From assembly GCA_040753135.1 (NCBI GenBank), contig JBFMGR010000004.1, positions 1 through 54,022 on the forward strand: a stretch of 54,022 bases of DNA. The letters are read 5' to 3'. Both the position numbers and the translations under genes were made by a program. Below, piece after piece: positions 1 through 54,022 of this stretch. This DNA comes from Patescibacteria group bacterium (GTDB lineage: Bacteria; Patescibacteriota; Minisyncoccia; UBA6257; Brennerbacteraceae). The notes under the pieces were generated by a model, which saw only the letters and a program-made list of their open reading frames with translations, did no database searches and was not told the DNA's origin. Positions within the stretch are counted from its first letter, which is position 1; each line of letters opens with the position of its first letter.

Positions 1-475
1 TTGCCGGGTTTAACCAATTGGACGCCTCTTTATTACCCTGATGTTCATACTCCTTCAAAAGAAGAATTTGGTCTAATAAATCGGCATCTTTGGCAATCTT
101 TGCTTCTTTAGTTTTTCTCTCTTGATATTCTTGGCTTATTTTTTTTAATTCTTCAGCGCCAATTAAGCCATTCAGCTGTTCTTCACGAATCTCTTCTTCA
201 TAAACTTTAACGTATTTTTTATTCACCCAGTTCTGATCTCCTGACCGAGCCTCTTCTAAATCATGAATCAAACACATTTTTATCACCTTATCTGCATCTG
301 CTTTTAAAGCTTTGGCTAAAAAATAGCCAATCACTGCCACCCGAAAAGAATGAGCGGCAATATTGTCAGACGGGTCATTAACCAGCAAAGTCTGCTGATG
401 AGCTCGGAGAGTTTTTCTTAAAGCCCCGATTTCATAAAAAAATTGAGTCAGCTTTTGGATCTGGGTTGAGTTCAT
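1..475 (-). CDS. HD-domain metal-dependent phosphohydrolase (YfbR-like), 3' end outside window
   Basis: Not in the ORF track because it runs off the window. Minus-strand translation from ATG 475..473 stays open to position 1: [53 protein letters not shown] (H..HD..D signature). Its ATG overlaps the ftsH stop (ATGA). Confidence 0.7.
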
Positions 476-2337
476 TTTTTACCTTCTTTTGAAGTTTTTT
501 TAGGCGAGCTTTCCAATTTTAACATCTGCTCAAACTCTTCTTTTTCAATTGTTTCTGCTTCGATTAGCCTTCTGGCAATTTTATCCAAGAACTTTCTTTT
601 CTGATTAATAATTTTTTTGGCTTTGTCAAACGCCTCATCAATCAACCTTTTAATCTCTTTATCTATCTCTTCGGCAACTTTCTCAGAATAATTTTTTTCC
701 ATTACCAAATCCCGACCTAAAAACACCAGCTCCTCTGAATGACCATAAGACAAGGGACCGATTTTTTCCGACATCCCGTATTGAGTAACCAATTTTCTTG
801 CTTGCTCTGAAACTTGCTTCAAATCATTACTGGCGCCGGTGGTTAATTCGCCAAAAACAATCTTCTCTGCGGCATAACCGCCCAACATCACTGCCAGTTC
901 ATCCAAAAGCTGGGTTTGGGAATAAAGATGCCTGTCTTCAACCGGCAACTTTAAAGTATAGCCAGCCGCCCGGCCCCGGGAGATAATAGAGATTTTATGA
1001 ACCGGATCAGTGTGGGGCAAAAATCCGGCCACCAGAGCGTGGCCAGCTTCATGATAAGCAGTAATCTCTCTTTCTTTTTGAGTCAAAATATGGCTTTTTC
1101 TTTCCGGCCCCAAAATCACTTTTTCCATTGCTTCAAACAAATCTTCCTGCTCAATCTGCTTTCTGTTTTTTCTTGCCGCTAAGATTGCCGCTTCGTTAAT
1201 TAAGTTGGCCAGATCAGCGCCGGAAAATCCCGGGGTTCTTTGGGCAACTTTGTTCAAGTTAATCGCAGCTGAAGATTTTTTATCCTTAATATGAATTTTC
1301 AGAATCTCTTCCCTTTCCTTTATATCAGGCGAATCCAAAATCACCCGGCGGTCAAATCTGCCCGGCCGAAGCAAAGCTGGATCCAGAACATCAGGCCGAT
1401 TAGTTGCAGCAACAACAATCACATTGGTATCCCGGTCAAACCCGTCCATCTCCACCAAAATCTGGTTTAGGGTCTGTTCCCGTTCATCATGGCCGCCGCC
1501 CAAACCAGAACCTCGCTGCCGGCCAACCGCATCAATTTCATCAATAAAAATAATTGACGGCGCCGCTTTTTTCGCAGTAACAAACAAATCTCTGACCCGG
1601 GAAGCGCCAACACCAACAAAAAGCTCAACAAATTCAGAGCCAGAGATGTGGAAAAACGGCACTCCGGCCTCACCTGCGACTGCTCTGGCCAGTAAGGTTT
1701 TCCCCGTGCCGGGCGCGCCCATTAAAAGCACACCCCGGGGAATTCTGGCGCCGATATTTAAAAACTTCTTTGGATTTTTTAAAAAATCAACTACTTCTTT
1801 CAGCTCTTCTTTTGCCTCATCTAAACCAGCAACATCTTTAAAGCTGACTTTCTCTTTTGGGTTAACAAATAAACGGATATTAGCTCGGCCAAAATTAAAG
1901 CTCTGCATCATGCCTTTTTGCGCTTGCCGAGACAAGAAAAAGAAAATTCCTAAAATCAGCAAAAACGGCAAAATCACCTGAATCAATATTGAGAGCCAAA
2001 AAACTCCGCCAAACAAATTCGAGCTGACTTTTATTTCCACCCAATTTAAAGCTTCTTGGCTAACGCCATAATTAACCAATGTTTCGGTCAAAGACGCTTC
2101 TTTTTCCTTTTCTGAAACAAACTCTTTCTCCTGATAATCGATAATTTTTAACTGATCTTCAGAGATCTCGATTTTCTTAATTTCCTGGTTTTCAACTTTT
2201 CTGGCTAATTCTGATAAAGAAATCTCTTCGGGTTTTTTCGCTTCCGAACCGGTAAAAAAAGAAAAAAGCACTGATAATCCAATCAGGACAAACAAAGCAA
2301 TAATAAAACTCCGAAAAAAACGGTTCAAAACCTTCAT
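472..2337 (-). CDS. ftsH: ATP-dependent zinc metalloprotease FtsH
   Basis: 621-aa ORF with N-terminal TM helices, Walker A GAPGTGKT, Walker B IIFIDEID and zinc motif HEAGH. Confidence 0.95.
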
Positions 2338-2378
2338 AGCATAAACATTGTACAGGAACCGGAAATGAAAAGCAATAA

Positions 2379-5300
2379 TCAGATATTCTCAACCAACTCG
2401 GCTCTTTCGCAAACAACCTTTAAATCACCATTTGAGTTATTCAGTTTGCCCTCAATCAAAACAACATTATCTTCTTGCCAAAGAACCGGATTTTTTTCCA
2501 AGGTGCTGGGAAAAACCACCACCTCTATTCTGGTGTTTGAATAATCTTCCAGCTTGGAAAAAAGCATTGGCTTGCCGGTTTTAGTAATAATCCTCTGGCA
2601 GTTAGCAATCACCCCGCCAATCTTAATCCTTCTGCCATTAACGTATTTGCTGCTGGCAAGTTCTGCCAAGGGCGTAGTTAGCTTAGCCAACAGGTTTTTA
2701 TACCCGGATAAAGGGTGTTCTGACAAATACAAACCCAAATATTCTTTTTCCCAGGTTAATTTTTCTTTTTTGGATGCTGGCGGCACCCGGGGCAGTTTAA
2801 TCACCGATTTAGACATACCCGCGCCAAACAAACCAATCTGGTTGTGGTTGTTGTTTCGGCTCAAAGCAGTAGCAAACCTCAAAGTCTCTTCCAGGCCGGC
2901 TAAAAGCTGGGCCCGGTCAGCAAACTCATCCAAAGCGCCGGCTTTTATCAAGCTCTCCATAGTTTTCTTATTAATTATGTTCTTCGGCATCCGCTCAACA
3001 AAGTTCGTCAAAGATAAATATGGCCCGTTCTGCTTTCGATCTTCCTGAATAATTTCAGTCACGCCCACACCAACGCCTTTGATTGCCGCTAAGCTGAAAA
3101 TAATATCTCCGGTTTCCGGCACAACGCCAAACTCAACAAACGATTCGTTAATGCTCGGCGGGGTCACTTTAATGCCCAAGCGATAACACTCGTTAATTTC
3201 ATTGGCAACCCGATCCAGATTGCCAAAATCAGAGGTCAAAAGCGCGGCCATAAAAGCGCTCGGATAATGGGCTTTTAAATAAGCGGTTTTATAAACAATC
3301 CTGGCATAACAAGCCGAATGAGCCCGATTAAAGCCATAACGGGCAAACGGCTCAATAAAATCCCAAACTCTTTGGGCTAAGTCTTTGGAAACCTTTGAAG
3401 TTTTAACCGCGCCGCTAATAAATTTGTCCTTTTGCTCATTAAGCAGACTCTTAATCTTCTTGCCCACCGCTTTTCTCAAGTAATCCGCTTCAGCATAACT
3501 AAAACCGGCAAAAGATCGGGCAATCTCCAACACCTGATCTTGAGTAACAATCACTCCATAGGTTCGTTCAAGAATCGGTTTTAAGCCCGGATGAAGATAC
3601 TTAACTTGTTTTTTCCCGTGCTTAGCGGCAATAAAATCAGGAATTGAATCCATTGGCCCGGGACGATACAAAGCAATCATAGACAAAATATCCTCAAACA
3701 CTGTTGGCTTAAGCTCGCGCAGATAGCGCTGCATTCCCGAAGACTCTACTTGAAAGACGCCAATGGTTTCGCCCCGGGAAAGCAACTCATAAGCTTTTTT
3801 GTCGCCCTCGGGAATTTTGTCCGGATCAAAATCAGGATTGTAAATTTTCTTAACGATTCTTGAAGCGTTTTTAATTGTGGTCAGGTTTGCCAAACCCAAA
3901 ATATCTATCTTAACCAAGCCAACATCCTCAATCGCATACATATCATACTGGGTACAGATATTGCTGTCTCCACGGGCGGCATTTTGAAGCGGACAGTAAT
4001 CAGTAATCTCTCCCGGAGCGATGACAATTCCTGCCGCATGAGTTGAGGCGTGACGAACCACGCCTTCAAAACGTTTGGCCAAATCCATTACCTGGCGGGC
4101 ATCGGGATTAGTCTCGTAAAGATCTTTCAACTCCCGGGACGAAGCTAAAGCTTCTTCAATTTTAGAATCAAACGGAATCAACTTGGAGATCTGGTCGCCT
4201 AAACTATAAGGATGGCCCAAAGCCCGGGCGACATCGCGAACTGCCAACCTGGCTTTCATTACCCCAAAAGTCAGGATCTGGGCGACCTGATTCTTGCCGT
4301 ATTTTTCCTCAATATAATGAATTACTTCTTGGCGCCGGTTGTCCTGAAAATCCAGATCAATATCCGGGAACATCTTTCTTTCCGGGTTTAAAAATCGTTC
4401 AAAAATTATTTTATGCTCAATCGGATCAACATCAGTAATCTTTAGCGCATAAGCAACGATTGAACCGGCCACCGAGCCTCGGCCCGGACCAACAAAGATG
4501 CTGTTATCTTTTGCCCAGTTAACAAAGTCCTGAACAATCAGAAAATAATCAGCAAAGCCCTTGTCTATAATAATGCCCAGTTCATACTCTGCTCTTTGCT
4601 TTATCTCCTTGGTTATTTCCGGATAGCGGTCTTTTAACCCCTGATTAACTAAAGCCCTTAAATAAGATTTAGGATCTTCGCCTTGAGGTACAGGAAAAAC
4701 CGGCATAACCGGTTCTCCTAAATTAATTTCTAAATTGCATTTTTCTGCCAACTCAACCGTGTTCTCAAAAGCGGAAATCATTTCCGGATCATCTTTAATA
4801 TCCTGCCAAATTACTTCTGGGTCTTTAATCGAAAAATCTGCCTCTTTCATTGACATCCTTTCTTCATCATCTATCTTTGAGCCGGTCTGGATTGACAAAA
4901 ATACATCATGGGCATCGCGGTCCTCCGGACGGGGATAGTGCGAATCGCAGGTCAAAATCATTTTCAAGCCAAATTCTTTGGCAATCTTTTTCACCTCTTC
5001 GTTAACAATCTGCTGTTCCTTTATCTCCGGATGGTGCTGGACCTCTAAATAAAAATTCTCTTGGCCAAAAATATCTAAATATTCTTGAACCAATTTTCTT
5101 GCTTTTTCTTTTTTGTTATTCAAAATTGCTCGGGAAATTTCTCCGGTCAAACAGCCAGAAGTGCCGATCAACCCTTCATGATACTGGCGCAAGACATTTT
5201 TATCAATTCTCGGTTTATAATAAAAACCCTCCAGGTGGCCGATTGAAACCAGCTTCATTAAATTCTTATACCCGATTTGATTTTTAGCAAAAGCAAGCAA

Positions 5301-5561
5301 ATGAAAATAACCGCTATCAAGCTGCGGCTCTTTGTCATGCAGAGTTCTTTTAGCTAAATAAAGTTCGCAACCAACAATCGGCTTGATTCCGGCTGCAGTT
5401 GCTTTTTTATAGAATTCAACCACGCCATACATCACGCCATGGTCAGTCAAGCCAATCGCGTCCATCTTCAATTCTTTTGCCCGGTTAACAATCTCATTGA
5501 TTTTTGACAAACCATCAAGCAACGAGTAGTGTGAATGAAGATGAAGATGGACAAATTTCAT
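2379..5561 (-). CDS. dnaE: DNA polymerase III alpha subunit
   Basis: N-terminal PHP motif [13 protein letters not shown] and full-length Pol III alpha architecture. ATG at 5561 preferred over the upstream TTG at 5567 used by the ORF track. Confidence 0.92.
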
Positions 5562-5632
5562 AGCCAATTAAAAAATTAATCGCAGTTAAAGAATTGAGGC
5601 AAGCCTCTGGGGTCTTAACTGCTATTGCTTTT

Positions 5633-6262
5633 ATGACCTATCCAAATTTTAAACAGGAAAGCAAGTTTTTTCAACTGGATAAAAAACCCATTATTGCTCT
5701 GGATGAAGCCGGCCGAGGCGCTTTGGCCGGTCCGGTGGTAGTTGCCGGTGTCTATTTTAAAAAAACCGCCAAAAAACCGCTTCAACCGCCGATCAAAATC
5801 AAAGACTCTAAACAGCTAACTCCAAATCAAAGAAAAATTTTATCTTCATGGTTAAAAAAACAAAAAAATCTTGAATTCCGAGTCTCGCTTTGCCAAGCAA
5901 AGACGGTTGACAAGCTTAATATCCGCCGAGCAACTTTATTGGCAATGAAACAAACAATAAAAAAGTTTAGGAAAAAGAAATTTATTGTTTTTGTTGACGG
6001 CAAAGATAAAGTTCCCGGAATTAAACAAAATCAATATGCTTTTGTCAAAGGCGATGAAAAGATTTTTTCTTTAGCCTGCGCTTCAATTATTGCTAAAGTT
6101 TATCGGGATAAACTAATGACAAGATTGGCAAAAAAATATCCCCAATATAATTTTGAGGTTCATAAGGGCTATGGCACCAAAAAACATTTTCAAAAAATAA
6201 AAAAACACGGCCCATCACCGATTCACCGAAAAAGTTTTTTGCGAAAAAATCTAAAATTTTAA
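5633..6262 (+). CDS. rnhB: Ribonuclease HII
   Basis: DEAGRGALAGPVV active-site motif, about 210 aa. ATG 5633 preferred over TTG 5594. Confidence 0.85.
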   Translation: MTYPNFKQESKFFQLDKKPIIALDEAGRGALAGPVVVAGVYFKKTAKKPLQPPIKIKDSKQLTPNQRKILSSWLKKQKNLEFRVSLCQAKTVDKLNIRRATLLAMKQTIKKFRKKKFIVFVDGKDKVPGIKQNQYAFVKGDEKIFSLACASIIAKVYRDKLMTRLAKKYPQYNFEVHKGYGTKKHFQKIKKHGPSPIHRKSFLRKNLKF

Positions 6263-6280
6263 CTCGCTTTGGAATTACTT

Positions 6281-6587
6281 TGGTGCCGCAGGAGGGAATC
6301 GAACCCCCTACACGATGCTCTTCCTAGCCTTTGTTTTTATATAAAAACCAAAGAAAGGGACTATCTCATCACCCCGATAAGGGGTGCCAGGTCCTAAATG
6401 CAGAATTATTGTTGGAACTCATCTGCTAGTCTCTACACCTTCCTCGCTACCAATGTCCTGCGAGGCTTGGCTCGGGATTATTCTATTAACCAGAACTTCC
6501 CCCGAATTCACCCGGTTTTCATTTCCGCATTACTGCGAAACGGCCCGAAGAGATTAGGCATCTGCTCTACCAATGAGCTACTGCGGC
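6281..6587 (-). tRNA. tRNA-Phe(GAA), intron-containing; exons 6587..6556 and 6323..6281; CCA encoded
   Basis: Hand-folded. 5' exon GCCGCAGTAGCTCATTGGTAGAGCAGATGCCT, 3' exon GAAGAGCATCGTGTAGGGGGTTCGATTCCCTCCTGCGGCACCA. Joined, they give a cloverleaf with anticodon loop CUGAAGA, A73 and a GTGTx variable loop like E. coli tRNA-Phe. Confidence 0.8.
6324..6555 (-). ncRNA. Group I (IC3-like) self-splicing intron in the tRNA-Phe anticodon loop
   Basis: The intron starts AAUCUCUUCGGGC. CUCUUC pairs with 3'-exon GAAGAG (P10), and GGGC pairs with 5'-exon GCCU with a U.G at the splice site (P1). The intron ends in G. The internal strings CCGAGCCAAGC and GAAGGTGTAGAGACTAG match, as I remember them, the Azoarcus / cyanobacterial tRNA intron core. 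There is also a GNRA hairpin GCA-GUAA-UGC. Confidence 0.75.
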
Positions 6588-6596
6588 TTAAAATTT

Positions 6597-6624
6597 ATTT
6601 TAAAGATTTTCCCAAATAAATCAA
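6597..6624 (-). promoter_or_regulatory. Putative sigma70-type promoter of tRNA-Phe (TTGATT-16-TAAAAT)
   Basis: The -10 ends 9 nt before tRNA nucleotide +1, implying a leader of only about 3 nt. Confidence 0.5.
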
Positions 6625-6635
6625 GTTAAAAAGTC

Positions 6636-6664
6636 TTGTCCATATTTAACAAATTTTATATAAT
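6636..6664 (+). promoter_or_regulatory. Putative promoter TTGTCC-17-TATAAT upstream of the HTH-LAGLIDADG-like gene
   Basis: Hexamers and spacing read directly. A second TATAAT lies about 25 bp downstream. Confidence 0.4.
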
Positions 6665-6707
6665 TGAACTAAAGGTAGTAGGTAGTATAATTTAAATTAT
6701 AAATACT

Positions 6708-7414
6708 ATGAGAAAAGACAAAAGTAAAGCATTACAATTAAGAAAAATGGGGAGAAGTTATAATGAGATACATAAACTTCTGAAAATTCCTAAAAGCACT
6801 CTTTCTGGCTGGTTTCATAATTTAAATCTTCCGCTAAGAGCAAAGTCGCGATTGGGAAAACGGATAAAAGAAAAATCGTTAAAGGGGCTGCTTAAAAAAA
6901 GCAAAGAACAGACGAAAAAGGCTCAAGAAAGAATGAAACAAACAAGAAAATTAGCTAAGAGCAGCATTTCAAAATTGAGCCAAAAAGATCTCAAATTGAT
7001 TGGGGCTTCCCTTTATTGGGCAGAAGGATATAAACGCCCGATTATCCGCAACAATAAAGAAATTACCTCTCATCCTGTTGCTTTAACAAACCTTTAACAA
7101 ACAGCGACCCAAAACTTATTAAAATATTCCTCCGTTTTTTAATTGAGATCTGTCAAGTACAAGAAAAAAATATCAAAATAGATATAAGAATGTATAAACA
7201 TATGAGGAGAGAAAAAACTATTTCTTTTTGGCAAGAAATTACTGGTCTCCCCAAAAATCGTTTCGGAAAAATTTATTTAGGTATCAGCAAATCTAGCTCT
7301 AATAAACGACCATTTAATCGACTCCCTTATGGAACAGTCATGATAAGAGTTAACAATACAAACTTATTCCACAACATAATGGGGTGGGTTGAAGGCATAA
7401 AAGAAAAAACTTAA
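6708..7414 (+). pseudogene. HTH + LAGLIDADG-like homing endonuclease, frameshifted
   Basis: ORFs 6708..7097 and 7190..7414 belong to one gene. It has an N-terminal resolvase-type HTH (GRSYNEIHKLLKIPKSTLSGWF) and a LAGLIDADG-like motif IGASLYWAEG. Deleting one copy of the 11-bp duplication at 7081..7102 gives the continuous reading ..PVALTNSDPKLIKIFLRFLIEICQVQEKNIKIDIRMYKHMRREKTISFWQEITG.. Confidence 0.7.
7081..7102 (+). repeat. Perfect 11-bp tandem duplication CTTTAACAAAC x2 that causes the frameshift
   Basis: Read directly: gttg ctttaacaaac ctttaacaaac agcgac. Confidence 0.9.
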
Positions 7415-7416
7415 TC

Positions 7417-9618
7417 TTACTCCAAATGCACTCGTTGCCTGAAATTTTCCAATTCTTGTTTTAACCGAGGGTATTTTTCTAATCTAGGTGAACCCTGCAA
7501 AACTGCTTCGGCTTGTTCCCGGGCTAAAAGCACTAAAGAAAAATCCTTCAGCGCCTTGGTGGCTAAATCTGGAATGCCTGATTGCCGAACGCCAAAAAAC
7601 TGGCCCGGACCGCGGAGCTTTAAATCCTGTTCTGCTAATTTAAAGCCGTCAAAAATCTTTGAAAAAGCCGATAACCGTTGGCGAGCAGCTTTAGATTCTG
7701 ATTCAGTCAAAAGAAAACAATATGATTGCTTTTCCCCCCGGCCAACCCGGCCCCGAAACTGATGGAGTTGAGCCAAACCAAAATAATCCGCGCCCTCAAT
7801 CACCATTATCGTCGCATTCGGAACATCAATCCCAACCTCAATTACTGAAGTGGAAACTAAAATATCAACCTCCTTGCCGCTGAATTTTTTCATTACCAGC
7901 TCTTTTTCTCGAGACTTAAGCTTGCCATGCAAAATATCCAGCTTCAAATCAGGGAATATCTCCTTTGAAAGCTTTTCATATTCCTCTTTAACTGCTTTAG
8001 TATCTAACCTTAAATATTTTTCATAGCTAAATTCCTGATCTTCGGGTTTTTCAATCCTGGGACAGATAATAAAAACTTGTTCGCCGGCCTTAACCTTTTC
8101 TCTGATAAATTGATACATCTGCTCCCTCTGTTTCTGGGAAATAATTTTAGTGATAATTTTTTTCCTGCCCTTGGGCAGTTCAGCAATAAAACTGACATCT
8201 AAATCACCCCAGAGTCCCAAAGCTAAGGTCCGAGGGATCGGCGTTGCGGTCATCGTCAATAAATGAGGAATTAGGAATGGCGAATTATGAATTATGCTTT
8301 TATTGTGTTCATTATTCTTAATTCTTGATTCATTATTCACTAAAAGCTGCTGCCTTTGCCTAACGCCGAACCGATGCTGTTCATCAACCACCACTAAACC
8401 TAGATTGACAAAATCAACATCTTTCTGAATCAAAGCTTGAGTGCCAATCACTAACACCGGCTTAGCTTCTTGAATTATTTTTTTTAAAGCTGATTTTTTC
8501 AGTTCGCCTTCTAATTCTCCGGAAACAATCCTCGCTTCTTTAGAAATCAAAAGACAGATGTCAATTCCAAAATCTTTTAACAGTTTGCCGGCAGTTTGAA
8601 AATGCTGATAAGACAAAATCTCGGTCGGCACCATAAACACGCCTTGAAATCCAGCTTTAACCGCGCAAGCCAAGCTGATTAAAGCAACAATGGTTTTGCC
8701 TGAACCAACATCTCCGTTCAAAAGCCGATTCATTGGATATTTCCTTGCCAGATCTCGGATTATTCGCCACAAGGCTTTTTTCTGCGATTCGGTTAACTCA
8801 AAACTTAAGGTTTTTAAAATCTGCTTAACAAAATCTATGTCAATCGGAATTTGCGGCGCTTTTAATAAAGCGTTTTTCTGCCTTAACTCTAAAAGCAATA
8901 GCTGGGTCAAAAAGATCTCCTCAAAAACAAAACGTTTTTTTGCTTGTTCGGCCAATTCTAAAGAATCTGGGAAATGAGCCTGTTTAATCGCCTTTTTATA
9001 ATCCATCAGCCCGGCATTTTTCAGAACCGGTTCGGGCAAAAATTCAGGCAGTTTTTTTGCTTTTTCCATCAACGGCTTAATCAAAAACCTGATTCCCCGC
9101 GAAGTCAGACCTCTTGTTTCCGGATAAACCGGGATCAACCCGGCGGTATGTTTTAGTTGAGAAAAATCTATCTCTTCTTCTGAAACCGAAGCCGGCGCTG
9201 ACCGGTAAATCACTTCATAAACCGGATTATTAAAAAATAATTTATTATCTTTTTTCTGAACCTTGCCTGACACAATCACAATCGCGCCTTCAGGAATCGT
9301 TCTTTTCAAATACGGCTGGCCAAACCAAACAATATCAATTGTGCCGGTTTTATCATATAAAACCGCTTCAGTAATAAACAATCTTTTCCGAAACGCTTTC
9401 CGGGTGCTGATTTTTTCTATCTTGCCCAAAGCCGAACAAATGCCTTCGGTTTTTATCTCGCTGATTTTTTTCAAATCCGAATAGTCTTCATACCGAACCG
9501 GAAAATGCCAAAGCAAGTCTCGGATTGTTTTTATCCCTAACTTGGTTAAACGCTTAAGATAATAAGGCCCAATGCCTTTTAACTCTTCAACCGAAATAGT
9601 AAAAAAATCTGAGTCCAT
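7417..9618 (-). CDS. recG: ATP-dependent DNA helicase RecG
   Basis: Wedge domain plus SF2 motifs GDVGSGKT, DEQHRFG, TATPIPRTLA and QLHQFRGRVGRG. Confidence 0.9.
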   Translation of the reverse strand: MDSDFFTISVEELKGIGPYYLKRLTKLGIKTIRDLLWHFPVRYEDYSDLKKISEIKTEGICSALGKIEKISTRKAFRKRLFITEAVLYDKTGTIDIVWFGQPYLKRTIPEGAIVIVSGKVQKKDNKLFFNNPVYEVIYRSAPASVSEEEIDFSQLKHTAGLIPVYPETRGLTSRGIRFLIKPLMEKAKKLPEFLPEPVLKNAGLMDYKKAIKQAHFPDSLELAEQAKKRFVFEEIFLTQLLLLELRQKNALLKAPQIPIDIDFVKQILKTLSFELTESQKKALWRIIRDLARKYPMNRLLNGDVGSGKTIVALISLACAVKAGFQGVFMVPTEILSYQHFQTAGKLLKDFGIDICLLISKEARIVSGELEGELKKSALKKIIQEAKPVLVIGTQALIQKDVDFVNLGLVVVDEQHRFGVRQRQQLLVNNESRIKNNEHNKSIIHNSPFLIPHLLTMTATPIPRTLALGLWGDLDVSFIAELPKGRKKIITKIISQKQREQMYQFIREKVKAGEQVFIICPRIEKPEDQEFSYEKYLRLDTKAVKEEYEKLSKEIFPDLKLDILHGKLKSREKELVMKKFSGKEVDILVSTSVIEVGIDVPNATIMVIEGADYFGLAQLHQFRGRVGRGEKQSYCFLLTESESKAARQRLSAFSKIFDGFKLAEQDLKLRGPGQFFGVRQSGIPDLATKALKDFSLVLLAREQAEAVLQGSPRLEKYPRLKQELENFRQRVHLE

Positions 9619-9669
9619 CAGTTTTTATCATAACAGGTTTTGGAAGAATTTGATTGGCAGGACAAAAAT

Positions 9670-10143
9670 TTAAGCTATGGTTTCAATCTTAAACTTTTTA
9701 TTATTTGGTAAAATTACCCCTTCGCCAATTCTTTTGCCTAACAGCATTTTGCCCAATTCAGACTCAACAGAGACAGTATAAATTTCCTGTTTGTATAATC
9801 CCATTTTAATCCCGCCGCTGTTTTCTGGGACTAAGAAAAAATACTTTTTCTCGCTGTTGTTGACTAAACCAACAAGCGAACCGATCTGAACAATCTCGTT
9901 TAAATTACTCTCAAACTTTTCAAAAAAACTGATTGCCTTGCCAAGATTGGCTAACTCTGTCCGAATTTGATTGCCCATTAAATTAAACTCCACCCGAGAA
10001 GAATCAGACCAAGATTCCATGCTTTTTGGCGCTTCTTTAGCAGATTGAGAAAGCCCTTCAGCAACTTTAATCAGCTCAAGCTTTCTTTTCTTAAGCTCTT
10101 CCAAAACCAAAGCAATGATTTTTTGTTTGTCAAAATCTGCCAT
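9670..10143 (-). CDS. GreA/GreB-family transcription elongation factor-like protein
   Basis: 158 aa with a coiled-coil N-terminal half and a GreA-type C-terminal domain-like tail (IGSLVGL..YTVSVESELGKMLLGKRIGEGV). Start trimmed to ATG 10143 because the longer track ORF runs through tRNA-Ser. Confidence 0.55.
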   Translation of the reverse strand: MADFDKQKIIALVLEELKKRKLELIKVAEGLSQSAKEAPKSMESWSDSSRVEFNLMGNQIRTELANLGKAISFFEKFESNLNEIVQIGSLVGLVNNSEKKYFFLVPENSGGIKMGLYKQEIYTVSVESELGKMLLGKRIGEGVILPNNKKFKIETIA

Positions 10144-10200
10144 CGTATTGTAATGAAATAGGTGTAAATAACAGGCAAGCCAAACCTTTCTTTTCCCAAC

Positions 10201-10290
10201 TGGCGGTGGGGGTGGGATTCGAACCCACGGTGCCATTTCTGACACAGCAGTTTTCAAGACTGCCCGATTAAACCGCTCTCGCACCCCACC
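10201..10290 (-). tRNA. tRNA-Ser(UGA), type II, CCA encoded
   Basis: Hand-folded: GGTGGGG acceptor, anticodon loop CUUGAAA, long variable arm, T-loop TTCGAAT. Confidence 0.9.
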
Positions 10291-10315
10291 TAAATTTTAA
10301 TTTTTCTAGCTTAAA

Positions 10316-10324
10316 ATTATACCA
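10316..10324 (-). promoter_or_regulatory. Extended -10 element TGGTATAAT upstream of tRNA-Ser(UGA)
   Basis: The minus strand reads cttggtataatttt about 25 nt upstream of the tRNA 5' end. Confidence 0.4.
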
Positions 10325-10331
10325 AGTTTAG

Positions 10332-10403
10332 TGCCCCCAGGAAGAATCGAACTTCCATCGCAAGATCCGCAATCTTGTATTCTATCCATTAAACTATGGG
10401 GGC
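10332..10403 (-). tRNA. tRNA-Arg(GCG), no encoded CCA
   Basis: Hand-folded: GCCCCCA acceptor, anticodon stem CAAGA/TCTTG, loop UUGCGGA, T arm GGAAG-TTCGATT-CTTCC. Confidence 0.85.
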
Positions 10404-10515
10404 AAAATAAACTGCTTTATTTTACCCGCCATATTTTCAAAGAAAATACGGCACAGGATTTGTATTTTTTGCCCATTCCGCCGCACCCGCCGCAACCAAA
10501 CCGCAAAAGTAATAT

Positions 10516-11013
10516 TTACAGAAATGTCTGCTCAATCAAGTCAAATAAACTCAACTTGTGTTCTGATTGGGGCACGTATTCATTAATCAGCAACCGAAGC
10601 TCCTCTAATCTTTCTCTGGGAATTGGCAAACGAAGTTCTCTGTCTCGATGCCCAGGAAAGTGCAGAATAAAAAACCGATCTTTTTTAGTCGCGTAAGGCG
10701 CCACCCAGAACCGGTCTGACTCAATAAACCGATAAAGTTTGTCATTAACCCAAACCCCTGAATCAGTAATGATAAATTTGTAGTTTTTCGGCCGATAATC
10801 TAATAAAGAATAAATTAAAAACAAGCTGATAAGAATAATAAAAACAAACAGGTAATTAGAGTAATAAATCGCCCAGAAAACCAAAAAAAATCCAACCGCC
10901 AAAGCGCCGAACCAATAGTTTTTCAGTTTTTTAATATTTCTGAATTCAGGCGCTTTCCATTCGGCCAAAATTTTCTCCCCGTTATGAAGTTTTTGTGAAA
11001 CTTTTTTTATCAT
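10516..11013 (-). CDS. Hypothetical membrane protein (2 TM)
   Basis: Start trimmed to ATG 11013 (MIKKVSQKLHNGEKILAEWKAPEF..) because the longer track ORF overlaps tRNA-Ser(GCU). Two hydrophobic helices. Confidence 0.55.
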   Translation of the reverse strand: MIKKVSQKLHNGEKILAEWKAPEFRNIKKLKNYWFGALAVGFFLVFWAIYYSNYLFVFIILISLFLIYSLLDYRPKNYKFIITDSGVWVNDKLYRFIESDRFWVAPYATKKDRFFILHFPGHRDRELRLPIPRERLEELRLLINEYVPQSEHKLSLFDLIEQTFL

Positions 11014-11033
11014 AATGTTTTTTTCTTGGCTAG

Positions 11034-11120
11034 CGGAGGAGGTGGGATTCGAACCCACGCGAGCCTTTCGACTCAAGGGTTTAGCAAACCCTCGCAATGG
11101 ACCAACTATGCGACTCCTCC
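11034..11120 (-). tRNA. tRNA-Ser(GCU), type II, no encoded CCA
   Basis: Hand-folded: GGAGGAG acceptor, anticodon loop UUGCUAA, long variable arm, T-loop TTCGAAT. Confidence 0.9.
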
Positions 11121-11306
11121 CCGAAAATCTAACTTTATGTAAATGCTTCTCATTATGAGAATCAACAATTCTAAAATAATCGGGCACTTTTTCTTGACTC
11201 TCTATTCTAACATTTTTGCCGCTAGTGGCAAATCTTTTCGCAAAACTTTTAAAAATCTGTTAAAATAAACAAGCAGCCCATTGGCTGCTTGTTAAATTAA
11301 ACCAAG

Positions 11307-12869
11307 ATGACTGAAAAAAGTGCTGAAAACTTGATTCCGCGGCCCGCCAAAGGCGAGACTCGACCCAGTTTAATGGGGCGGCCGCCGGTAGTTGTCGTTA
11401 TGGGCCATGTTGACCATGGCAAGACTTCGCTTTTGGATTATATCCGTATTCATGGTGGTCAAAAAGCCGCCCGCCCAGTCGCGGGGCGGGAAGCTGGCGG
11501 AATCACTCAGCATGTCGGCGCTTACGAAATAGAACATTCTTTAACAAAGTCAAAACAAACCGCAAAGATCACTTTTATTGATACTCCGGGACACGAAGCG
11601 TTCTCTAAAATCAGAGAAAGAGGCGCCAAGGTTGCTGACATTGCTGTCTTGGTTATTGCCGCAGAAGAAAGCATTAAGCCCCAAACTAAAGAAGCCTTGT
11701 CTTATATTCAGAAAGAAAATCTGCCTTTTATTGTTGCGATTAGCAAGATTGATCTGCCCCAAGCCAATCCGGATAAAGTTAAACAAGATTTAGCTGAATT
11801 AGAAGTTTTTGTTGAAGACTGGGGCGGGAAAATCCCTTGCGTCCAAGTTTCAGCCAAAACCGGCCAGGGCATTGATGAATTGTTAGAAATGATTCTTCTG
11901 GTAGCTGAATTAGAAGACTTAAAAGCAAGCCCTGATGCCGAACCAGAAGGCGTGATCATTGAATCCTCGCTTGACCCTAATCGCGGTATTATTGCCACCG
12001 CAATTATTCTTAATGGCACCCTTGAACAAGGCAAAACCATTTATACTGCTTCGGCAGAGGCAAAGATAAAAAGCTTGGAAAACTTTCTTGGCCAAAGAGA
12101 AAAATCTTTAAGTTTTTCTTCGCCGGCAATTATCACCGGCTGGGACAATCAACCTAAAGTTGGAGAAAAATTTTCTGCTCGCCCCCTTGTTGCTCAAGCA
12201 ATTGAAAAAGAAACAAAATCCAGCGTTGATTCATCGCCAGAAACCGCGGTCGCAGATAAGACAAAAAACATTTTCTTGATTCTCAAAGCTGATGTCACCG
12301 GCTCTTTAGAGGCATTAGAAACGATAATCAGGCAGATTTTTCAAGAAACAAACTTTGCTCCAATAATCATAGAAAAATCAGTTGGGCCAATCACCTTAAC
12401 TGACATCAAAACCGCAGAAACAACCAAATCAATTATTGTTGGTTTTAGGTCCAGCCCGGATCAGGAACTGGGAAATTATTTAAAAGACAGGCAAATTGCT
12501 ATCTTCCAAAGCCAGATTATTTACGAGCTAATGGAAAAGCTAACTGAATACCTAGATGAATTGGCTAAACCGACTGAAGCAAAAATTTCTGGCAAACTAA
12601 AGATTTTGGAAATTTTTTCTGAAAAAGACAAAAAAAACCGGCAAGTAATCGGCGGCCAGCTTTTTGAAGGCAAAGCAAAGAAAAATCAAAAATTCTATTT
12701 AATCAAACCAGATCAGCCAGATCAAGAAAGAACCGAAGCCGGAAAAATCTTAAGCATCAAGAAAAACAAGCAGGAATTGGATTCAGCTGAAGCTGTGGTG
12801 GAGATTGGTTTACAAACCGAATCTCTGGCTGAATTTGCCAAGGGAGATATCTTAGAGTTTAAAGCTTAA
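11307..12869 (+). CDS. infB: Translation initiation factor IF-2 (short form)
   Basis: G domain [26 protein letters not shown]. 520 aa, lacks the long N-terminal domains. Confidence 0.9.
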
Positions 12870-12892
12870 CCAAGTATTAAGTATTTGGGAGA

Positions 12893-13234
12893 ATGAAAAA
12901 CAGGGTTCCCAGATTAGAGGAGTTAATTCTTAGAGAGCTGGGCCAGATAATCCAGCGCGAATTTGAACACTCTTCAAAAGACTTCGTCTCTATTACTCGA
13001 GTCCATTTAGGCAAAGACTTAACCCGGGCTACCATTTTTGTTTCTGTTTTCCCGGAACAAGATCAAGAAGAGATTATTAAAAACTTAAATCAATCAAGCG
13101 GGTTTTTGGGCTCTTTTCTTTCTAAGCGAATGAGGGCCTATAACTTGCCCAAACTTTATTTCAAATACGACCCAAGCGTTTCCAATGAAGCCAAAGTTTA
13201 TGATTTAATTGAAAAAAATAAAGAGAAAAAGTAG
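12893..13234 (+). CDS. rbfA: Ribosome-binding factor A
   Basis: 113 aa, directly downstream of infB, RbfA-like KH fold sequence. Confidence 0.85.
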   Translation: MKNRVPRLEELILRELGQIIQREFEHSSKDFVSITRVHLGKDLTRATIFVSVFPEQDQEEIIKNLNQSSGFLGSFLSKRMRAYNLPKLYFKYDPSVSNEAKVYDLIEKNKEKK

Positions 13235-13245
13235 AATAAACCCAG

Positions 13246-13317
13246 GGCCTAGTGGCGAAGAGGTAACGCGACTGTCTGCAAAACAGTTATGCGCCGGTTC
13301 GAATCCGGCCTAGGCCT
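13246..13317 (+). tRNA. tRNA-Cys(GCA), no encoded CCA
   Basis: Hand-folded: GGCCTAG/CTAGGCC acceptor, loop CUGCAAA, U73 discriminator (a Cys identity element). Confidence 0.9.
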
Positions 13318-13353
13318 CAAAAATTAACTAACAACTTGCGGCTAAAAATTAAA

Positions 13354-13551
13354 ATGAAGTTTCCGCCAAAATCAAAAACAAAATATATTTTTGACAATGC
13401 TCAAGATAAAAGAATTTTTCAGAAACTGATGAAATTTTCCAAGAAAAAGTTAAACCGTGAACAAAAAGATCTAATCAAAATGATGTTTTCTCAGCTTGAA
13501 GATGATTGGAGGACGCCTCTTGAAAAATTTATTGATAAATTATTAAAATAA
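13354..13551 (+). CDS. Hypothetical 65-aa protein
   Basis: ATG 13354 (MKFPPKSK..) inside track ORF 13336..13551. No recognisable domain. Confidence 0.35.
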   Translation: MKFPPKSKTKYIFDNAQDKRIFQKLMKFSKKKLNREQKDLIKMMFSQLEDDWRTPLEKFIDKLLK

Positions 13552-13627
13552 TTCATTCGCTCGGGTGATAAAACTAAAGAAGATGCAAAACTGCCATTAG
13601 ATTAATGGGAAAACACATAAAAAAATA

Positions 13628-13656
13628 TTGACGATGTGTTTACCATTTATTACAAT
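13628..13656 (+). promoter_or_regulatory. Promoter TTGACG-17-TACAAT positioned for a leaderless HNH mRNA
   Basis: The -10 ends 7 nt before the A of ATG 13663. Confidence 0.5.
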
Positions 13657-13662
13657 CTATAT

Positions 13663-14145
13663 ATGGCAAAGGGACGTTCGTGGGAAGAAAAACAACTTCA
13701 GGAAGCAGTTAAAAAGAGTTTTAGTTATAGACAAACGCTGATTAAATTAGGGTTACGCCCCACGGGTGGAAATTATCACCAAATTAAAAAATATATCAAA
13801 GAATTAAAGGCAGATACCACACATTTCAAAGGAAAGGGATGGAATCTGGGACTTCGGGGTATCGGCAAGCCGCGAATTCCAACCAAAAAAATATTAGTCA
13901 AAAACAGTTCTTTTCAAACTTATAAAGTAAAACAGAGACTTTTCAAAGAAGGATTAAAACCTCAATACTGTGAAGAATGTGGTTGGGCCGAAAAAACACT
14001 TGATGGATATCTGCCGCTCGAACTTGACCATATTAACGGAGACAGAACCGATAACAGAATCAAAAATTTAAGAATCCTTTGCCCCAATTGTCATAGTTTG
14101 AAACCAACTTATAGAGCAAGAAAAAATAAAAAGAAACCTGGGTGA
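13663..14145 (+). CDS. HNH homing endonuclease
   Basis: C-terminal HNH motif CEECGW..LELDHINGDRTDNRIKNLRILCPNCH. ATG 13663 preferred over GTG 13636. The last two codons, GGG TGA, are tRNA-Leu nucleotides 1-6. Confidence 0.8.
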   Translation: MAKGRSWEEKQLQEAVKKSFSYRQTLIKLGLRPTGGNYHQIKKYIKELKADTTHFKGKGWNLGLRGIGKPRIPTKKILVKNSSFQTYKVKQRLFKEGLKPQYCEECGWAEKTLDGYLPLELDHINGDRTDNRIKNLRILCPNCHSLKPTYRARKNKKKPG

Positions 14146-14221
14146 GTGGCGGAATCGGTATACGCGCAGCACTTAAAATGCTGTGCCGCGAGGCTTGAGG
14201 GTTCGAGTCCCTCCTCACCCA
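14140..14221 (+). tRNA. tRNA-Leu(UAA), type II, no encoded CCA
   Basis: Hand-folded: GGGTGAG acceptor, D arm GTGGCGGAATCGGTATACGCGC like E. coli tRNA-Leu, loop CUUAAAA, variable arm GCC-GCGA-GGC. Confidence 0.9.
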
Positions 14222-14228
14222 CACCAAC

Positions 14229-14265
14229 AAACAGCCTCGGCTATTCAGCCGAGGCTGTTTGTTTT
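14229..14265 (+). terminator. Intrinsic terminator after tRNA-Leu
   Basis: 14-bp stem AAACAGCCTCGGCT / AGCCGAGGCTGTTT, loop ATTC, then TGTTTT. Confidence 0.7.
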
Positions 14266-14283
14266 AAGCGGCTTAAATTAAGA

Positions 14284-14713
14284 TTAAATCTGCCCTAGTT
14301 CTAGTTCATCTATCTCTTCAAAGAAGATTTCTGAATCAATTTTTCCCAAGGGAGTGATGGAAAAATGCTTTATTAGCAAACCCGAAGATTTAGCTAGTTT
14401 AATCTCTTGTTTCACACCTTCAGTAATCTGTCCAAAAACCCAAAGCTCGTCAGAAATTTTAACCAGGTCATTATTTGCCTCAATCAATCTCTGCCTTTCC
14501 ACACTGTCAAGTAAAAAATAAGAAAACATCATAAAAGCGCAAACCGGAGTAGCGCCTTGTTCTAGAATAAATCCCGTTAGAAGATCTCTGATTAAACTTA
14601 ATGTTCTTCATTTTTTAATCATCTTTTAACGGGATGAACTTAACAGTATGCTCCCGAAGATAAAAATTATCCCGAGCCATCGCGGCAAAGATAATTTTGT
14701 TTGATTTTGACAT
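14284..14713 (-). pseudogene. Small Rossmann-like protein (possibly DUF4406 / nucleoside deoxyribosyltransferase-like), interrupted
   Basis: Piece 1 starts at ATG 14713: MSKSNKIIFAAMARDNFYLREHTVKFI, then a stop. Piece 2 is track ORF 14284..14532 plus the upstream ..LEQGATPVCAF. The pieces are offset by one frame and separated by a 67-bp palindromic insert. Confidence 0.55.
14567..14633. mobile_element. About 67-bp MITE-like palindromic insertion with CCCGTTAGAAGAT / ATCTTTTAACGGG termini
   Basis: Inverted termini at 14573..14585 and 14621..14633. Removing 67 bp restores one frame: ..VKFILEQGATPV.. Confidence 0.55.
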
Positions 14714-14737
14714 AATTTAATAAAATTAAAGAAGGCC

Positions 14738-14766
14738 GTCCCGTCCTTTTTGCGAAAGGACGGGAC
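14738..14766 (-). terminator. 12-bp GC-rich stem-loop after the micropeptide ORF (putative terminator, weak U-tract)
   Basis: GTCCCGTCCTTT-ttgcg-AAAGGACGGGAC. Confidence 0.45.
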
Positions 14767-14772
14767 AAATTG

Positions 14773-14883
14773 TTATTCGCCGTCGCCCGGCTCGGGCGGC
14801 GGCATAGGGAGAGGATCCGGGGGTGCCGGTCCCGGATCCGGACCCAGTATTAAATAAAAACAACAGGTTTTTATTTTTTTCAT
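14773..14883 (-). CDS. 36-aa Pro-rich micropeptide MKKIKTCCFYLILGPDPGPAPPDPLPMPPPEPGDGE
   Basis: Below the track's length cutoff. SD GGAGGAAGAA precedes the ATG, and a stem-loop follows the TAA. The segment is GC-rich and could instead be a structured RNA. Confidence 0.4.
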   Translation of the reverse strand: MKKIKTCCFYLILGPDPGPAPPDPLPMPPPEPGDGE

Positions 14884-15021
14884 TTCTTCCTCCGCTGGTC
14901 CTTTAAAATTTACCCATCTCCTTCTCCTTTAAGAAGATGAGCAGAAGACCAGCGCTTAAATTAAAAAGATTTTTAATCTAAGCGCCAGTCCCCTATTTTT
15001 TAATTTAATTTTCAAAGAACT

Positions 15022-15052
15022 AAAAACCTCCCGGTTTGAGCTGGGAGGTTTT
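15022..15052. terminator. Bidirectional-looking terminator AAAACCTCCC..GGGAGGTTTT
   Basis: CCTCCC/GGGAGG stem flanked by A and T runs. Confidence 0.55.
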
Positions 15053-15075
15053 AAATTAATTTTATTAGAAATTAG

Positions 15076-15219
15076 TTAATTGGTAATTGGAAATTTTTCT
15101 AATAAACCCCCCAGCTTTTGAATAGTGACAAAAAGAATAATAGCCAAAATCACCATTCCCAAGTTAAGAAGGGCTAAATTTTGATTGTATTTATGCAGTT
15201 TTGCGGTTAAATAAAGCAT
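15076..15219 (-). CDS. 47-aa single-TM peptide MLYLTAKLHKYNQNLALLNLGMVILAIILFVTIQKLGGLLEKFPITN
   Basis: ATG to TAA ORF followed by the 15022..15052 terminator. No clear SD. Confidence 0.3.
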   Translation of the reverse strand: MLYLTAKLHKYNQNLALLNLGMVILAIILFVTIQKLGGLLEKFPITN

Positions 15220-15311
15220 TTTCTGCTATGAAATGAATTCTATCAAGAACTAAAAGATTGTCAACTATAGCTATAATTGTTAAACTCAAAGATAACAAAT
15301 CAACTCTAGTC

Positions 15312-15339
15312 TTGACAAAAAATTTTTATTCTTTATTAT
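15312..15339 (+). promoter_or_regulatory. Promoter TTGACA-16-TATTAT for pyrH (near-leaderless)
   Basis: The -10 ends 10 nt before ATG 15349. No SD. Confidence 0.45.
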
Positions 15340-15348
15340 TAAAAAACA

Positions 15349-16044
15349 ATGGTTAAGAACAAATTAGTAATTTCCCTTGGGGGCTCTCTTGTTGTTCCAA
15401 ATGGAATTGATATTGCTTTTTTAAAAAAATTCAATAGATTTATTCGCAAAAAACTGGCTGAAAATAAAAACAGCCAGTTTTTTATTGTTGTTGGCGGAGG
15501 TCAAATTGCCAGACATTATCGCGATGCGGGTAAAAAAGTTTTAAGCCACCGGCTAACTTATGATGATTTAGACTGGCTTGGGATTCATGCGACCAGGTTA
15601 AATGCTCACTTAATCAGAACGATTTTCCGAGATATTGCTCATCCTTATGTTTTAAAACATTATGAAATCATCAGAAAAGCCAAAGAAAAAGTTGTTGTCT
15701 GCGCTGGCTGGAAACCCGGTTGGTCAACTGATTACTGTGCTGTTTTGGTTTGCCAAGATTATGGCATCAAAACAATCCTGAATTTAACTAATATCTCCCA
15801 AGTCTATACTCAAGACCCCAAAAAGAGCTCAAAAGCAAAATCAATTAACAAAATCTCTTGGAAAGAATATAGAAAACTTATTGGCAATAAATGGACTCCG
15901 GGAATGAATCTGCCGTTTGACCCAGTTGCCAGCAAAGCCGCAGAAAAACAAAGGTTAAAAGTAGTAATTTTAAACGGCAGAGATTTTGCTAATTTAAATA
16001 AATACTTTAAAAACCAAAAGTTTCTCGGAACTGTTATCCAATAA
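15349..16044 (+). CDS. pyrH: UMP kinase, archaeal/short type (amino-acid kinase family)
   Basis: 231 aa, ISLGGSLV.. and FIVVGGGQIAR motifs of the amino-acid kinase fold. Confidence 0.75.
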   Translation: MVKNKLVISLGGSLVVPNGIDIAFLKKFNRFIRKKLAENKNSQFFIVVGGGQIARHYRDAGKKVLSHRLTYDDLDWLGIHATRLNAHLIRTIFRDIAHPYVLKHYEIIRKAKEKVVVCAGWKPGWSTDYCAVLVCQDYGIKTILNLTNISQVYTQDPKKSSKAKSINKISWKEYRKLIGNKWTPGMNLPFDPVASKAAEKQRLKVVILNGRDFANLNKYFKNQKFLGTVIQ

Positions 16045-16065
16045 CAAAACTGCTGACAGTTTTAA

Positions 16066-17349
16066 TTAAGCCGCTTGTCTTTTAATTTCTGCGCCAACCT
16101 GCCGCAAGCGCTTGTCAATTTTTTCAAAACCCCGGTCAATTACTTGAGCATCTGAAATTGTTGTTTCCCCTTCAGCCACCAAACCAGCAATAATTGCAGT
16201 CATCCCGGCCCGAATATCCAAACTTTTTAACTCCGCGCCCTGAAGCGGAGTTGGCCCGATAATCAAAGCCCGGTGCGGATCTAAAATTACTCCATTAGCG
16301 CCCATCTTTACCAATTCATTAATATAGCCCAATCGGCCTTCATACATCCATTCTTGAATCATTGACACGCCCTGAGCTTGGGTGGCCAGAACTGCCAAAG
16401 GAGGAATCTGGTCAGACATCAACTTCGGATATAAACCGCACTGATATTTAGCCGCTTGGTAAACCCGGGTTGGTTTTTTAATTGCCAAAAAATCTCTGCC
16501 CAGCTCAAAATTAACTCCAATTTCTTCAAGCTTTAATAAACCAGCATCAATAAAATCAGGATTGATATTTCTTAAGGCTATTTCTGAACGAGTTGCTCCG
16601 GCCAAAGCGGCCAGATTCATTGTCTCATCTGAATCAGGGATAAGCTGGTGTTCTAAATTAAAATTTAAGTCTTTACCAGCCAATCCTTGAATCCTTAAAA
16701 TATGACTGCCAATGCCTTGAATCTTTACGCCTAGTTTTCCCAGAAAAAAACACAGATCCTGAACATGGGGTTCAGTCGCGGCTAATTTAATTATGGTTTC
16801 GCCTCGAGCAAAAGCCGCGGCCATAATTAAATTTTCTGTCGCGGTAACCGAGATCTCTTTCAAAACAATTTTGGAACCAACCAAGCCTTTAGGAGCTGAA
16901 AGCTTAATTAAGCTATCTTCTTTTTCCAAAATCGCGCCGAGTTTAACAAAGCCGTCAAAATGCGCATCTAAAGGCCTGGCACCAATTAAATCGCCGCCAG
17001 GTAAAGGAATCTTTATCTTCCCAAACTTTGATAAAACTGGCCCAACTAATAAAATCGAGCCTCTTAATTTTCTAAATAACTCATTAGCTAGCTCAGATTC
17101 TTTTGGCTCAAAATTGCTATTATTGATCTTGATTTCGCGCTGATTCTCTTTAAGAACTATCTCCGCGCCCCAAAACTTTAAGATCTCAACTAAAGTTAAG
17201 GCGTCTTTGATAAAAGGCACATTTGTTAACTTAGTTGTTCCAGAATTTAAAACTGTTGCCGCCAGAATCGGCAAACAAGCATTTTTTGAACCCGAAACAA
17301 GAATCTCTCCTGATAAAGATTTGCCGCCTTTAATCTTAAAAATTTCCAT
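16066..17349 (-). CDS. murA: UDP-N-acetylglucosamine 1-carboxyvinyltransferase
   Basis: 427 aa, MurA/EPSP fold. Active-site loop reads LPGGDLIGARPLDAH (Asp at the E. coli Cys115 position). Confidence 0.93.
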   Translation of the reverse strand: MEIFKIKGGKSLSGEILVSGSKNACLPILAATVLNSGTTKLTNVPFIKDALTLVEILKFWGAEIVLKENQREIKINNSNFEPKESELANELFRKLRGSILLVGPVLSKFGKIKIPLPGGDLIGARPLDAHFDGFVKLGAILEKEDSLIKLSAPKGLVGSKIVLKEISVTATENLIMAAAFARGETIIKLAATEPHVQDLCFFLGKLGVKIQGIGSHILRIQGLAGKDLNFNLEHQLIPDSDETMNLAALAGATRSEIALRNINPDFIDAGLLKLEEIGVNFELGRDFLAIKKPTRVYQAAKYQCGLYPKLMSDQIPPLAVLATQAQGVSMIQEWMYEGRLGYINELVKMGANGVILDPHRALIIGPTPLQGAELKSLDIRAGMTAIIAGLVAEGETTISDAQVIDRGFEKIDKRLRQVGAEIKRQAA

Positions 17350-18399
17350 TTAACTTAATAAAAATTTATCCAGGAAGAAGATAATTAAACCCAAGCTGGC
17401 CATAATGCCGGAAACAATCCAAAACCGCATCGTAATCTGAGGTTCAAGCCAGCCCTTAGCCTCAAAATGATGATGAATCGGCGCCGAAATAAAAATCTTT
17501 TTCTTGAAAAACTTTTTTGAGCTTAATTGGATAATATCAGACAAAGATTCAACCACTAAAATAAAGCCGAAAAATGGTAAAAGGAAAGCGGTGTTGGTCA
17601 ATAAAGCAATAATCGCAATTGCCACTCCCAAAGACATTGCGCCGGTATCGCCCATAAAGAACCGAGCCGGATAAATATTAAACCACAAAAATGCCACTAA
17701 GCCGCCAATCAAACTGCCAACAAACATTGCTAATTCATATTTTTGATTAGCAAAAGCAACGATTGCCAGACAGGAGAGAGTAATTAAAGCCACTCCTTCT
17801 GCCAAACCATCCAAACCATTAGTCAGGTCAAGAGAAAAAGAAGTTGCCATCACTACTAAAATAAAAAAGGCCGCATAAGCCAAGACTCCGACTGCCACCT
17901 CGCCCAAAAACGGAACATACAAGCTGTCCCATTCTAATTTAGCGGCAAACCACCAGGCGCCGGCTAAAGCAACAAAAAAGAAAATCGCCAGTCTTTCTCT
18001 TAAAGAAAAACCGTTCTTGCCCCGGAACTTAACTATTCCAGCAATATCATCTGCGGCGCCAGCCAAAGCAGCCAAAACCATTCCTGCCAAAGGCAGATAA
18101 GTCTGGGGCCGGCTTAAAAAAGACAGCTGTCCCCAAAACCCGTCGAAAAAGAAAGAGAGCAGAAATAAAGCAAAGATAACAATTACTACGGTTCCCCAGA
18201 TAATTATTCCGGCCATTACTGGCGTGCCTTCTTTTGAAGCATGTAGTTGGCTGAAGATCGGCGCGTTTTCTTTGATAATTCTTTTTCGGCTGTTCAATCT
18301 TTTAATCAACTTCTCTACCGGAGAAACTAAAATCATGCCAACGCCAAAAGAAAACACGGCAATAACAATAAATCTTAAACCTTGAATAATTAATTCCAT
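17350..18399 (-). CDS. mraY: Phospho-N-acetylmuramoyl-pentapeptide transferase
   Basis: Multi-TM protein with motifs GAADDIAG, FMGDTGAMSLG and PIHHHFE. Confidence 0.93.
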   Translation of the reverse strand: MELIIQGLRFIVIAVFSFGVGMILVSPVEKLIKRLNSRKRIIKENAPIFSQLHASKEGTPVMAGIIIWGTVVIVIFALFLLSFFFDGFWGQLSFLSRPQTYLPLAGMVLAALAGAADDIAGIVKFRGKNGFSLRERLAIFFFVALAGAWWFAAKLEWDSLYVPFLGEVAVGVLAYAAFFILVVMATSFSLDLTNGLDGLAEGVALITLSCLAIVAFANQKYELAMFVGSLIGGLVAFLWFNIYPARFFMGDTGAMSLGVAIAIIALLTNTAFLLPFFGFILVVESLSDIIQLSSKKFFKKKIFISAPIHHHFEAKGWLEPQITMRFWIVSGIMASLGLIIFFLDKFLLS

Positions 18400-18418
18400 T
18401 TTAACTGATTACTTGAAT

Positions 18419-19363
18419 CTAATTAATGTTATCAGACTTCAGTTGCCAGTACCAACTGATTAAAGCCGAGCTGTCGCCAAACCTGTCTTCTGACCCCAAA
18501 ACCACGCTGACTAAAGTTTTTTGATTATAATCAAAAACCACTAACAAGCTGCCCAGGGCTTCGGGAGTAAAACCGGTTTTGGAACCAACCAGCCCGGGGA
18601 TTTTACCTATCAAAACATTGGTGTTCTTTATTTCAAAGGTTTTCTTATTCGGACTGACAATGGTCAGTTCATTAATCTTTGAAATAGAAAAAATTTCCGG
18701 ATAGGAGCTTAAAATCTCTTTAGCTAAGATTCGCAAATCTGAAGCTGTCGAGATATTATTTTCTAAACCGGCAGAATCATAAAAAAGAGTGTTTTCCATT
18801 CCTAAAAACCGGGCCTTTTGGTTCATTCTTAAAACAAATGAAGATTCATCTCCGGCAACTGTCTTAGCCAAAACAAAAGCGGCCACATTATCTGAACGAA
18901 TCAGCATTAAATGCAAAAGTTCGTCAAAACTGAAGTTATCTCCGGGCTTTAAATCTGTATAGGAGTTCTCTATTTTTAAATCATCATCCAAAATAAAAAA
19001 TCGGTCATCTCGCTGACCGGAAAAATTTTCCAAAACCACCAAGGCAGTCATCAGCTTAGTCAAAGAAGCAATCGGCAGTTTTTCTTCAGAATTTTTTTCA
19101 AAAACAGACTGGCTGGCATTTAAGTCAAAAAGTAAACCGGCTTTAGCTTTTAAATCCGGTCTAGCTAAAACCTCACCCGGGGCCGGAGAAAATTTAACCG
19201 GCAGATAAGTAGTTTTAGGATAATCTTCTAATTCTGAACTAACTGCCGGGCTAACCGCTTCTTGGCTGGAAAAATTTCTAAAACTAAAATATAAAATTCC
19301 TGCCAGAAAAAAGACAATTAAAAAACCAAGTCCCAAGAAATAATAAAAACTATTCTGCTTCAT
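18419..19363 (-). CDS. D-alanyl-D-alanine carboxypeptidase (S11 family)
   Basis: SxxK ASLTKLMTA, SxN RSDNVAA, KTG GSKTGFT. N-terminal TM anchor. Confidence 0.85.
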   Translation of the reverse strand: MKQNSFYYFLGLGFLIVFFLAGILYFSFRNFSSQEAVSPAVSSELEDYPKTTYLPVKFSPAPGEVLARPDLKAKAGLLFDLNASQSVFEKNSEEKLPIASLTKLMTALVVLENFSGQRDDRFFILDDDLKIENSYTDLKPGDNFSFDELLHLMLIRSDNVAAFVLAKTVAGDESSFVLRMNQKARFLGMENTLFYDSAGLENNISTASDLRILAKEILSSYPEIFSISKINELTIVSPNKKTFEIKNTNVLIGKIPGLVGSKTGFTPEALGSLLVVFDYNQKTLVSVVLGSEDRFGDSSALISWYWQLKSDNIN

Positions 19364-19931
19364 GCTTTTGATTTTCTTGCTCTCTAATTATCAGCTCGGT
19401 CATTTTTTGATTAAGTTTATCAAAATCAGGCAGGCGCTTGGGATTGCTAACGCCTAAAAACTTTAATAGCTCAAAACTCGGCCGGTATAAAAAAGCCAAT
19501 CGGTTTTTCGGGTTAATCTCTCGTTCAATCAAACCACGGATTAGAAGCATTCTTAAAATATAGGTTGAGTTAACCCCGCGGATAAAATCTATCTCGGCCC
19601 GAGAAATTGGACTGCGATACAAAATTATGGTCAGAACCTCTAAACTGGCCGGGGTCAACTCTTCTTGGAAATCCTGTCTTAACAGCTCTGCTAAAACCGG
19701 ATAATGCTCTGGTTTGGTTCCGAGCTGAATTTGATCTCCGTTTCTGATAAGATAAACCCCCCGATCTGGATTCTGGTTTAATTCTGTTTCTAATTGATCA
19801 AGCAATTGTTCAATCTGGTCCCCGGGGAGAAACAAAACTTGAGCAATTTTTTTGATTGCCAATGGTTCGCCATAAGCAAAAAGCATTGCTTCCAAAACCG
19901 CCCTGATTCCCTGCTCTTTTTCAACTTCCAT
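19350..19931 (-). CDS. scpB: Segregation and condensation protein B
   Basis: LEAMLFAYGEPL winged-helix ScpB signature. Overlaps scpA and dac. Confidence 0.85.
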   Translation of the reverse strand: MEVEKEQGIRAVLEAMLFAYGEPLAIKKIAQVLFLPGDQIEQLLDQLETELNQNPDRGVYLIRNGDQIQLGTKPEHYPVLAELLRQDFQEELTPASLEVLTIILYRSPISRAEIDFIRGVNSTYILRMLLIRGLIEREINPKNRLAFLYRPSFELLKFLGVSNPKRLPDFDKLNQKMTELIIREQENQKHEAE

Positions 19932-20634
19932 TATGATTAAGCTTGCTTATTTTAATTTCCTTAAACCGGGTTTTCTGCTCCAAAAAAACAATCTTCTGGC
20001 GAAAAAGAAAAAGCAAAGCCAAGAAATTAATAATTAAGTCAATTTTCTTTGGCTGCCCGGAAACTAAGCTATTAAAAGACAAAACTGCCTGATTTTCAAC
20101 TTTTTTAAGAATCTGCTGAATCTTTTCTTCAACCGAAATCGCTTTTTCCAGATAACCGGTTTGTTTGGGCAGAATAAATTTTTCCAGCGAATTAAGCAAA
20201 GAAATGAACGCGGCTTCTAATTCATTGAGGTTTAATTCTTGGGGCGGGGAAAAACCGGCTTGCCTGCCTTGCCAAAGCTGACGGCTAAGAATTAGGTTTT
20301 TTGCCTGAAACAATTGATTGATTTTTTTTGTCTGCTCTTTATAACGCTGGTATTCTTTTAAAGCCAGTTCAAGCTCTTTTGCTTCTTGCTCTTCTTCCTC
20401 AGTCAAGTCCAGAAACGGCAAAAGCACTTTTGATTTAATTAGAAGCAACCGGGAAGCGACGACTAAAAAATCTGCCAGCTGAAACAATGGCAGGTTTTCA
20501 GACTCAACCAGATTCAGATACTGGTCAGTCACCTGGGCTAAAGATACCTGGGTAATATCAAGCTGATTCTGCTCAATCAGCTCCAAAAGCAATGATAGCG
20601 GCCCTTCAAATTTATCCAGCTTGAGCTGAATCAT
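19921..20634 (-). CDS. scpA: Segregation and condensation protein A (kleisin)
   Basis: N-terminus FEGPLSLLLELIEQNQLDI, typical of ScpA. Confidence 0.85.
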   Translation of the reverse strand: MIQLKLDKFEGPLSLLLELIEQNQLDITQVSLAQVTDQYLNLVESENLPLFQLADFLVVASRLLLIKSKVLLPFLDLTEEEEQEAKELELALKEYQRYKEQTKKINQLFQAKNLILSRQLWQGRQAGFSPPQELNLNELEAAFISLLNSLEKFILPKQTGYLEKAISVEEKIQQILKKVENQAVLSFNSLVSGQPKKIDLIINFLALLFLFRQKIVFLEQKTRFKEIKISKLNHNGS

Positions 20635-23044
20635 ATTGAATCCTAATTAGACTAATCAAGCTCGACCAAGAAAAGTTCTGCCAAAGAGCTTTGAACATTT
20701 GATGGCCCTCGTGCTTATATTCAGCCAGGGAATCGCGCTGGCCATAGCTCCGCAAAGCCACAGTATCCCGAAGGTGCTCCATTGCTTCAAGCTGTTCCAT
20801 CCAGAGCAGATCCAAAGTCCTCAAAAAAATGTTCTTGATTAGTTCTCCGGGAAGGGTTTTGTTTTTTATCTGGTGAAAGATTAGCGATTGGATTTCAGTC
20901 AAAGAAGCGGCTTTTAACAATTCGGCCTCGGTTTCCTCTGGCAATTGAGCTAATTGATTAAAATTGCTTACCTGTTCTTTTAATTCTCCGGAATGATTAA
21001 AGAAAAACTCACAACCTTGCCGAACCAAATCTTTTAATTCTTGATCCAGCTGCTCCTGATCAGCCAAAAGAATTGTTTTTCTTTTCCGATAAAACGCTTC
21101 TCTTTGTTTGTTCAGAACATCGTCATACTCTAAAATATGCTTTCTGATATCAAAGTTAAAGCCCTCAATTTTTTGCTGGGCTGAATTAATCGCTTTGGAA
21201 ACAAACTCGTTTTCAATTGGCAGGTCATCAGGCAGATTAAGTTTCCGGATTAAACCCAAAATCCGATCAGAGCCAAACCGCCTCATCAGCTCGTCTTCTA
21301 AAGAAACAAAAAACTGGGACGAGCCCGAATCGCCTTGCCGGCCGGCCCGGCCGCGCAACTGGTCATCAATTCGCCTGGCTTCATGCCTCTCGGTGCCAAT
21401 CACATGCAAACCGCCAAGTTGTTTAACCTGCTCTGCGGCAACTGGATCCGGAGGGTTGCCGCCCAAAATAATATCTACTCCTCGGCCGGCCATATTAGTC
21501 GCCACGGTCACCGCATTTTTTTCTCCGGCCTGGGCAATAACCTCGGCTTCTTTTTCATGATTTTTCGCGTTCAAAAGCGAGTGCTGAATCCCCTCTCTTT
21601 TTAAAAGTTTGGAAAGATACTCATTTTTCTCAATTGAGATTGTTCCGACTAAAAGCGGCTGGCCTTGCTGATACCGCTTTTTTATTTCTTCAACTAAAGC
21701 TTTAAGCTTGGCTTTTTCAGAAACAAAAATCTTGTCCGGCAGATCTCTCCGAATCATTGGTTTATTGGTTGGAATCGGTAAAGACTGAAGCTGATAAACT
21801 TTAGCGAACTCTTCAGCTGAACTTAAAGCGGTGCCGGTCATGCCTGATAAAACTGGATAAAGCCGAAAATAATTTTGGATCGTCACTGTTGCCATAGTCC
21901 GATTTTCTTCTTGAACTCTCAAATTTTCTTTTGCTTCCAGGGCTTGGTGCAAGCCGCCAGAATAACGCCGGCCATGCATCAACCGACCGGTAAACTCATC
22001 AACAATAATTATCTCTCCATCCTTAGCAACATAGTCCCTGTCCCGCTGAAACAGAAAATTGGCTTGCAAGGCTTCTTCTAAATGGTGGATTAAAACCAAG
22101 TTGTTTTCTTCGTAAATATCCCGGCCCAAAAGATTTTTCAGTTTTTCTGCCCCGGCCTCGGTGAGAAAAACCTTTTTCTTTTTCTCTTCCACCTCAACAT
22201 CCTCGCTCGGCTTAAGCCGAGGAATAATTTTGGCAAATTCTTTATAAATCCTGGTCGCATCTTGATCCGGCGCCGAGATAATTAAAGGCGTTCTCGCTTC
22301 ATCAATCAGAATGCTGTCAACCTCGTCAATAATAGCAAAATAAAGCGGACGCTGGACCAAATCCTTTTCCTGGTAAGCTAAATTGTCCCTGAGATAATCA
22401 AAACCAAACTGGTGGTTGGTTCCATAAACAATATCCGCCTGATAAGCGGTTTTTCTCTCCACCGGTTTTAAAAACTCGTGAAAGACTTTAAACCCGCCCA
22501 GCTTATCCCGTTCTTTATCTCCCAGCCCCTGCTTCCAATCAGGATCGTATAAAAACGCTTGTTCATGAACCAAACAGCCAACTGACAATCCCAAGAAATA
22601 ATAAATCTGGCCCATCCAAACTGCATCGCGCTGAGCCAAATAATCATTTACGGTAACAATATGAACGCCCTTGCCGGTCAAGCCATGAAGATAAGCCGGC
22701 AAAGTTGCGGCCAAAGTTTTGCCTTCGCCGGTTTTCATCTCGGCAATTTTCCCCTGGCTCAAAACTATCCCGCCCAGGACCTGGACATCAAAATGCCGCT
22801 GGCCTAAAGTTCTTTTCGCCGCTTCTCTGACCAAAGTAAAAGCTTCGGGCAAAACCGCTCCCAAATCTTTTTCTTTCCCAGACTGAACCTGCCCCTTTAA
22901 AGTCAAGCTTTTCTGCTTGATCTCTTGATCAGAAAGAGAAGCTAAATCTTTTTCTTGCTGATTAACCAACTCAACCAAAGGCAATAATTTTTCAATTGCT
23001 TTTTGGTTAGCATCTTTAAAAAATTTTCTAAAAAATTTAAACAC
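20612..23044 (-). CDS. secA: Preprotein translocase ATPase SecA
   Basis: MKTGEGKTL, DEVDSILIDEARTPLIIS, TNMAGRGVDI. Confidence 0.95.
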   Translation of the reverse strand: MFKFFRKFFKDANQKAIEKLLPLVELVNQQEKDLASLSDQEIKQKSLTLKGQVQSGKEKDLGAVLPEAFTLVREAAKRTLGQRHFDVQVLGGIVLSQGKIAEMKTGEGKTLAATLPAYLHGLTGKGVHIVTVNDYLAQRDAVWMGQIYYFLGLSVGCLVHEQAFLYDPDWKQGLGDKERDKLGGFKVFHEFLKPVERKTAYQADIVYGTNHQFGFDYLRDNLAYQEKDLVQRPLYFAIIDEVDSILIDEARTPLIISAPDQDATRIYKEFAKIIPRLKPSEDVEVEEKKKKVFLTEAGAEKLKNLLGRDIYEENNLVLIHHLEEALQANFLFQRDRDYVAKDGEIIIVDEFTGRLMHGRRYSGGLHQALEAKENLRVQEENRTMATVTIQNYFRLYPVLSGMTGTALSSAEEFAKVYQLQSLPIPTNKPMIRRDLPDKIFVSEKAKLKALVEEIKKRYQQGQPLLVGTISIEKNEYLSKLLKREGIQHSLLNAKNHEKEAEVIAQAGEKNAVTVATNMAGRGVDIILGGNPPDPVAAEQVKQLGGLHVIGTERHEARRIDDQLRGRAGRQGDSGSSQFFVSLEDELMRRFGSDRILGLIRKLNLPDDLPIENEFVSKAINSAQQKIEGFNFDIRKHILEYDDVLNKQREAFYRKRKTILLADQEQLDQELKDLVRQGCEFFFNHSGELKEQVSNFNQLAQLPEETEAELLKAASLTEIQSLIFHQIKNKTLPGELIKNIFLRTLDLLWMEQLEAMEHLRDTVALRSYGQRDSLAEYKHEGHQMFKALWQNFSWSSLISLIRIQYDSAQAG

Positions 23045-23407
23045 TTAGCCTTTGTCAGAAACAATTTTTTTCTTTGCTTGCCTCGCCCCTTTTCTAACCT
23101 TAGTTAATGATTTGTTTTTTTCAGTTTTGACCTGGCGAGCTATTTCTTCTTCGACAATATCAATCAAGGCGTAGATATCGCCGCCTTTCTCTTGGGTCCG
23201 AATAATTTTCTTCGGCAGATGCAGGTTCAGAACCAGCTCTAAAATCTTGCCTTCTCGCTGATGGGAAATTCTGGCAATGGAAACCTCAAACAAAAACTCG
23301 CCATCAAACCGAGAAAGAAGCTTTTCTGTTTTGCCAAGCTTCTTTTCTAAGTAATTTTCAATCGCCGGAGTCAGTTGAAAATCATTAGTAGAAAGCTGAA
23401 GTTTCAT
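23045..23407 (-). CDS. hpf: Ribosome hibernation promoting factor / RaiA (S30AE family)
   Basis: 120 aa, beta-alpha-beta-beta-beta-alpha pattern (FQLTPAIENYLEKKL..). The stop abuts the secA start. Confidence 0.8.
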   Translation of the reverse strand: MKLQLSTNDFQLTPAIENYLEKKLGKTEKLLSRFDGEFLFEVSIARISHQREGKILELVLNLHLPKKIIRTQEKGGDIYALIDIVEEEIARQVKTEKNKSLTKVRKGARQAKKKIVSDKG

Positions 23408-23445
23408 AATTAATCAAGTTTAACTCAAAATCTTTGTTTTGACAA

Positions 23446-23485
23446 ACAAAAACCCCGCTTTGGCTTAAATTAAAAGCGGGGCTTT
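23446..23485 (-). terminator. Intrinsic terminator after the small basic ORF
   Basis: The minus strand reads CCCCGCTT-ttaatttaagcca-AAGCGGGG followed by TTTTTG. Confidence 0.65.
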
Positions 23486-23502
23486 GTTTTCCTATCCCTG
23501 AA

Positions 23503-23598
23503 TTATTTTCTTTTTTTAGCTGCGGCCTTTCTCTTTGGCGCCGCTTTTCTTTTGGGCGCTGCCTTTTTAGCCGCGGCTTTTCTTTTTTTTACTGCCAT
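23503..23598 (-). CDS. 31-aa Lys/Ala-rich basic peptide MAVKKRKAAAKKAAPKRKAAPKRKAAAKKRK
   Basis: ATG to TAA ORF with its own terminator. No clear SD. Composition resembles histone H1 / AlgP tails. Confidence 0.4.
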   Translation of the reverse strand: MAVKKRKAAAKKAAPKRKAAPKRKAAAKKRK

Positions 23599-23725
23599 GG
23601 TTTTTAAAAAAATTTAATTGGCAAGCGTCGACCTTGAAAAAATTCAACACTTGCCAAAAGAACTTACAAAAAAATTAAAACAATCTTTTAATTTAATTTT
23701 AAGTAAATAAAATTTGTTTGGCAAT

Positions 23726-23734
23726 TGTGGATAA
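23726..23734 (-). promoter_or_regulatory. Single perfect DnaA-box 9-mer (TGTGGATAA = TTATCCACA)
   Basis: Read directly. An isolated box in an AT-rich spacer next to the near-palindrome AATCAAGAATTTTT-TG-AAAAATTCTTGATT (23741..23770). Confidence 0.3.
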
Positions 23735-23825
23735 CTCAAAATCAAGAATTTTTTGAAAAATTCTTGATTTTAAATCTTCAATTATCAACTTTTAATTTTT
23801 AATCAAAACCCAATAAATAAAGTAC

Positions 23826-24761
23826 TTAAAAAACTTTATTACTAAAACCAATCAACTGCACTTCTGGCTCCAATTCAACTCCAAATTTTTGGAAGACTTT
23901 TTTTCTTGCTAATTTTGCCAATTTAATCACGTCTTCGGCCTTAGCATCTTTAAAATTAATCAAATAATTGCCTTGATGATCAGCGATCTTTGCTCCGCCA
24001 AAGATTTTACCCAGCAAACCAACTTGCTCAATCAAAAAACCGGCTGCCACCTCCTGGCCGGAAAAGGCGCATTTAGGCAAGTTTTTTAAGGCTTTTTTGG
24101 CAAATTTGCCCTGGGAAACGTTTTTGAAAAAACTGCCCGCGCTTTTAAATTTATTTGGATAACGAATCTGGCGATAAGCCAAAATTGCCTGTCGGATATT
24201 CTCCAAAACCTTTCTGTTGCCCGGTTCCAATTCAAATAAACCTTGCCAGATAGCAAATTTAGTTCTCTTGAAAAAGCTGTCCCGATAGCTGAACTGACAA
24301 TTAAGTTTAGAAAATTTTTTAAAATCTCTGCCATTAAAAACCTCTGCTTCAACTAAATAATCAGAGATTGATTTCCCATAAGCGCCGGCATTGCCGTAAA
24401 TAGCGCCGCCAACTGTTCCGGGAATACCGGACAAATATTCCAAACCGCGGAGATTGTTTTCAACGCTTTTCTTAACTAGACTGTCTAAACCAAAACCAGC
24501 GCCAACTTTAATTTTGTTTTTAGAAATTTCAAAGTCTTGATTGGTAATCAGGATTACCGCAGCATTGATTGTTTTCTTATCATTAATCAATAAGTTGCTG
24601 CCTCCGCCTAAAATTAAAATTGGCAAACTCTCTTTTAAAGCCAACTCGCAGCCGGTGACTAAATTCTGTTTGGTTTTTGCCTGAATAAAAAATCTGGCTT
24701 TGCCGCCAATCTTAAAACTGGTATAAGGCTTTAGGGAAATATTTTTTTGAACCTTAAACAT
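23826..24761 (-). CDS. murB: UDP-N-acetylenolpyruvoylglucosamine reductase
   Basis: FAD-binding domain (ILGGGSNLL) plus MurB C-terminal domain, 311 aa. Confidence 0.9.
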   Translation of the reverse strand: MFKVQKNISLKPYTSFKIGGKARFFIQAKTKQNLVTGCELALKESLPILILGGGSNLLINDKKTINAAVILITNQDFEISKNKIKVGAGFGLDSLVKKSVENNLRGLEYLSGIPGTVGGAIYGNAGAYGKSISDYLVEAEVFNGRDFKKFSKLNCQFSYRDSFFKRTKFAIWQGLFELEPGNRKVLENIRQAILAYRQIRYPNKFKSAGSFFKNVSQGKFAKKALKNLPKCAFSGQEVAAGFLIEQVGLLGKIFGGAKIADHQGNYLINFKDAKAEDVIKLAKLARKKVFQKFGVELEPEVQLIGFSNKVF

Positions 24762-24774
24762 TAATCAGATTATC

Positions 24775-24809
24775 TTGGCAAAAAAACTCTTAATGCTATA
24801 ATTATAGCA
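24775..24809. promoter_or_regulatory. Divergent promoter core: TTGGCA-16-TATAAT (+) embedded in the 16-bp palindrome TGCTATAATTATAGCA, which gives an extended -10 on both strands
   Basis: Palindrome at 24794..24809 read directly. The plus side faces ORF 24925 and the minus side faces murB. Confidence 0.45.
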
Positions 24810-24810
24810 G

Positions 24811-24896
24811 TTTTCTCCGGCCTGGCCCCGGCTAAGCAGCACTCGCTTATTTATTTTGACAGGAGTAAACTCTTAGCCGGGACCAGGATAGAGAAA
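24811..24896 (+). other. Long 5'-leader hairpin (16-bp stem with 1 mismatch plus an outer 6-7 bp)
   Basis: CCTGGCCCCGGCTAAG (24821..24836) pairs with CTTAGCCGGGACCAGG (24872..24887). Outer pairing is TTTCTC/GAGAAA. Confidence 0.5.
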
Positions 24897-24924
24897 CAAA
24901 GCATAATTAATCCCGATCAATTCA

Positions 24925-25218
24925 ATGAAATTTAACTTCTATAAAAAGCCGGTGAGAGAATCATTTGACACCGAGAAAGCGATTAGAAAATCAGAATCTA
25001 GTCCGGAAACAATTGCTTATTTGCAAGCCGAGATTCAACGAATAAGACAAGAACTTCAAGCGCTTCAGGCAAGACTAGGTGTTTTAAGGCAAAATTCAGA
25101 ATCAGGAAAGGCCGAGGCACAACTGGGAACCGGCAGAGCAATCCATTCTTTAGAATCACAGATTCAAACAAAACAGCAAGAGCTGCGGGGTGCCCAAAAT
25201 CACTTAGCCAAAGCATAG
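24925..25218 (+). CDS. Hypothetical 97-aa coiled-coil protein
   Basis: Heptad-rich sequence (LQAEIQRIRQELQALQARLGVL..). No recognisable domain. Confidence 0.5.
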   Translation: MKFNFYKKPVRESFDTEKAIRKSESSPETIAYLQAEIQRIRQELQALQARLGVLRQNSESGKAEAQLGTGRAIHSLESQIQTKQQELRGAQNHLAKA

Positions 25219-25381
25219 GGGCAAGCTCTAGACTAGATTTTTGGCAACTTTTTGCGGCGAAGCTAAAACCTAATAAAATAATCCAGAGCTGGTCTAACTC
25301 TTTTATTAAGCATCATCAATGCTTGTAAGCAATTAACAAAAAGTGTTGAGCCACCGCCAAAATTCAGTGCGGGGTTGGCTT

Positions 25382-25479
25382 CGTTAGAGAACGCTGCGCC
25401 AAAGGCGCGACTTCAGTTGTTTACCCCGTTAGAGATTTCATCTCTAACGGGATTTACAGCGACTTTTCTCTAACGGGGT
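25382..25479. repeat. Cluster of four CGTTAGAGA / TCTCTAACG half-sites (two direct, two inverted)
   Basis: A 25382..25390, B 25423..25436, C 25440..25451, D 25467..25479. B:C is a perfect 12-bp hairpin with loop TTC. B:D is a perfect 13-bp complement. D abuts the -35 of the next promoter. Confidence 0.65.
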
Positions 25480-25507
25480 TGATTTCTCCGTAAGTCTGTG
25501 CTATAAT
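25479..25507 (+). promoter_or_regulatory. Promoter TTGATT-17-TATAAT with extended -10 TGCTATAAT
   Basis: Hexamers and spacing read directly. Confidence 0.55.
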
Positions 25508-25513
25508 AGCAAC

Positions 25514-25605
25514 ATAAGCGAGTGTGTCTAATTCGCGATTTTTCACGAAGCAGACAGCTCCTGTCATTGAATCACGCCTTTATTTATAGAGGCGTGATTT
25601 AATTT
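25514..25605 (+). ncRNA. Candidate ~90-nt sRNA or attenuated leader (promoter to terminator-like hairpin)
   Basis: Hairpins GCGA..TCGC and GACAG-CTC-CTGTC, plus a 10-bp stem AATCACGCCT/AGGCGTGATT followed by TTAATTT. No ORF. About 160 nt upstream of the next CDS. Confidence 0.35.
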
Positions 25606-25764
25606 ATGGTATATTTATCAATATGCCCGGCAGTAGAAATTTGACAGCGCCTGACGCCATCTATTTACTGGGGAACAAGAAATACAGGAAAATCGAGTTT
25701 AAAAATAATTAAATTCAAAAAAACCAAAGATAGTTAAAAATTAGTCAAATTTTCACTACCGGGT

Positions 25765-27150
25765 ATGCTTAAATTAAAAGCTCTGTTGGCAAAAAAAATT
25801 CCTTTCTGGCTTTCCTTAACAGCCATTTTTATTTTTCTAATCATTGCTATAGTTTTATTTTTTATTTACCGGCAAGTAGTTTATCAATACCAATTAGTGC
25901 TTCAGGATGAAAACCAGATCGCTTCAGCTTTTAATTTAGAATACGGCTCTTGGCCCAAAATGGCTGAACCAGGATTTTTCAGCCGAGTCAAAAACCAGCT
26001 CGTCAATGATAGAGCTAACTTTATTGAAGCCAATCTCTCAACTATGGAAATTGCTCTTTATGAAAGCGGCCAAGAAATAAAAAAGGCCAAGATAGTCGGC
26101 AAGGGCAAGGAAGGTTCTTGGTGGGAAACCCCGGCTGGAGTTTATAAAATTGAAACCAAAGAGAAGATCCATTTTTCCTCAATCGGCCAGGTTTATATGC
26201 CTTATTCAATGCAGTTTCAAGGCAATTTTTTTATTCACGGCATTCCTTATTATCCTGACGGCCGAGAAACCGAGCTAAGTTATACTGGCGGCTGTATTAA
26301 GCTCTTTACCAATGACGCCAAAGAAATCTTTGAAAAAGCCGAGTTAGGTATGCCGGTTTTAGTTTTTGAAAAAGATTTTGAAACTGACCAGTTTTCTCAT
26401 TCAGTCAAACAGCCAAAAGTCTCGGCTGACCAATATTTAGCAGTTGATTTGAAAAACAATTTTGTTTTTTTCCAAAAAAACTCTCAAGAGGTGGTCTCGA
26501 TTGCCTCGTTAACCAAACTAATGACTGCTTTAATTGCCACTGAATATATTAATTTGGAAAAAGAAATCACGATTACCGGCACAATGCTGACTTATACCAC
26601 TGTGCCAAGACTAAAGATCGGCCAGGTTTATTCTGCTTATGATCTGCTTTTCCCGTTAATGTTAGAATCTTCTAATGAAGCAGCTCAGGCGTTAAGCTAC
26701 TTCACCGGACCCCAAAGGTTTATTGAGCTAATGAACAAAAAAGCCAAAGCTTTAGGAATGGAAAAAACTATTTTTGCCGACTCCTCCGGCATCAGTCCGG
26801 TCAGCGCTTCTAATGCCGAAGACTTGTTTGTTCTGGCAAAATACCTTTATTTTAACCGCAACTTTATCTTAAAAATCAGCACTGGCGAGACTTTGGCCTC
26901 GGCTTACGGCCAGCCCAAATTTACCGGCTTGGCTAACTTTAATAAACCAAAATACTCCGGCTCAATCTGGGATAATTTTATCGGCGGCAAGATTGGTCTA
27001 ACTCGGGCGAGCAAGGAAACAATTGTTTCTTTGTTTGAGCTTGAGATTAGAGGCGAAAAAAGGCCAGTCGCCGTGATTGTTTTGGGTTCAGATAATTATT
27101 TCCAGGATGTTGAAGCGATTGTCAACCAGATAAAAGCGGCTTATGAGTAA
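25765..27150 (+). CDS. Fusion protein: TM anchor + L,D-transpeptidase (YkuD) domain + S11 DD-carboxypeptidase domain
   Basis: YkuD motif FFIHG..SYTGGCIKL, then SxxK ASLTKLMTA, SxN ESSNEAA and the KTG-like GGKIGLT. Confidence 0.8.
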   Translation: MLKLKALLAKKIPFWLSLTAIFIFLIIAIVLFFIYRQVVYQYQLVLQDENQIASAFNLEYGSWPKMAEPGFFSRVKNQLVNDRANFIEANLSTMEIALYESGQEIKKAKIVGKGKEGSWWETPAGVYKIETKEKIHFSSIGQVYMPYSMQFQGNFFIHGIPYYPDGRETELSYTGGCIKLFTNDAKEIFEKAELGMPVLVFEKDFETDQFSHSVKQPKVSADQYLAVDLKNNFVFFQKNSQEVVSIASLTKLMTALIATEYINLEKEITITGTMLTYTTVPRLKIGQVYSAYDLLFPLMLESSNEAAQALSYFTGPQRFIELMNKKAKALGMEKTIFADSSGISPVSASNAEDLFVLAKYLYFNRNFILKISTGETLASAYGQPKFTGLANFNKPKYSGSIWDNFIGGKIGLTRASKETIVSLFELEIRGEKRPVAVIVLGSDNYFQDVEAIVNQIKAAYE

Positions 27151-28324
27151 AAAACTGATTGTTCTTGGCTTAGCCGGCGCTTTTTTAACTAGCGCTTTGC
27201 TTTTAAAAAGCAGATATAACTTTTCCGCTGATTTGGAACTGAAAAAACTAATCGCCAAAGTCTCGCCCAGTCCAATACCGCAAAGATTAAATCCTGTACC
27301 CAAAACTGTCAAAGCAGTTTATCTAACTTCTTGGTCTGCGGGTAATCCGGAAAAAATCAATCAAGTTATTGAGTTAGCGAAAACTACCGAGATTAACGCG
27401 GTGGTGATTGATATCAAAGATTATTCCGGCAAAGTCGCGTTTGAAACAAACAGCGAGTTAATCAAACAGATTGGTTCAAAAGAAATCAGAATTAAAAATT
27501 TTAAAGAGCTAATCCAAAAACTTCATCAGGAAAATATCTATATCATTGCCAGAATCGCGGTTTTTCAGGACCTTTATCTGGCTGAAACCAAACCAGAACT
27601 GGCAGTGAAAAATAAAACCAACAGCAAGATCTGGCGTGACCAGAAAAACTTAGCTTGGGTTGATCCGGCCAGCCGAAAAGTCTGGGATTATAACTTAGAG
27701 ATTGCCAAACAAGCAATTGCTTTAGGAGTTGACGAGCTTAATTTTGATTATATCCGGTTCCCTTCTGATGGCGATATCTCTAATTTAGCTTATCCGGTTT
27801 ATAATCCGGAAACAGAAACCAAGTTCGAAACTATCAAAAGGTTTTTTAAATACTTAAATGAAAGCCTAAAACCCGAGGGGATAATTCTTTCTGCAGATTT
27901 ATTTGGCCAGGCGACTTTTGATGAATCAGATATGAATATTGGCCAAATTATTGAAGATGCTTATTTATATTTTGATTATGTTTCACCAATGGTTTATCCG
28001 TCTCATTATGCTAACGGCTTTTTAGGCTATAAAAACCCGGCTTTATATCCTTATGAAGTAATTGATTATTCCTTAGAAAGCGCAATCCAGCGCCGAGTTG
28101 AGCTATTCAGCCGATTAGCTTCTGGCACGACTGAATTAGAACAGAAAAAAATCAAGTTGGCTGAACTCCGGCCCTGGCTCCAAGCATTTAATCTGGGCGC
28201 TGACTATACCCCGGAAATAGTCAGAAAGCAGATTCAAGCAATTGATGATAATGGCTTAGATTTTGGCTGGTATTTATGGAACCCGAACAACATTTACAAC
28301 CCCAAAGCGCTTAAAAAAGAATAA
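27143..28324 (+). CDS. Putative glycoside-hydrolase-like TIM-barrel protein (DUF4015-like)
   Basis: KAVYLTSWSAG..INAVVIDIKDYSGKV..NFDYIRFPSDG pattern. An 8-nt overlap (ATGAGTAA) with the upstream gene. Confidence 0.55.
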   Translation: MSKKLIVLGLAGAFLTSALLLKSRYNFSADLELKKLIAKVSPSPIPQRLNPVPKTVKAVYLTSWSAGNPEKINQVIELAKTTEINAVVIDIKDYSGKVAFETNSELIKQIGSKEIRIKNFKELIQKLHQENIYIIARIAVFQDLYLAETKPELAVKNKTNSKIWRDQKNLAWVDPASRKVWDYNLEIAKQAIALGVDELNFDYIRFPSDGDISNLAYPVYNPETETKFETIKRFFKYLNESLKPEGIILSADLFGQATFDESDMNIGQIIEDAYLYFDYVSPMVYPSHYANGFLGYKNPALYPYEVIDYSLESAIQRRVELFSRLASGTTELEQKKIKLAELRPWLQAFNLGADYTPEIVRKQIQAIDDNGLDFGWYLWNPNNIYNPKALKKE

Positions 28325-28417
28325 ACATTAATTTTCAATTACCAATTTTCTGGCTACGCCAGATCTCGCGAGACGAGAAAAAATCAGATTTTAGATTAAA
28401 GATGAATGGAACAATCC

Positions 28418-28515
28418 CAACGAATAACGAATTTATACGAATTTACGAATAAACGAATTTTTCTTTATTTGTTATTCGTATATTCGCTTATTCGCAACTG
28501 ATTCGTTATTCGTTG
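28418..28515. repeat. 98-bp imperfect palindrome built from 5 + 5 copies of ACGAAT / ATTCG(T/C)
   Basis: CGAAT at 28421, 28428, 28438, 28446, 28454. ATTCG at 28474, 28482, 28490, 28501, 28508. The outer 15 bp are a perfect inverted repeat. Confidence 0.75.
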
Positions 28516-28541
28516 ATTTAGTCCTGTTTAACGATTATAAT
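28513..28541 (+). promoter_or_regulatory. Promoter TTGATT-17-TATAAT for tRNA(CAU)
   Basis: The -35 overlaps the last ATTCG repeat. The -10 ends 19 nt before the tRNA. Confidence 0.6.
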
Positions 28542-28560
28542 GCTTTAGAAAAAACTTTAG

Positions 28561-28637
28561 GCCAGGGTAGCTCAGCTGGTTAGAGCGCGGCACTCATAAC
28601 GCCGAGGTCGAGAGTTCAAGCCTCTCCCCTGGCACCA
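28561..28637 (+). tRNA. tRNA(CAU), elongator Met or Ile2 (lysidine), CCA encoded
   Basis: GCCAGGG/CCCTGGC acceptor, loop CUCAUAA. G1-C72 and the lack of a GGG/CCC anticodon stem argue against an initiator. Confidence 0.88.
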
Positions 28638-28685
28638 AAAAATTATTCATTGCGGTCATCGGCTCTTAGCCGATGGCTTTCTAAC

Positions 28686-28708
28686 CCAGGCATTGCCTGG
28701 ATTTTTTA
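28686..28708 (+). terminator. Intrinsic terminator after tRNA(CAU)
   Basis: CCAGGC-ATT-GCCTGG followed by ATTTTTTATTT. Confidence 0.7.
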
Positions 28709-28742
28709 TTTAAAAACAAAATAGCCCGTTCTCCTAGACGGG

Positions 28743-28853
28743 CTATTTAAAAAAGAAATTTTTTAAAATCCAAAGAGCCAAGAAAAAAATCAAAACTCCT
28801 TGGACCAAAAACCAAATCCAGGAAATTATCCAGGAAATTATTTTGGTTTTCAT
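28743..28853 (-). CDS. 36-aa hydrophobic peptide MKTKIISWIISWIWFLVQGVLIFFLALWILKNFFFK
   Basis: Strong SD AAAGGAGG 6 nt before the ATG. The stop TAG lies inside the terminator stem ATAGCCCGT/ACGGGCTAT. An upstream extended -10 TGCTAAAAT is on the minus strand. Confidence 0.5.
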   Translation of the reverse strand: MKTKIISWIISWIWFLVQGVLIFFLALWILKNFFFK

Positions 28854-28927
28854 AGCAACCTCCTTTAAAACTTTGTTTAAGAAATTTTAGCATATTTTTT
28901 GCTTAAAACAGTTTGACCTAACATCTA

Positions 28928-28956
28928 TTTGACAATCATAAGGAAGTATGCTATAA
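28928..28956 (+). promoter_or_regulatory. Consensus promoter TTGACA-17-TATAAT (with TGC extended -10)
   Basis: Both hexamers are perfect and the spacing is 17. Confidence 0.65.
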
Positions 28957-28962
28957 TATAAG

Positions 28963-29067
28963 TATAATCGGGGGTTGTCAGAAGGCTGGCGGCCTTAGCC
29001 GCCTAAAGACTCTGTCTTTTGCGGACACCCCCAAACAACTCTCCCCTCGCAACTGCGAGGGGTTTTT
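28963..29067 (+). ncRNA. Candidate ~105-nt structured sRNA (three-way junction + intrinsic terminator)
   Basis: Closing stem GGGGGT(T)GTC/GACACCCCC, hairpins GGCGGC-CTTA-GCCGCC and AAAGAC-TCT-GTCTTT, then CCCCTCGC-AACT-GCGAGGGG-TTTTT. No ORF. Confidence 0.4.
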
Positions 29068-29069
29068 CA

Positions 29070-29098
29070 TTGCTAAAACTAAGTTTTTTTAGTAAAAT
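29070..29098 (+). promoter_or_regulatory. Promoter TTGCTA-17-TAAAAT positioned for a near-leaderless LAGLIDADG mRNA
   Basis: The -10 ends 9 nt before ATG 29107. No SD. Confidence 0.45.
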
Positions 29099-29106
29099 AA
29101 AATTTC

Positions 29107-29769
29107 ATGAGCCCAATGTTTAGAAGAAAGAATGAAGTGCTCTTTGAAAAATGGACTAGTCAAATGGCTTATGTTTTGGGATATATTTTAGCAGATGGCT
29201 CCTTAATCAAAAATAAACGAGGCGCTTATTTTACAGAGATTCAATCTATAGATAAAGAAATTATCGTGAAAATAAGGAAAGTTTTTGATTCGGATTTAAA
29301 AATCAGCGTTTACAAACCCAAAAAGGGCCGGATAAGATACCGTCTTCAGATTGGTTCTAAAAAAATATTTACAGATCTTTTAAAACTCGGCATAAAACCA
29401 AAGAAAAGTTGTCATGAAAAACTGCCCAAAATTCCCAGTAAATACTTTTCTGACTTTTTGAGAGGATATTTTGATGGCGACGGAAGTGTCAACATCTGTA
29501 CATATCAACGAAAAGACAGAAACAAAAAATCAACGGTTTTAAGCTCGGGTTTTACTTCTGGCGGCAAATTGATTCTAAAACAAATATGGCGGAATCTAAA
29601 ACTGAAGAAAATTATAGCTGGTGGGACCCTATATTTTCATGAACGTAGCTACCGTCTTTGGTTTTCCATTCATGATTCTTTATCTCTCTATAACTTTCTT
29701 TATCAGAACGTCGAAAATGGTTTATTTTTAACGAGAAAAAAGAGGATTTTTGAAAGATATAAAAATTAA
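29107..29769 (+). CDS. LAGLIDADG homing endonuclease (two-motif, monomeric type)
   Basis: Motifs MAYVLGYILADGSL and FLRGYFDGDGSV. The stop TAA (29767..29769) is immediately followed by tRNA-Asp nucleotide 1. Confidence 0.85.
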   Translation: MSPMFRRKNEVLFEKWTSQMAYVLGYILADGSLIKNKRGAYFTEIQSIDKEIIVKIRKVFDSDLKISVYKPKKGRIRYRLQIGSKKIFTDLLKLGIKPKKSCHEKLPKIPSKYFSDFLRGYFDGDGSVNICTYQRKDRNKKSTVLSSGFTSGGKLILKQIWRNLKLKKIIAGGTLYFHERSYRLWFSIHDSLSLYNFLYQNVENGLFLTRKKRIFERYKN

Positions 29770-29844
29770 GGGCCAGTGGAGCAGCCCGGAGTGCTCGTCT
29801 CCCTGTCACGGAGAAGGTCGCGGGTTCAAATCCCGTCTGGCCCG
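29770..29844 (+). tRNA. tRNA-Asp(GUC), no encoded CCA
   Basis: GGGCCAG/CTGGCCC acceptor, loop CUGUCAC, GTCGCGGGTTCAAATCCCGTC like E. coli tRNA-Asp, G73. Confidence 0.9.
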
Positions 29845-29879
29845 CTAAAAATTTCTAACTAAACTTAGAAAATAAAACA

Positions 29880-29908
29880 AAAAAACAAGCTCTTGGGGCT
29901 TGTTTTTA
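29880..29908. terminator. Bidirectional terminator between tRNA-Asp and rpsR
   Basis: AACAAGC-tcttggg-GCTTGTT flanked by A and T runs. Confidence 0.6.
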
Positions 29909-29937
29909 TTCTTAATTCCCAATTCTTTATTCTCTGT

Positions 29938-30141
29938 TTACTCGGGCAGATATGGCAACAAGCTCATCTGCCGGGCTCGTTTAACTGCTCGGGCCAGCTC
30001 CCGCTGATGTTTGGCGCAAAGTCCGGTTTTTGCCCGAGGTTTGATTTTTTGGGAAACCGCTAAAAAACGCCTTAAGGTTTCAGCGTCTTGCCAATTTATT
30101 GGCGCTCGGCCGCAAAAATAACATTGTTTTGTCTTTTTCAT
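29938..30141 (-). CDS. rpsR: 30S ribosomal protein S18
   Basis: 67 aa, CYFC..INWQD..LRRF.. S18 signature, in the S6-SSB-S18 operon order. Confidence 0.9.
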   Translation of the reverse strand: MKKTKQCYFCGRAPINWQDAETLRRFLAVSQKIKPRAKTGLCAKHQRELARAVKRARQMSLLPYLPE

Positions 30142-30195
30142 TATTTTATCGTTAAATTAGAAATTGGTTGAGGAATAAAGCCATTTAGCCATAAT

Positions 30196-30657
30196 TTAAA
30201 ACGGCAGGTTTTCGTCTAAATCCAGGTCTGACTCAACCGGCTCGCCCGGTTCAATCACCGGAATCTCGTTTTGGTCAGAAATTTTTTCTTCCGGAACTTC
30301 GGGCAGGTCCATTTTTTCTTGGCTGAATGCAGCTCTTGGCCCAAACTGAACCCGATCAGCAACCACTTCGGTCCGGTATTTTTTCTCGCCTGTCGGCGCA
30401 TCCCAGGACCGGGTTTTCAATCTGCCTTCAACCATTAACAGCCTGCCTTTATCAACATATTGCTTGCAGATTTCGGCTTGCCGGCCCCAGACAACAATAT
30501 TGTGATACTCAGTTTCTTCCTGCCTTTGCCCGGCTTTGTCAGTCCAAAACCGGTTGGTCGCCAAAGGAAAGCTGGCCACTGACTGGCCTTGAGGCGTAGT
30601 CCGAAGCTCGATCTCCCGAACCACCCGACCAATTAAAACAACTTTATTAAGATTCAT
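30196..30657 (-). CDS. ssb: Single-stranded DNA-binding protein
   Basis: OB fold (MNLNKVVLIGRVVREIELR..) and acidic tail ending DLDENLPF. Confidence 0.9.
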   Translation of the reverse strand: MNLNKVVLIGRVVREIELRTTPQGQSVASFPLATNRFWTDKAGQRQEETEYHNIVVWGRQAEICKQYVDKGRLLMVEGRLKTRSWDAPTGEKKYRTEVVADRVQFGPRAAFSQEKMDLPEVPEEKISDQNEIPVIEPGEPVESDLDLDENLPF

Positions 30658-31084
30658 CCTCTAAAATTTCTTTTAATTTTGTTTCTAAAACTTTATCAGA
30701 AACCGGTTCTTTTATTTCTTTGGCAGAATCAGTCGGAGCTGTTTCAAAAACCGGCGCCGGCTTTCTTGGCCTAACGGCTTTTTTACGTTTCTCCGGCAAA
30801 ACCGTAAAAATAGTTTTTCTCAAGATTTGATCTTCATATAAAAGCAATTTTTCTACTTGTTTTAATTTTCCCGGAGTCAAAGAAAAAACCACCTCACCCC
30901 AAAAGCCGGTGGTTTGTTTTTTAATCGGATAAGCCATTGGCCGTTTTCCCAATGGCCGAGAAGAGATAATCGCGCCTCCGGCGCGGCTAATTGCTTGTTC
31001 AATTTTTTTCTGCTCTGCTTCCGGAATCCGGTCCGCGCCCGGATCTTTCAGCCAAAAACAGATCTGATAAATTCCTGTTCCCAT
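30647..31084 (-). CDS. rpsF: 30S ribosomal protein S6 with C-terminal extension
   Basis: IYQICFWLKD.. matches the S6 N-terminus. ATG 31084 preferred over GTG 31102. Confidence 0.8.
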   Translation of the reverse strand: MGTGIYQICFWLKDPGADRIPEAEQKKIEQAISRAGGAIISSRPLGKRPMAYPIKKQTTGFWGEVVFSLTPGKLKQVEKLLLYEDQILRKTIFTVLPEKRKKAVRPRKPAPVFETAPTDSAKEIKEPVSDKVLETKLKEILEDES

Positions 31085-31130
31085 TATTAAAGAATTTAAC
31101 ACAGCTGAAGCAATTAGTCAATTTAACTGA

Positions 31131-32360
31131 TTATTTAGTCGCTTGGTACAAAGCTTGAACCTCGGCCTCGGTTAAAATGCGATTGTAAATCTTAAACCCG
31201 TCAATAATGCCGTTAAACTGGCTTTGCTGACCCGCTCCCCAAGTGCCAACAAAACCGGTTTGAGTCGCGTTTTTCGCCGGCGTAGTTGAACCGTGGCAGT
31301 TCTGCAGATCTTGGCTTTTGCCGTTTAAATAAAGCTTGACATTATCATAAGCAGGTACGCCATTATAAAAAACTGCCACCAGATGAGCCCAATTTTGAGC
31401 CAAACCTTGGTGCGACACGCCCAAGAGATTGCCCTGGCCAACATTAAACCCTAAGCAGCCATGATCTAAACTCAAACCATAAGGCGCATCCCAGCCAAAA
31501 ACTATCTCATCTTCTTGGCCGTTCCAATACATCCAAAGTTCAACTGAATTAAATCCCCCAGACGCAGTGTCCACCGGCAGATTGCTAAACTGAACATAAT
31601 CGCCATTACCATCAAAACTCAAGCCCGAGCCAGTTTTCCCTGGAACCAAAACCGCTCCAAAAACATCGCCATTATTAGCATAACCGGAACGGTCTAAAAC
31701 TAAACTGCCAGAAAGCTGGTCAAAATCCCAATATCCGCTCAAGCCTAAGGGTAAAGACCAAAGAAAAAGATTGGCGCCAATCTCAAACCGGGAGTCGTCA
31801 ATGCCGCCGTCTTTAAAAGCGAATCCCTTTAAATATTTTTCTGACTCAAGCAACGAAGTTAAAACAAATTGCCGGTTATTATCAACAACATAGGCATAAT
31901 AATAATCTTTACTGTTCAGCGGGTCTTCGGGCAGGGGACCAATTGAATCTAAACTGAAGTTAATCGGCAGCCAACCCAAGCCGTTTGATTTTCTATAGTT
32001 CTGGAAGTCTGAACAATAATAGCTCCAGCCTGAAGGCAAAGCAGGCAAATTATAGCTTGAGCAATCGGCAGCGCTATCAGGCAGAGAAAGATAAACAACA
32101 CTGCTATTGCCTAATGATTCAGAAGGAAATTTTTCTGATAAATGATTAATTTCTAAAAACAATTGATTAAGGTCTTTAACCCTCTGGCCGTCCCTAACTC
32201 CCTTGAATAAAAAAATCGGATTAGAATAAAAAACCGCCAAAGAAAAAATAATCGAAACAATTCCGAGAGCAAGCAGAAGCTCTATAAAAGAAAAGCTTAA
32301 AAAACTCTTAGCCTTTCCAACCACCTGACCCGGTTTGTGCCAGAAGGCAAAAAAATTCAT
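31131..32360 (-). CDS. Type IV pilin-like protein with C-terminal LamG (concanavalin A-like) domain
   Basis: N-terminal FSFIELLLALGIV pseudopilin helix. C-terminal LamG signature ..LSFDGNGDYV..IIDGFKIYNRILTEAEVQALY. Paralog of 52707..53939. Confidence 0.7.
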   Translation of the reverse strand: MNFFAFWHKPGQVVGKAKSFLSFSFIELLLALGIVSIIFSLAVFYSNPIFLFKGVRDGQRVKDLNQLFLEINHLSEKFPSESLGNSSVVYLSLPDSAADCSSYNLPALPSGWSYYCSDFQNYRKSNGLGWLPINFSLDSIGPLPEDPLNSKDYYYAYVVDNNRQFVLTSLLESEKYLKGFAFKDGGIDDSRFEIGANLFLWSLPLGLSGYWDFDQLSGSLVLDRSGYANNGDVFGAVLVPGKTGSGLSFDGNGDYVQFSNLPVDTASGGFNSVELWMYWNGQEDEIVFGWDAPYGLSLDHGCLGFNVGQGNLLGVSHQGLAQNWAHLVAVFYNGVPAYDNVKLYLNGKSQDLQNCHGSTTPAKNATQTGFVGTWGAGQQSQFNGIIDGFKIYNRILTEAEVQALYQATK

Positions 32361-32367
32361 AAGGATT

Positions 32368-33396
32368 TTATTTCTCCGGCGGTTTTTTAAATAATTGGTT
32401 TATCGCTGATTCAATTTTTTTCGCGGTCTGGGGATTTTCTGCTAAATAGGACTGGGCTGCCTCAAAACCAACTCCGAGCTTTTCTTCATTAAAAGCATAG
32501 CTCGCCCCGGCCCGCTTAACCAGATTGTATTTTATTCCAGTATTAATCAAGTCGCCAAGATAAGAGATTCCCTGGTTATACATAATGTCAAACTCAGCGG
32601 TCCGGAATGGCGGCGCCACTTTATTTTTCACGACTTTGGCTTTAACCCGATTGCCGACAATCTCATCGCCTTTTTTAATCTGGGCCGCTCGGCGGACCTC
32701 AATCCTGACCGAAGAATAAAATTTCAGCGCCTTGCCCCCGGGAGTGGTTTCTGGATTTCCGTACATTCCGATCTGCATCCTGATCTGATTAATAAAAATA
32801 ACCACGGTTTTTGATTTTGAAACAATCGCGGTCAACTTTCTCAAAGCTTGAGACATTAATCTGGCTTGCAAGCCAATAAACTGATCTCCCATTGCTCCTT
32901 CAATCTCTGCCCGCGGAGTCAGCGCCGCAACCGAATCAATCACAATCACATCCAGGGCCTGGGTCCGAACCAAAGACTCAACAATCTCCAAGGCCTGCTC
33001 GCCTGTATCCGGCTGAGAAATCAATAAATCAGAAACCTTAACTCCGATTTTTTTAGCGTATTCCGGATCTAAAGCGTGCTCTGCGTCAATAAAAGCCGCT
33101 TGGCCGCCTTGTTTCTGGGCTTCAGCAACAACATGCAAAGCCAAAGTGGTTTTGCCGGAAGACTCTGGACCATAGATCTCGATTAATCTGCCCCGAGGCA
33201 AGCCGCCGACGCCTAAAGCCAGGTTTAAAGAAATAGATCCGGTCGGAATCACATCAACATCAACTCTTGCCACTTGGCCAAGGACCATAATTGTGCCTTC
33301 GCCATAGCGCGACTGAAGATCTTTGATTAATTCCTCAAGTTTTTCTTCTTTGGCTGAAGAGAGTTTTTTTGTTTTTTTTGCTTTCTGGGGCGACAT
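32368..33396 (-). CDS. recA: Recombinase A
   Basis: GPESSGKTT Walker [10 protein letters not shown], 342 aa, no intein. Confidence 0.95.
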
Positions 33397-33437
33397 AAAT
33401 AAAATAAAAATTTAATAGCTTAATAAAATTATACCAT

Positions 33438-34106
33438 TCAAAACGCCGACTGAAAAATCACCATTTTATTAAGCTTGGTTTCTTGGCCAAAATAATTAAT
33501 CGCTTTAAGCTCAATCAAATTAACCTCGCCGCTCAAATAAAGATTTTTTTCAAACTGATGGTTGTTTTTCAAAAAAACCCGTTCCCCGTTAATGAAAAAC
33601 TCCTTGGTTTTGCCCCAGACTTTGCCGGAAACTAAATAATAGCTTGAACTGCTGGTTTCAGAAAAATCAGCCAGAATAATTTTTGGCGGCAGAGCTAAAG
33701 AAGCCAGCTGATAAATTAGATAAGCCAAAAAAATAAAAACAACTATCAGTAAAGGGTGCCAATTAAACCGAAAGAAAAACCGATTCAACTTGAACCGATT
33801 CGGCGGCAGCAGATCATTTTTGCCTGATTGCTTAAACTCGACCTGATTTTTAGCCAACCCAAACAGCTCTTGGTAATCAGCTTGGCAAAAACGGGCGTAT
33901 TTTTTTAAAATGCCTTTTAGATAAGGCAGAGAAGAAATCCGAGAAAAATTATCCGCCTCAATTTCCATCATCAGCTCTTCGGACAAACCCGAGAGCTGGG
34001 ACAGCTGAACTAAACTCAAGCCAGCTGATTCCCGAAGAGTTTTTAACTGCTCGCCAATACCTAACGGTTGTTTTTGGTTTTCAGTCTGCTTCATAATTAA
34101 ACTCAT
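33438..34106 (-). CDS. RodZ-like HTH (XRE) membrane protein
   Basis: HTH LGIGEQLKTLRESAGLSLVQLSQLSGLS, a central TM helix and a beta-rich C-terminus. Start uncertain (ATG 34106 or 34094). Overlaps the ftsK 3' end. Confidence 0.55.
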   Translation of the reverse strand: MSLIMKQTENQKQPLGIGEQLKTLRESAGLSLVQLSQLSGLSEELMMEIEADNFSRISSLPYLKGILKKYARFCQADYQELFGLAKNQVEFKQSGKNDLLPPNRFKLNRFFFRFNWHPLLIVVFIFLAYLIYQLASLALPPKIILADFSETSSSSYYLVSGKVWGKTKEFFINGERVFLKNNHQFEKNLYLSGEVNLIELKAINYFGQETKLNKMVIFQSAF

Positions 34107-36225
34107 CTGAATTATCTTGGCCGGTAAACTCCTGATCTTGAATGTAAACTTCCCGGGGTTTTGCCCCTTGAGCCTGGCCAATTACGCCTCTGGCTTCAAG
34201 CATATCCAAAAGCCGGGCCGCCCGGGCATAACCAATTCGCAAGCGCCGCTGAAGCAAAGAAGCAGAGGCTTTTCGCGATTGAACCACCACTTCATAAGCT
34301 CTTTGATAAAGCTCGTCTTCATCGCCCAAAAGCTCTGACTCCCGAACCTCAGCCAAATCCTGATTGAGCATCTCTAAAATATCTGAATCATAGCCAAACT
34401 CTTCACCCAAGATTTTTTTGCCTGTTTGCTTCAAGTAATCAACCACCCGCTCAACTTCTTTTTCGCTGATATAAGAAGCTTGAATTCTTTTTGGTTTAGA
34501 AGTTTCCGCAGAGATAAAAAGCAGATCGCCCCGGCCCAAAAGCTTTTCTGCTCCAGCCGCGTCCAAAATTGTTCTTGAATCAACCTGAGAAGCAACCTGA
34601 AAAGCGATTCGGGCAGTAATATTGGCTTTAATCAAACCGGTAATCACTTCAACCGAGGGCCGTTGAGTTGAAACAATTAAATGGATTCCGGTTGCTCTGG
34701 CCATCTGGGATAAACGAATAATAATTGCTTCAAGCTCTTTGCCGTAAACTGACATTAAATCAGCTAACTCGTCAATAAAAATCAAAATATAAGGCAGGGC
34801 TTTTTCTTTGTTTTTGCCGATTTTTTGGTTGTAAGAAAGAATATCCCTGGCTTTTTCTTCAAGCAAAAGATCATAACGCCGTTCCATTTCAGTAATCGCC
34901 CATTTTAAGGCCAAAATCGCTTTTTTACCTTGAGTAATCACCGGACAAAGAAGATAAGGAATATCCTCGTAAGCAGAAAGCTCAACTCTTTTTGGATCAA
35001 TCAAAATAAACCGAAGCGAATCAGGCGGATTGCGATAAACCAATGAAGTTAAGATGCTATGAATAAAAATTGATTTACCGGCGCCGGTCGCGCCAGCAAT
35101 AAGCAAATGGGGCAGCTTGGAAACATCAGTCAGAACCGGAGCGCCCATTACATCTCGGCCTAAAGGAAAAAGCAAAGGCGCCGGGGAATCGGCAAAGCCA
35201 GGGGATTCAACTAAAGATCTCAACCTAACCAAGCTCGGAGTTTTGTTCGGCACTTCAATCCCAACCAAAGATTTGCCTGGTATTGGTGCCTCAATCCGTA
35301 ATGGATGGGCGGCCAAAGCTAAAGCTAAGTCGTTCTGAAGCGCCACGATTCGGGAAAGCTTAATCCCTTGGGCTGGTTTTAAAGTATACTGGGTTACGGT
35401 CGGGCCGATATTAATCTCCCCCATCTCCACGGCAATGCCAAAATCCGCTAAAGTTCTTTGAATAATTTGGGAATTAACTCGAATATCGCCAACAGTCGGT
35501 TTAGTACCATCGGTTTCTAATAAATCTAAAGACGGAAACTGCCAGCCCGAAGAATCAATAAAAGGTTTTTTAAATCTCTGGACACCGGTTATTTTTCTCT
35601 CTGCCTGAACAACGGATTTTGGCTCAATTTTTTCTTCTAAACCATCCGGTTGAATTGGTTCAGAAACAGGCAAACGAATCTTGTCCAACTTAACTAAAGG
35701 CCGCTGCTTTCTTGCGGCTAAGAAATCTTTAGCCAGATTGCCAAAATCCAGGACAAAACCAATGATTAAAAGGGTCAAAAAGCCAATCAAGCTTGGCCAA
35801 AAACCAATAATCTTTTCCAAACTGCCAAAAAAGCGGCCCAAAATCCCAAACCAACCCGGACCAAGCAAGTCGCCCGAACCAAGCAAAGCAACTAAAATTA
35901 AAAACAGGCCAAAACCGGTATCAAAATAATTTTTTTCCTGATCCGGTTTAAATAAAGTGAAAAAACCAAAAACAAAAAAGCTCAATGGCACCAGCCACTT
36001 GCCCCAGCCAAATAAATCTTCAAACAAAGCCAACAATAGCCTGCCCAGCGGTCCGGCTAAATTAAAAAAGGCTAAAACAAATAAAAATCCAAAAAATACC
36101 GAGCCGGCGCCGAGAATAACTTTCTTTGCCTCGGGATTCAGCTTGCCGAATTTGAGATAATTAAAGATGCCCAACAGACGAAGTGGTGTTTTCAAGCGAG
36201 ATTTAGTTTTTCTTTTTCTTGCCAT
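34081..36225 (-). CDS. ftsK: DNA translocase FtsK
   Basis: N-terminal TM helices, Walker A GATGAGKS, gamma winged helix LLQRRLRIGYARAARLLDMLE. ATG 36225 preferred over TTG 36264. Confidence 0.9.
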   Translation of the reverse strand: MARKRKTKSRLKTPLRLLGIFNYLKFGKLNPEAKKVILGAGSVFFGFLFVLAFFNLAGPLGRLLLALFEDLFGWGKWLVPLSFFVFGFFTLFKPDQEKNYFDTGFGLFLILVALLGSGDLLGPGWFGILGRFFGSLEKIIGFWPSLIGFLTLLIIGFVLDFGNLAKDFLAARKQRPLVKLDKIRLPVSEPIQPDGLEEKIEPKSVVQAERKITGVQRFKKPFIDSSGWQFPSLDLLETDGTKPTVGDIRVNSQIIQRTLADFGIAVEMGEINIGPTVTQYTLKPAQGIKLSRIVALQNDLALALAAHPLRIEAPIPGKSLVGIEVPNKTPSLVRLRSLVESPGFADSPAPLLFPLGRDVMGAPVLTDVSKLPHLLIAGATGAGKSIFIHSILTSLVYRNPPDSLRFILIDPKRVELSAYEDIPYLLCPVITQGKKAILALKWAITEMERRYDLLLEEKARDILSYNQKIGKNKEKALPYILIFIDELADLMSVYGKELEAIIIRLSQMARATGIHLIVSTQRPSVEVITGLIKANITARIAFQVASQVDSRTILDAAGAEKLLGRGDLLFISAETSKPKRIQASYISEKEVERVVDYLKQTGKKILGEEFGYDSDILEMLNQDLAEVRESELLGDEDELYQRAYEVVVQSRKASASLLQRRLRIGYARAARLLDMLEARGVIGQAQGAKPREVYIQDQEFTGQDNSDEFNYEAD

Positions 36226-36272
36226 TGCTATTGAAATTGTAGCCCGTCTCCGAACAATTTTCAAATTAAAAA

Positions 36273-36301
36273 GAAAAAATCCCGCTTAGCGGGATTTTTT
36301 C
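36273..36301 (-). terminator. Intrinsic terminator whose loop contains the rpoC stop codon
   Basis: ATCCCGC-TAA-GCGGGAT followed by TTTTTT on the minus strand. Confidence 0.7.
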
Positions 36302-39300
36302 TTTTTCTGAGATTTAGCTCCACCGAATCTAGTCCGATCTTGTTTTCTAAATCCGGTCCCAGCCGGAATCATCTTGCCGATAATCACATTTTCTTTAAGG
36401 CCGCGGAGATAATCAACCTTACCGGCTAAAGCGGCGTTAATCAAAATCCGGGAAGTGTGCTGGAAAGAAGCCGCTGACAAAAATCCTTCAGCGCTCAAGG
36501 CGGCTTTGGTAATTCCGGTAATCAACTGACCGGCTTTGGCTAATTTTTTCTTTTCTTTTTTCAGCTGGTCGTTAACTAACAAAAATCTTGACCGATCAAT
36601 AACCTCTCCGGGCAGAAATCCAGAATCCCCCGGATCCTTAATCTGAACCCGAGAGAACATCAACCTGACAATTACCTCAATATACCGGTCATCAATATCA
36701 GCTCCCTGGCCAAGATAAATCTTCTTTATCTCTTTAATAATATACTCTTCGGCTGTTTTTTTACCCAGAATATTTAAAATTTCCCCAATATCAAAGTTTC
36801 CTTCTGACAAAGGTTGACCCTTTTTCACTGCTTGTCCAGTTTTGACTAAAACATCTAAGCCCGAGCTAACTGGATATTCATCAAGCGCTTGTTTTTTCTT
36901 AGATTTAGATTTTGTTTTTTCTGATTCTGGCTTAATCTGAATTACTTTTTCTGCTCCGACACTGATAATATCTTTAACCAGACCGGCTCTTTTTGCTAAA
37001 CCAGCTTTACCTTTCGGTGAATGAAGCTCAAAGATCTCCTCCACCCGGGGTAAACCCTGGGTAATATCAACAGCAGAAGCAATCCCGCCGGTATGGAAAG
37101 TTCTTAGGGTCAGCTGGGTGCCGGGTTCGCCAATAGATTGAGCTGAAACAACGCCAACCGCATCTCCTAAATTAACCAGTCTATCCCGACCCAGATCATA
37201 GCCAAAACATTTTTGGCAAAGCCCAAACCTGGTCCGACAATACATCGGCGACCTAACCCTGATTTTGTCAATCTCGCTCTCAACAATTAATTTTGCTTTA
37301 GTCCAATCAATTACCTCGCCTTTTTTGGCTAAAACCTTCCTGCCCAGCTTAACATCTTCAACCAAAACCCGGCCATAAATAACCTTGAAAAAATCCTGCA
37401 TCATTACTTTTTCGACTCTTTTTCTGCTGATTAGGCGGCCAACTTTATCGCCGCAATCTTGTTCCCGAATCACTACATCTTGAGCCACATCAACCAAACG
37501 TCGAGTCAAATAACCGGCATCAGCGGTTCGCAAGGCAGTATCAACCAAACCTTTGCGCGCCCCATGAACAGAGATAAAATACTCTAAGGGGTTCAGGCCT
37601 TCTTTATAGCAGCCCTCAACCGGCACTTCATAAACCCGGCCTGATGGCCCGGAAACCAAACCTTTCATCACCATCATCTGCTGGGCTTGATCTTCGTTGC
37701 CGCTTGCTTTTGACTTAATCAAGTTCAAAACCGAACCATCAGCAGGCAGAGTTTTGCTAATTAATCCCTTTAGTTCAGAGATAGTTCTAGTCCAGATCTC
37801 AATCGCTCTGATCTCTTTTTCTTTTTCAGAGATCAGGCCGTTCACCAGTTGGTCAGTAATTAACTGAATCTGCTTTTTTGCCTCGTTAACCAAATATTCT
37901 CTTTCTTCGGGAATAATCAAATCATCCATGCCCCAAGAAGTTCCGGATAGAGTCGCATATTTAAAGCCCAAATCTTTAAAACCATTCAAAAACTCTCCGG
38001 CTGATTCCGGCCCCTTTAATCTAATCAGCTCATTAATGATTTTCTGGGCTGTTTTTTTGTCAATCGCCTGATTAACAAATAAACTTTCTTCTGGCAAAAT
38101 CTGGTTAAAGATTATCCGGCCAACGGTTGTCTCTAAATATTTTTCCTCAATTCGCTTTAAGCGAGAATTGTTTTTGTCAACTAAAATTTTAATTTTTTCC
38201 TTTAGGCCAATTTGCCCAAGTTCATATGCATAAATTGCCTGTTCAAACGAAGAAAAAACTTTTAAAGCCCCTGCTTCTGGTTGACTAAAATCAGTTAACC
38301 AATAAAGCCCAAGAATGATTCCTTTGGTCGGCTCGGCAATTGGATCGCCAGTGGCCGGTTTTAAAACATTTATTGAGGCAAGCATCAATTCTTCAGCTTC
38401 GGCCTGGGCTTCTTTTGATAAAGGTAAGTGCACTGCCATGGCATCGCCGTCAAAATCAGCATTAAATGCCTGACAAACCAAAGGGGGAATCTGAATTGCC
38501 AATCCTTCAATTAAAACCGGCTTAAAAGCTTGAACCGAAAGCCGATGCAAAGTTGGCGCCCGGTTTAAAAGAATGTATTTATTCTGAATTGCCTCTTCCA
38601 AAATATCCCAGACAACCGGATCCTGGTCCTCAATCATTCTAGAAGCAGTTTTAGTATTGTGGGCCAGTTCTTTTGCAATTAAACCGTGGATAATTAGGGG
38701 TTTGAAAATTTCCAGAGCCATTTTTTTCGGCACTCCGCACTCATTTAAACCAAGCCCTGGGCCAACAACAATTACTGAACGTCCAGAATAATCAACCCTT
38801 TTGCCAAGAAGATTTTGCCTAAACCGGCCCTGTTTGCCTTTTAAAATATCCGCTAAAGAACGCAGCGGCCGGCGGCCGGCAGTCATTGCAGTCCGGGACC
38901 CGGCTTGGGTTTTCCGACTAGAATTATCAATCAGGGCGTCAACCGCTTCTTGAAGCATTCTTTTTTCATTCCTAACAATCACTTCAGGAGAGTTCAATTC
39001 AATCAATTTTTTCAATCGGTTGTTCCGATTAATAATTCGGCGATAAAGATCATTTAGGTCCGAAGAAGCATAGCGGCCGCCGTCTAACTGAACCATTGGT
39101 CTCAAATCTGGCGGAATTACTGGCAAAGTCGTAAAGAACATCGCTTCCGGATTGACCCCGGAATTAATTAAAGACTTAACGAATTTTAATCTCTGTAAAA
39201 GCTTTTTCCTTGATTGCGATTTTTTTTCTTTTGACTCCTTTACTAAGGAACGATAGAGTTTCTTCAAGTCTAAGTTTTCCAAAATTTTCCTAATCGGTTC

Positions 39301-40002
39301 AGCGCCGGTCTCTGCTTCAAAAACATGGCCGAACTTCATTGCCAATTGCTGATATTCAAGTTCAGTTAAAATTCGTTTTTCTTCAATAGAAAGAATGCTA
39401 TCTTTTATCCTTTTGTAAATGCTCTCCAGCTTCTTCAGATCATCAGCCAGGGTTTTACCCTTTTTTTCTTTTTTCAGAACTTTGGTTTTTGAAGAAAACT
39501 CGGTTTCTAAATCAGCCAAAACTTTCTTCTTCACCTCTTGGTCAACCCGGGTAATAATATAGCCGGTGTAATAAATCACTTTTTCTAACTGGGGCAAAGA
39601 AAGATCAAGCAAACTGCCAATTCGTGAGGGAATGCCGCGCAAAAACCAGATATGGACGCAAGGAGCTGCCAAAGCAATGTGGCCCATCCGTTCTCGCCTG
39701 ACAATTGAGTTAGTCACCTCAACCCCGCAACGGTCGCAAACCACGCCTTTATAACGGATTTTTTTATACTTGCCGCAATAACACTCAAAATCTTTGGTTG
39801 GGCCAAAAATTCTTTCGGAAAACAAACCGTCTTTTTCCGGCCGCTGGGTTCGGTAATTAATTGTCTCCGGCTTAGTTACTTCACCATAAGACCAAGACAA
39901 AATCTCTTGTTCAGAAGCAAGAAAGAGCCGGATTGCTTCAAAATCAACAATGTTTAAAATGCTCTGGTGTTTTTTTATTTGTTTTTGGAGTTTTGTTACC
40001 AT
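36286..40002 (-). CDS. rpoC: DNA-directed RNA polymerase subunit beta'
   Basis: 1238 aa, catalytic NADFDGD, zinc-binding CYCGKY..CDRCG. Confidence 0.97.
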
Positions 40003-40012
40003 GGCTTAAAAT

Positions 40013-43000
40013 TTAATCTTCTTCGTCTTCAGCTTCTTCAGCCCGCCTCTCGGCCTGGGTTTTTTCGCCAATCAGTTCGGTCCCCAGGGCCATTCCCTTT
40101 AGTTCACTCACCATTACCGCAAAAGAAGCCGGAATATTGGGTTTTTTGATCTCTTCGCCTTTAACCAAAGCCTCATAAGTTGCCGCCCGACCAAAGATAT
40201 CGTCAGATTTTATTGTCATCACTTCTTGTAAAGTATGGGCGGCGCCATAACCTTCTAAAGCCCAAACTTCCATCTCGCCAAATCTTTGGCCGCCGCCCCT
40301 AGCTTTACCGCCCAATGGCTGCTGGGTAATCAAAGAATAAGGTCCGATTGAACGCATATGAATCTTGTCTTCAACCAGATGGTTCAGTTTCATAATGTAA
40401 ATATAACCAACAGTAATCTTGTTCCCAAAAGCCTCATTGGTCCGGCCATCAAAAACCCTGGCCTGTCCAGATTCGGGCAAACCAGCTGTTTTTAACTCTT
40501 GCTTTATCTGATCTTCTTTAGCGCCGCTGAAAACCGGGGTCACCGCCCGATAGCCCAATCTTGACGCGGCCCAACCAAGATGAGTTTCCAAAATCTGGCC
40601 TAAGTTCATTCTTTTGATTACGCCAACTGGATTTAAAACAATATCAACCGGCGTGCCATCTTCTAAATAAGGCATGTCCTCGACCGGAACGATGATTGAA
40701 ACTACGCCCTTATTGCCGTGCCGGCCAGCCAATTTATCACCAACAGTGATCTTTCTTAATTCTGCTACTTCAATATAAATTCTTTTAATTACTCCGGGCT
40801 GGAGCTTATCACCTTTATCTCGGGAAAAAACTTTAACCCCAACCACCCGGCCCCTCCGACCATGCTCCAACCGCAAAGAACTATCCTTTACGTCTTTAGC
40901 TTTTTCTCCGAAAATTGCCCGCAAGAGCTTTTCTTCAGCAGACAGCTCCTCTTCGCCCCGAGGCGTGATCTTGCCGACTAAAATGTCATTTTCTTTAACC
41001 TCGGCGCCGATTCTGACAACACCTTCTTCATCTAAATCTTTTAATTTTTCTTCAGCAACATTAGGAATGTCCGGAGTAGTCATCTCGCTTCCGAGCTTGG
41101 TCTCCCGGACATCGCAACTAAATTCATGGATATGGACTGAGCTGAATAAATCCTCTTTCACCACTCGTTCAGAGATAATAATCGCATCTTCAAAGTTATA
41201 ACCGTACCAGGGCAGAAAAGCCACCAATAAATTCTGGCCCAAAGCTAAAACTCCTTTGTCTGTTGATTCGCCATCGGCAATAACCTGGCCTTTTTGAACC
41301 CGGTCGCCTTTTTTAACTAATGGCCTTTGGTTGATGCAAGTATATTGATTAGTTTTTAAAAACTTGCTCAATTGATAAACAATCTGTTTTTTCTCTGGCT
41401 TTAAATATTTAATGATTATTTTCTCTGCATCAGCTTCAATTACTTCGCCTTCGCCCTGGCTAACAATCACCTGACCAGAATCATAAGCGGCTTTTTCTTC
41501 AAATCCGGTGCCAACTAATGGCGCTTGAGGAATAATACAAGGCACCGCTTGGCGCTGCATATTCGAACCCATTAAAGCCCGATTGCCGTCAGTGTTTTCC
41601 AAAAAAGGAATTAAGCCGGCAGCAATAGAAACTAACTGATGGGCTGAGGCGTCAATTAAATCAACGTCTTGCTTTCTGACCGCATCAACTCCGCCACTGA
41701 TCCGAACCCGAACAATATTTTTTATCAATTCTCCTTTTTCATTTAATTCGGCGGCACCATGAGCGATTTTATACTTTTCTTCTTCATAGGCATCTAGCCA
41801 AATTACTTTGCCGGTGATTTTTCCATTTTTAACCTCTATATAAGGAGTTTCAATAAAACCAAGGTGATTGACCCGGCTCAAACAAGCATAAGAAGCAACC
41901 AGGCCGATATTAGCGCCTTCGGGCGTTTGAATTGGACAGATTCTGCCGTAATGACTCAAATGAACATCTCGGACTTCCAAACCAGCCCGCTCTCGCTTCA
42001 ATCCGCCCGGCCCTGTGCTTGAGATTCTTCTTTTATGCTCCAATTGAGACAGGGGATTGGTTTGCTCATTATAGTGAGATAATTGAGAGAGCATTAGAAA
42101 CTCTTTAATCGCTGAAATAATCGGTTTAGGAACAATTAATTGAGCCGGATTGATTGTCGCCGGATCAACGGTTGAAATCCTGTCCTGAATAATCCTTCGG
42201 GCCCGACCCATGCCAACAACCAAACGCTCTTTCAAAAGTTCGCCCACCGCCCTGATTCTTCGATTGCCCAGATGATCAATGTCATCCGGCTTTGCTCCTG
42301 GAGTGTTGCTCAACCGAATCATCTCTTTAACCACAGCAACTAAATCTTGCTGGTTTAACAGCCGCTCGGCTTGGGAATAGTTTTTCGGCTTAGAATCACC
42401 GAACAACCGTTGGTTAAGTTTAAATCTGCCCACCTCGCCCAGATCATACCTTTCTGGCCGCTGGAACATTGCTTCTAAAAACGATTTGGCATTTTCCAAA
42501 ACCGGCAGCTCGCCCGGCTTTAACCGTTTATAAATCTCTAAATGGGCTTCGGCAACGCTTTTAGCCGAATCAATCTTTAAGGTTTTCTCAATAAAACCGG
42601 AACTTTTATCAACCTCAGCAAACTGTTTTTTTATCTGTTCATCGGTTTCTAAACCAAAAATTCTTAACAGCGAAGTAATTGCTACCCGTCTTTTTTTATC
42701 AATCTTGACTCCGATTGTCCCATAGGCGTCAATGTCAAATTCAAGCCAAGAACCCCGGTTGGGCAGAATTTTGGCGCCAAAAGTCTGTTTCCCGCCCCGA
42801 AGCGAGCTCTCAACAAAATAAACCCCAGATGAACGAATCAACTGGGAAATCACCACTTTTTCCACCCCATTAACAATAAAAGTGCCTTTTGAGGTCATCA
42901 TTGGCAGCTCACCTAAATAGATCTCCTGCTCTTTTGTTTCTTTAGTTTGCTTGTTGATCAGCTTAACCATTACCCGCCAAGGCGCTTCGTAAGTTAAAAA

Positions 43001-43231
43001 ATCGCGCCGAGCTTTTGTCTCGGTAGTTTTGGAATCATCAAACCAGTAATCCCCCCAATAGAGCTCAAATTCTTTGCCGGTGTAATCCTTAATCGGAGAA
43101 TACTCATCAAACACCTGGCGAATGCCTTTTTCAATAAACCAGTGAAAAGAATCAAACTGAACCTGGTCCAGTTGAGGCAAGCTTAAAGACTTTTTTGAAG
43201 CTGAAGAAAAAACTTTTGTTTTGGCAAACAT
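40013..43231 (-). CDS. rpoB: DNA-directed RNA polymerase subunit beta
   Basis: 1072 aa, GEMEVWALEGYGAA and other conserved beta blocks, 10-nt gap to rpoC. Confidence 0.97.
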   Translation of the reverse strand: MFAKTKVFSSASKKSLSLPQLDQVQFDSFHWFIEKGIRQVFDEYSPIKDYTGKEFELYWGDYWFDDSKTTETKARRDFLTYEAPWRVMVKLINKQTKETKEQEIYLGELPMMTSKGTFIVNGVEKVVISQLIRSSGVYFVESSLRGGKQTFGAKILPNRGSWLEFDIDAYGTIGVKIDKKRRVAITSLLRIFGLETDEQIKKQFAEVDKSSGFIEKTLKIDSAKSVAEAHLEIYKRLKPGELPVLENAKSFLEAMFQRPERYDLGEVGRFKLNQRLFGDSKPKNYSQAERLLNQQDLVAVVKEMIRLSNTPGAKPDDIDHLGNRRIRAVGELLKERLVVGMGRARRIIQDRISTVDPATINPAQLIVPKPIISAIKEFLMLSQLSHYNEQTNPLSQLEHKRRISSTGPGGLKRERAGLEVRDVHLSHYGRICPIQTPEGANIGLVASYACLSRVNHLGFIETPYIEVKNGKITGKVIWLDAYEEEKYKIAHGAAELNEKGELIKNIVRVRISGGVDAVRKQDVDLIDASAHQLVSIAAGLIPFLENTDGNRALMGSNMQRQAVPCIIPQAPLVGTGFEEKAAYDSGQVIVSQGEGEVIEADAEKIIIKYLKPEKKQIVYQLSKFLKTNQYTCINQRPLVKKGDRVQKGQVIADGESTDKGVLALGQNLLVAFLPWYGYNFEDAIIISERVVKEDLFSSVHIHEFSCDVRETKLGSEMTTPDIPNVAEEKLKDLDEEGVVRIGAEVKENDILVGKITPRGEEELSAEEKLLRAIFGEKAKDVKDSSLRLEHGRRGRVVGVKVFSRDKGDKLQPGVIKRIYIEVAELRKITVGDKLAGRHGNKGVVSIIVPVEDMPYLEDGTPVDIVLNPVGVIKRMNLGQILETHLGWAASRLGYRAVTPVFSGAKEDQIKQELKTAGLPESGQARVFDGRTNEAFGNKITVGYIYIMKLNHLVEDKIHMRSIGPYSLITQQPLGGKARGGGQRFGEMEVWALEGYGAAHTLQEVMTIKSDDIFGRAATYEALVKGEEIKKPNIPASFAVMVSELKGMALGTELIGEKTQAERRAEEAEDEED

Positions 43232-43391
43232 ATAACTAAATCAAAAATCTAAAAAATATTTTTTAACAAATAATAAAAAAAGAAAAATAAAAATCCTCTT
43301 GATTAAGAGTTTTTAAAAATTGTTTTCAATCTTTAATTGCTAATCTCAGTGGGAATAATACCTTTGGCAATGGTTAATAAAAGCGCTGAGA

Positions 43392-43631
43392 CTATTTTGT
43401 CTTTATTTGATCAAAAAAATTAGCTGTCTGCTTGGCTTTGATAATCGCCTGAACCAAATACCAGTCCAATAAGCCAGATTTCTCCGAAGCTTGAATATGA
43501 AAAAAATCTAAAGCGCTGGATTTTATTTTATGCGATTTTAAAAATTTGTCAAGCCCAAGAATTATCTGGCCGGATTTTTCTGTCTCAAAGCTGTAAAGCT
43601 TGTTTTTTACTGAAAAAGAAACTGTAATCAT
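43392..43631 (-). CDS. Hypothetical 79-aa protein
   Basis: ORF only. No recognisable motif. Confidence 0.35.
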   Translation of the reverse strand: MITVSFSVKNKLYSFETEKSGQIILGLDKFLKSHKIKSSALDFFHIQASEKSGLLDWYLVQAIIKAKQTANFFDQIKTK

Positions 43632-43710
43632 GTAAAAACCAAAGGGCGAGCTAAGAATAATAAATAATGAACAAGGTTCCCCTAAAATACTTTCTAAATT
43701 TTATCATAAA

Positions 43711-43735
43711 TTAAGCCGGGCAAAACCCGGCTTAA
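43711..43735 (-). terminator. Intrinsic terminator overlapping the stop of the 61-aa membrane ORF
   Basis: TTAAGCCGGG-TTTTG-CCCGGCTTAA followed by TTTATGATAAAATTT on the minus strand. Confidence 0.6.
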
Positions 43736-43917
43736 TTCCTGGGTTTTCTGCTGGCCTGCCAAACATAGGCCAGCGTTCCCAGAATCCAGCCAAGCAGGCA
43801 AATCCCTGCCCACTTGGCTATTTCCCATTGCCGCAGCCAAACTGCGGCAACGAGAACCAAACAAGAAATTATCGGCCATAAAAACATTATGGCCGTTAAA
43901 AACTTTAAATTTTCCAT
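43732..43917 (-). CDS. 61-aa two-TM membrane protein
   Basis: SD AGGAGG precedes ATG 43917 (MENLKFLTAIMFLWPII..). Confidence 0.5.
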   Translation of the reverse strand: MENLKFLTAIMFLWPIISCLVLVAAVWLRQWEIAKWAGICLLGWILGTLAYVWQASRKPRN

Positions 43918-43962
43918 CTTACCTCCTTTCAATCAAAATAATAACACGATTAAGAGTCCACG

Positions 43963-46494
43963 TCAAGAGAGAGTTTTTTCAAACCTGACTTCAGCTTGAT
44001 TTAAAACCGCTTTGATCTTATCACTCTGGCCAATCTTTCCTTCTAAAATCTGCCGAGCTAAAACGTCTTTAATTTTTTGGGAAATTACTCCGCGTAAAGG
44101 CCGGGCGCCAAAAACCGGGTCATAACCCTGTCCAGCAATAAACCTGATTGTTTCCGGAGCAAACTCCAGAAAAATCCCCTGGGTTTGCTGAATTTGCTTG
44201 GCTAATTTGTTTAAATGAAGCGCGGCGATCTTTTCAATCTCTGCCAAGCTTAACTGACGGAAAGCAATAATATTGTCAAACCGGTTAAGCAGTTCGGGCT
44301 TAAAGATCTCGGTTAATTTATGCTTTAATTCTTCTTGAAACTCCGGCACAGTTTTGCCGCTCTCGATTTTTTCCCGGATAAAATTAGAATGAGCATTTGA
44401 GGTGCAGATAATAATCGCGTTTTGGAAATCAATTTTCTCATCTAGGTTATCAACTAAAATGCCCTCGTCAAACAAAGGCAGAAACAAATCAGCAATCTTT
44501 TCATTAGCTTTTTCAAACTCATCAAAGAGAATCAGAGAAAACGGATTAGCTTTGATTTTTTCAGTTAAAAGCCCATGAATCTCTCCATCAGGCGAACCAA
44601 TAAAGTTCCAGATCGATTTTTGTTCTTGGTACTCTGACATATCAAACCGAATCATCTTGTCTTCAGAGCCAAAGTATAAGCTGGCCAGAACCTTTGACAG
44701 CTCGGTTTTGCCCACTCCAGTTGGACCAACAAAAAGAAAGCTGGCAATCGGACCTTTAGGCCGAGACAGACCAGCCCGGTACTGACGCAGAGCTGAAGCA
44801 ACCTGCTTAACTGCTTCGTCTTGGTTAATTAATCTTTGATGAATATTCTCTTCTAAATTTAAAAGCTCTTTTGCCTCTTTGCCCCCAGCAATCTTAATTG
44901 GGATATTGGTTTTTCTGGCAACTAAATCAGCCACTAATTCCGGGGTTAAAACTGATTGGTTTTTACTTCTTAATTCCGCTGCCGCTTCCTGAAGCAGGTC
45001 AATTGAAACCCGAGGCAAAGGCCGAGAATGAAGATAGCGATAGGCCAACTCAACAATTTTTTTAATTGCCGGATAAGTAATGGTCAATTTCCATTTCTGT
45101 TCTAAAATAAACGCTTCATAAACCAAAAGCCGGATTGTTTGCTCTTGGTTGAGCTCTTTAACCTTGACCGGCTCAAACAGCTGTTCAAACTTTGGATTAG
45201 TTTCAATAATTGCCCGATAGAGTTTTGGCGTGGTCGTCCCGATCACCGGAATCAAAGAAGCCGCTAAAACCGGTTCAATCACTTCAAAGCCGCCTAATTC
45301 TTGTTCTTTGACGGTTAAGGCTAAGTTATGCAGGTCAGGAATAAACAAAATTATATTGCCGGCCAAAAGAATCTCGTCAACTAATTTTTGAAACCGTTCC
45401 TGAACCTCGCCGGCAGTGGTTGCCCCTGAAGTTATCTGGGCCAGATCAAGTTTAACCAGCCTTTTATCAAAGATCTTTTCCGGCACCGTATCTTTAATTA
45501 TTCGCAGGGCCAGATGCTCAATAATTGTTGTCTTGCCAATATCTTCTTCGCCAATTAAAACCAAGTTATTCCGCTCTTCTCGGGACAAAATATTCATTAT
45601 GGTTGCCAATTCGTTTTCGTGGCCAATCAAAAACCCAACCAAACCCTGACGGGCGGTTTCGGTTAAGTCTTCAGAAACAGAGTCTAAATAAGGCGTTGGT
45701 TTTGAAGTCCAAGCCCGATTAATTCTCGGCTTTTTTTTAATGGGTTTATCTGCCAAGGCTCTTTTTCTAATAATCCTTTGACTGATTTTTTTTGACAGCC
45801 CGGCAATGATAATCGCATTTTTAAAATCTTCCCGGGAAAAATTAATTTTTGGGGCCAATTCCTGGATTGACTTGGTTTTTAAAGAAAAAACCGCTAAAAA
45901 AATCGCTTCCGGAACAATGGTTTTCTGGTTCAGGCTAATTGATTCCTCAAAAGATTTACTGATGACTTTTTCCAGTTCAGCCAAGAATTCTTGCTTTTTT
46001 TGTTTAGCTAAAGAATCAAGTTGAAAGCTCTGGTCTTGGCGAAAGGTTTCTTCAATTGCTTGTTTTAACAGCGCCTGATCAATCCCAATCCTCAAGCAGA
46101 TTTGCTTAATCTCTTTATAGTTCAAAAGCTCGGCCAAAATAAAAACTCCCAAAGTTTCGGCAGACAAACTTTCAGCCCGGTTAAAACAAGTCTTTAAAAA
46201 ATTAAATGTTTTTAAATCAATAAACTGATTTAAAAGAATTTTCCCGCCTTCCTGATAAGCTTGAACAACTTTTGAATCAACCAAATGCTGGCCCTGAAGT
46301 ATTCGCCAACCAACCCCGGCAAGAAAAATCAATAACAGCATGCCCAAAACTCTAAAACTGAGCTTCGGATCTCCTAAAAAAATCAAAGCCAAGATAAACG
46401 AAGCAATAAACAAAAAATAAAAAATTGCCTCAACTAAAAACCTTTCGGTCCGGCTAAGCCTAAAAAAAGAATTGTCAAAAATTAAGTTCCCCAT
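43963..46494 (-). CDS. Membrane-anchored ClpB/ClpC-like double-AAA+ ATPase
   Basis: Two N-terminal TM helices. D1 has GEEDIGKT and ILFIPDLH (Walker B DE replaced by PD). D2 has GPTGVGKT and LILFDEFEKA, then the sensor-2 region GARPLRG. Confidence 0.8.
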   Translation of the reverse strand: MGNLIFDNSFFRLSRTERFLVEAIFYFLFIASFILALIFLGDPKLSFRVLGMLLLIFLAGVGWRILQGQHLVDSKVVQAYQEGGKILLNQFIDLKTFNFLKTCFNRAESLSAETLGVFILAELLNYKEIKQICLRIGIDQALLKQAIEETFRQDQSFQLDSLAKQKKQEFLAELEKVISKSFEESISLNQKTIVPEAIFLAVFSLKTKSIQELAPKINFSREDFKNAIIIAGLSKKISQRIIRKRALADKPIKKKPRINRAWTSKPTPYLDSVSEDLTETARQGLVGFLIGHENELATIMNILSREERNNLVLIGEEDIGKTTIIEHLALRIIKDTVPEKIFDKRLVKLDLAQITSGATTAGEVQERFQKLVDEILLAGNIILFIPDLHNLALTVKEQELGGFEVIEPVLAASLIPVIGTTTPKLYRAIIETNPKFEQLFEPVKVKELNQEQTIRLLVYEAFILEQKWKLTITYPAIKKIVELAYRYLHSRPLPRVSIDLLQEAAAELRSKNQSVLTPELVADLVARKTNIPIKIAGGKEAKELLNLEENIHQRLINQDEAVKQVASALRQYRAGLSRPKGPIASFLFVGPTGVGKTELSKVLASLYFGSEDKMIRFDMSEYQEQKSIWNFIGSPDGEIHGLLTEKIKANPFSLILFDEFEKANEKIADLFLPLFDEGILVDNLDEKIDFQNAIIICTSNAHSNFIREKIESGKTVPEFQEELKHKLTEIFKPELLNRFDNIIAFRQLSLAEIEKIAALHLNKLAKQIQQTQGIFLEFAPETIRFIAGQGYDPVFGARPLRGVISQKIKDVLARQILEGKIGQSDKIKAVLNQAEVRFEKTLS

Positions 46495-46826
46495 TGACTA
46501 ATAATTAAGAAAACCGCGACTGGCAGGACTAAAACCCAAACCAGCCAAATTAACAGAGCCAAAATAAAGATTAACAGATAAATCGTTGAACCAAGCAAAA
46601 TTCGGAACAAACGGAAGATCGGGCCAATAACCCGCCCAACCGCTGAATAATCGCCATAAAGCGGCTTATTAATCAGTTTTAAATTAATTACCACAGCAAA
46701 CTGCTGGTCTAAAACAGCCAAAAAGGATAGGGCCAAAGACCAAAAACGAGCTGTCCCGCCAATATACCAACCCCGGAAAAAACCAATAATCTCCTGAAAA
46801 ATTTTTCTAAAAATAAACTCTAACAT
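46482..46826 (-). CDS. Hypothetical 114-aa membrane protein (3 TM)
   Basis: Hydrophobic ORF overlapping the Clp-like start by 13 nt. Confidence 0.5.
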   Translation of the reverse strand: MLEFIFRKIFQEIIGFFRGWYIGGTARFWSLALSFLAVLDQQFAVVINLKLINKPLYGDYSAVGRVIGPIFRLFRILLGSTIYLLIFILALLIWLVWVLVLPVAVFLIISQWGT

Positions 46827-46871
46827 TGTTTGAATTATTGATTAAGGGTTTTAGATTACGGATTTTCATTG

Positions 46872-48170
46872 TTAAAACAAAGATTTCTGGGTTTTTAAAT
46901 CTTCTCTCTCGCTTTCCTCAAAAACACTGATTTTGCCATACTCGCCGTCGTAACCCGCTTTTTTTATCACCTTATCCTCCCTAACGCGCTTGATTGCTTC
47001 AGCCAAAATCGGCTGGCCAATGGATTTAATCTCTTCAATTTCCAGATCAGTCAAGATATTAACCTCGCCGCCGAACTGCTGACAAAGCTGGTTATAAAGC
47101 GCATAAACTTGTTTGCCTTTAGTAACCAGGCCTAAAGATTCAGCAATTAACTCGTCCAGAGGCACTAGGTTTTTAAAAGGCACAAATTTCTCCGGCTGAT
47201 AACCCTCTGGCCGATCAGCTAACTGCTCGACCCGGGACAAAACGCCGATTGTCAGCGGTTTGCCGCATTTTGGACAAAGGCCTTGATGCTCTTTAGTCTG
47301 GCTTGGAGCAAAGCTGATACCGCAGTCTCGGTGCCCGTCATAATGATACTTGCCCTCTTCAGGATAAAACTCAATTGTATAAGCCAGCTTTGCTTTCGGA
47401 TCCCCTTGCCCGGATAAAAGTTTTGCCGGCGAACTGTTTTTTACTGCTTTAATAATATTTTGATAACTTAACCCCTCTAACTCAAACACATTTGCCTCTC
47501 TGCCAATCCGTACTAAAGAATGTGAATCTGAATTAGACACTAAAGCGACTTTGTCCAGTTGGGACAGGCGCCAGTTCATTGCTGAATCTGAACTTAATCC
47601 CGTTTCAATCGCATAAATCTGCGGAGTTAATTCTTCAAAACACTGTTCCAAAGAATCAAAACCTGACATTGAGCCAAAAACTGAGAACCAGGGAGTCCAG
47701 GCATGAGCCGGAATCACCATGCAGTCTGGATTGGACTCTAAAACAATCTTAGCCAACTCCTTAGAATCCATGCCAATAATCGGCCGGCCGTCAGACTTCA
47801 GGTTGCCTACCCAAGAGAGCCGGGTATTGATTTTTTCTACTGCTTCTAAAGAAGGCGCCCAGATTAAGATATGAACTCGCCTGGTTTTTCCTGTTTTTGA
47901 ATAGATATGGCTGGTTTCCGCGGTTAGCATAAACCGAGTTGCTTTTTCAGAGCCAAAATCGGGGTCGTTTTTATAAACAAAAAGGCCCGATTCTGCCGGA
48001 ACCAACTTATTCTTCAACTCATTAAACCAATCCGGATGAGTAAAATCGCCAGTACCGATTACCTGAATGCCTTTTAACTTGGCATAAGCGCTTAAACTCT
48101 CTAGCTCCATTTTAGCGCTGGTCGCCCGAGAATATTTAGAGTGAATCTGTAAATCAGCAACAATCTTCAT
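46872..48170 (-). CDS. Endonuclease Q-like PHP-domain nuclease (TIGR00375-like)
   Basis: N-terminal PHP motif DLQIHSKYSRATS, GTGDFTHPDW, and zinc finger CPKCGKPLTIGV. Family assignment is from memory. Confidence 0.6.
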   Translation of the reverse strand: MKIVADLQIHSKYSRATSAKMELESLSAYAKLKGIQVIGTGDFTHPDWFNELKNKLVPAESGLFVYKNDPDFGSEKATRFMLTAETSHIYSKTGKTRRVHILIWAPSLEAVEKINTRLSWVGNLKSDGRPIIGMDSKELAKIVLESNPDCMVIPAHAWTPWFSVFGSMSGFDSLEQCFEELTPQIYAIETGLSSDSAMNWRLSQLDKVALVSNSDSHSLVRIGREANVFELEGLSYQNIIKAVKNSSPAKLLSGQGDPKAKLAYTIEFYPEEGKYHYDGHRDCGISFAPSQTKEHQGLCPKCGKPLTIGVLSRVEQLADRPEGYQPEKFVPFKNLVPLDELIAESLGLVTKGKQVYALYNQLCQQFGGEVNILTDLEIEEIKSIGQPILAEAIKRVREDKVIKKAGYDGEYGKISVFEESEREDLKTQKSLF

Positions 48171-48327
48171 CTCATTAGAAATTTAAGAAAGCTAATTCTT
48201 TGTTCAAAGAGACGAAGACAATAGTTGGCTTCGCCTTAGTTAAAAAGCTAATTCGCTTAATAAAGATTATTCTTTTTATTACTTTTGAGAACATAGACAT
48301 AATAGCATTGCCTGTCTCTAACGAGAT

Positions 48328-48711
48328 TCATAAGCCAATAGCTTTGGCTAAAAACCAGAAAATAAAGCCACCAACCCCCCATAAAGGCAGACTTAAAAAG
48401 CTAGTATAGCCACTAATAGAATATTTTTTATAAACCCAAAGCTTTTTATTCAAAATTTTATTATAAATCCAGCCTAAAAAATACTCGGCAAAAGTGCCGA
48501 CAACAGCATAAACTAAAAACAAAACCCAAATTTTAATTCCCTCGAAATAGGACAGGACTGCAATCGGCAATAAAGGCACCGTCACAAGAGCCAAGTATTC
48601 GCTCCAGCGAAATCTTTTGGTTTTTCTGCCGTATAGATAAACCAGCCAAAAGCCAAAAAGGCTAACAGGAATTGAAACCAAAGCAAGGGTAAGCAAAAAA
48701 TTGGTATTCAT
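48328..48711 (-). CDS. Hypothetical 127-aa membrane protein (4 TM; DUF1113-like?)
   Basis: Four hydrophobic helices. Weak resemblance to the putative ABC-transporter type IV family. Confidence 0.5.
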   Translation of the reverse strand: MNTNFLLTLALVSIPVSLFGFWLVYLYGRKTKRFRWSEYLALVTVPLLPIAVLSYFEGIKIWVLFLVYAVVGTFAEYFLGWIYNKILNKKLWVYKKYSISGYTSFLSLPLWGVGGFIFWFLAKAIGL

Positions 48712-48817
48712 ATAAAAAAATTATACCACAACTGCAAGCGCCCCTGAAAAGAATCACTAACCAAAAACTAATCCCTGCCAGAAGCCAGCAAGCGCCTTTG
48801 GCGGAAACTCCAACCAG

Positions 48818-48889
48818 TATCCCTGAGCAGAATCGAACTGCTATCTCAACCTCCGGAGGGTTGCGTTTTGTCCATTAAACTACAGGGAC
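48818..48889 (-). tRNA. tRNA-Arg(CCG), no encoded CCA
   Basis: Hand-folded: GTCCCTG/CAGGGAT acceptor (G1.U72), loop CUCCGGA, T arm AGCAG-TTCGATT-CTGCT. Confidence 0.82.
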
Positions 48890-48890
48890 A

Positions 48891-49526
48891 TCAAAACTTT
48901 GCCATCTTTGATTTTTCTGCTCCTTTCTGGTCAATAATAATTAAAGCATGAAAATCCTGATACAGCCGATAATCTTTAGGCAAATTTTTTTCAAATAAAT
49001 TCTTTAAATAATCATAGGTTAAATTTTTCGCCAAACGATGTTTTTTTACCCAGCGGCGAGTGTATTCATCAATAACAAAACTTGGTTTATCGCAACCGTA
49101 GAGCAAAATTGAATCAGCAGTTTCCGGGCCAATACCATAAAGCGAGAGCAGTTTTTTTCTCGCGACAATTAAATCTTCTTTTAAAAAACCTTTTAAGCCG
49201 GCATAGTCTTTGATTAAAAAAGAACATAAATCCTTTAATCGTTTGGACTTAACGATATAAAACCCGGCTGGTTTAATTAACTTTGCTAAAAATTTTTCTT
49301 TTAGTCCGACAATTTTCTTAATTGACAGAACGTCGATCCGATCTAAATTTTTCAGAGCCAACTCGGCATTATGCCAGGTGGTTCTTTGGGTTAAAACTGC
49401 GCTAATTATAATAATCTCTTTTTGTTTTAGGGTTTTATTCCGAGCGCACCAGTTCGGCCAATACCCAACTGGCTGGTCATATTGATTAAGAAGTTTTTGA
49501 TAAAGCGAATAAATCCTGTTTTTCAT
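48891..49526 (-). CDS. Endonuclease III-like HhH-GPD DNA glycosylase
   Basis: HhH motif LLSLYGIGPETADSILLYG and downstream VIDEYTRRW. The stop lies 1 nt from the tRNA-Arg 5' end. Confidence 0.75.
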   Translation of the reverse strand: MKNRIYSLYQKLLNQYDQPVGYWPNWCARNKTLKQKEIIIISAVLTQRTTWHNAELALKNLDRIDVLSIKKIVGLKEKFLAKLIKPAGFYIVKSKRLKDLCSFLIKDYAGLKGFLKEDLIVARKKLLSLYGIGPETADSILLYGCDKPSFVIDEYTRRWVKKHRLAKNLTYDYLKNLFEKNLPKDYRLYQDFHALIIIDQKGAEKSKMAKF

Positions 49527-49532
49527 CTCTGA

Positions 49533-50684
49533 TTAAAACAAACTATAATACAGCCCCAAGCCGCCGCCAACCAGTAAAATTCCTATTAAAGCCAAAACAA
49601 CTGGTTTTGAGATTGAAATCAGCTGATGGCGATAATCAGGATATTTTTTCTTAAGTTTAATAAACATCAAAACTACGAAAATAGAATCAGTGCTTATCAA
49701 AACCGAACCCAAAACGCCCATCACCTGGACAAAGTTGTTGATTCCGATAAAAAACAAACCTAAAGGCAAAAGCGCCACTGCTGCTTTTGAGCCTAACTTG
49801 CCAAAATTAAAATCTTTAGCAAAAGTCTGGACCGTATTAATGCCAAAAGCCAGATAAGAAGTCATAATCTCCAAAAACGCCAGCAAGATTCCGGCATAAA
49901 CCCAAAAAGCGGGCAGAACCGAAGTTAAGCCGCTGATCGCTTCCTCTGAAGTTTTAGCTCCGCTGGCGCCGAAGATAGACAAAGAAAAAAATAGGTAAAC
50001 CAAAGCCGGAATCAAGGTGCCAACAATAATCACCGGTTTGATTAAATTAATTTTTTGATGCTCAATTTTCAGCAGATTAACTATCTCCGGAATCACCATT
50101 GAGCCGATTAGGGCGTACAAGAACAACCCATAAGGAAAGAAAAATGATTCGGCCGGAGAAATGGCAAAATTAGCATAATCAATCTTTAAAAAAGCCAAAC
50201 TACTAAGAATCAAAAATAAAGACAAAGTAATCGTCGTGATATAGAAATTAATTCTGGCCGAGAGTTTCAGCTTTGCCAAAACCAAGGCCGTAGCTAAAAG
50301 CCAGAAAACAAAAATAATTAACTCTTGAGCAAGTGGCAAAACCGGTTTAATTAACAGCCCCAAAAATCTTGCCCCTAAAAGCAGATAAACCAACAAGCTG
50401 CCGAACACGCCCAGAACAAAAGAGGCCGCGGCAACGATCTCCGCCTTTTTGCCCAAATAAATTCTAACATAGCCGGGGAAACGATGGCTATTGCCGGTTG
50501 CCAGAATCACTTCAGCATAGAACAGATGAAGCAAAGTAACAAAAAATCCAAATGCTGCCAGCCAAAAAACATTTGCCAGCCAACCGGCTTTCAAAAATGA
50601 GTAAGGCAAAACTAAATAGCCGGCGCCGATAATCGTGCCGACCAAAAGAAAAACCGCTTCAAAAAAGACCAGTTGTTTTTTCAT
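49533..50684 (-). CDS. Amino-acid permease (about 11 TM)
   Basis: N-terminal FEAVFLLVGTIIGAGYLVLPY motif of amino-acid/auxin-type permeases. ATG 50684 preferred over TTG 50699. Confidence 0.7.
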   Translation of the reverse strand: MKKQLVFFEAVFLLVGTIIGAGYLVLPYSFLKAGWLANVFWLAAFGFFVTLLHLFYAEVILATGNSHRFPGYVRIYLGKKAEIVAAASFVLGVFGSLLVYLLLGARFLGLLIKPVLPLAQELIIFVFWLLATALVLAKLKLSARINFYITTITLSLFLILSSLAFLKIDYANFAISPAESFFFPYGLFLYALIGSMVIPEIVNLLKIEHQKINLIKPVIIVGTLIPALVYLFFSLSIFGASGAKTSEEAISGLTSVLPAFWVYAGILLAFLEIMTSYLAFGINTVQTFAKDFNFGKLGSKAAVALLPLGLFFIGINNFVQVMGVLGSVLISTDSIFVVLMFIKLKKKYPDYRHQLISISKPVVLALIGILLVGGGLGLYYSLF

Positions 50685-50754
50685 GCTCTTCAGAGTCAAA
50701 CCAAACTATCACTCAGCTAAGCTTAGCTGATTCAAACTCCGGCCAAAGCCCAAA

Positions 50755-51018
50755 CTAAGCTTCAGCCAAAAACGCTTCGTCGCCTTCTCTAACGCTCTCC
50801 AAAACTTCAGCGGAAACTTTCAAGCCGATCGCATCGCCTTTTTTTGCTTTTTCCACTTGTTCGTGCTCAATCTGAATTGAGTCAACTTTTTGCGACAAAC
50901 CACCGTCTTTGGTTTGAAATTCTAACGTATCGCCAACTTTCAAGGCATTATCCAGCTCTAAAATCACCACGCTGATTTTACCGTAAAGATGGGTAACTGT
51001 GCCGATTTTTTTTGCCAT
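50755..51018 (-). CDS. Small EF-Tu domain-2-like beta-barrel protein
   Basis: 87 aa, KIGTVTHLYGKISVVILEL..LKVGDTLEF..AKKGDAIGLKV pattern. Confidence 0.5.
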   Translation of the reverse strand: MAKKIGTVTHLYGKISVVILELDNALKVGDTLEFQTKDGGLSQKVDSIQIEHEQVEKAKKGDAIGLKVSAEVLESVREGDEAFLAEA

Positions 51019-51079
51019 AAATTTTAAAAAATTGTTTCGACCTCTTATTTTAACTTATTGTTATTATTATAACAGATCT

Positions 51080-51751
51080 CTAAAACTCTGCTCGACCGTC
51101 TTTGTCTATCTCCTTAACTGATTTTTGAATCAGCTCAAAAGCCTGATCGGCAGTCTCCACTAACTGAAAAATTTCTAAATCTTTTGGGCTGATATACTCA
51201 TTTTTTAAAAGCGTGCCCTTAAGCCAATCTATTAATGGCTGCCAATAATCCTTGCCCACCAGAATAATCGGCACGGGCTTCATCTTCTCTGTTTGAATCA
51301 GAGTGGTTAATTCTGAAAACTCATCCAGAGTGCCAAACCCGCCCGGAAAGAACACATAAGCTTCAGCCGCAAAAGCCAACATTACCTTTCGGGTGAAAAA
51401 ATAATGAAAATTGATTGATTTAGTGGTGTAAGGATTGGGCTTTTGCTCATGGGGCAAGCTGATATTCAGCCCGACTGATTCAGCTCCAGCCTCTTTAGCG
51501 CCCTGATTGCCTGCCTGCATAATTCCGGCGGCTCCGCCGGTTACCACCGCAAAACCCGCTTTTCCTAACCGCTTAGCCAGCTTTCTCGCTTCTTGATAAT
51601 AAAAATCATCTTCTTTCACCCGGGACGAACCAAAGATACTGGCGCTTTTTCTATAATCAGAGATCAGCTCAAACCCATCAACAAACTCAGCCATAATCCG
51701 GAAGATCCGCCAGATAATCGTGTTGCGAAAATCATAATGCTTGTTTACCAT
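51080..51751 (-). CDS. LOG-family nucleotide phosphoribohydrolase (TIGR00730)
   Basis: GGAAGIMQAGNQGA and PGGFGTLDEFSE motifs. Confidence 0.8.
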   Translation of the reverse strand: MVNKHYDFRNTIIWRIFRIMAEFVDGFELISDYRKSASIFGSSRVKEDDFYYQEARKLAKRLGKAGFAVVTGGAAGIMQAGNQGAKEAGAESVGLNISLPHEQKPNPYTTKSINFHYFFTRKVMLAFAAEAYVFFPGGFGTLDEFSELTTLIQTEKMKPVPIILVGKDYWQPLIDWLKGTLLKNEYISPKDLEIFQLVETADQAFELIQKSVKEIDKDGRAEF

Positions 51752-51930
51752 AGTATATTTTTGTTATATTTAATAAAGTATAGCACGGCCACAAAGAAAA
51801 TTTCCAATTTTTAATTTCTAATAGAACCCTACTAATTTATGAATTATTACTGATAATTACCAATCAATCTTACAGTATTATTGGTGCTGATTAGTAAATT
51901 GGCAGGATACAGTAATTTAACAATCAAGCA

Positions 51931-52419
51931 ATGAAAACAAGTGCTGGAATCCTAATCTATCGTTTTAATCAAGGAAAATTAGAAATTTTCTTAGTTCATC
52001 CTGGCGGGCCATTTTTCAAAAACAAAGACAATGGCTTTTGGTCTATTCCCAAGGGAGAAAATGGTAATGAAGATAATGACTTATTCCAAACTGCTCTAAG
52101 AGAATTAAAAGAAGAAACCGGCATCGATCTGTTTAGTCTGTCTGAAGAAAAGTTTACTAAACTCGGCTTTATTGCTTACAAAAACTACAAACAAGTTTAT
52201 GCTTGGGCAATTGAATATAACCTGCCGGAAAATTTTGAAATAAAAAGCAATTTATTTGAGCTTGAGTTCAAAAAGGGCTCGGGTAAAAAATACCAGTTTC
52301 CAGAGATAGACCGAGGCGGGTTCTTCCCGGTCGAGATTGCCAAACAAAAAATCCATTCCAGCCAAAAACAATTGATTGAGAGACTGGAAGAGATAACCAC
52401 TGATAAAACTCAATTCTAA
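51931..52419 (+). CDS. NUDIX hydrolase
   Basis: Nudix box ..PKGENGNEDNDLFQTALRELKEETGI. Confidence 0.75.
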   Translation: MKTSAGILIYRFNQGKLEIFLVHPGGPFFKNKDNGFWSIPKGENGNEDNDLFQTALRELKEETGIDLFSLSEEKFTKLGFIAYKNYKQVYAWAIEYNLPENFEIKSNLFELEFKKGSGKKYQFPEIDRGGFFPVEIAKQKIHSSQKQLIERLEEITTDKTQF

Positions 52420-52524
52420 ACTTAACTATACTTTAACCCACTTCCATATTTTAAAGTATGAAACTGGGTTAAATCTCAAGATTTGGTTGAAGTCTAACGG
52501 GTTCAGAGTCTAAGGTCTAAGTTT

Positions 52525-52570
52525 AAACCCTAGCAACTAGTTCGCGATCGCGAACTAGTTGCTAGGGTTT
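52525..52570. repeat. 46-bp perfect palindrome AAACCCTAGCAACTAGTTCGCGA|TCGCGAACTAGTTGCTAGGGTTT
   Basis: Read directly. Lies between convergent genes and may act as a bidirectional terminator. Confidence 0.9.
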
Positions 52571-52706
52571 GGTTGAGGAGTATGTCGAAAATAGATCTTG
52601 CGGTGTCGCTAACTGACTAAGACATGATAAGTGAAGAATAAGTCAAAATCCGGAAACCAATCGATTGAAATTATTTGCTGTTAGTTACCGGTTGTAGGTT
52701 ATTAGT

Positions 52707-53939
52707 TTATCTCGTGGCTTCGTAAATTGCTTTTATCTCTGCTTCGGATAAAGCGCGGTTATAGATGCGGACTTCGTCAATGGTGCCATCAAAACGATAG
52801 CTATTTGAGCTGTCTGAACCTATATAAACATTATAATTATTTACAGCGGGTGTCACTGTTTGTAATGTAGATCTATCTAATTGCCCATTGATAAAAAGCT
52901 TAAGCTTAGAACCATCTACCGTGAAAATAACATAATACCATTGTCCTGTTGAAAGGGACGAGGAATAATCTCCTAGGTTATAATTTATACCATCCCCTAT
53001 CGCACCCCTCACTGTGCCTCCGGAATAGGACCAGAAGCCATAATTGAAAGTAGTTGCGCTACCCTGAAAAGCTTTTGATAATATTGAAGAAAAAGTGGGA
53101 AACAAATCTGCCTTAATCCAAGCCCCAGTACTGAAGTTGGGCGTTATGTCCAAACTTGGGGAATCAGACGCCATCACATAGTCATCCACCCCATCAAACA
53201 ACAAGCACCCTCCTTTCTTGCAGTTGGTACTGGTTTGCCAGGTTGGTCCATTGGTTAAGGTGCCAGTGTTATTGTTGCCTGAGTAATCATAAGCTGTTGT
53301 TCCTGTTCCTTCATCAAAGGTCCAGTAGCCTACTAGGCCTTTGTCTCGGGTAAATGGTCCAAGATTAAGATTAGAGCCAAGCTCAAACACTCCTGGCATT
53401 CTGCCACCATCATTAATTGCTTGGTCAGCCACCTTGTTATTAGTTGATTCCATTAAACCAGTGAGCATAAAACTGCCTCCAGTGGTATAGGTATAGTAAT
53501 ACTGGCTATTATTAGTTGGATCAACTGGTAATTTAGCTAAAGGAGAGCCAATCTCTAAACCAGCCAGATTAACTGGTACCCAGCCAGAGCCATTGGTTTT
53601 TCTGAGATTAGTTTCAGTGACACAAGCATAGCTATATCCAGACGGAGCTGGGGGTAAAGAATAAGAAGCACAAGAACTGCTTGTATCTGGTAAAGAGAGA
53701 TAGATCTTAGTAGAAGAACCCATGACTGGATTCAGGGTTTGAGATTCATAGATAGCCAGAGAGTTGTTCAATGACCTTAAATCAGCTAAGCGCTGAGAAT
53801 CTCTTGCTTTTCTTAGCTGTTCCACTGGGTTTAAAGCAATAAAACTCACACTGGCTAAGACTGCCAAGATGCCGATAACGATCAGAAGCTCGAGAAGGGT
53901 AAAGGATTGGACAGACCTAACTCTAAGAGAGAATCTCAT
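52707..53939 (-). CDS. Type IV pilin-like protein with C-terminal LamG domain
   Basis: Prepilin-type N-terminus QS|FTLLELLIVIGILAVLA. LamG signature GLVGYWTFDEGTG..LLFDGVDDYV..IDEVRIYNRALSEAEIKAIY. Confidence 0.75.
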   Translation of the reverse strand: MRFSLRVRSVQSFTLLELLIVIGILAVLASVSFIALNPVEQLRKARDSQRLADLRSLNNSLAIYESQTLNPVMGSSTKIYLSLPDTSSSCASYSLPPAPSGYSYACVTETNLRKTNGSGWVPVNLAGLEIGSPLAKLPVDPTNNSQYYYTYTTGGSFMLTGLMESTNNKVADQAINDGGRMPGVFELGSNLNLGPFTRDKGLVGYWTFDEGTGTTAYDYSGNNNTGTLTNGPTWQTSTNCKKGGCLLFDGVDDYVMASDSPSLDITPNFSTGAWIKADLFPTFSSILSKAFQGSATTFNYGFWSYSGGTVRGAIGDGINYNLGDYSSSLSTGQWYYVIFTVDGSKLKLFINGQLDRSTLQTVTPAVNNYNVYIGSDSSNSYRFDGTIDEVRIYNRALSEAEIKAIYEATR

Positions 53940-53956
53940 AAAAACTTATAAATTAT

Positions 53957-54022
53957 CTATATTTTCTTTTCCTGCTGTTTTTGCCATTCTAATAATCTCT
54001 GATGATATTCTTCTAAAGCTCG
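53957..54022 (-). CDS. 3' end of an unidentified CDS (5' part outside window)
   Basis: The minus-strand frame is open from the window edge: ..RALEEYHQRLLEWQKQQEKKI stop (TAG at 53957..53959). Confidence 0.3.
   Translation of the reverse strand, partial: RALEEYHQRLLEWQKQQEKKI

What the first reader, a model, noticed from the sequence alone, without database searches (positions are those of the whole stretch)
6281..6587. tRNA-Phe(GAA) gene split by a 232-nt group I intron between U33 and G34
Minus strand 6587..6556 gives the acceptor stem, D arm, 5' anticodon stem and C32-U33. Minus strand 6323..6281 gives GAAGA, the 3' anticodon stem, variable loop, T arm, acceptor stem and ACCA. Joined, they form a canonical 75-nt tRNA with anticodon loop CUGAAGA. 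The intervening 232 nt begin AAUCUCUUCGGGC. CUCUUC is a perfect complement of the first 6 nt of the 3' exon (P10). The adjacent GGGC pairs with the exon end GCCU, placing a U.G wobble exactly at the 5' splice site (P1). The last intron base is G (omega-G). The internal strings CCGAGCCAAGC, GAAGGTGTAGAGACTAG and AGATAGTC match the conserved core of the Azoarcus tRNA-Ile and cyanobacterial tRNA-Leu IC3 introns as I remember them. The bacterial tRNA group I introns I know of sit in Leu(UAA), fMet, Ile(CAU) and Arg(CCU). A Phe(GAA) host with a 33/34 insertion point is not among them. Track ORF 6398..6619 lies on the opposite strand inside the intron and is spurious.
Basis: partly seen in the sequence, partly recalled or inferred. 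Interest (0 to 1): 0.75.

Follow-up and report, generated by a model that had tools for sequence, protein, structure and literature searches.

The report
Group I intron splitting tRNA-Phe gene
The only phenylalanine tRNA gene seen in this stretch of a tiny "Parcubacteria" bacterium is interrupted just before its anticodon by a well-conserved self-splicing-type (group I) intron, which travels together with a neighbouring, so far uncharacterised gene that may be what spreads it.

Summary
Minus strand 6587..6281 is a tRNA-Phe(GAA) gene split between U33 and G34 by a 232-nt group I intron (Rfam RF00028 54.2 bits, gathering 50; ARAGORN intron mode agrees). The same intron sits at the same site in every distinct Patescibacteria tRNA-Phe gene recovered, 13 of them aligned. 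There 97.8% of pair cells are paired and 41 of 72 pairs carry compensatory changes. P1 and P10 co-vary with the exons, and the tRNA 15-48 tertiary pair co-varies across the intron. Syntenic relatives (DnaE, RNase HII, tRNA-Phe, RecG) carry an uninterrupted tRNA-Phe, so the intron is sporadic, as mobile introns are. It is not unique: related introns split Thr, Asn, Asp, Tyr, Gln, Lys and Met/Ile tRNA genes in metagenomes, always after a U. A 2021 paper and an unread 2025 preprint already mention tRNA group I introns in this phylum. Unexpectedly, a 231-aa helix-turn-helix ORF family lay within 140 nt of an intron-bearing tRNA-Phe in all 7 lineages sampled from the protein side. It is broken in the window by an 11-bp duplication. 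I read it as a candidate free-standing homing endonuclease working with the ORF-less intron, but nuclease identity is not shown. Self-splicing is inferred, not tested.

The parts
6556..6587 (-). tRNA-Phe(GAA) 5' exon: acceptor 5' strand, D arm, 5' anticodon stem, C32, U33
   Evidence: Sequence read. The acceptor and D stems are 100% paired in 13 homologues.
6324..6555 (-). Group I intron, 232 nt, no ORF. Helices on the minus strand: P2 6539-6534/6529-6524; P3 6515-6509/6393-6387; P4 6505-6500/6477-6472; P5 6495-6493/6483-6481; P6 6471-6469/6439-6437; P6a 6465-6460/6447-6442; P7 6431-6427/6363-6359; P8 6386-6382/6374-6370; an AU-rich P9 hairpin; omega-G at 6324.
   Evidence: RF00028 54.2 bits over the full-length model. 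Helix coordinates come from alignment A3.
6543..6552 (-). Internal guide region. CUCUUC (6552-6547) pairs with the 3' exon GAAGAG (P10). GGGC (6546-6543) pairs with the exon end GCCU 6559-6556 (P1, U33.G wobble).
   Evidence: In one search, P1 is 100% paired with 2 of 4 pairs changing on both sides (GC/CG, CG/AU). P10 is 98.6% paired and switches C-G to U-A at position 37 in the A37-type tRNAs (L056, L063).
6400..6426 (-). Extra hairpin between P7 and P3' (P7.1-like), GCAGA-UGAGUUCCAACAAUAAU-UCUGC, with a conserved 17-nt loop
   Evidence: The stem co-varies (helices 12-13). The loop motif occurs in 9 of 13 tRNA-Phe introns and in 0 of 67 introns of other tRNAs.
6281..6323 (-). tRNA-Phe 3' exon: G34 A35 A36 G37 A38, 3' anticodon stem, variable loop, T arm, acceptor 3' strand, A73, encoded CCA
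   Evidence: The 15-48 tertiary pair co-varies across the intron.
6597..6624 (-). Promoter-like site TTGATT-16 nt-TAAAAT, ending 10 nt upstream of tRNA position +1
   Evidence: Consensus scan, 9 of 12 matches. This is weak evidence only.
6708..7414 (+). Broken gene of the HTH + 'LYWAEGYK' family, the intron's constant neighbour. It is divergent from the tRNA and starts 120 nt from the tRNA 5' end. The reading frame is split by an 11-bp tandem duplication, TTTAACAAACC, copies at 7082-7092 and 7093-7103.
   Evidence: Removing one copy restores a 231-aa protein that is 50-61% identical over its full length to intact homologues. Linkage to intron-bearing tRNA-Phe is shown.

Best explanation
[quoted passage not shown] The gene is transcribed as a roughly 307-nt precursor, and the intron folds into the standard P3-P8 / P4-P6 core with the P7 guanosine-binding helix. 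The guide sequence GGGC pairs with the exon end GCCU (P1, U33.G), so an external guanosine can attack after U33. The adjacent CUCUUC holds the 3' exon GAAGAG (P10). Omega-G (6324) then enters the P7 site and the exons are ligated, giving a normal 75-nt tRNA-Phe with encoded CCA. What is shown: the sequence anatomy, the covariance-model match, covariation of every variable helix including P1 and P10, covariation between the two exons, conservation of the site, and presence/absence polymorphism at the orthologous locus. What is inferred: that splicing happens and is autocatalytic. A second, less certain layer concerns spread. The intron is probably mobilised in trans by the adjacent HTH protein family, acting as a free-standing homing endonuclease that cuts intron-less tRNA-Phe genes. 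Both elements would then be copied in together ('collaborative homing'), with the intron protecting its own gene by splitting the target. In the window that gene is already decaying, which fits the usual homing-endonuclease life cycle.
For: Intron identity:
- RF00028 scores 54.2 bits (gathering 50) over the full-length model, E = 4.7e-11.
- ARAGORN calls tRNA-Phe i(33,232).
- RF00028 reaches gathering at 53-110 bits in 14 homologous Phe introns.

Structure, on alignment A3 of 13 distinct sequences:
- 97.8% of cells are paired, against 82.6% in shuffles and at most 51% when the partners are slid.
- 41 of 72 pairs change on both sides, and 0 of 500 shuffles reach the observed values.
- RNAalifold independently finds P1, P2, P3, P4, P5, P6, P6a and P8.

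Function as one tRNA:
- P1 and P10 track exon changes. GCCU/GGGC becomes GCCCU/GGGGC and GACU/GGUC; CUCUUC/GAAGAG becomes AUUUUC/GAAAAU.
- The tertiary pair 15-48 is G-C in 7 sequences, U-A in 5 and U-G in 1, across the intron.

Orthology and sporadic distribution:
- Relatives keep FtsH-DnaE-RNase HII-(AAA_33)-tRNA-Phe-RecG with an uninterrupted tRNA-Phe. These are L160 and L161/L162, where RF00005 scores 64-66 bits.
- The closest relative, L158/L159, reads straight through ..GGCCUGAAGAGCC...

Linked ORF:
- Starting from the protein, 7 of 7 lineages have it 0-137 nt from an intron-bearing tRNA-Phe. Three different arrangements occur and the flanking genes are unrelated.
- Starting from the intron, 7 of 13 loci have it.
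- It is absent from the intron-less syntenic loci.
- In the same window, true HNH and LAGLIDADG_3 genes occupy the same niche at the 5' ends of tRNA-Leu and tRNA-Asp.
- The collaborative-homing concept is described in PMC3984707.
Against: - No splicing data exist, neither RNA-seq nor in vitro.
- The Rfam score of the window copy is only 4 bits above threshold.
- P1 has only 4 base pairs.
- The window's P9 differs from that of its relatives: an AU-rich hairpin with no GNRA loop.
- Only 54 kb are available, so a second intact tRNA-Phe cannot be excluded.
- For the homing layer, the C-terminal domain of the ORF matches no nuclease family. Pfam, NCBIfam and PHROGs find only the HTH. hhalign against I-CreI and against a LAGLIDADG_3 alignment gives probabilities below 1%. 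Foldseek against PDB and BFVD gives nothing at E < 0.01.
- Four intron-bearing loci lack the ORF.
- A paralogue abuts an intron-less tRNA-Arg(UCU).
Confidence: 0.85

Rival explanations
1. The intron is real, but the flanking HTH protein is not a homing endonuclease. It could be a DNA-binding or transposase-like protein of a small element that targets tRNA-gene borders. It could also be a regulator or an RNA chaperone/maturase, in which case its linkage to the intron reflects shared insertion preference or function rather than trans-homing.
For: - Only the HTH domain is recognisable, and it resembles transposase or resolvase HTH domains.
- No nuclease fold or motif is statistically supported.
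- A paralogue sits beside an intron-less tRNA-Arg.
- Sources name some members 'transposase' or 'resolvase HTH'.
Against: - 7 of 7 sampled lineages sit next to intron-bearing tRNA-Phe in three orientations and different neighbourhoods.
- The ORF is absent where the intron is absent.
- Invariant E106, K109, H122, N128, D130, R157 and H218 in the C-terminal domain suggest an enzyme.
- The gene is dispensable for the intron: it is broken in the window and missing at 4 loci. That argues against an obligatory maturase.
Confidence: 0.45
2. The split gene is a dead copy. The intron no longer splices, or needs a lost cofactor, and a second intact tRNA-Phe elsewhere in the genome does the work.
For: Only 54 kb of the genome are visible. 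The window copy has the lowest Rfam score of the set and a divergent P9. The neighbouring ORF is already a pseudogene.
Against: - Every core helix is intact, and the exons keep a perfect cloverleaf with CCA.
- The locus is the orthologous tRNA-Phe position of relatives.
- The site and exon-intron pairings are under purifying selection across many lineages, and the tertiary pair 15-48 co-varies across the intron.
- PMC8172020 reports that complete genomes of this radiation reach a full tRNA set only when the group I intron-bearing genes are counted.
Confidence: 0.07
3. The match is a chance resemblance or an assembly chimera, with tRNA halves fortuitously flanking an unrelated sequence.
For: None beyond the modest bit score of the window copy.
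Against: E = 4.7e-11 for the whole window. The same architecture was recovered independently from many assemblies and sources.
Confidence: 0.01

Closest known systems
Bacterial tRNA anticodon-loop group I introns (cyanobacterial/plastid tRNA-Leu(UAA), cyanobacterial tRNA-fMet, Azoarcus tRNA-Ile(CAU), Agrobacterium tRNA-Arg(CCU))
   Same: Both are small (about 200-250 nt), ORF-less introns in the anticodon loop that follow a U. They share P1 and P10 built from anticodon stem-loop nucleotides, an omega-G and a compact core. The strings CCGAGCCAAGC and GAAGGUGUAGAGACUAG match my own recollection of the Azoarcus ribozyme. PMC4090602 and PMC8450103 confirm that such introns are known in fMet, Ile2 and related tRNAs.
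   Different: The host is tRNA-Phe(GAA), and the insertion lies between U33 and G34, upstream of the whole anticodon. From memory, the classical sites are 34/35 for Leu and 36/37 for Ile and Arg. There is an extra conserved hairpin between P7 and P3', specific to the Phe lineage. The host phylum is Patescibacteria. A flanking ORF is consistently present.
[quoted passage not shown] 2021, PMC8172020; Nakagawa et al. 2025, bioRxiv 10.1101/2025.07.03.662931, title only)
   Same: The phylum and the phenomenon are the same: tRNA genes missed by tRNA finders because of group I introns.
   Different: PMC8172020 gives no tRNA identities or insertion sites. I could not read the preprint, so I cannot say whether Phe 33/34 or the linked ORF is described there.
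Collaborative (trans) homing: free-standing endonuclease plus ORF-less intron (cyanophage psbA/F-CphI; T3/T7-like phage DNA polymerase), as reviewed in PMC3984707
   Same: [quoted passage not shown] Intron-plus and intron-minus alleles occur at the same locus, and the linked gene decays in some copies.
   Different: Here the partner protein belongs to no recognised endonuclease family and its activity is unknown. The host is a bacterial chromosome and a tRNA gene, not a phage protein-coding gene.
Phage T4 SegB-type free-standing homing endonucleases in tRNA gene clusters (my own knowledge)
   Same: Selfish endonuclease genes lie between or next to tRNA genes. The window has HNH and LAGLIDADG_3 genes abutting tRNA-Leu and tRNA-Asp.
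   Different: SegB is a GIY-YIG enzyme with no intron involved.

Membership tests
Group I intron (Rfam RF00028) | Score at or above the curated gathering threshold of the covariance model, with a full-length match | tested here: met
   54.2 bits against 50, model positions 1-253, E = 4.7e-11. Homologues score 53-110 bits.
Group I intron (Rfam RF00028) | P1 formed by the 5' exon end and an internal guide, with a U.G wobble at the 5' splice site | tested here: met
   GCCU/GGGC. The U.G pair is present in 13 of 13 sequences, and two P1 pairs change on both sides with the exon.
Group I intron (Rfam RF00028) | Terminal guanosine (omega-G) and P10 pairing with the 3' exon | tested here: met
   G at 6324, invariant in the alignment. 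P10 is 98.6% paired and shows a C-G to U-A switch at position 37.
Group I intron (Rfam RF00028) | Conserved core helices P3-P8 and P4-P6 with the P3/P7 pseudoknot, supported by covariation | tested here: met
   P3, P4, P5, P6a and P8 all have pairs changed on both sides. P7 (GACUA/UAGUC) is invariant and fully paired. 0 of 500 shuffles reach the observed values.
Group I intron (Rfam RF00028) | Guanosine-dependent self-splicing | not testable with these tools
   This needs in vitro transcription with GTP and Mg2+, or RNA-seq junction reads.
Subgroup IC3 (Azoarcus / Anabaena tRNA intron type) | IC3-specific core sequence and peripheral architecture (P2, short P5, P9, no P7.1/P7.2) | tested here: inconclusive
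   The core strings resemble my recollection of Azoarcus, but no subgroup classifier or reference alignment was available. The Phe lineage has an additional conserved hairpin between P7 and P3'.
Classical bacterial tRNA group I introns | Host and site among Leu(UAA), fMet, Ile(CAU) and Arg(CCU) | tested here: not met
   The host is Phe(GAA) and the site is 33/34. The intron works like these introns, but in a different host and at a different site.
Collaborative homing module | An ORF-less intron with a consistently linked gene outside it | tested here: met
   7 of 7 protein-first lineages and 7 of 13 intron-first loci.
Collaborative homing module | Intron-plus and intron-minus alleles at the orthologous locus | tested here: met
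   L160, L161/L162 and L158/L159 have an uninterrupted tRNA-Phe at the syntenic position and no ORF.
Collaborative homing module | The linked gene encodes a site-specific endonuclease whose target spans the intron insertion site | not testable with these tools
   Sequence and fold searches found no nuclease relationship. A cleavage assay is needed.
LAGLIDADG homing endonucleases (for the flanking ORF) | Significant profile or fold match to LAGLIDADG domains | tested here: not met
   No Pfam LAGLIDADG hit. hhalign probability is 0.2% against I-CreI and 0.1% against LAGLIDADG_3. Foldseek gives nothing significant. What remains is a motif resemblance (ASLYWAEG against AGLIDADG) and an alpha-beta-beta-alpha start of the model.

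The most novel reading that the evidence does not exclude
The roughly 231-aa HTH + 'LYWAEGYK' proteins are a new, unannotated class of free-standing homing endonuclease. The family has more than 5,000 50%-identity clusters, essentially all in Patescibacteria. [quoted passage not shown]
Probability: 0.35. Interest if true: 0.8.

Novelty: new member of a known kind. Interest (0 to 1): 0.55.

Why it matters
Standard tRNA finders miss these genes. ARAGORN in default mode missed this one, and the authors of tRNAscan-SE say it was not designed for group I introns (PMC8450103). Patescibacteria genomes can therefore look as if they lack tRNA-Phe, and also Thr, Asn and others, which distorts completeness and codon-usage inferences.

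Biologically, an essential single-copy tRNA that depends on ribozyme splicing in organisms with minimal RNA-processing machinery is a notable dependency. The 33/34 site extends the known range of tRNA insertion points while keeping to the 'after a U' rule.

The tight and repeated linkage to an uncharacterised protein family gives a directly testable candidate for a new homing-endonuclease class. It would also be a chromosomal, bacterial example of collaborative homing. The compact intron with its extra P7.1-like hairpin is a possible new ribozyme scaffold.

Tried and rejected
- **Locating the source contig.** Exact-protein look-ups of the window's own RNase HII (with the TTG start) and RecG found nothing on record.
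- **Literature.** The 2025 preprint is not held. Two classical papers (PMC179611, PMC395396) are not held. The classical insertion positions I quote are therefore from memory.
- **Identifying the ORF's C-terminal domain.** All of the following found only the HTH or nothing significant:
  - Pfam on single sequences, on 7 members, and on 10 remote or tandem members;
  - a PDB profile search;
  - NCBIfam and PHROGs;
  - hhalign against I-CreI and against a LAGLIDADG_3 alignment;
  - Foldseek of a pLDDT-86 AlphaFold model against PDB and BFVD.
  I therefore dropped my initial label of 'broken LAGLIDADG gene'.
- **Resolving hosts of the core-pattern loci without a split-tRNA call.** Brute-force splicing of 45 such loci (79,713 junction combinations) found no tRNA. 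A control showed that the method does recover known cases. The subset I inspected (20 loci through Rfam, 15 by eye) turned out to be introns in the tmRNA T-loop, in one tRNA(CAU), or in protein-coding, phage-like genes; others lie at contig ends.
- **D-loop pairing idea.** I considered that the conserved P7.1 loop pairs with the tRNA D-loop (CCAA with UUGG). There is no covariation, since L036 changes the D-loop but not the hairpin loop, so I rejected the idea.
- **Chance matches in the genome scan.** The archaeal and other hits of the first scan (L002-L005, L007, L010-L017) are chance pattern matches or protein-spliced archaeal tRNA introns, not relatives.

Full report
**1. The observation**

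- The 5' exon is 32 nt (6587..6556) and ends ...GAUGCCU.
- The intervening sequence is 232 nt (6555..6324). It begins AAUCUCUUCGGGC and ends GGCUAG.
- The 3' exon is 43 nt (6323..6281). It begins GAAGAGCAUC and ends with an encoded ACCA.

Default ARAGORN finds eight tRNAs in the window but not this gene, and no other tRNA-Phe. In intron mode it calls tRNA-Phe(gaa) i(33,232). The joined exons are called tRNA-Phe on their own and fold as a perfect cloverleaf at -30.8 kcal/mol.

Rfam's curated group I model RF00028 matches 6329..6565(-) from the first to the last model position. The score is 54.2 bits against a gathering score of 50, with E = 4.7e-11 for the whole window. It is the only such hit in 54 kb. 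The intron alone folds somewhat better than shuffles (z = -2.2). A sigma-70-like site (TTGATT-16-TAAAAT) ends 10 nt upstream of tRNA position +1; this is weak evidence.

**2. Relatives**

A pattern across P7', P9, omega-G, GAARA and the T arm was scanned over one genome per GTDB species. It found the same split tRNA-Phe in five Patescibacteria representatives labelled Paceibacterota, Saccharibacteria and 'Patescibacteria group'. The other 13 matches were chance hits or archaeal protein-spliced introns.

Among these loci and those from the genome scan, ARAGORN resolved 79 distinct split tRNA genes:

| Host tRNA | Site | Distinct genes |
|---|---|---|
| Asn(GUU) | 35/36 | 29 |
| Thr(UGU) | 33/34 | 20 or more |
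| Phe(GAA) | 33/34 | 13 |
| Asp, Tyr | 35/36 | few |
| Lys(CUU), Met/Ile(CAU) | 36/37 | few |
| Gln, Thr(GGU) | 33/34 where resolved | few |

Wherever a U/omega-G boundary could be assigned, the intron follows a U, as P1 requires. Of the core-pattern loci with no split-tRNA call, those I inspected were introns in the tmRNA T-loop, in a tRNA(CAU), or in phage-like protein-coding genes.

All tRNA-Phe cases sit at 33/34 once boundary ambiguity is resolved by requiring U at -1 and a terminal G.

**3. Structure and selection**

Thirteen distinct tRNA-Phe precursors align well (A3). RNAalifold independently recovers the tRNA stems and P1, P2, P3, P4, P5, P6, P6a, P8 and an extra hairpin. In 44 of its 68 pairs at least one sequence has changed on both sides while keeping the pair.

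I then counted pairs for an explicit pseudoknotted structure that adds P7 and P10.
- 97.8% of cells are paired, against 82.6% in shuffles and 37-51% when the partners are slid by 1-3 columns.
- 41 of 72 pairs change on both sides.
- 0 of 500 shuffles reach any of the observed measures.

P1 and P10 follow the exons.

| Sequences | Exon end / guide (P1) | Guide / 3' exon (P10) |
|---|---|---|
| Window | GCCU / GGGC | CUCUUC / GAAGAG |
| L018 type | GCCCU / GGGGC | not listed |
| L056, L063 (A37 tRNAs) | GACU / GGUC | AUUUUC / GAAAAU |

P7 (GACUA/UAGUC) is invariant.

The tertiary tRNA pair 15-48 joins a 5'-exon base to a 3'-exon base. It is G-C in seven sequences, U-A in five (including the window) and U-G in one. 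That is hard to explain unless the two halves end up in one functional tRNA. Rfam scores 14 of the relatives' introns at 53-110 bits.

A crude neighbour-joining ordering puts 12 of 13 Phe introns together, whatever the tRNA-Phe subtype. L006 falls among Thr(UGU) 33/34 introns, which hints at a second colonisation of the site.

The hairpin between P7 and P3' has a conserved loop, UGAGUYCCAACAAUAAU. The motif occurs in 9 of 13 Phe introns and in none of 67 others. Its role is unknown.

**4. Organism and orthologous locus**

The window's RNase HII is most similar (65% identity) to that of 'Parcubacteria group bacterium GW2011_GWC1_45_9'. The next named hits are all Parcubacteria/Patescibacteria.
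- That genome (L160) and another lineage (L161/L162) keep the order FtsH-DnaE-RNase HII-(AAA_33 kinase)-tRNA-Phe-RecG.
- Their tRNA-Phe(GAA) is uninterrupted, on the same strand as in the window, and only 83-130 nt from RecG.
- The window has the 232-nt intron and 829 nt between the tRNA and RecG.
- Two contigs of the closest relative (75% identity) end inside a tRNA-Phe that reads straight through the insertion site.

So this is the lineage's ordinary tRNA-Phe locus, and the intron is present in some lineages and absent in others.

**5. The neighbour**

ORFs 6708..7097 and 7190..7414 are one gene broken by an 11-bp tandem duplication (TTTAACAAACC, 7082..7103). Removing one copy gives a 231-aa protein. 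It is 50-61% identical, end to end, to intact proteins lying directly beside intron-bearing tRNA-Phe genes in L009, L018/L030, L049 and L052, with a partial copy in L100. Relatives at 27-33% identity abut intron-bearing tRNA-Tyr genes.

A profile search finds 2,078 members in the 90%-clustered database. All named members come from Patescibacteria and are labelled hypothetical or 'HTH'. In the 50%-clustered library there are 5,146 clusters, some with 2-3 tandem copies in one protein.

I sampled seven lineages starting from the protein. All seven place the gene 0-137 nt from a tRNA-Phe carrying a 202-234-nt intron at 33/34.
- Upstream on the same strand, with the stop codon touching tRNA position +1 in P0020: P0020, P0091, P0100.
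- Upstream and divergent, as in the window: P0003, P0097.
- Downstream: P0107, P0038.

The surrounding genes differ in every case. The gene is absent from the intron-less syntenic loci. Four intron-bearing loci lack it (L006, L056, L063, L073).

In the window itself, a true HNH gene (13636..14145) overlaps the start of tRNA-Leu(UAA). A true double-motif LAGLIDADG_3 gene (29107..29769) ends one base before tRNA-Asp. So tRNA 5' borders are a niche for homing-endonuclease genes in this genome.

**6. What the neighbour is remains open**

An AlphaFold model (pLDDT 86) shows an HTH, a long helix and an alpha/beta domain. That domain starts with a helix ending in the invariant E106-G107 of 'LYWAEG'. 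The motif resembles LAGLIDADG.

However, none of the following gives any significant link to a nuclease family: Pfam, NCBIfam, PHROGs, a PDB profile search, hhalign against I-CreI and LAGLIDADG_3, and Foldseek against PDB and BFVD. The endonuclease role is therefore an inference. It rests on linkage, on the niche the gene occupies, on the presence/absence pattern and on the decay of the gene. It follows the collaborative-homing model reviewed in PMC3984707.

**7. Comparison with what is known**

Group I introns in bacterial tRNA anticodon loops are long known (PMC4090602). tRNAscan-SE 2.0 notes them in fMet and Ile2 tRNA genes and says the program does not detect them (PMC8450103). Lui et al. 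2021 remark that some tRNAs of complete genomes from this radiation carry group I introns (PMC8172020).

[quoted passage not shown] I therefore cannot claim that Phe 33/34 is unpublished.

**8. Verdict**

The feature is real, well supported and almost certainly functional.
- It is a new member, in host and site, of a known kind, within a phylum where the phenomenon has been noticed but scarcely described.
- The most interesting product of this check is not the intron itself. It is the invariant association with a large uncharacterised protein family, together with the intron-plus and intron-minus alleles at one locus. Together these make a collaborative-homing hypothesis directly testable.

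Interest 0.55. Confidence in the intron reading 0.85. Probability that the neighbour is a new homing endonuclease about 0.35.

Noticed in passing
window 13636..14145 (+) and tRNA-Leu(UAA) 14140..14222 (+): An HNH endonuclease gene (Pfam HNH_3/HNH; PHROG HNH 8e-46) has a 3' end that overlaps the first bases of an intron-less tRNA-Leu(UAA) gene. tRNA-Leu(UAA) is the classical cyanobacterial intron host.
   Followed up: partly
window 29107..29769 (+) and tRNA-Asp(GUC) 29770..29845 (+): A free-standing double-motif LAGLIDADG_3 gene (Pfam 5.9e-10; PHROG endonuclease 7e-37) ends exactly one base before tRNA-Asp. A similar 221-aa LAGLIDADG_3 gene ends 5 nt before tRNA-Leu(GAG) in L147.
   Followed up: partly
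window 7082..7103 (+): An 11-bp tandem duplication, TTTAACAAACC-TTTAACAAAC(A), frameshifts the HTH gene. Intact homologues read ...HP(V/I)(A/S)LTNSDP... straight through this point.
   Followed up: yes
window 10331..10403 (-); also L139-L146: A tRNA-Arg with anticodon GCG (loop UUGCGGA) replaces the ACG/inosine tRNA usual in bacteria. The same tRNA is seen in the Wolfebacteria-like loci.
   Followed up: no
L139 1189..1917 (+) and tRNA-Arg(UCU) 1880..1952: A 242-aa paralogue of the HTH-LYWAEG family (hmmsearch 2e-41) overlaps the 5' end of an intron-less tRNA-Arg(UCU). It is called as a gene in some population variants (L139, L143) and not in others (L140, L142, L146).
   Followed up: partly
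L027 2702..3309 (-), L031 4995..5602 (-): Group I introns of the same core type lie in the T-loop region of tmRNA genes. RF00023 and RF00028 hits abut, and the exon reads GGGGUUCGAU|.
   Followed up: no
L034 422..1357, L037 1062..1973; L107, L093, L039, L080, L048, L058: Other nuclease-type genes flank intron-bearing tRNA genes. A 304-312-aa HNH-like protein lies next to tRNA-Thr(GGU) introns. Small GIY-YIG proteins lie 68-395 nt from Thr and Asn introns.
   Followed up: no
L006 5946..6282 (-), L001 1..172: These Paceibacterota tRNA-Phe introns lack the Phe-specific hairpin loop. L006 groups with tRNA-Thr(UGU) 33/34 introns in a crude tree, and the truncated L001 copy closely resembles it. This suggests an independent colonisation of the same site.
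   Followed up: partly
P0304, P0311, P0315, P0323, P0333, P0344: These are 424-576-aa members of the HTH-LYWAEG family with two or three tandem copies of the unit in one polypeptide. Pfam sees only HTH domains.
   Followed up: partly
L158 end (4170), L159 end (1464): Two independent assemblies of the closest relative both stop at the same base inside tRNA-Phe, 5 nt upstream of the intron insertion site. This may reflect population heterogeneity upstream of that point.
   Followed up: no
L056 2505..4781 (-): An intron-bearing tRNA-Phe (A37 type) lies in a tRNA cluster about 490 nt downstream of a 16S rRNA gene (RF00177, 1455 bits), on the same strand.
   Followed up: no

Follow-up and report, generated by a model that had tools for sequence, protein, structure and literature searches.

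In phage T4, the segB gene lies within the tRNA gene cluster and encodes a GIY-YIG homing endonuclease that cuts preferentially within tRNA genes, and it has been proposed that maturation of tRNA-Arg cuts the message between its last sense codon and its stop codon, lowering expression (PMC2330249). Control of expression via tRNA processing has also been suggested for the F-Tfl genes of phage T5 (PMC2330249). In mycobacteria and cyanobacteria, HNH homing-type genes are associated with horizontally transferred tRNA arrays (PMC6582537, PMC8421152).

Here, we describe an HNH endonuclease gene at the tRNA-Leu(UAA) gene of a Patescibacteria group bacterium, within a stretch of 54,022 nt that was analyzed at its full length and is called the window below. 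Like segB, it is a free-standing endonuclease gene among tRNA genes. SegB, however, is of the GIY-YIG type, belongs to a phage genome, and is co-transcribed with the tRNAs from an upstream middle promoter instead of its own, with neither a duplicated tRNA piece nor a palindrome described for it. The products of T5 F-TflI, F-TflII, F-TflIV, and hegA are, like the window protein, HNH enzymes encoded between tRNA genes, and that of hegA matches residues 78–153 of the window protein with 46% identity. The T5 enzymes nevertheless share the catalytic domain only, being larger, phage-encoded, equipped with other DNA-binding modules, and not confined to one tRNA species. Full-length homologs with 35–46% identity occur among the HNH genes of actinophages and other phages in phrog_10822 (Gordonia phages GodonK, gp149, and Sixama, gp151; Rhodococcus phage Francesca, gp94). 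These too lie between tRNA genes, with 0-nt gaps in Francesca and a CDS that overlaps the downstream tRNA by 10 nt in GodonK and Sixama, and the window gene shares with them the arrangement of a co-oriented ORF between tRNA genes at tight or overlapping spacing. The phage genes stand in multi-tRNA arrays beside various tRNAs (Glu, Gly, Leu-UAG), whereas the homologs of the CPR clade, at 60–75% identity, are locked to chromosomal tRNA-Leu(UAA). The conserved HNH–tRNA link in bacterial chromosomes and plasmids also recalls the mycobacterial and cyanobacterial genes, but in place of long accessory arrays there is here a single housekeeping-type tRNA partner, docked with base precision. Phage tRNA clusters are known to harbor such elements, but the chromosomal form, seen here and in many of the ultrasmall (CPR) bacteria, appears to be undescribed; our literature search turned up no account of endonuclease genes docked on tRNAs in these bacteria, and the paper on CPR rRNA insertions does not mention tRNA.

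RESULTS

An HNH endonuclease gene overlaps tRNA-Leu(UAA)

The order in the window is tRNA-Cys, HNH gene, tRNA-Leu, all on the plus strand, and the HNH gene and tRNA-Leu overlap by 6 nt (Table 1). The cassette promoter consists of TTGACG (13628–13633), a 17-nt spacer, and TACAAT (13651–13656), followed after 6 nt by ATG 13663. At its 3ʹ end, the ORF reads CCT GGG TGA (14137–14145), and as this end overlaps the tRNA-Leu acceptor stem (GGGTGAG/CTCACCC), the TGA stop codon at 14143–14145 is formed by nt 4–6 of the tRNA. An earlier, sequence-only reading of this DNA had proposed exactly this layout, with a promoter, a start at ATG 13663, and a stop inside tRNA-Leu, and had interpreted it as an HNH homing-endonuclease-type cassette fused to the tRNA. 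The layout was confirmed by sequence, ARAGORN, and Rfam, and this part of the interpretation is supported by what follows. It had further described the gene as leaderless and devoid of a Shine-Dalgarno (SD) sequence; the distance from the -10 to the ATG fits a leaderless mRNA and the SD is indeed absent, but its lack is not specific to this gene, as an SD precedes only 2 of the window's 33 long ORFs. Upstream of the ATG, the same reading frame contains GTG 13636, which the database gene call chose (169 aa), whereas 43 homologs start at the position of ATG 13663, with the consensus MRKRSW. The terminator hairpin closes the HNH–tRNA-Leu unit and also faces a convergent DUF7768 gene.

TABLE 1 Positions of the features discussed, in window coordinates
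Feature	Position	Strand	Basis
tRNA-Cys(GCA)	13246..13318	+	ARAGORN, Rfam
Native-type promoter, TTGAAA-18-TAAAAT	13520..13549	+	Promoter scan, 10/12 matches
Probable decayed copy of tRNA-Leu nt 1–17, GCTCGGGTGATAAAACT	13559..13575	+	Sequence reading; 13/17 match GCTCGGGTGGCGGAACT
Palindrome, 5ʹ arm, AATGGGAAAACACAT	13604..13618	+	Likeness to tRNA-Leu D-loop/D-stem (nt 14–27)
Cassette promoter, TTGACG-17-TACAAT	13628..13656	+	Sequence and promoter scan, 10/12 matches
Palindrome, 3ʹ arm, ATGTGTTTACCATT, occupying the promoter spacer	13634..13647	+	
HNH endonuclease ORF, 160 aa, stop within tRNA	13663..14145	+	Pfam HNH/HNH_3, PHROG
tRNA-Leu(UAA), intact	14140..14222	+	ARAGORN; Rfam 14140–14221, 61 bits
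Intrinsic terminator, 17-pair hairpin and UUUU	14226..14263	.	dG -30.6 kcal/mol, z -8.2
Promoter-like TTGCTA-17-TAAAAT, 8 nt before LAGLIDADG ATG	29070..29098	+	Sequence reading
LAGLIDADG endonuclease ORF, 220 aa	29107..29769	+	Pfam LAGLIDADG_3, phrog_4645
tRNA-Asp(GUC)	29770..29845	+	ARAGORN, Rfam

The window also encodes IF-2, RbfA, and GreA-like and HhH-GPD proteins, and the gene does not reside in a phage there. By ARAGORN and Rfam, tRNA-Leu is uninterrupted, with no group I intron, and the region upstream of the HNH ORF (13300–13670) matched no Rfam family. The insert of ~0.53 kb contains the HNH ORF alone, with no recombinase. A 71-aa ORF at 13336–13551 was discarded as probably spurious, having no homolog in 200 loci and sub-threshold Pfam matches only.

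HNH endonucleases have a beta-beta-alpha-metal motif with a catalytic His, an Asn, and a final His or Asn, often together with two zinc-binding CxxC pairs. The window protein scored 26.1 bits against Pfam HNH (cut-off 21.4) and 28.6 bits against HNH_3 (cut-off 24.8), and matched phrog_10822 with an E value of 9.5e-46. In 44 sequences, residues C103, C106, D122, H123, N135, C140, C143, and H144 do not vary, giving the pattern CxxC..DH..N..CxxCH. An AF2 model (pLDDT 83) has strands at 120–123 and 136–139 and then a helix, and Foldseek returned weak matches to the HNH domains of McrA, Cap5, and I-HmuI; a sequence search for the solved structure of a close relative found none. The window protein belongs to the HNH (His-Me finger) endonucleases, with 4863 homologs. 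Strong purifying selection acts on the ORF (dN/dS 0.015–0.09) and, together with the invariant HNH motif, shows that the function of the protein is maintained.

The HNH gene marks one tRNA gene in many genomes

We then examined 80 homologous loci fetched from CPR and Elusimicrobia genome bins. tRNA-Leu(UAA) abuts or overlaps the HNH ORF in all 80, and ARAGORN predicts a complete downstream tRNA-Leu(UAA) in every one. The gap between ORF and tRNA is -53 to +10 nt in 78 of the 80 loci, and the ORF extends through the entire tRNA in L006 and L061. The stop codon lies inside the tRNA in 39 of 78 tabulated loci and before it in the other half.

In a metagenome sample, 41 tRNA-Leu(UAA) genes had the HNH gene and 66 did not, and every HNH copy except one (L095) was at tRNA-Leu(UAA). 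The upstream neighbors of the HNH loci differ (tRNA-Cys, tRNA-Gly, a tmRNA-like end, and others). tRNA-Cys is the usual upstream neighbor of tRNA-Leu(UAA) in empty and occupied relatives alike, at a distance of 1–100 nt in the former and about 535–670 nt in the latter. In one syntenic comparison, L127 is occupied, while L175 and L119 are empty with a 13–18-nt spacer. The empty sites that the sequence-only reading had proposed to look for at tRNA-Leu(UAA) were found in these comparisons. Collectively, these loci show presence and absence at one site without destruction of the host gene, as in free-standing homing endonucleases. An exact look-up of RbfA found no strain-level relatives of the window genome on record, so the empty sites all come from lineages other than its own.

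Some copies have decayed: L153 is frameshifted, and L088 and L196 have internal deletions. L060 and L063 have a 1.1-kb patch in common, 94–98% identical between flanks of 72–86% identity, which by its sequence is a recent transfer. A neighbor-joining HNH tree was rejected as proof of horizontal transfer; its shape is star-like and its taxon labels cannot be relied on, so that horizontal spread as a general pattern is not demonstrated.

Promoter and palindrome are confined to occupied alleles

A promoter-like site was defined by at least 9 of 12 matches, with controls inside the ORF and before the tRNA. Such a site precedes the ATG in 65 of 108 homologous loci, against 1/108 inside the ORF and 6/108 before the tRNA, and its -10 most commonly lies 6–7 nt from the ATG. 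An independent tRNA promoter in the 3ʹ end of the ORF was rejected, as only 6 of the 108 loci reach 9 of 12 matches there. Empty alleles have upstream either a tRNA-Cys or tmRNA-like 3ʹ end and a spacer of 1–100 nt, or their own -10 about 9–11 nt from +1. The form of the cassette promoter is constant regardless of upstream context.

The -35 of the cassette promoter is situated in the loop of a palindrome. Its 5ʹ arm has the consensus AATGGTAnACG across 103 loci, and this motif was found in 33 of 110 upstream regions of occupied alleles but in none of 64 from empty ones; the 3ʹ arm motif occurs in 23 of the 110 occupied alleles, and the framing palindrome is again absent from all 64 empty alleles. 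The endonuclease gene carries the cassette promoter along with it, enclosed in this palindrome.

Upstream of the cassette, the window has a separate native-type promoter (13520–13549), whose -10 ends 9 nt before the decayed tRNA-Leu 5ʹ end. This spacing is that seen at empty tRNA-Leu genes with their own promoter and at tRNA-Phe in the window, where TAAAAT was found 9 nt from +1, in agreement with the comparison drawn in the sequence-only reading. L001 has the same 17-mer, TGATAAATTATTAAAAT, then 9 nt, and then a clean copy of tRNA-Leu nt 1–27. We infer that the promoter at 13520–13549 is the old tRNA promoter.

I-TevI represses its own synthesis, as a homing-site-like operator overlaps the promoter of the endonuclease gene. 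In T4 intron endonucleases, a hairpin encloses the promoter and thereby limits translation to proximal transcripts (PMC2330249). The palindrome around the -35 is likewise a candidate control element, although, unlike the T4 hairpin, the window-type hairpin leaves the start codon uncovered in most loci. In the window, it has a dG of -11.5 kcal/mol (z -2.9). Pairing across loci was 69.5%, compared with 68.1% in shuffles, and covariation was marginal. The pairing is mostly explained by conservation of each arm, and the reading of the palindrome as an RNA helix was kept as a weak option only. The sequence of the palindrome resembles the tRNA-Leu D-loop, from which it may derive. That the 5ʹ arm is a recent remnant of the tRNA beside it was rejected, since it resembles the tRNAs of other loci as closely as the local one (P 0.47); the arm would fit a single old origin.

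Partial tRNA-Leu copies upstream of the cassette

Several loci have the cassette flanked by a direct repeat of part of tRNA-Leu. Segments corresponding to tRNA nt 1 to about 26 were found 41–50 nt before the ATG in L001, L011, L050, L072, L080, and others, and in these five named loci they are clean remnants spanning nt 1–27. The repeat is decayed in the window, where the more weakly supported segment at 13559–13575 is probably a remnant of the 5ʹ part of an old tRNA-Leu. The native-type promoter and the decayed 5ʹ piece downstream of it suggest that the insertion point was within the tRNA, close to nt 26, and that the 5ʹ part was duplicated.

Free-standing endonuclease ORFs of mitochondria, such as that at Allomyces atp6, arrive with a second copy of one end of the host gene and leave the displaced native piece behind. 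As in the Allomyces case, the invader of tRNA-Leu would replace part of its target gene while the displaced piece remains, but the invaded gene is a bacterial tRNA gene, affected in its 5ʹ part, rather than a protein gene of an organelle, affected at its 3ʹ end.

tRNA-Leu bodies showed no differences between alleles with and without the HNH gene, and our search for immunity substitutions in the occupied tRNA-Leu genes found none. With bodies this alike, the comparison points neither to a target inside the tRNA nor to the way in which occupied alleles would escape cutting. The extra 5ʹ part restores a complete tRNA and with it, possibly, a complete target.

A second endonuclease family adjoins tRNA-Asp

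The sequence-only reading had pointed out that the layout recurs at 29070–29844 with an unrelated endonuclease family. This was borne out: a LAGLIDADG ORF abuts tRNA-Asp, its TAA stop codon directly adjoining the tRNA (Table 1), and six further LAGLIDADG homologs adjoin other tRNAs. Upstream of the window LAGLIDADG gene, there was no tRNA-Asp remnant above shuffle level, and the structured RNA before this gene matched no known RNA family. ARAGORN missed tRNA-Phe, which lies on the minus strand and is interrupted by a group I intron (about 6262–6590); the window contains no other intron of this group.

DISCUSSION

The locus is probably a homing-endonuclease cassette of the free-standing kind, with the tRNA-Leu(UAA) gene as its specific site. 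Within this model, the activity of the enzyme, its target site, the start of transcription, and the effect of RNase P are predictions. The mobile unit, of ~0.53 kb, would consist of a tRNA-Leu D-loop-like piece, a loop with the -35, an inverted copy of the piece in the promoter spacer, an extended -10, the leaderless HNH ORF, and the tRNA, in that order. The HNH protein would cut or nick empty tRNA-Leu(UAA) genes in the conserved 5ʹ half, and repair would copy the cassette in. The founding insertion would have taken place inside the tRNA, after about nt 26, with the cassette bringing a substitute for nt 1–26. Because the cassette would carry this replacement, the junction between ORF and tRNA would be internal to the element and inherited; spacing would then stay constant (≤10 nt), and an ORF that had lost its own stop codon would run to the next stop in the tRNA.

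A single transcript from the cassette promoter would comprise the leaderless HNH mRNA and pre-tRNA-Leu and end at the hairpin at 14226–14263, and RNase P cleavage at 14139/14140 would release the tRNA. In the window, this cut would leave a non-stop mRNA, which tmRNA would clear, keeping endonuclease levels low. That tRNA processing would remove the stop codon in this way is plausible. As the stop lies inside the tRNA in only half of the tabulated loci, the non-stop effect is not a conserved design and cannot be essential. With its two inverted tRNA-derived copies on either side of the -35, the palindrome may serve as an operator to which the endonuclease itself binds, or else form a hairpin shielding the cassette from transcription that enters from upstream.

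Other explanations of the layout were weighed against the same loci. The sequence-only reading favored a gene that had landed precisely between a tRNA-Leu promoter already in place and the tRNA, in a leader of a few nt, using the native promoter and homing to the promoter/tRNA junction. The spacings lend this some appeal, as certain empty tRNA-Leu genes and tRNA-Phe in the window have a -10 9–11 nt from +1, and the cassette has a similar 6–7 nt between -10 and ATG. We consider it improbable on both counts. Many empty alleles have no promoter at that place, only a tRNA-Cys or tmRNA-like end and a short spacer. The palindrome that frames the promoter is missing from 64 of 64 empty alleles, the promoter keeps its form whatever lies upstream, and both the window and L001 retain a separate native-type promoter with an old tRNA 5ʹ end upstream of the cassette. 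That reading had also conceded that abutment could be mere chance in a tightly packed genome, and it was right about the packing: the HhH-GPD stop is 1 nt from tRNA-Arg and the end of rbfA 11 nt from tRNA-Cys. The layout gains significance from its conservation across genomes, which abutment within the window alone would not give it; with all 80 genome homologs and all metagenome HNH copies but L095 at the same tRNA species, chance can be set aside as next to impossible.

It is unlikely, too, that the gene is domesticated, with a host function (a defense nuclease, DNA uptake or repair, or ensuring transcription of tRNA-Leu), mainly vertical inheritance, and no further homing. Its dN/dS is as low as that of housekeeping genes, the gene is intact and syntenic across a whole clade with flanks 70–82% identical, it persists vertically in clades such as that of L031, L044, L009, L043, and L064, and the cassette promoter probably drives an essential tRNA. 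Against this stand the patchy distribution within one sample, the decayed copies, the recently transferred patch, the full-length relatives among phage genes in tRNA arrays, and the lack of conserved partner genes adjoining the HNH gene. Site-specific integration or transposition would make the tRNA 5ʹ repeat an att-like duplication by a recombinase and the HNH gene its cargo. A partial tRNA direct repeat flanking an insert is the classic footprint of tRNA-targeting integrative elements, but the repeat here is the 5ʹ part of the tRNA and not the usual 3ʹ part, the HNH protein is the sole product of a ~0.53-kb cassette, and neither an integrase nor a transposase is nearby in the window; we hold this explanation to be very improbable.

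Beyond the homing cassette at tRNA-Leu(UAA), CPR bacteria may host a class of such cassettes, an idea we put forward tentatively and with some doubt. Its members, HNH at tRNA-Leu(UAA) and LAGLIDADG at tRNA-Leu(GAG/UAG), would invade tRNA genes internally, the former after about nt 26 and the latter near the anticodon loop, and would keep the host gene working by a replacement 5ʹ part and their own leaderless promoter, with no splicing. In the HNH type, the D-loop piece and its inverted copy would have been co-opted as a self-repression operator, and the cassette, as the promoter of an essential tRNA, would be hard to lose. If true, this would amount to intron-free homing into tRNA genes.

For sequence annotation, the locus explains odd database proteins with translated-tRNA tails and is a warning to gene callers about ORF/tRNA overlap and leaderless starts (GTG 13636 versus ATG 13663). 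The family is a compact nuclease of about 155 aa, probably highly site-specific, with a defined putative natural target. A strategy known from T4 and T5 is now found in cellular chromosomes, on an apparently housekeeping tRNA-Leu(UAA) gene, and about four in ten tRNA-Leu(UAA) genes are occupied in one metagenome sample of CPR-type sequences. If our model is true, a selfish gene colonizes a short, highly conserved RNA gene without an intron, by bringing a promoter and a spare 5ʹ part.

The tRNA-Leu(UAA) cassette in the window

The sequence-only reading had described an HNH ORF overlapping tRNA-Leu(UAA) behind a TTGACG-17-TACAAT promoter, and the sequence, a promoter scan, ARAGORN, and Rfam all reproduced this layout. 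The ORF closes with CCT GGG TGA, and the positions of the two genes make its stop codon nucleotides 4–6 of tRNA-Leu. Six nucleotides separate TACAAT from the ATG; the database gene call starts at an upstream in-frame GTG (13636), and the ATG position is the start in 43 homologs. The encoded protein scored above the Pfam cut-offs for both HNH and HNH_3. Closed by a downstream hairpin, the promoter-HNH-tRNA-Leu unit spans ~0.6 kb. The gene was also correctly said to lack a Shine-Dalgarno motif, yet only 2 of the 33 long ORFs in the whole window have one, so this absence characterizes the genome rather than the HNH gene. As several long ORFs also carry a −10-like hexamer a few nucleotides 5′ of their ATG, leaderless or Shine-Dalgarno-free initiation may be the norm for the source genome.

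Features of the window, with the basis of each assignment
Feature	Position	Strand	Basis or remark
tRNA-Phe(GAA)	~6262-6590	−	Trial splicing
Group I intron in tRNA-Phe	6329-6565	−	Rfam RF00028, 54 bits
71-aa ORF	13336-13551	+	Probably not a gene
Native-type promoter, TTGAAA-18-TAAAAT	13520-13549	+	Promoter scan
Cassette promoter, TTGACG, 17-nt spacer, TACAAT	13628-13633, 13651-13656	+	Sequence; consensus scan, 10/12 matches
HNH ORF	13663-14145	+	Sequence; last three codons 14137-14145
tRNA-Leu(taa)	14140-14222	+	ARAGORN; Rfam 14140-14221, 61 bits
Intrinsic-type hairpin, 17 pairs + U tract	14226-14263		dG −30.6 kcal/mol, z −8.2
Near-consensus promoter, TTGACA-17-TATAAT	28930-28958	+	Precedes the ~100-nt RNA
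~100-nt RNA with its promoter	28930-29068	+	Ends in terminator hairpin
LAGLIDADG ORF	29107-29769	+	Pfam LAGLIDADG_3; directly meets tRNA-Asp start 29770
HhH-GPD (EndoIII-like) gene	48891-49526	−	Ends 1 nt from tRNA-Arg(ccg)

Docking on tRNA-Leu(UAA) is conserved among relatives

The window protein has 4,863 relatives, the best 120 of which share 55–75% identity with it; taxon-labelled members among these best 120 come from many CPR lineages. We fetched 80 loci from species-representative genomes and called their tRNAs with ARAGORN. At 78 of the 80, the ORF stop lay −53 to +10 nt from where tRNA-Leu(taa) begins, and at the remaining two (L006 and L061) the ORF runs through the entire tRNA-Leu; such docking or read-through rules out chance abutment. 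Upstream neighbors differed among loci (tRNA-Cys, tRNA-Gly, a tmRNA-like 3′ end, or protein genes), so the association is with tRNA-Leu(UAA) alone. The layout is genuine, conserved, and widely distributed. The sole exception found was an ectopic, intact HNH copy without a downstream tRNA (L095:8141-8608, minus strand of the stored locus, oriented with tRNA-Leu(UAA) on the plus strand), which lies 3′ of a tRNA-Val/tRNA-Leu(taa)/tRNA-Leu(aag) array. Elsewhere in the window, the HhH-GPD gene illustrates that ordinary genes in this compact genome abut tRNAs too.

Stop codons fell inside the tRNA at 39 of the 78 docked loci and 0–10 nt before it at 39, and in L010, L012, L040, and L041, the anticodon TAA is itself the HNH stop. 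Some database proteins of the family carry translated-tRNA tails, for example ...GWRNGIRATLKMS. If RNase P cut at 14139/14140, the remaining mRNA would end in ...AAA CCU and lack a stop codon, and the predicted removal of the HNH stop is a plausible and reasonable proposal. The idea is already published in principle, and the even split of stop positions shows that it is not a conserved design.

Scanning metagenomes with a pattern from tRNA-Leu nucleotides 18–44 gave 120 loci: 41 with the HNH gene at the tRNA (occupied), 66 without it (empty), and 14 too short for a decision. Empty alleles took two forms, either tRNA-Cys, a 1–100-nt spacer, and tRNA-Leu, or a tRNA-Leu with its own −10 ~9–11 nt 5′ of +1 (e.g., L162, L151, L112, and L142). 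No systematic differences in the tRNA body were seen between occupied and empty alleles. One occupied locus (L127) is syntenic with two empty ones (L175 and L119) at ~70–75% identity; the empty loci have 13–18 nt between a tmRNA-like 3′ end and tRNA-Leu, where L127 has a 535-nt insert, placing the cassette between these two genes in that lineage. The tmRNA-like 3′ end (...GGTTCAAyTCCCATCATCTCCACA) lies 13–20 nt 5′ of tRNA-Leu(UAA) in L175, L119, L127, L171, L090, L194, and L198.

The promoter belongs to the cassette

Aligning 103 upstream regions gave the consensus AATGGTAnACG, ~15–20 nt containing TTG, CGTnTnCCnTT, TGnTATAAT, ~6 nt, and ATG. A sigma-70-type site with at least 9/12 matches preceded the ATG at 65 of 108 loci, against 1/108 inside the ORF and 6/108 before the tRNA. 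Across these 108 loci, the commonest −10-to-ATG distance was 6–7 nt, a spacing compatible with a leaderless mRNA. Two inverted tRNA-Leu D-loop-like pieces, the palindrome arms, frame the −35 and are present in 33/110 and 23/110 occupied alleles and in 0/64 empty ones. The sequence-only reading, in which the HNH gene slipped behind the native tRNA promoter, was not borne out: the restriction of promoter and palindrome to occupied alleles argues against it. Pairing within the palindrome was 69.5%, versus 68.1% in shuffles, and the window hairpin had a dG of −11.5 kcal/mol (z −2.9), values that speak only weakly for an RNA helix; the palindrome may act as an operator.

In consensus comparison, the 5′ arm resembles the tRNA-Leu D-loop and D-stem, and in L001, L011, L050, L072, L080, and other loci, the match reaches back to tRNA nucleotide 1. 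It ends at nucleotides 22–30 (median ~26), 41–50 nt before the ATG. In the window, nine nucleotides 3′ of the native-type promoter stands GCTCGGGTGATAAAACT, which agrees with tRNA-Leu nucleotides 1–17 at 13/17 positions. The window and L001 share the 17-mer TGATAAATTATTAAAAT, followed in L001 by nine nucleotides and a clean copy of tRNA nucleotides 1–27. The tRNA-Phe gene and those empty tRNA-Leu alleles that have a promoter of their own show identical geometry. Most simply read, the original promoter and tRNA 5′ part would persist upstream and the cassette would have supplied a new 5′ part, as would follow from internal insertion into tRNA-Leu with duplication of the 5′ part. The 5′ arm was no more similar to the local tRNA than to tRNAs of other loci (P = 0.47), and the two arms of one locus resembled each other slightly above chance (P = 0.0005), which together indicate that the tRNA-derived piece travels with the cassette and probably had a single origin.

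Between tRNA-Cys and the cassette, the 71-aa ORF overlaps the native-type promoter; none of 200 related loci has a homolog of it, and its Pfam matches all fell below threshold. The tRNA-Phe(GAA) gene, cited in the sequence-only reading for the 9 nt between its −10 and +1, has that spacing, with TAAAAT as the −10. ARAGORN missed this gene, whose anticodon loop contains a group I intron.

A LAGLIDADG gene with the same layout

The claim that this layout recurs with another endonuclease family also held, as a LAGLIDADG ORF ends at tRNA-Asp. All six LAGLIDADG homologs in the fetched loci directly meet or run into the start of a tRNA, at tRNA-Cys (L187 and L199), tRNA-Leu(gag) (L072, L143, and L041), or tRNA-Leu(tag) (L042); these loci were chosen for their tRNA neighborhoods, so the parallel is a lead and not a result. 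L199 carries LAGLIDADG, tRNA-Cys, HNH, and tRNA-Leu in succession. The tRNA-Leu-docked copies have tRNA-Leu-like D-arm and anticodon-arm pieces on their 5′ side (GGAATTGGTATACACtttctcTTTGAG in L143); none was seen at the tRNA-Asp copy in the window. Directly upstream of the latter, a near-consensus promoter precedes a ~100-nt GC-rich structured RNA, which matched no Rfam family.

Maintenance, mobility, and relationships

The HNH motif CxxC..DH..N..CxxCH is invariant among homologs, and dN/dS was 0.015–0.09 across the 24 pairs whose dS was not saturated. Decaying copies of the element also lie 5′ of tRNA-Leu(UAA), frameshifted in L153 and internally deleted in L088 and L196. Between L060 (3361-4561) and L063, a 1.1-kb patch spanning tRNA-Cys, HNH, and tRNA-Leu shows 94–98% identity, with flanks at 72–86%, the footprint that recent transfer with co-conversion, or gene conversion, would be expected to leave. 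A neighbor-joining HNH tree was star-like with intermixed taxa and two Elusimicrobia groups apart, though unreliable taxon labels mean it is not usable as proof.

The AF2 model (pLDDT 83) shows a helical domain at the N terminus and the HNH domain at the C terminus, and sequence and fold comparison found no close solved structure. Our literature search found no description of tRNA-docked endonuclease genes in CPR bacteria, and a paper on CPR rRNA insertions nowhere mentions tRNA; in mycobacteria and cyanobacteria, HNH genes have been reported in association with tRNA arrays (PMC6582537, PMC8421152). The window protein matches PHROG phrog_10822 (HNH endonuclease) over its full length (E = 9.5e-46), and its phage homologs, at 35–46% identity, are located in tRNA arrays. 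Rhodococcus phage Francesca has the order tRNA-Glu, HNH, tRNA-Gly with 0-nt gaps, and the HNH CDS of Gordonia phages GodonK and Sixama extends 10 nt into the tRNA that follows, whereas T5 hegA has only the catalytic domain in common with the window protein. These comparisons make the cassette a relative of the endonuclease genes found in phage tRNA clusters. Its best explanation is a free-standing homing-endonuclease unit with its own promoter, specific for tRNA-Leu(UAA).

Follow-up and report, generated by a model that had tools for sequence, protein, structure and literature searches.

A LAGLIDADG endonuclease gene family adjoining tRNA-Asp in Patescibacteria and its proposed role as a translated tRNA leader

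The DNA analysed here (54,022 nucleotides of contig JBFMGR010000004.1 from a Patescibacteria group bacterium, called the window below) contains a LAGLIDADG endonuclease gene that stops exactly where a tRNA-Asp gene begins. Is this junction an accident of a compact genome, or do the endonuclease gene and the tRNA form a unit, and if so, what kind of unit?

The endonuclease gene and its flanks in the window

The open reading frame (ORF; 29107..29769, + strand) starts with ATG, codes for 220 amino acids and ends with the stop codon TAA (29767-29769). The base right after it is nucleotide 1 of tRNA-Asp(GTC) (29770..29844, + strand), an intron-less gene in which CCA is not encoded. ARAGORN places the tRNA start at 29770 and Rfam matches 29770-29844 with 58.5 bits; the 3′ end is at 29844 with G as discriminator, the ARAGORN call being one base too long. 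The flush junction noted in the preliminary description is thus correct. Since the N-terminus MSP(I/M)F(K/R) is conserved among relatives of the window ORF, the ATG at 29107 is favoured as start codon over the ATG at 29116 chosen by the gene caller. Many relatives start with GTG, which is less usual for leaderless translation.

The ORF had also been described as a two-motif LAGLIDADG endonuclease, and this assignment holds. Both motifs, GYILADGSL and GYFDGDGSV, are located in one chain and Pfam LAGLIDADG_3 matches two stretches of it (E=5.9e-10); the match to LAGLIDADG_WhiA is weaker (E=2.7e-5), and the C-terminal HTH of WhiA is absent from the window protein. The AF2 model (pLDDT 91.4, pTM 0.89) predicts the tandem alpha-beta-beta-alpha-beta-beta-alpha fold of LAGLIDADG monomers. 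Its top Foldseek matches are I-Tsp061I, E-DreI, I-AniI, I-WcaI and I-SceI (E 3.8e-11 to about 1e-7), with I-Tsp061I as the best PDB match (Foldseek E=3.8e-11, profile search E=3.8e-6); sequence identity to solved LAGLIDADG enzymes is only about 20%. The catalytic residues D30 and D125, which lie at the end of each motif, are invariant, initially in 24 of 24 and then in 82 of 82 relatives, and loss of the catalytic acids as in domesticated LAGLIDADG proteins was not seen in any of these 82 sequences. Between family ORFs pN is 0.13-0.31 and pS is saturated, even between nearest relatives; because of this saturation dN/dS is not computable for most pairs. The substitution pattern indicates that the ORF is under purifying selection, and sequence and fold model suggest that the protein is likely an active enzyme. 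The ORF does not lie inside a self-splicing intron; it is located upstream of the uninterrupted tRNA-Asp.

A promoter-like site (29070..29098, + strand) consisting of TTGCTA (29070-75), a 17-nt spacer and TAAAAT (29093-98) ends 8 nt before the ATG. It matches 9 of 12 consensus positions, with a −10 box no better than TAAAAT, and is weak taken alone (11 such sites in 2 kb versus 4.7 expected). In the nearest relatives, L201 and L202, TTGTAA or TTGTCA-17-TAAAAT precedes the ATG by 7 or 9 nt. Across the family, the end of a −10-like hexamer falls precisely 6 nt ahead of the start codon in 31 of 76 loci; nearly all other offsets have a background of 0-4 loci. A search of the sequence ahead of ATG 29107 revealed no purine-rich Shine-Dalgarno (SD) motif. 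Promoter spacing and the absence of an SD fit a leaderless mRNA, in agreement with the near-leaderless arrangement proposed earlier. Downstream of the tRNA, a terminator-like hairpin with a T-run (29881..29913, + strand) closes the promoter-ORF-tRNA unit.

tRNA-Met(CAT) (28561..28634, + strand), which typically adjoins the site on the left, is found in the window 470 nt upstream, flanked by a promoter-like site (28513-28541) and a terminator-like hairpin (28686-28700) of its own. A structured RNA (28964-29068) with a strong promoter-like site upstream (28929-28957) lies closer to the ORF. This small-RNA-like unit ends in an intrinsic-terminator-like hairpin (29043..29067, + strand; 8 bp, 7 of them GC, then T5) located 3 nt before the −35 box; read-through of this terminator is possible. 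The structured RNA matches no Rfam family at the gathering or the E-value threshold, blastn found no copy of it upstream of the ORF in 80 relatives, and it has no evident similarity to an analogous RNA-like unit in L201; for these reasons we do not count it as part of the cassette.

Linkage to tRNA-Asp, empty sites and a second cassette

The ORF family is large in Patescibacteria, its position is the same across many classes, and the promoter-ORF-tRNA-Asp unit recurs in hundreds of genomes of the phylum; 80 genome loci were examined. In 54 of these 80 loci ARAGORN found a tRNA-Asp(GTC) adjoining the ORF, and in nearly all of the 54 the ORF stops between 24 nt inside the tRNA and 20 nt before it. 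Reading of the sequence showed tRNA-Asp split by an intron in 23 further loci, and one locus has tRNA-Cys instead. Altogether, of 78 assessable loci, 77 have an ORF that meets tRNA-Asp or runs into it, with a gap of 0 nt in the window and an overlap in most relatives. As a control we used 80 viral loci that encode relatives with 26-36% identity: none has tRNA-Asp by the ORF and 78 have no tRNA at all within 4 kb. Because of this difference (77/78 versus 0/80), the flush geometry of ORF and tRNA-Asp is far beyond chance at the family level.

On the 5′ side, tRNA-Met is located directly upstream in most family loci. In some relatives it ends 3-12 nt before the ATG, with tRNA-Asp starting at the stop codon or ahead of it, and in relatives such as L013, L016, L018 and L029 (2-4 nt) the ORF is bounded flush by tRNA on both sides; in the window this is true of the 3′ side only. 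A survey of 25 other ORFs flush with tRNAs showed that about 16 are endonuclease-like and about 9 look like ordinary genes. The window itself contains an ordinary gene of this kind, an HhH-GPD gene (48891-49526) whose end is 1 nt away from tRNA-Arg.

The 23 loci in which ARAGORN called no tRNA-Asp were considered as exceptions to the linkage, which was rejected, since an intron-split tRNA-Asp is present in each. About 30% of the linked tRNA-Asp genes (23/77) thus carry a group I intron of 190-370 nt in the anticodon. The introns are inserted after GT|C, end in U(-1) and G(omega), match Rfam Intron_gpI with 35-82 bits and are too short to code for a protein. At the Rfam gathering threshold the intron is recognised in L044 only; at the E-value threshold, sub-threshold Intron_gpI matches appear in 6 of 10 loci. 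Since the intron starts only 35-37 nt from the ORF, co-conversion of the two is possible.

Both occupied and empty tRNA-Asp loci, a comparison suggested in the preliminary description, were found at the syntenic site. Among metagenome loci collected via tRNA-Asp, six are occupied, and in 12 empty ones tRNA-Met and tRNA-Asp are separated by 1-22 nt without an ORF. Both kinds share flanking genes such as gatA, and their flanks are 65-80% identical; a close genome pair that differs by the ORF alone was not found among the loci compared. As read from these sequences, the ancestral site is the 1-22 nt spacer between co-oriented tRNA-Met and tRNA-Asp. In about 30 loci tRNA-Met is followed, ahead of the −10 box, by the decayed remnant of a tRNA-Asp 5′ half (tGGTTAG...CTGTCAC). 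This remnant ends a few nucleotides past the anticodon loop and is probably an insertion scar. The promoter usually travels with the ORF, and in these about 30 loci it is built on the decayed half. The niche suggested earlier, a short leader behind a tRNA promoter, has to be replaced accordingly by a spacer between co-oriented tRNA genes.

Several observations bear on descent and mobility. The ORFs of L008 and L049 contain premature stop codons and are decayed copies, and the cassette is inverted relative to gatA in seven loci. In L009 and L015, whose taxon labels come from metagenome bins, ORF and tRNA-Asp are 84% identical in nucleotides, homology ends at the tRNA 3′ end and the genes downstream of the cassette are unrelated; apart from this pair the sample contains no sign of recent spread. 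ORF identity correlates with GatA identity at r=0.34-0.39, compared with r=0.45-0.48 for a control neighbour gene. As the control is itself weak, this test of descent has little power, and as the ORF correlation is about as weak as the control, vertical descent with losses is compatible with it. Mean identity is 47% for the ORF, 53% for GatA and 35% for the neighbour gene X.

A like geometry had been reported for an HNH endonuclease and tRNA-Leu in the same window; it is the same at both ends and conserved across the HNH family. The HNH ORF (13663..14145, + strand; 160 aa) is preceded by TTGACG-17-TACAAT (13628..13656, + strand), which ends 6 nt before ATG 13663, and its stop codon TGA forms nucleotides 4-6 of the overlapping tRNA-Leu(TAA) (14140..14221, + strand). 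tRNA-Cys(GCA) (13246-13317) is the upstream neighbour. A protein search returned 4794 homologues. In the six homologue contexts fetched, tRNA-Leu(TAA) always follows the ORF, tRNA-Cys lies upstream in four, and TTGnnn-17-TAnAAT-N6/7-ATG is found in four (L285-L287 and L290). A decayed tRNA-Leu half upstream of the ORF is significant in L285 only and not in the window. The ancestral site of this cassette is likewise a 1-22 nt spacer, here between co-oriented tRNA-Cys and tRNA-Leu. The window HNH protein has no match in the fetched loci of the LAGLIDADG family.

A third, decayed endonuclease gene had been placed by tRNA-Phe. It exists and is frameshifted (about 6708-7400, + strand), but is divergent from tRNA-Phe and not flush with it; tRNA-Phe(GAA) itself is real and split by a group I intron. 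Two further ORFs were noted with tRNA-Met. One belongs to the HTH-LYWGEG family and is flush with the tRNA; this putative nuclease is only weakly similar to the LAGLIDADG family at the profile level (hhalign E=0.063), and its PDB matches cover the HTH only. The other, a LAGLIDADG_2 ORF, is a possible further case.

Explanations for the arrangement

We think that the family probably represents a free-standing LAGLIDADG homing-endonuclease cassette whose ORF doubles as the translated 5′ leader of pre-tRNA-Asp. Read 5′ to 3′, the cassette would comprise a promoter, a start codon that coincides with the transcription start or lies a few nucleotides from it, the ORF, a stop codon that abuts the tRNA or falls within its first nucleotides, tRNA-Asp and a terminator. 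The ORF would be a leader because the whole cassette is proposed to be transcribed into one RNA. The ORF would be translated without leader or SD, and RNase P would cut at tRNA +1, which frees the tRNA and fixes where the mRNA ends on its 3′ side. For the window this end would be the stop codon of the ORF; in most relatives the cut would remove the stop codon. The gap of 0 nt in the window and the overlap elsewhere leave no room for a separate tRNA-Asp promoter. As no other promoter for this tRNA is plausible, we propose that the supply of tRNA-Asp relies on transcripts that run through the endonuclease gene, a dependence that would hinder loss of the element. Homing, and with it mobility, would start with nuclease activity on tRNA-Asp loci without the ORF, and repair from the occupied locus would copy ORF and tRNA-Asp as a unit, plus the nearby group I intron if present. 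A target site inside tRNA-Asp would need an explanation for immunity, because an intact tRNA-Asp always adjoins the nuclease gene.

Alternatively, the ORF might be a domesticated host gene, that is, an old, vertically inherited and immobile LAGLIDADG-derived protein with a role linked to tRNA-Asp, for instance as intron splicing helper or regulator, that was lost in places. Strong purifying selection with saturated synonymous sites would be expected for such a gene, and so would a mean identity near that of GatA and well above that of gene X, a fixed position across many classes and an ORF-versus-GatA correlation not clearly below the control. Introns were moreover found only in tRNA-Asp genes linked to the ORF (24/86 versus 0/14 unlinked, one-sided p=0.016, the samples being drawn differently). 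LAGLIDADG proteins that act only as splicing helpers or regulators, such as the bI3 maturase and WhiA, typically lack the catalytic acids, however, and here both are invariant throughout the 82 sequences. In addition, about 70% of the linked tRNA-Asp genes, including that of the window, are intron-less, the ORF is missing from syntenic loci of related genomes, decayed copies exist, the cassette occurs in unrelated contexts and both orientations, and the unrelated HNH family has the same build. Taken together, this makes domestication unlikely.

The intron also allows a reading as collaborative homing, in which the ORF is the nuclease for the ORF-less tRNA-Asp intron and cuts intron-less tRNA-Asp near nucleotides 35/36; the intron would protect its carrier and both would spread jointly. 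F-CphI, a free-standing endonuclease that acts with an ORF-less group I intron in cyanophage psbA, is a precedent. Introns after GT|C in 23 of 77 linked genes, their lack of coding capacity, their restriction to ORF-linked alleles and a decayed tRNA-Asp copy that ends just past the anticodon loop, as expected from a break nearby, all agree with it. We nevertheless rate this reading as rather improbable: most linked tRNA-Asp genes, the window's too, are intron-less beside an intact ORF and, unless shielded by other differences, would be exposed to their own nuclease, the intron association comes from differently drawn samples, and the intron may be a mere passenger of co-conversion. Coincidence, with minimal spacers of a compact genome placing the ORF against a tRNA, is hardly credible. 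Ordinary genes do lie flush with tRNAs, as shown by HhH-GPD/tRNA-Arg and about 9 of the 25 surveyed ORFs, but this does not account for a tRNA partner that is the same in 77 of 78 family loci and absent from all 80 viral loci that encode relatives, for about 16 of 25 flush ORFs being endonuclease-like, or for the pairing of HNH and tRNA-Leu in six of six contexts.

Starting from the homing-endonuclease cassette as the preferred reading, a wider generalisation can be offered tentatively. Patescibacteria might possess an undescribed general class of selfish elements whose homing-endonuclease ORF forms the translated 5′ leader of one particular pre-tRNA, comprising at least two and perhaps four unrelated nuclease families (LAGLIDADG_3 with tRNA-Asp, HNH with tRNA-Leu(TAA), and possibly HTH-LYWGEG and LAGLIDADG_2, each with tRNA-Met). 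The mRNA would start at the start codon, RNase P would often remove the stop codon, and each transcript would yield either protein or clean processing. Each element would bring in the tRNA, or the 5′ half of it, and the original copy would be left behind as a stub in decay; tying the tRNA supply to the promoter of the element would amount to addiction.

If true, the 5′ flank of specific tRNA genes would be a newly recognised location of homing endonucleases in cellular genomes, with a distinctive mode of expression that has no leader, no 3′ UTR and an mRNA matured by tRNA processing. This would account for thousands of Patescibacteria genes annotated as 'hypothetical' or 'HNH/LAGLIDADG endonuclease', and ORFs running into tRNA genes in these genomes would have to be regarded as real and not as annotation errors. 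The proteins would be naturally occurring enzymes, possibly with specificity for tRNA gene sequences. The arrangement would also bear on the tolerance of selfish DNA in very small genomes, where an essential tRNA may depend on the promoter of an element, and on the spread of ORF-less tRNA introns.

Relation to known systems

A literature search found no description of this arrangement of endonuclease ORF and tRNA leader. The window protein resembles monomers of the I-DmoI and I-Tsp061I type, archaeal rRNA-intron enzymes, in its two motifs, both catalytic Asp residues, length of about 220 amino acids and predicted fold. LAGLIDADG enzymes of the same phylum sit in rRNA insertions of CPR bacteria, and tRNA goes unmentioned in the main text of that report (Tsurumaki et al., 2024, PMC11270868). 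Unlike both groups, the window ORF is free-standing by a tRNA and not located in an intron, intein or rRNA insertion.

Free-standing endonuclease genes near tRNAs are known from phages and mycobacteria. SegB is a phage-borne GIY-YIG enzyme. It is encoded as a free-standing endonuclease in the tRNA gene region of phage T4 (Brok-Volchanskaya et al., 2008, PMC2330249, as cited in PMC6582537), and HNH genes lie in mycobacterial tRNA clusters (PMC6582537). As with the cassettes described here, these genes are located between tRNA genes, and they have been proposed to favour the inheritance or transfer of adjacent tRNA genes; the passages on them in PMC6582537 mention no one-to-one tRNA pairing, flush or overlapping stop codon, leaderless start or decayed tRNA half. 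Unlike SegB, the family of the window ORF is hosted by a cellular phylum and its tRNA pairing is family-specific. The pair of F-CphI and psbA is similar in that the endonuclease gene lies beside, and not inside, a gene with a short ORF-less group I intron, which applies to about 30% of the family loci; most loci, including the window, differ in having no intron.

tRNA punctuation of mitochondrial transcripts was reportedly described by Ojala, Montoya and Attardi in 1981. In some relatives the ORF likewise has tRNA genes as its immediate neighbours on both sides, so that tRNA processing would cut out the mRNA and can leave the stop codon incomplete. Unlike in mitochondria, a single selfish gene on a bacterial chromosome would be concerned, the window copy has its own promoter and no upstream tRNA boundary, and we infer the processing. 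Genomic islands integrate into tRNA genes and bring a replacement part of the tRNA. The cassettes share with them an intact tRNA accompanied by a partial copy of that tRNA, which is displaced and in decay; unlike in islands, it is the 5′ half and not the 3′ part that is duplicated, and the element is 0.7 kb long and carries no integrase.

The LAGLIDADG ORF and tRNA-Asp in the window

The LAGLIDADG ORF and tRNA-Asp(GTC) form a small self-contained unit on the forward strand of the window. A promoter-like sequence match (TTGCTA at 29070-29075, a 17 nt spacer and TAAAAT at 29093-29098) is followed by 8 A/T-rich nucleotides without an SD sequence and by the ORF, which starts with ATG at 29107, comprises 220 codons and ends with TAA at 29767-29769. 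The first base of tRNA-Asp(GTC) (29770-29844) comes immediately after this stop codon, and a terminator-like hairpin with a T-run (29881-29913) lies downstream. The preliminary description of this locus (promoter-like hexamers, ATG, TAA and tRNA start) was accurate to the base.

Two more small units, each with a promoter-like and a terminator-like site, are located 5′ of the ORF unit. They encode tRNA-Met(CAT) (28561-28634, forward strand) and an unannotated structured RNA of about 100 nt (approximately 28964-29068, forward strand), which follows a perfect TTGACA-17-TATAAT with a TG element (28929-28957). The RNA consists of a long hairpin and an 8-bp GC-rich terminator with T5 (MFE −47.4 kcal/mol, z = −4.8); Rfam contains no match to it, and nothing similar was found 5′ of the ORF in 80 relatives. 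One of the window's two nearest relatives, L201, carries a different promoter-RNA-terminator unit in the same relative place. In L201 the S18 gene (1-60) precedes the cassette on the same strand, whereas in the window it is found downstream on the opposite strand (29938-30141); the ORF-tRNA-Asp unit is thus inverted relative to the rpsF-ssb-rpsR genes.

The ORF product matches Pfam LAGLIDADG_3 (E = 5.9e-10) with the motifs GYILADGSL and GYFDGDGSV. An AlphaFold model based on an alignment of 24 relatives is confident (pLDDT 91.4), and the closest solved structures are I-Tsp061I, E-DreI, I-AniI, I-WcaI and I-SceI, the first of which is also ranked first by a sequence-profile search. The catalytic aspartates D30 and D125 are invariant in 82/82 family members. 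Non-synonymous differences between the window ORF and six relatives amount to 0.13-0.31 per site, against saturation at synonymous sites (0.71-0.90). Mean pairwise identity in the ORF family (47%) is near that of GatA (53%), encoded by the usual flanking gene, and far above that of the neighbouring gene X (35%). Judged from these sequence comparisons, the ORF is under selection and the enzyme looks active.

Association with tRNA-Asp across the family

A protein search identified more than 2,000 ORF relatives with 40-74% identity, almost all from Patescibacteria; mean column identity in the family is 58%. A scan of one genome per species yielded at least 600 stretches, 512 of which were confirmed as ORF relatives, and the best 80 of the at least 512 confirmed relatives were used for locus analysis. 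ARAGORN placed tRNA-Asp(GTC) beside the ORF in 54 of the 80 loci, and in nearly all 54 the ORF stops between 24 nt inside the tRNA and 20 nt before it. In 23 further loci tRNA-Asp is split after anticodon G34-U35 by an insertion of 190-370 nt. Two of the remaining three loci end at a contig edge and one (L070) has tRNA-Cys in place of tRNA-Asp, so that the ORF is paired with tRNA-Asp in 77/78 assessable loci. The ORF stop is often within the tRNA, commonly as TAG at nucleotides 8-10 or as a stop ending at nucleotide 15 or 21-24, and some family proteins in databases have C-terminal tails that are apparently translated tRNA. In a control set of 80 viral loci encoding relatives 26-36% identical to the ORF, 78 had no tRNA within 4 kb and none of the 80 had tRNA-Asp. 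The adjacency of ORF and tRNA-Asp is a family trait and no accident. The only viral relative among these 80 with nearby tRNAs in flush geometry is located on a 427-kb viral contig (L229, 4007-4782); the end of this LAGLIDADG ORF overlaps tRNA-Trp by 1 nt in a cluster of eight tRNAs.

The downstream junction is constant across loci and the upstream junction varies. tRNA-Met ends 2-17 nt 5′ of the ATG in L002, L013, L016, L018, L024, L029 and L058, which leaves no room there for a promoter or SD sequence, and in a few loci (L005, L014, L156) a coding gene located upstream ends precisely at the ORF start codon. A decayed 5′ portion of tRNA-Asp separates tRNA-Met from the ORF in about 30 loci, which are distributed across two thirds of a neighbour-joining tree. 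Directly after this stub, which reads tGGTTAG...CTGTCAC (D-loop to anticodon loop), comes a TATAAT box that often has an extended TGn; the start codon follows six nucleotides later. Among 76 loci, the distance from the end of the −10-like hexamer to the ORF start is exactly 6 nt in 31, 7 nt in five and 8 nt in two, with 0-4 loci at nearly all other offsets; with the 6-nt spacing, transcription is expected to start on or beside the first base of the start codon. No stub is present in the window, whose two closest relatives (74% and 73% identity) have TTGTAA or TTGTCA-17-TAAAAT 7 or 9 nt before the ATG, in one case likewise preceded by a terminator. The promoter match of the window, weak alone, is credible because it is kept in these two relatives.

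Empty sites, tRNA-Asp alleles and possible mobility

The preliminary description had proposed comparing empty and occupied tRNA-Asp sites in related genomes, and both states were found between shared flanking genes. Metagenomes were scanned with a pattern from the tRNA-Asp 3′ half, which is hence blind to ORF presence; the ORF was present in 6 of 53 tRNA-Asp loci with sufficient upstream sequence. Twelve loci lack the ORF and have just 1-22 nt between tRNA-Met(CAT) and tRNA-Asp, and two further loci have spacers of 85 and 169 nt. The genes flanking empty and occupied sites are 65-80% identical in nucleotide sequence and recur in the order ligA-gatC-gatA-X-tRNA-Met-[ORF]-tRNA-Asp; seven loci have ORF and tRNA-Asp in inverted orientation with respect to gatA. 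The ORF is interrupted by premature stops in two occupied loci (L008, L049). The spacers in L120 (957-1041) and L106 (4832-5000) contain tRNA-like fragments with the D-loop region interrupted by a shared hairpin (CCCnnTAGTA...ACTACGGGGCAAGC), and in L106 part of the tRNA-Met 3′ half is also duplicated.

The tRNA-Asp interruptions start after U and end with G. Scored against the Rfam group I intron, the interruption in L044 reaches 82 bits and six further ones reach 35-45 bits. The interruptions are too short for protein coding; group I introns in tRNAs of unnamed phyla are known generally (Williams 2020, bioRxiv 10.1101/2020.01.27.920355). In the loci sampled, introns were found only in ORF-linked tRNA-Asp genes (24/86 versus 0/14, one-sided p = 0.016, the two sets being drawn differently). 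Nucleotide 49 of tRNA-Asp (29818 in the window) is G, pairing with nucleotide 65 as G-U, in 53/60 ORF-linked intron-less alleles, and A in 12/14 empty alleles. Alleles matching the same search pattern comprise 14 G and 3 A when ORF-linked versus 2 G and 12 A when empty (p = 2e-4); within the metagenome sample alone the contrast has p = 0.007.

The occurrence of intact, decayed and empty versions of a single syntenic site agrees with the life cycle predicted for a homing endonuclease gene, although loss of an old gene would yield empty sites too. The main rival explanation is a domesticated function of the LAGLIDADG protein. For a homing endonuclease, the intron may protect its carrier from cutting near the anticodon, or it may have been carried along during cassette copying. 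G49 or A49 may likewise mark sensitivity or resistance to the nuclease, but this contrast could also reflect shared ancestry. Divergence of ORF and GatA is weakly correlated (r = 0.34-0.39), as it is for the control gene X (r = 0.45-0.48). The best single hint of cassette mobility, a suggestive one, comes from comparing L009 (Nomurabacteria) with L015, whose bin is labelled Daviesbacteria: over the ORF and the intron-containing tRNA-Asp, DNA identity is 84% (87% for the protein), and homology ends at the tRNA-Asp 3′ end, with unrelated genes downstream. However, the bin labels may be wrong, and rearrangement would be an alternative explanation.

Other tRNA-flush genes and the proposed cassette

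The geometry described for the HNH ORF and tRNA-Leu(TAA) was confirmed. In the window (forward strand, tRNA-Cys upstream) the HNH ATG at 13663 lies six nucleotides after TTGACG-17-TACAAT, and the TGA that ends the ORF forms nucleotides 4-6 of tRNA-Leu. HNH relatives number 4,794 at E ≤ 1e-10, and the best 120 of the 4,794 are mostly 66-75% identical. tRNA-Leu(TAA) starts between 36 nt before and 6 nt after the HNH ORF end in 6/6 contexts from different candidate phyla, tRNA-Cys is located 5′ in 4/6, and TTGnnn-17-TAnAAT precedes the ATG by 6 or 7 nt in 5/7 loci including the window. L285 has a clear decayed tRNA-Leu 5′ half, the anticodon loop of which has turned into a −35 box.

For each of the 530 tRNAs in the fetched DNA, we looked for an ORF of 120 codons or more whose end is no further than about 20 nt from tRNA +1. 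Such ORFs were found at 25 tRNAs other than tRNA-Asp. About 16 of the 25 are endonuclease-like: they include members of an HTH-plus-LYWGEG family at tRNA-Met in nine loci, and also a LAGLIDADG_2 gene beside tRNA-Met and an HNH_5 gene beside tRNA-Leu(TAG). The others resemble ordinary genes. Since ordinary genes are also flush, such as the window's HhH-GPD base-excision repair gene ending 1 nt before tRNA-Arg(CCG) (48817-49526 for both, reverse strand), flush adjacency alone is not diagnostic.

Proteins of the HTH-plus-LYWGEG family (about 225 amino acids) combine an N-terminal HTH with a conserved core, LYWxEG...FTNSDP; Pfam detects just the HTH, and a LAGLIDADG link is weak (hhalign E = 0.063). 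The family's ORFs are flush with tRNA-Met in nine loci (L014, L026, L030, L076, L100, L114, L124, L180, L192), with ends between 18 nt ahead of the tRNA and 10 nt within it, also where the tRNA-Asp site is empty. Intact members in other genomes end flush with tRNA-Met, tRNA-Ile(TAT) or tRNA-Trp. The window contains a frameshifted member (6708-7400, forward strand; N-terminal part 6714-7031, C-terminal part 7091-7399 in another frame). This is the gene proposed as a third, decayed endonuclease gene near tRNA-Phe: it is indeed frameshifted, but it points away from that tRNA. tRNA-Phe(GAA) (6278-6590, reverse strand), missed by ARAGORN, has a group I intron between nucleotides 33 and 34 (6329-6565, Rfam 54.2 bits; exons GCCGCAGTAGCTCATTGGTAGAGCAGATGCCT / intron / GAAGAGCATCG...GCGGCACCA).

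The best-supported reading of the sequence data is a free-standing homing-endonuclease cassette, the ORF of which would fill the entire 5′ leader of pre-tRNA-Asp. ORF and tRNA-Asp would be co-transcribed, because no tRNA promoter would fit between them, and the conserved −10 spacing points to leaderless initiation at the ORF start codon. RNase P cleavage at tRNA +1 would set the mRNA 3′ end, leaving UAA as the final three bases in the window and severing the stop codon from the mRNA in most relatives. With tRNA-Asp transcribed through the element, the promoter, and with it the locus, would be hard to lose. The nuclease target, actual homing and the origin of the upstream stub are what we infer; the stub might be the product of a break within tRNA-Asp that was repaired from a donor lacking homology on the left.

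Our literature search turned up no account of an ORF-tRNA unit in cellular genomes that is family-specific, flush and leaderless. Phage T4 (SegB) and mycobacterial tRNA clusters (PMC6582537) provide known cases of endonuclease genes located among tRNA genes, and LAGLIDADG genes are known from rRNA insertions in the Patescibacteria phylum (PMC11270868).
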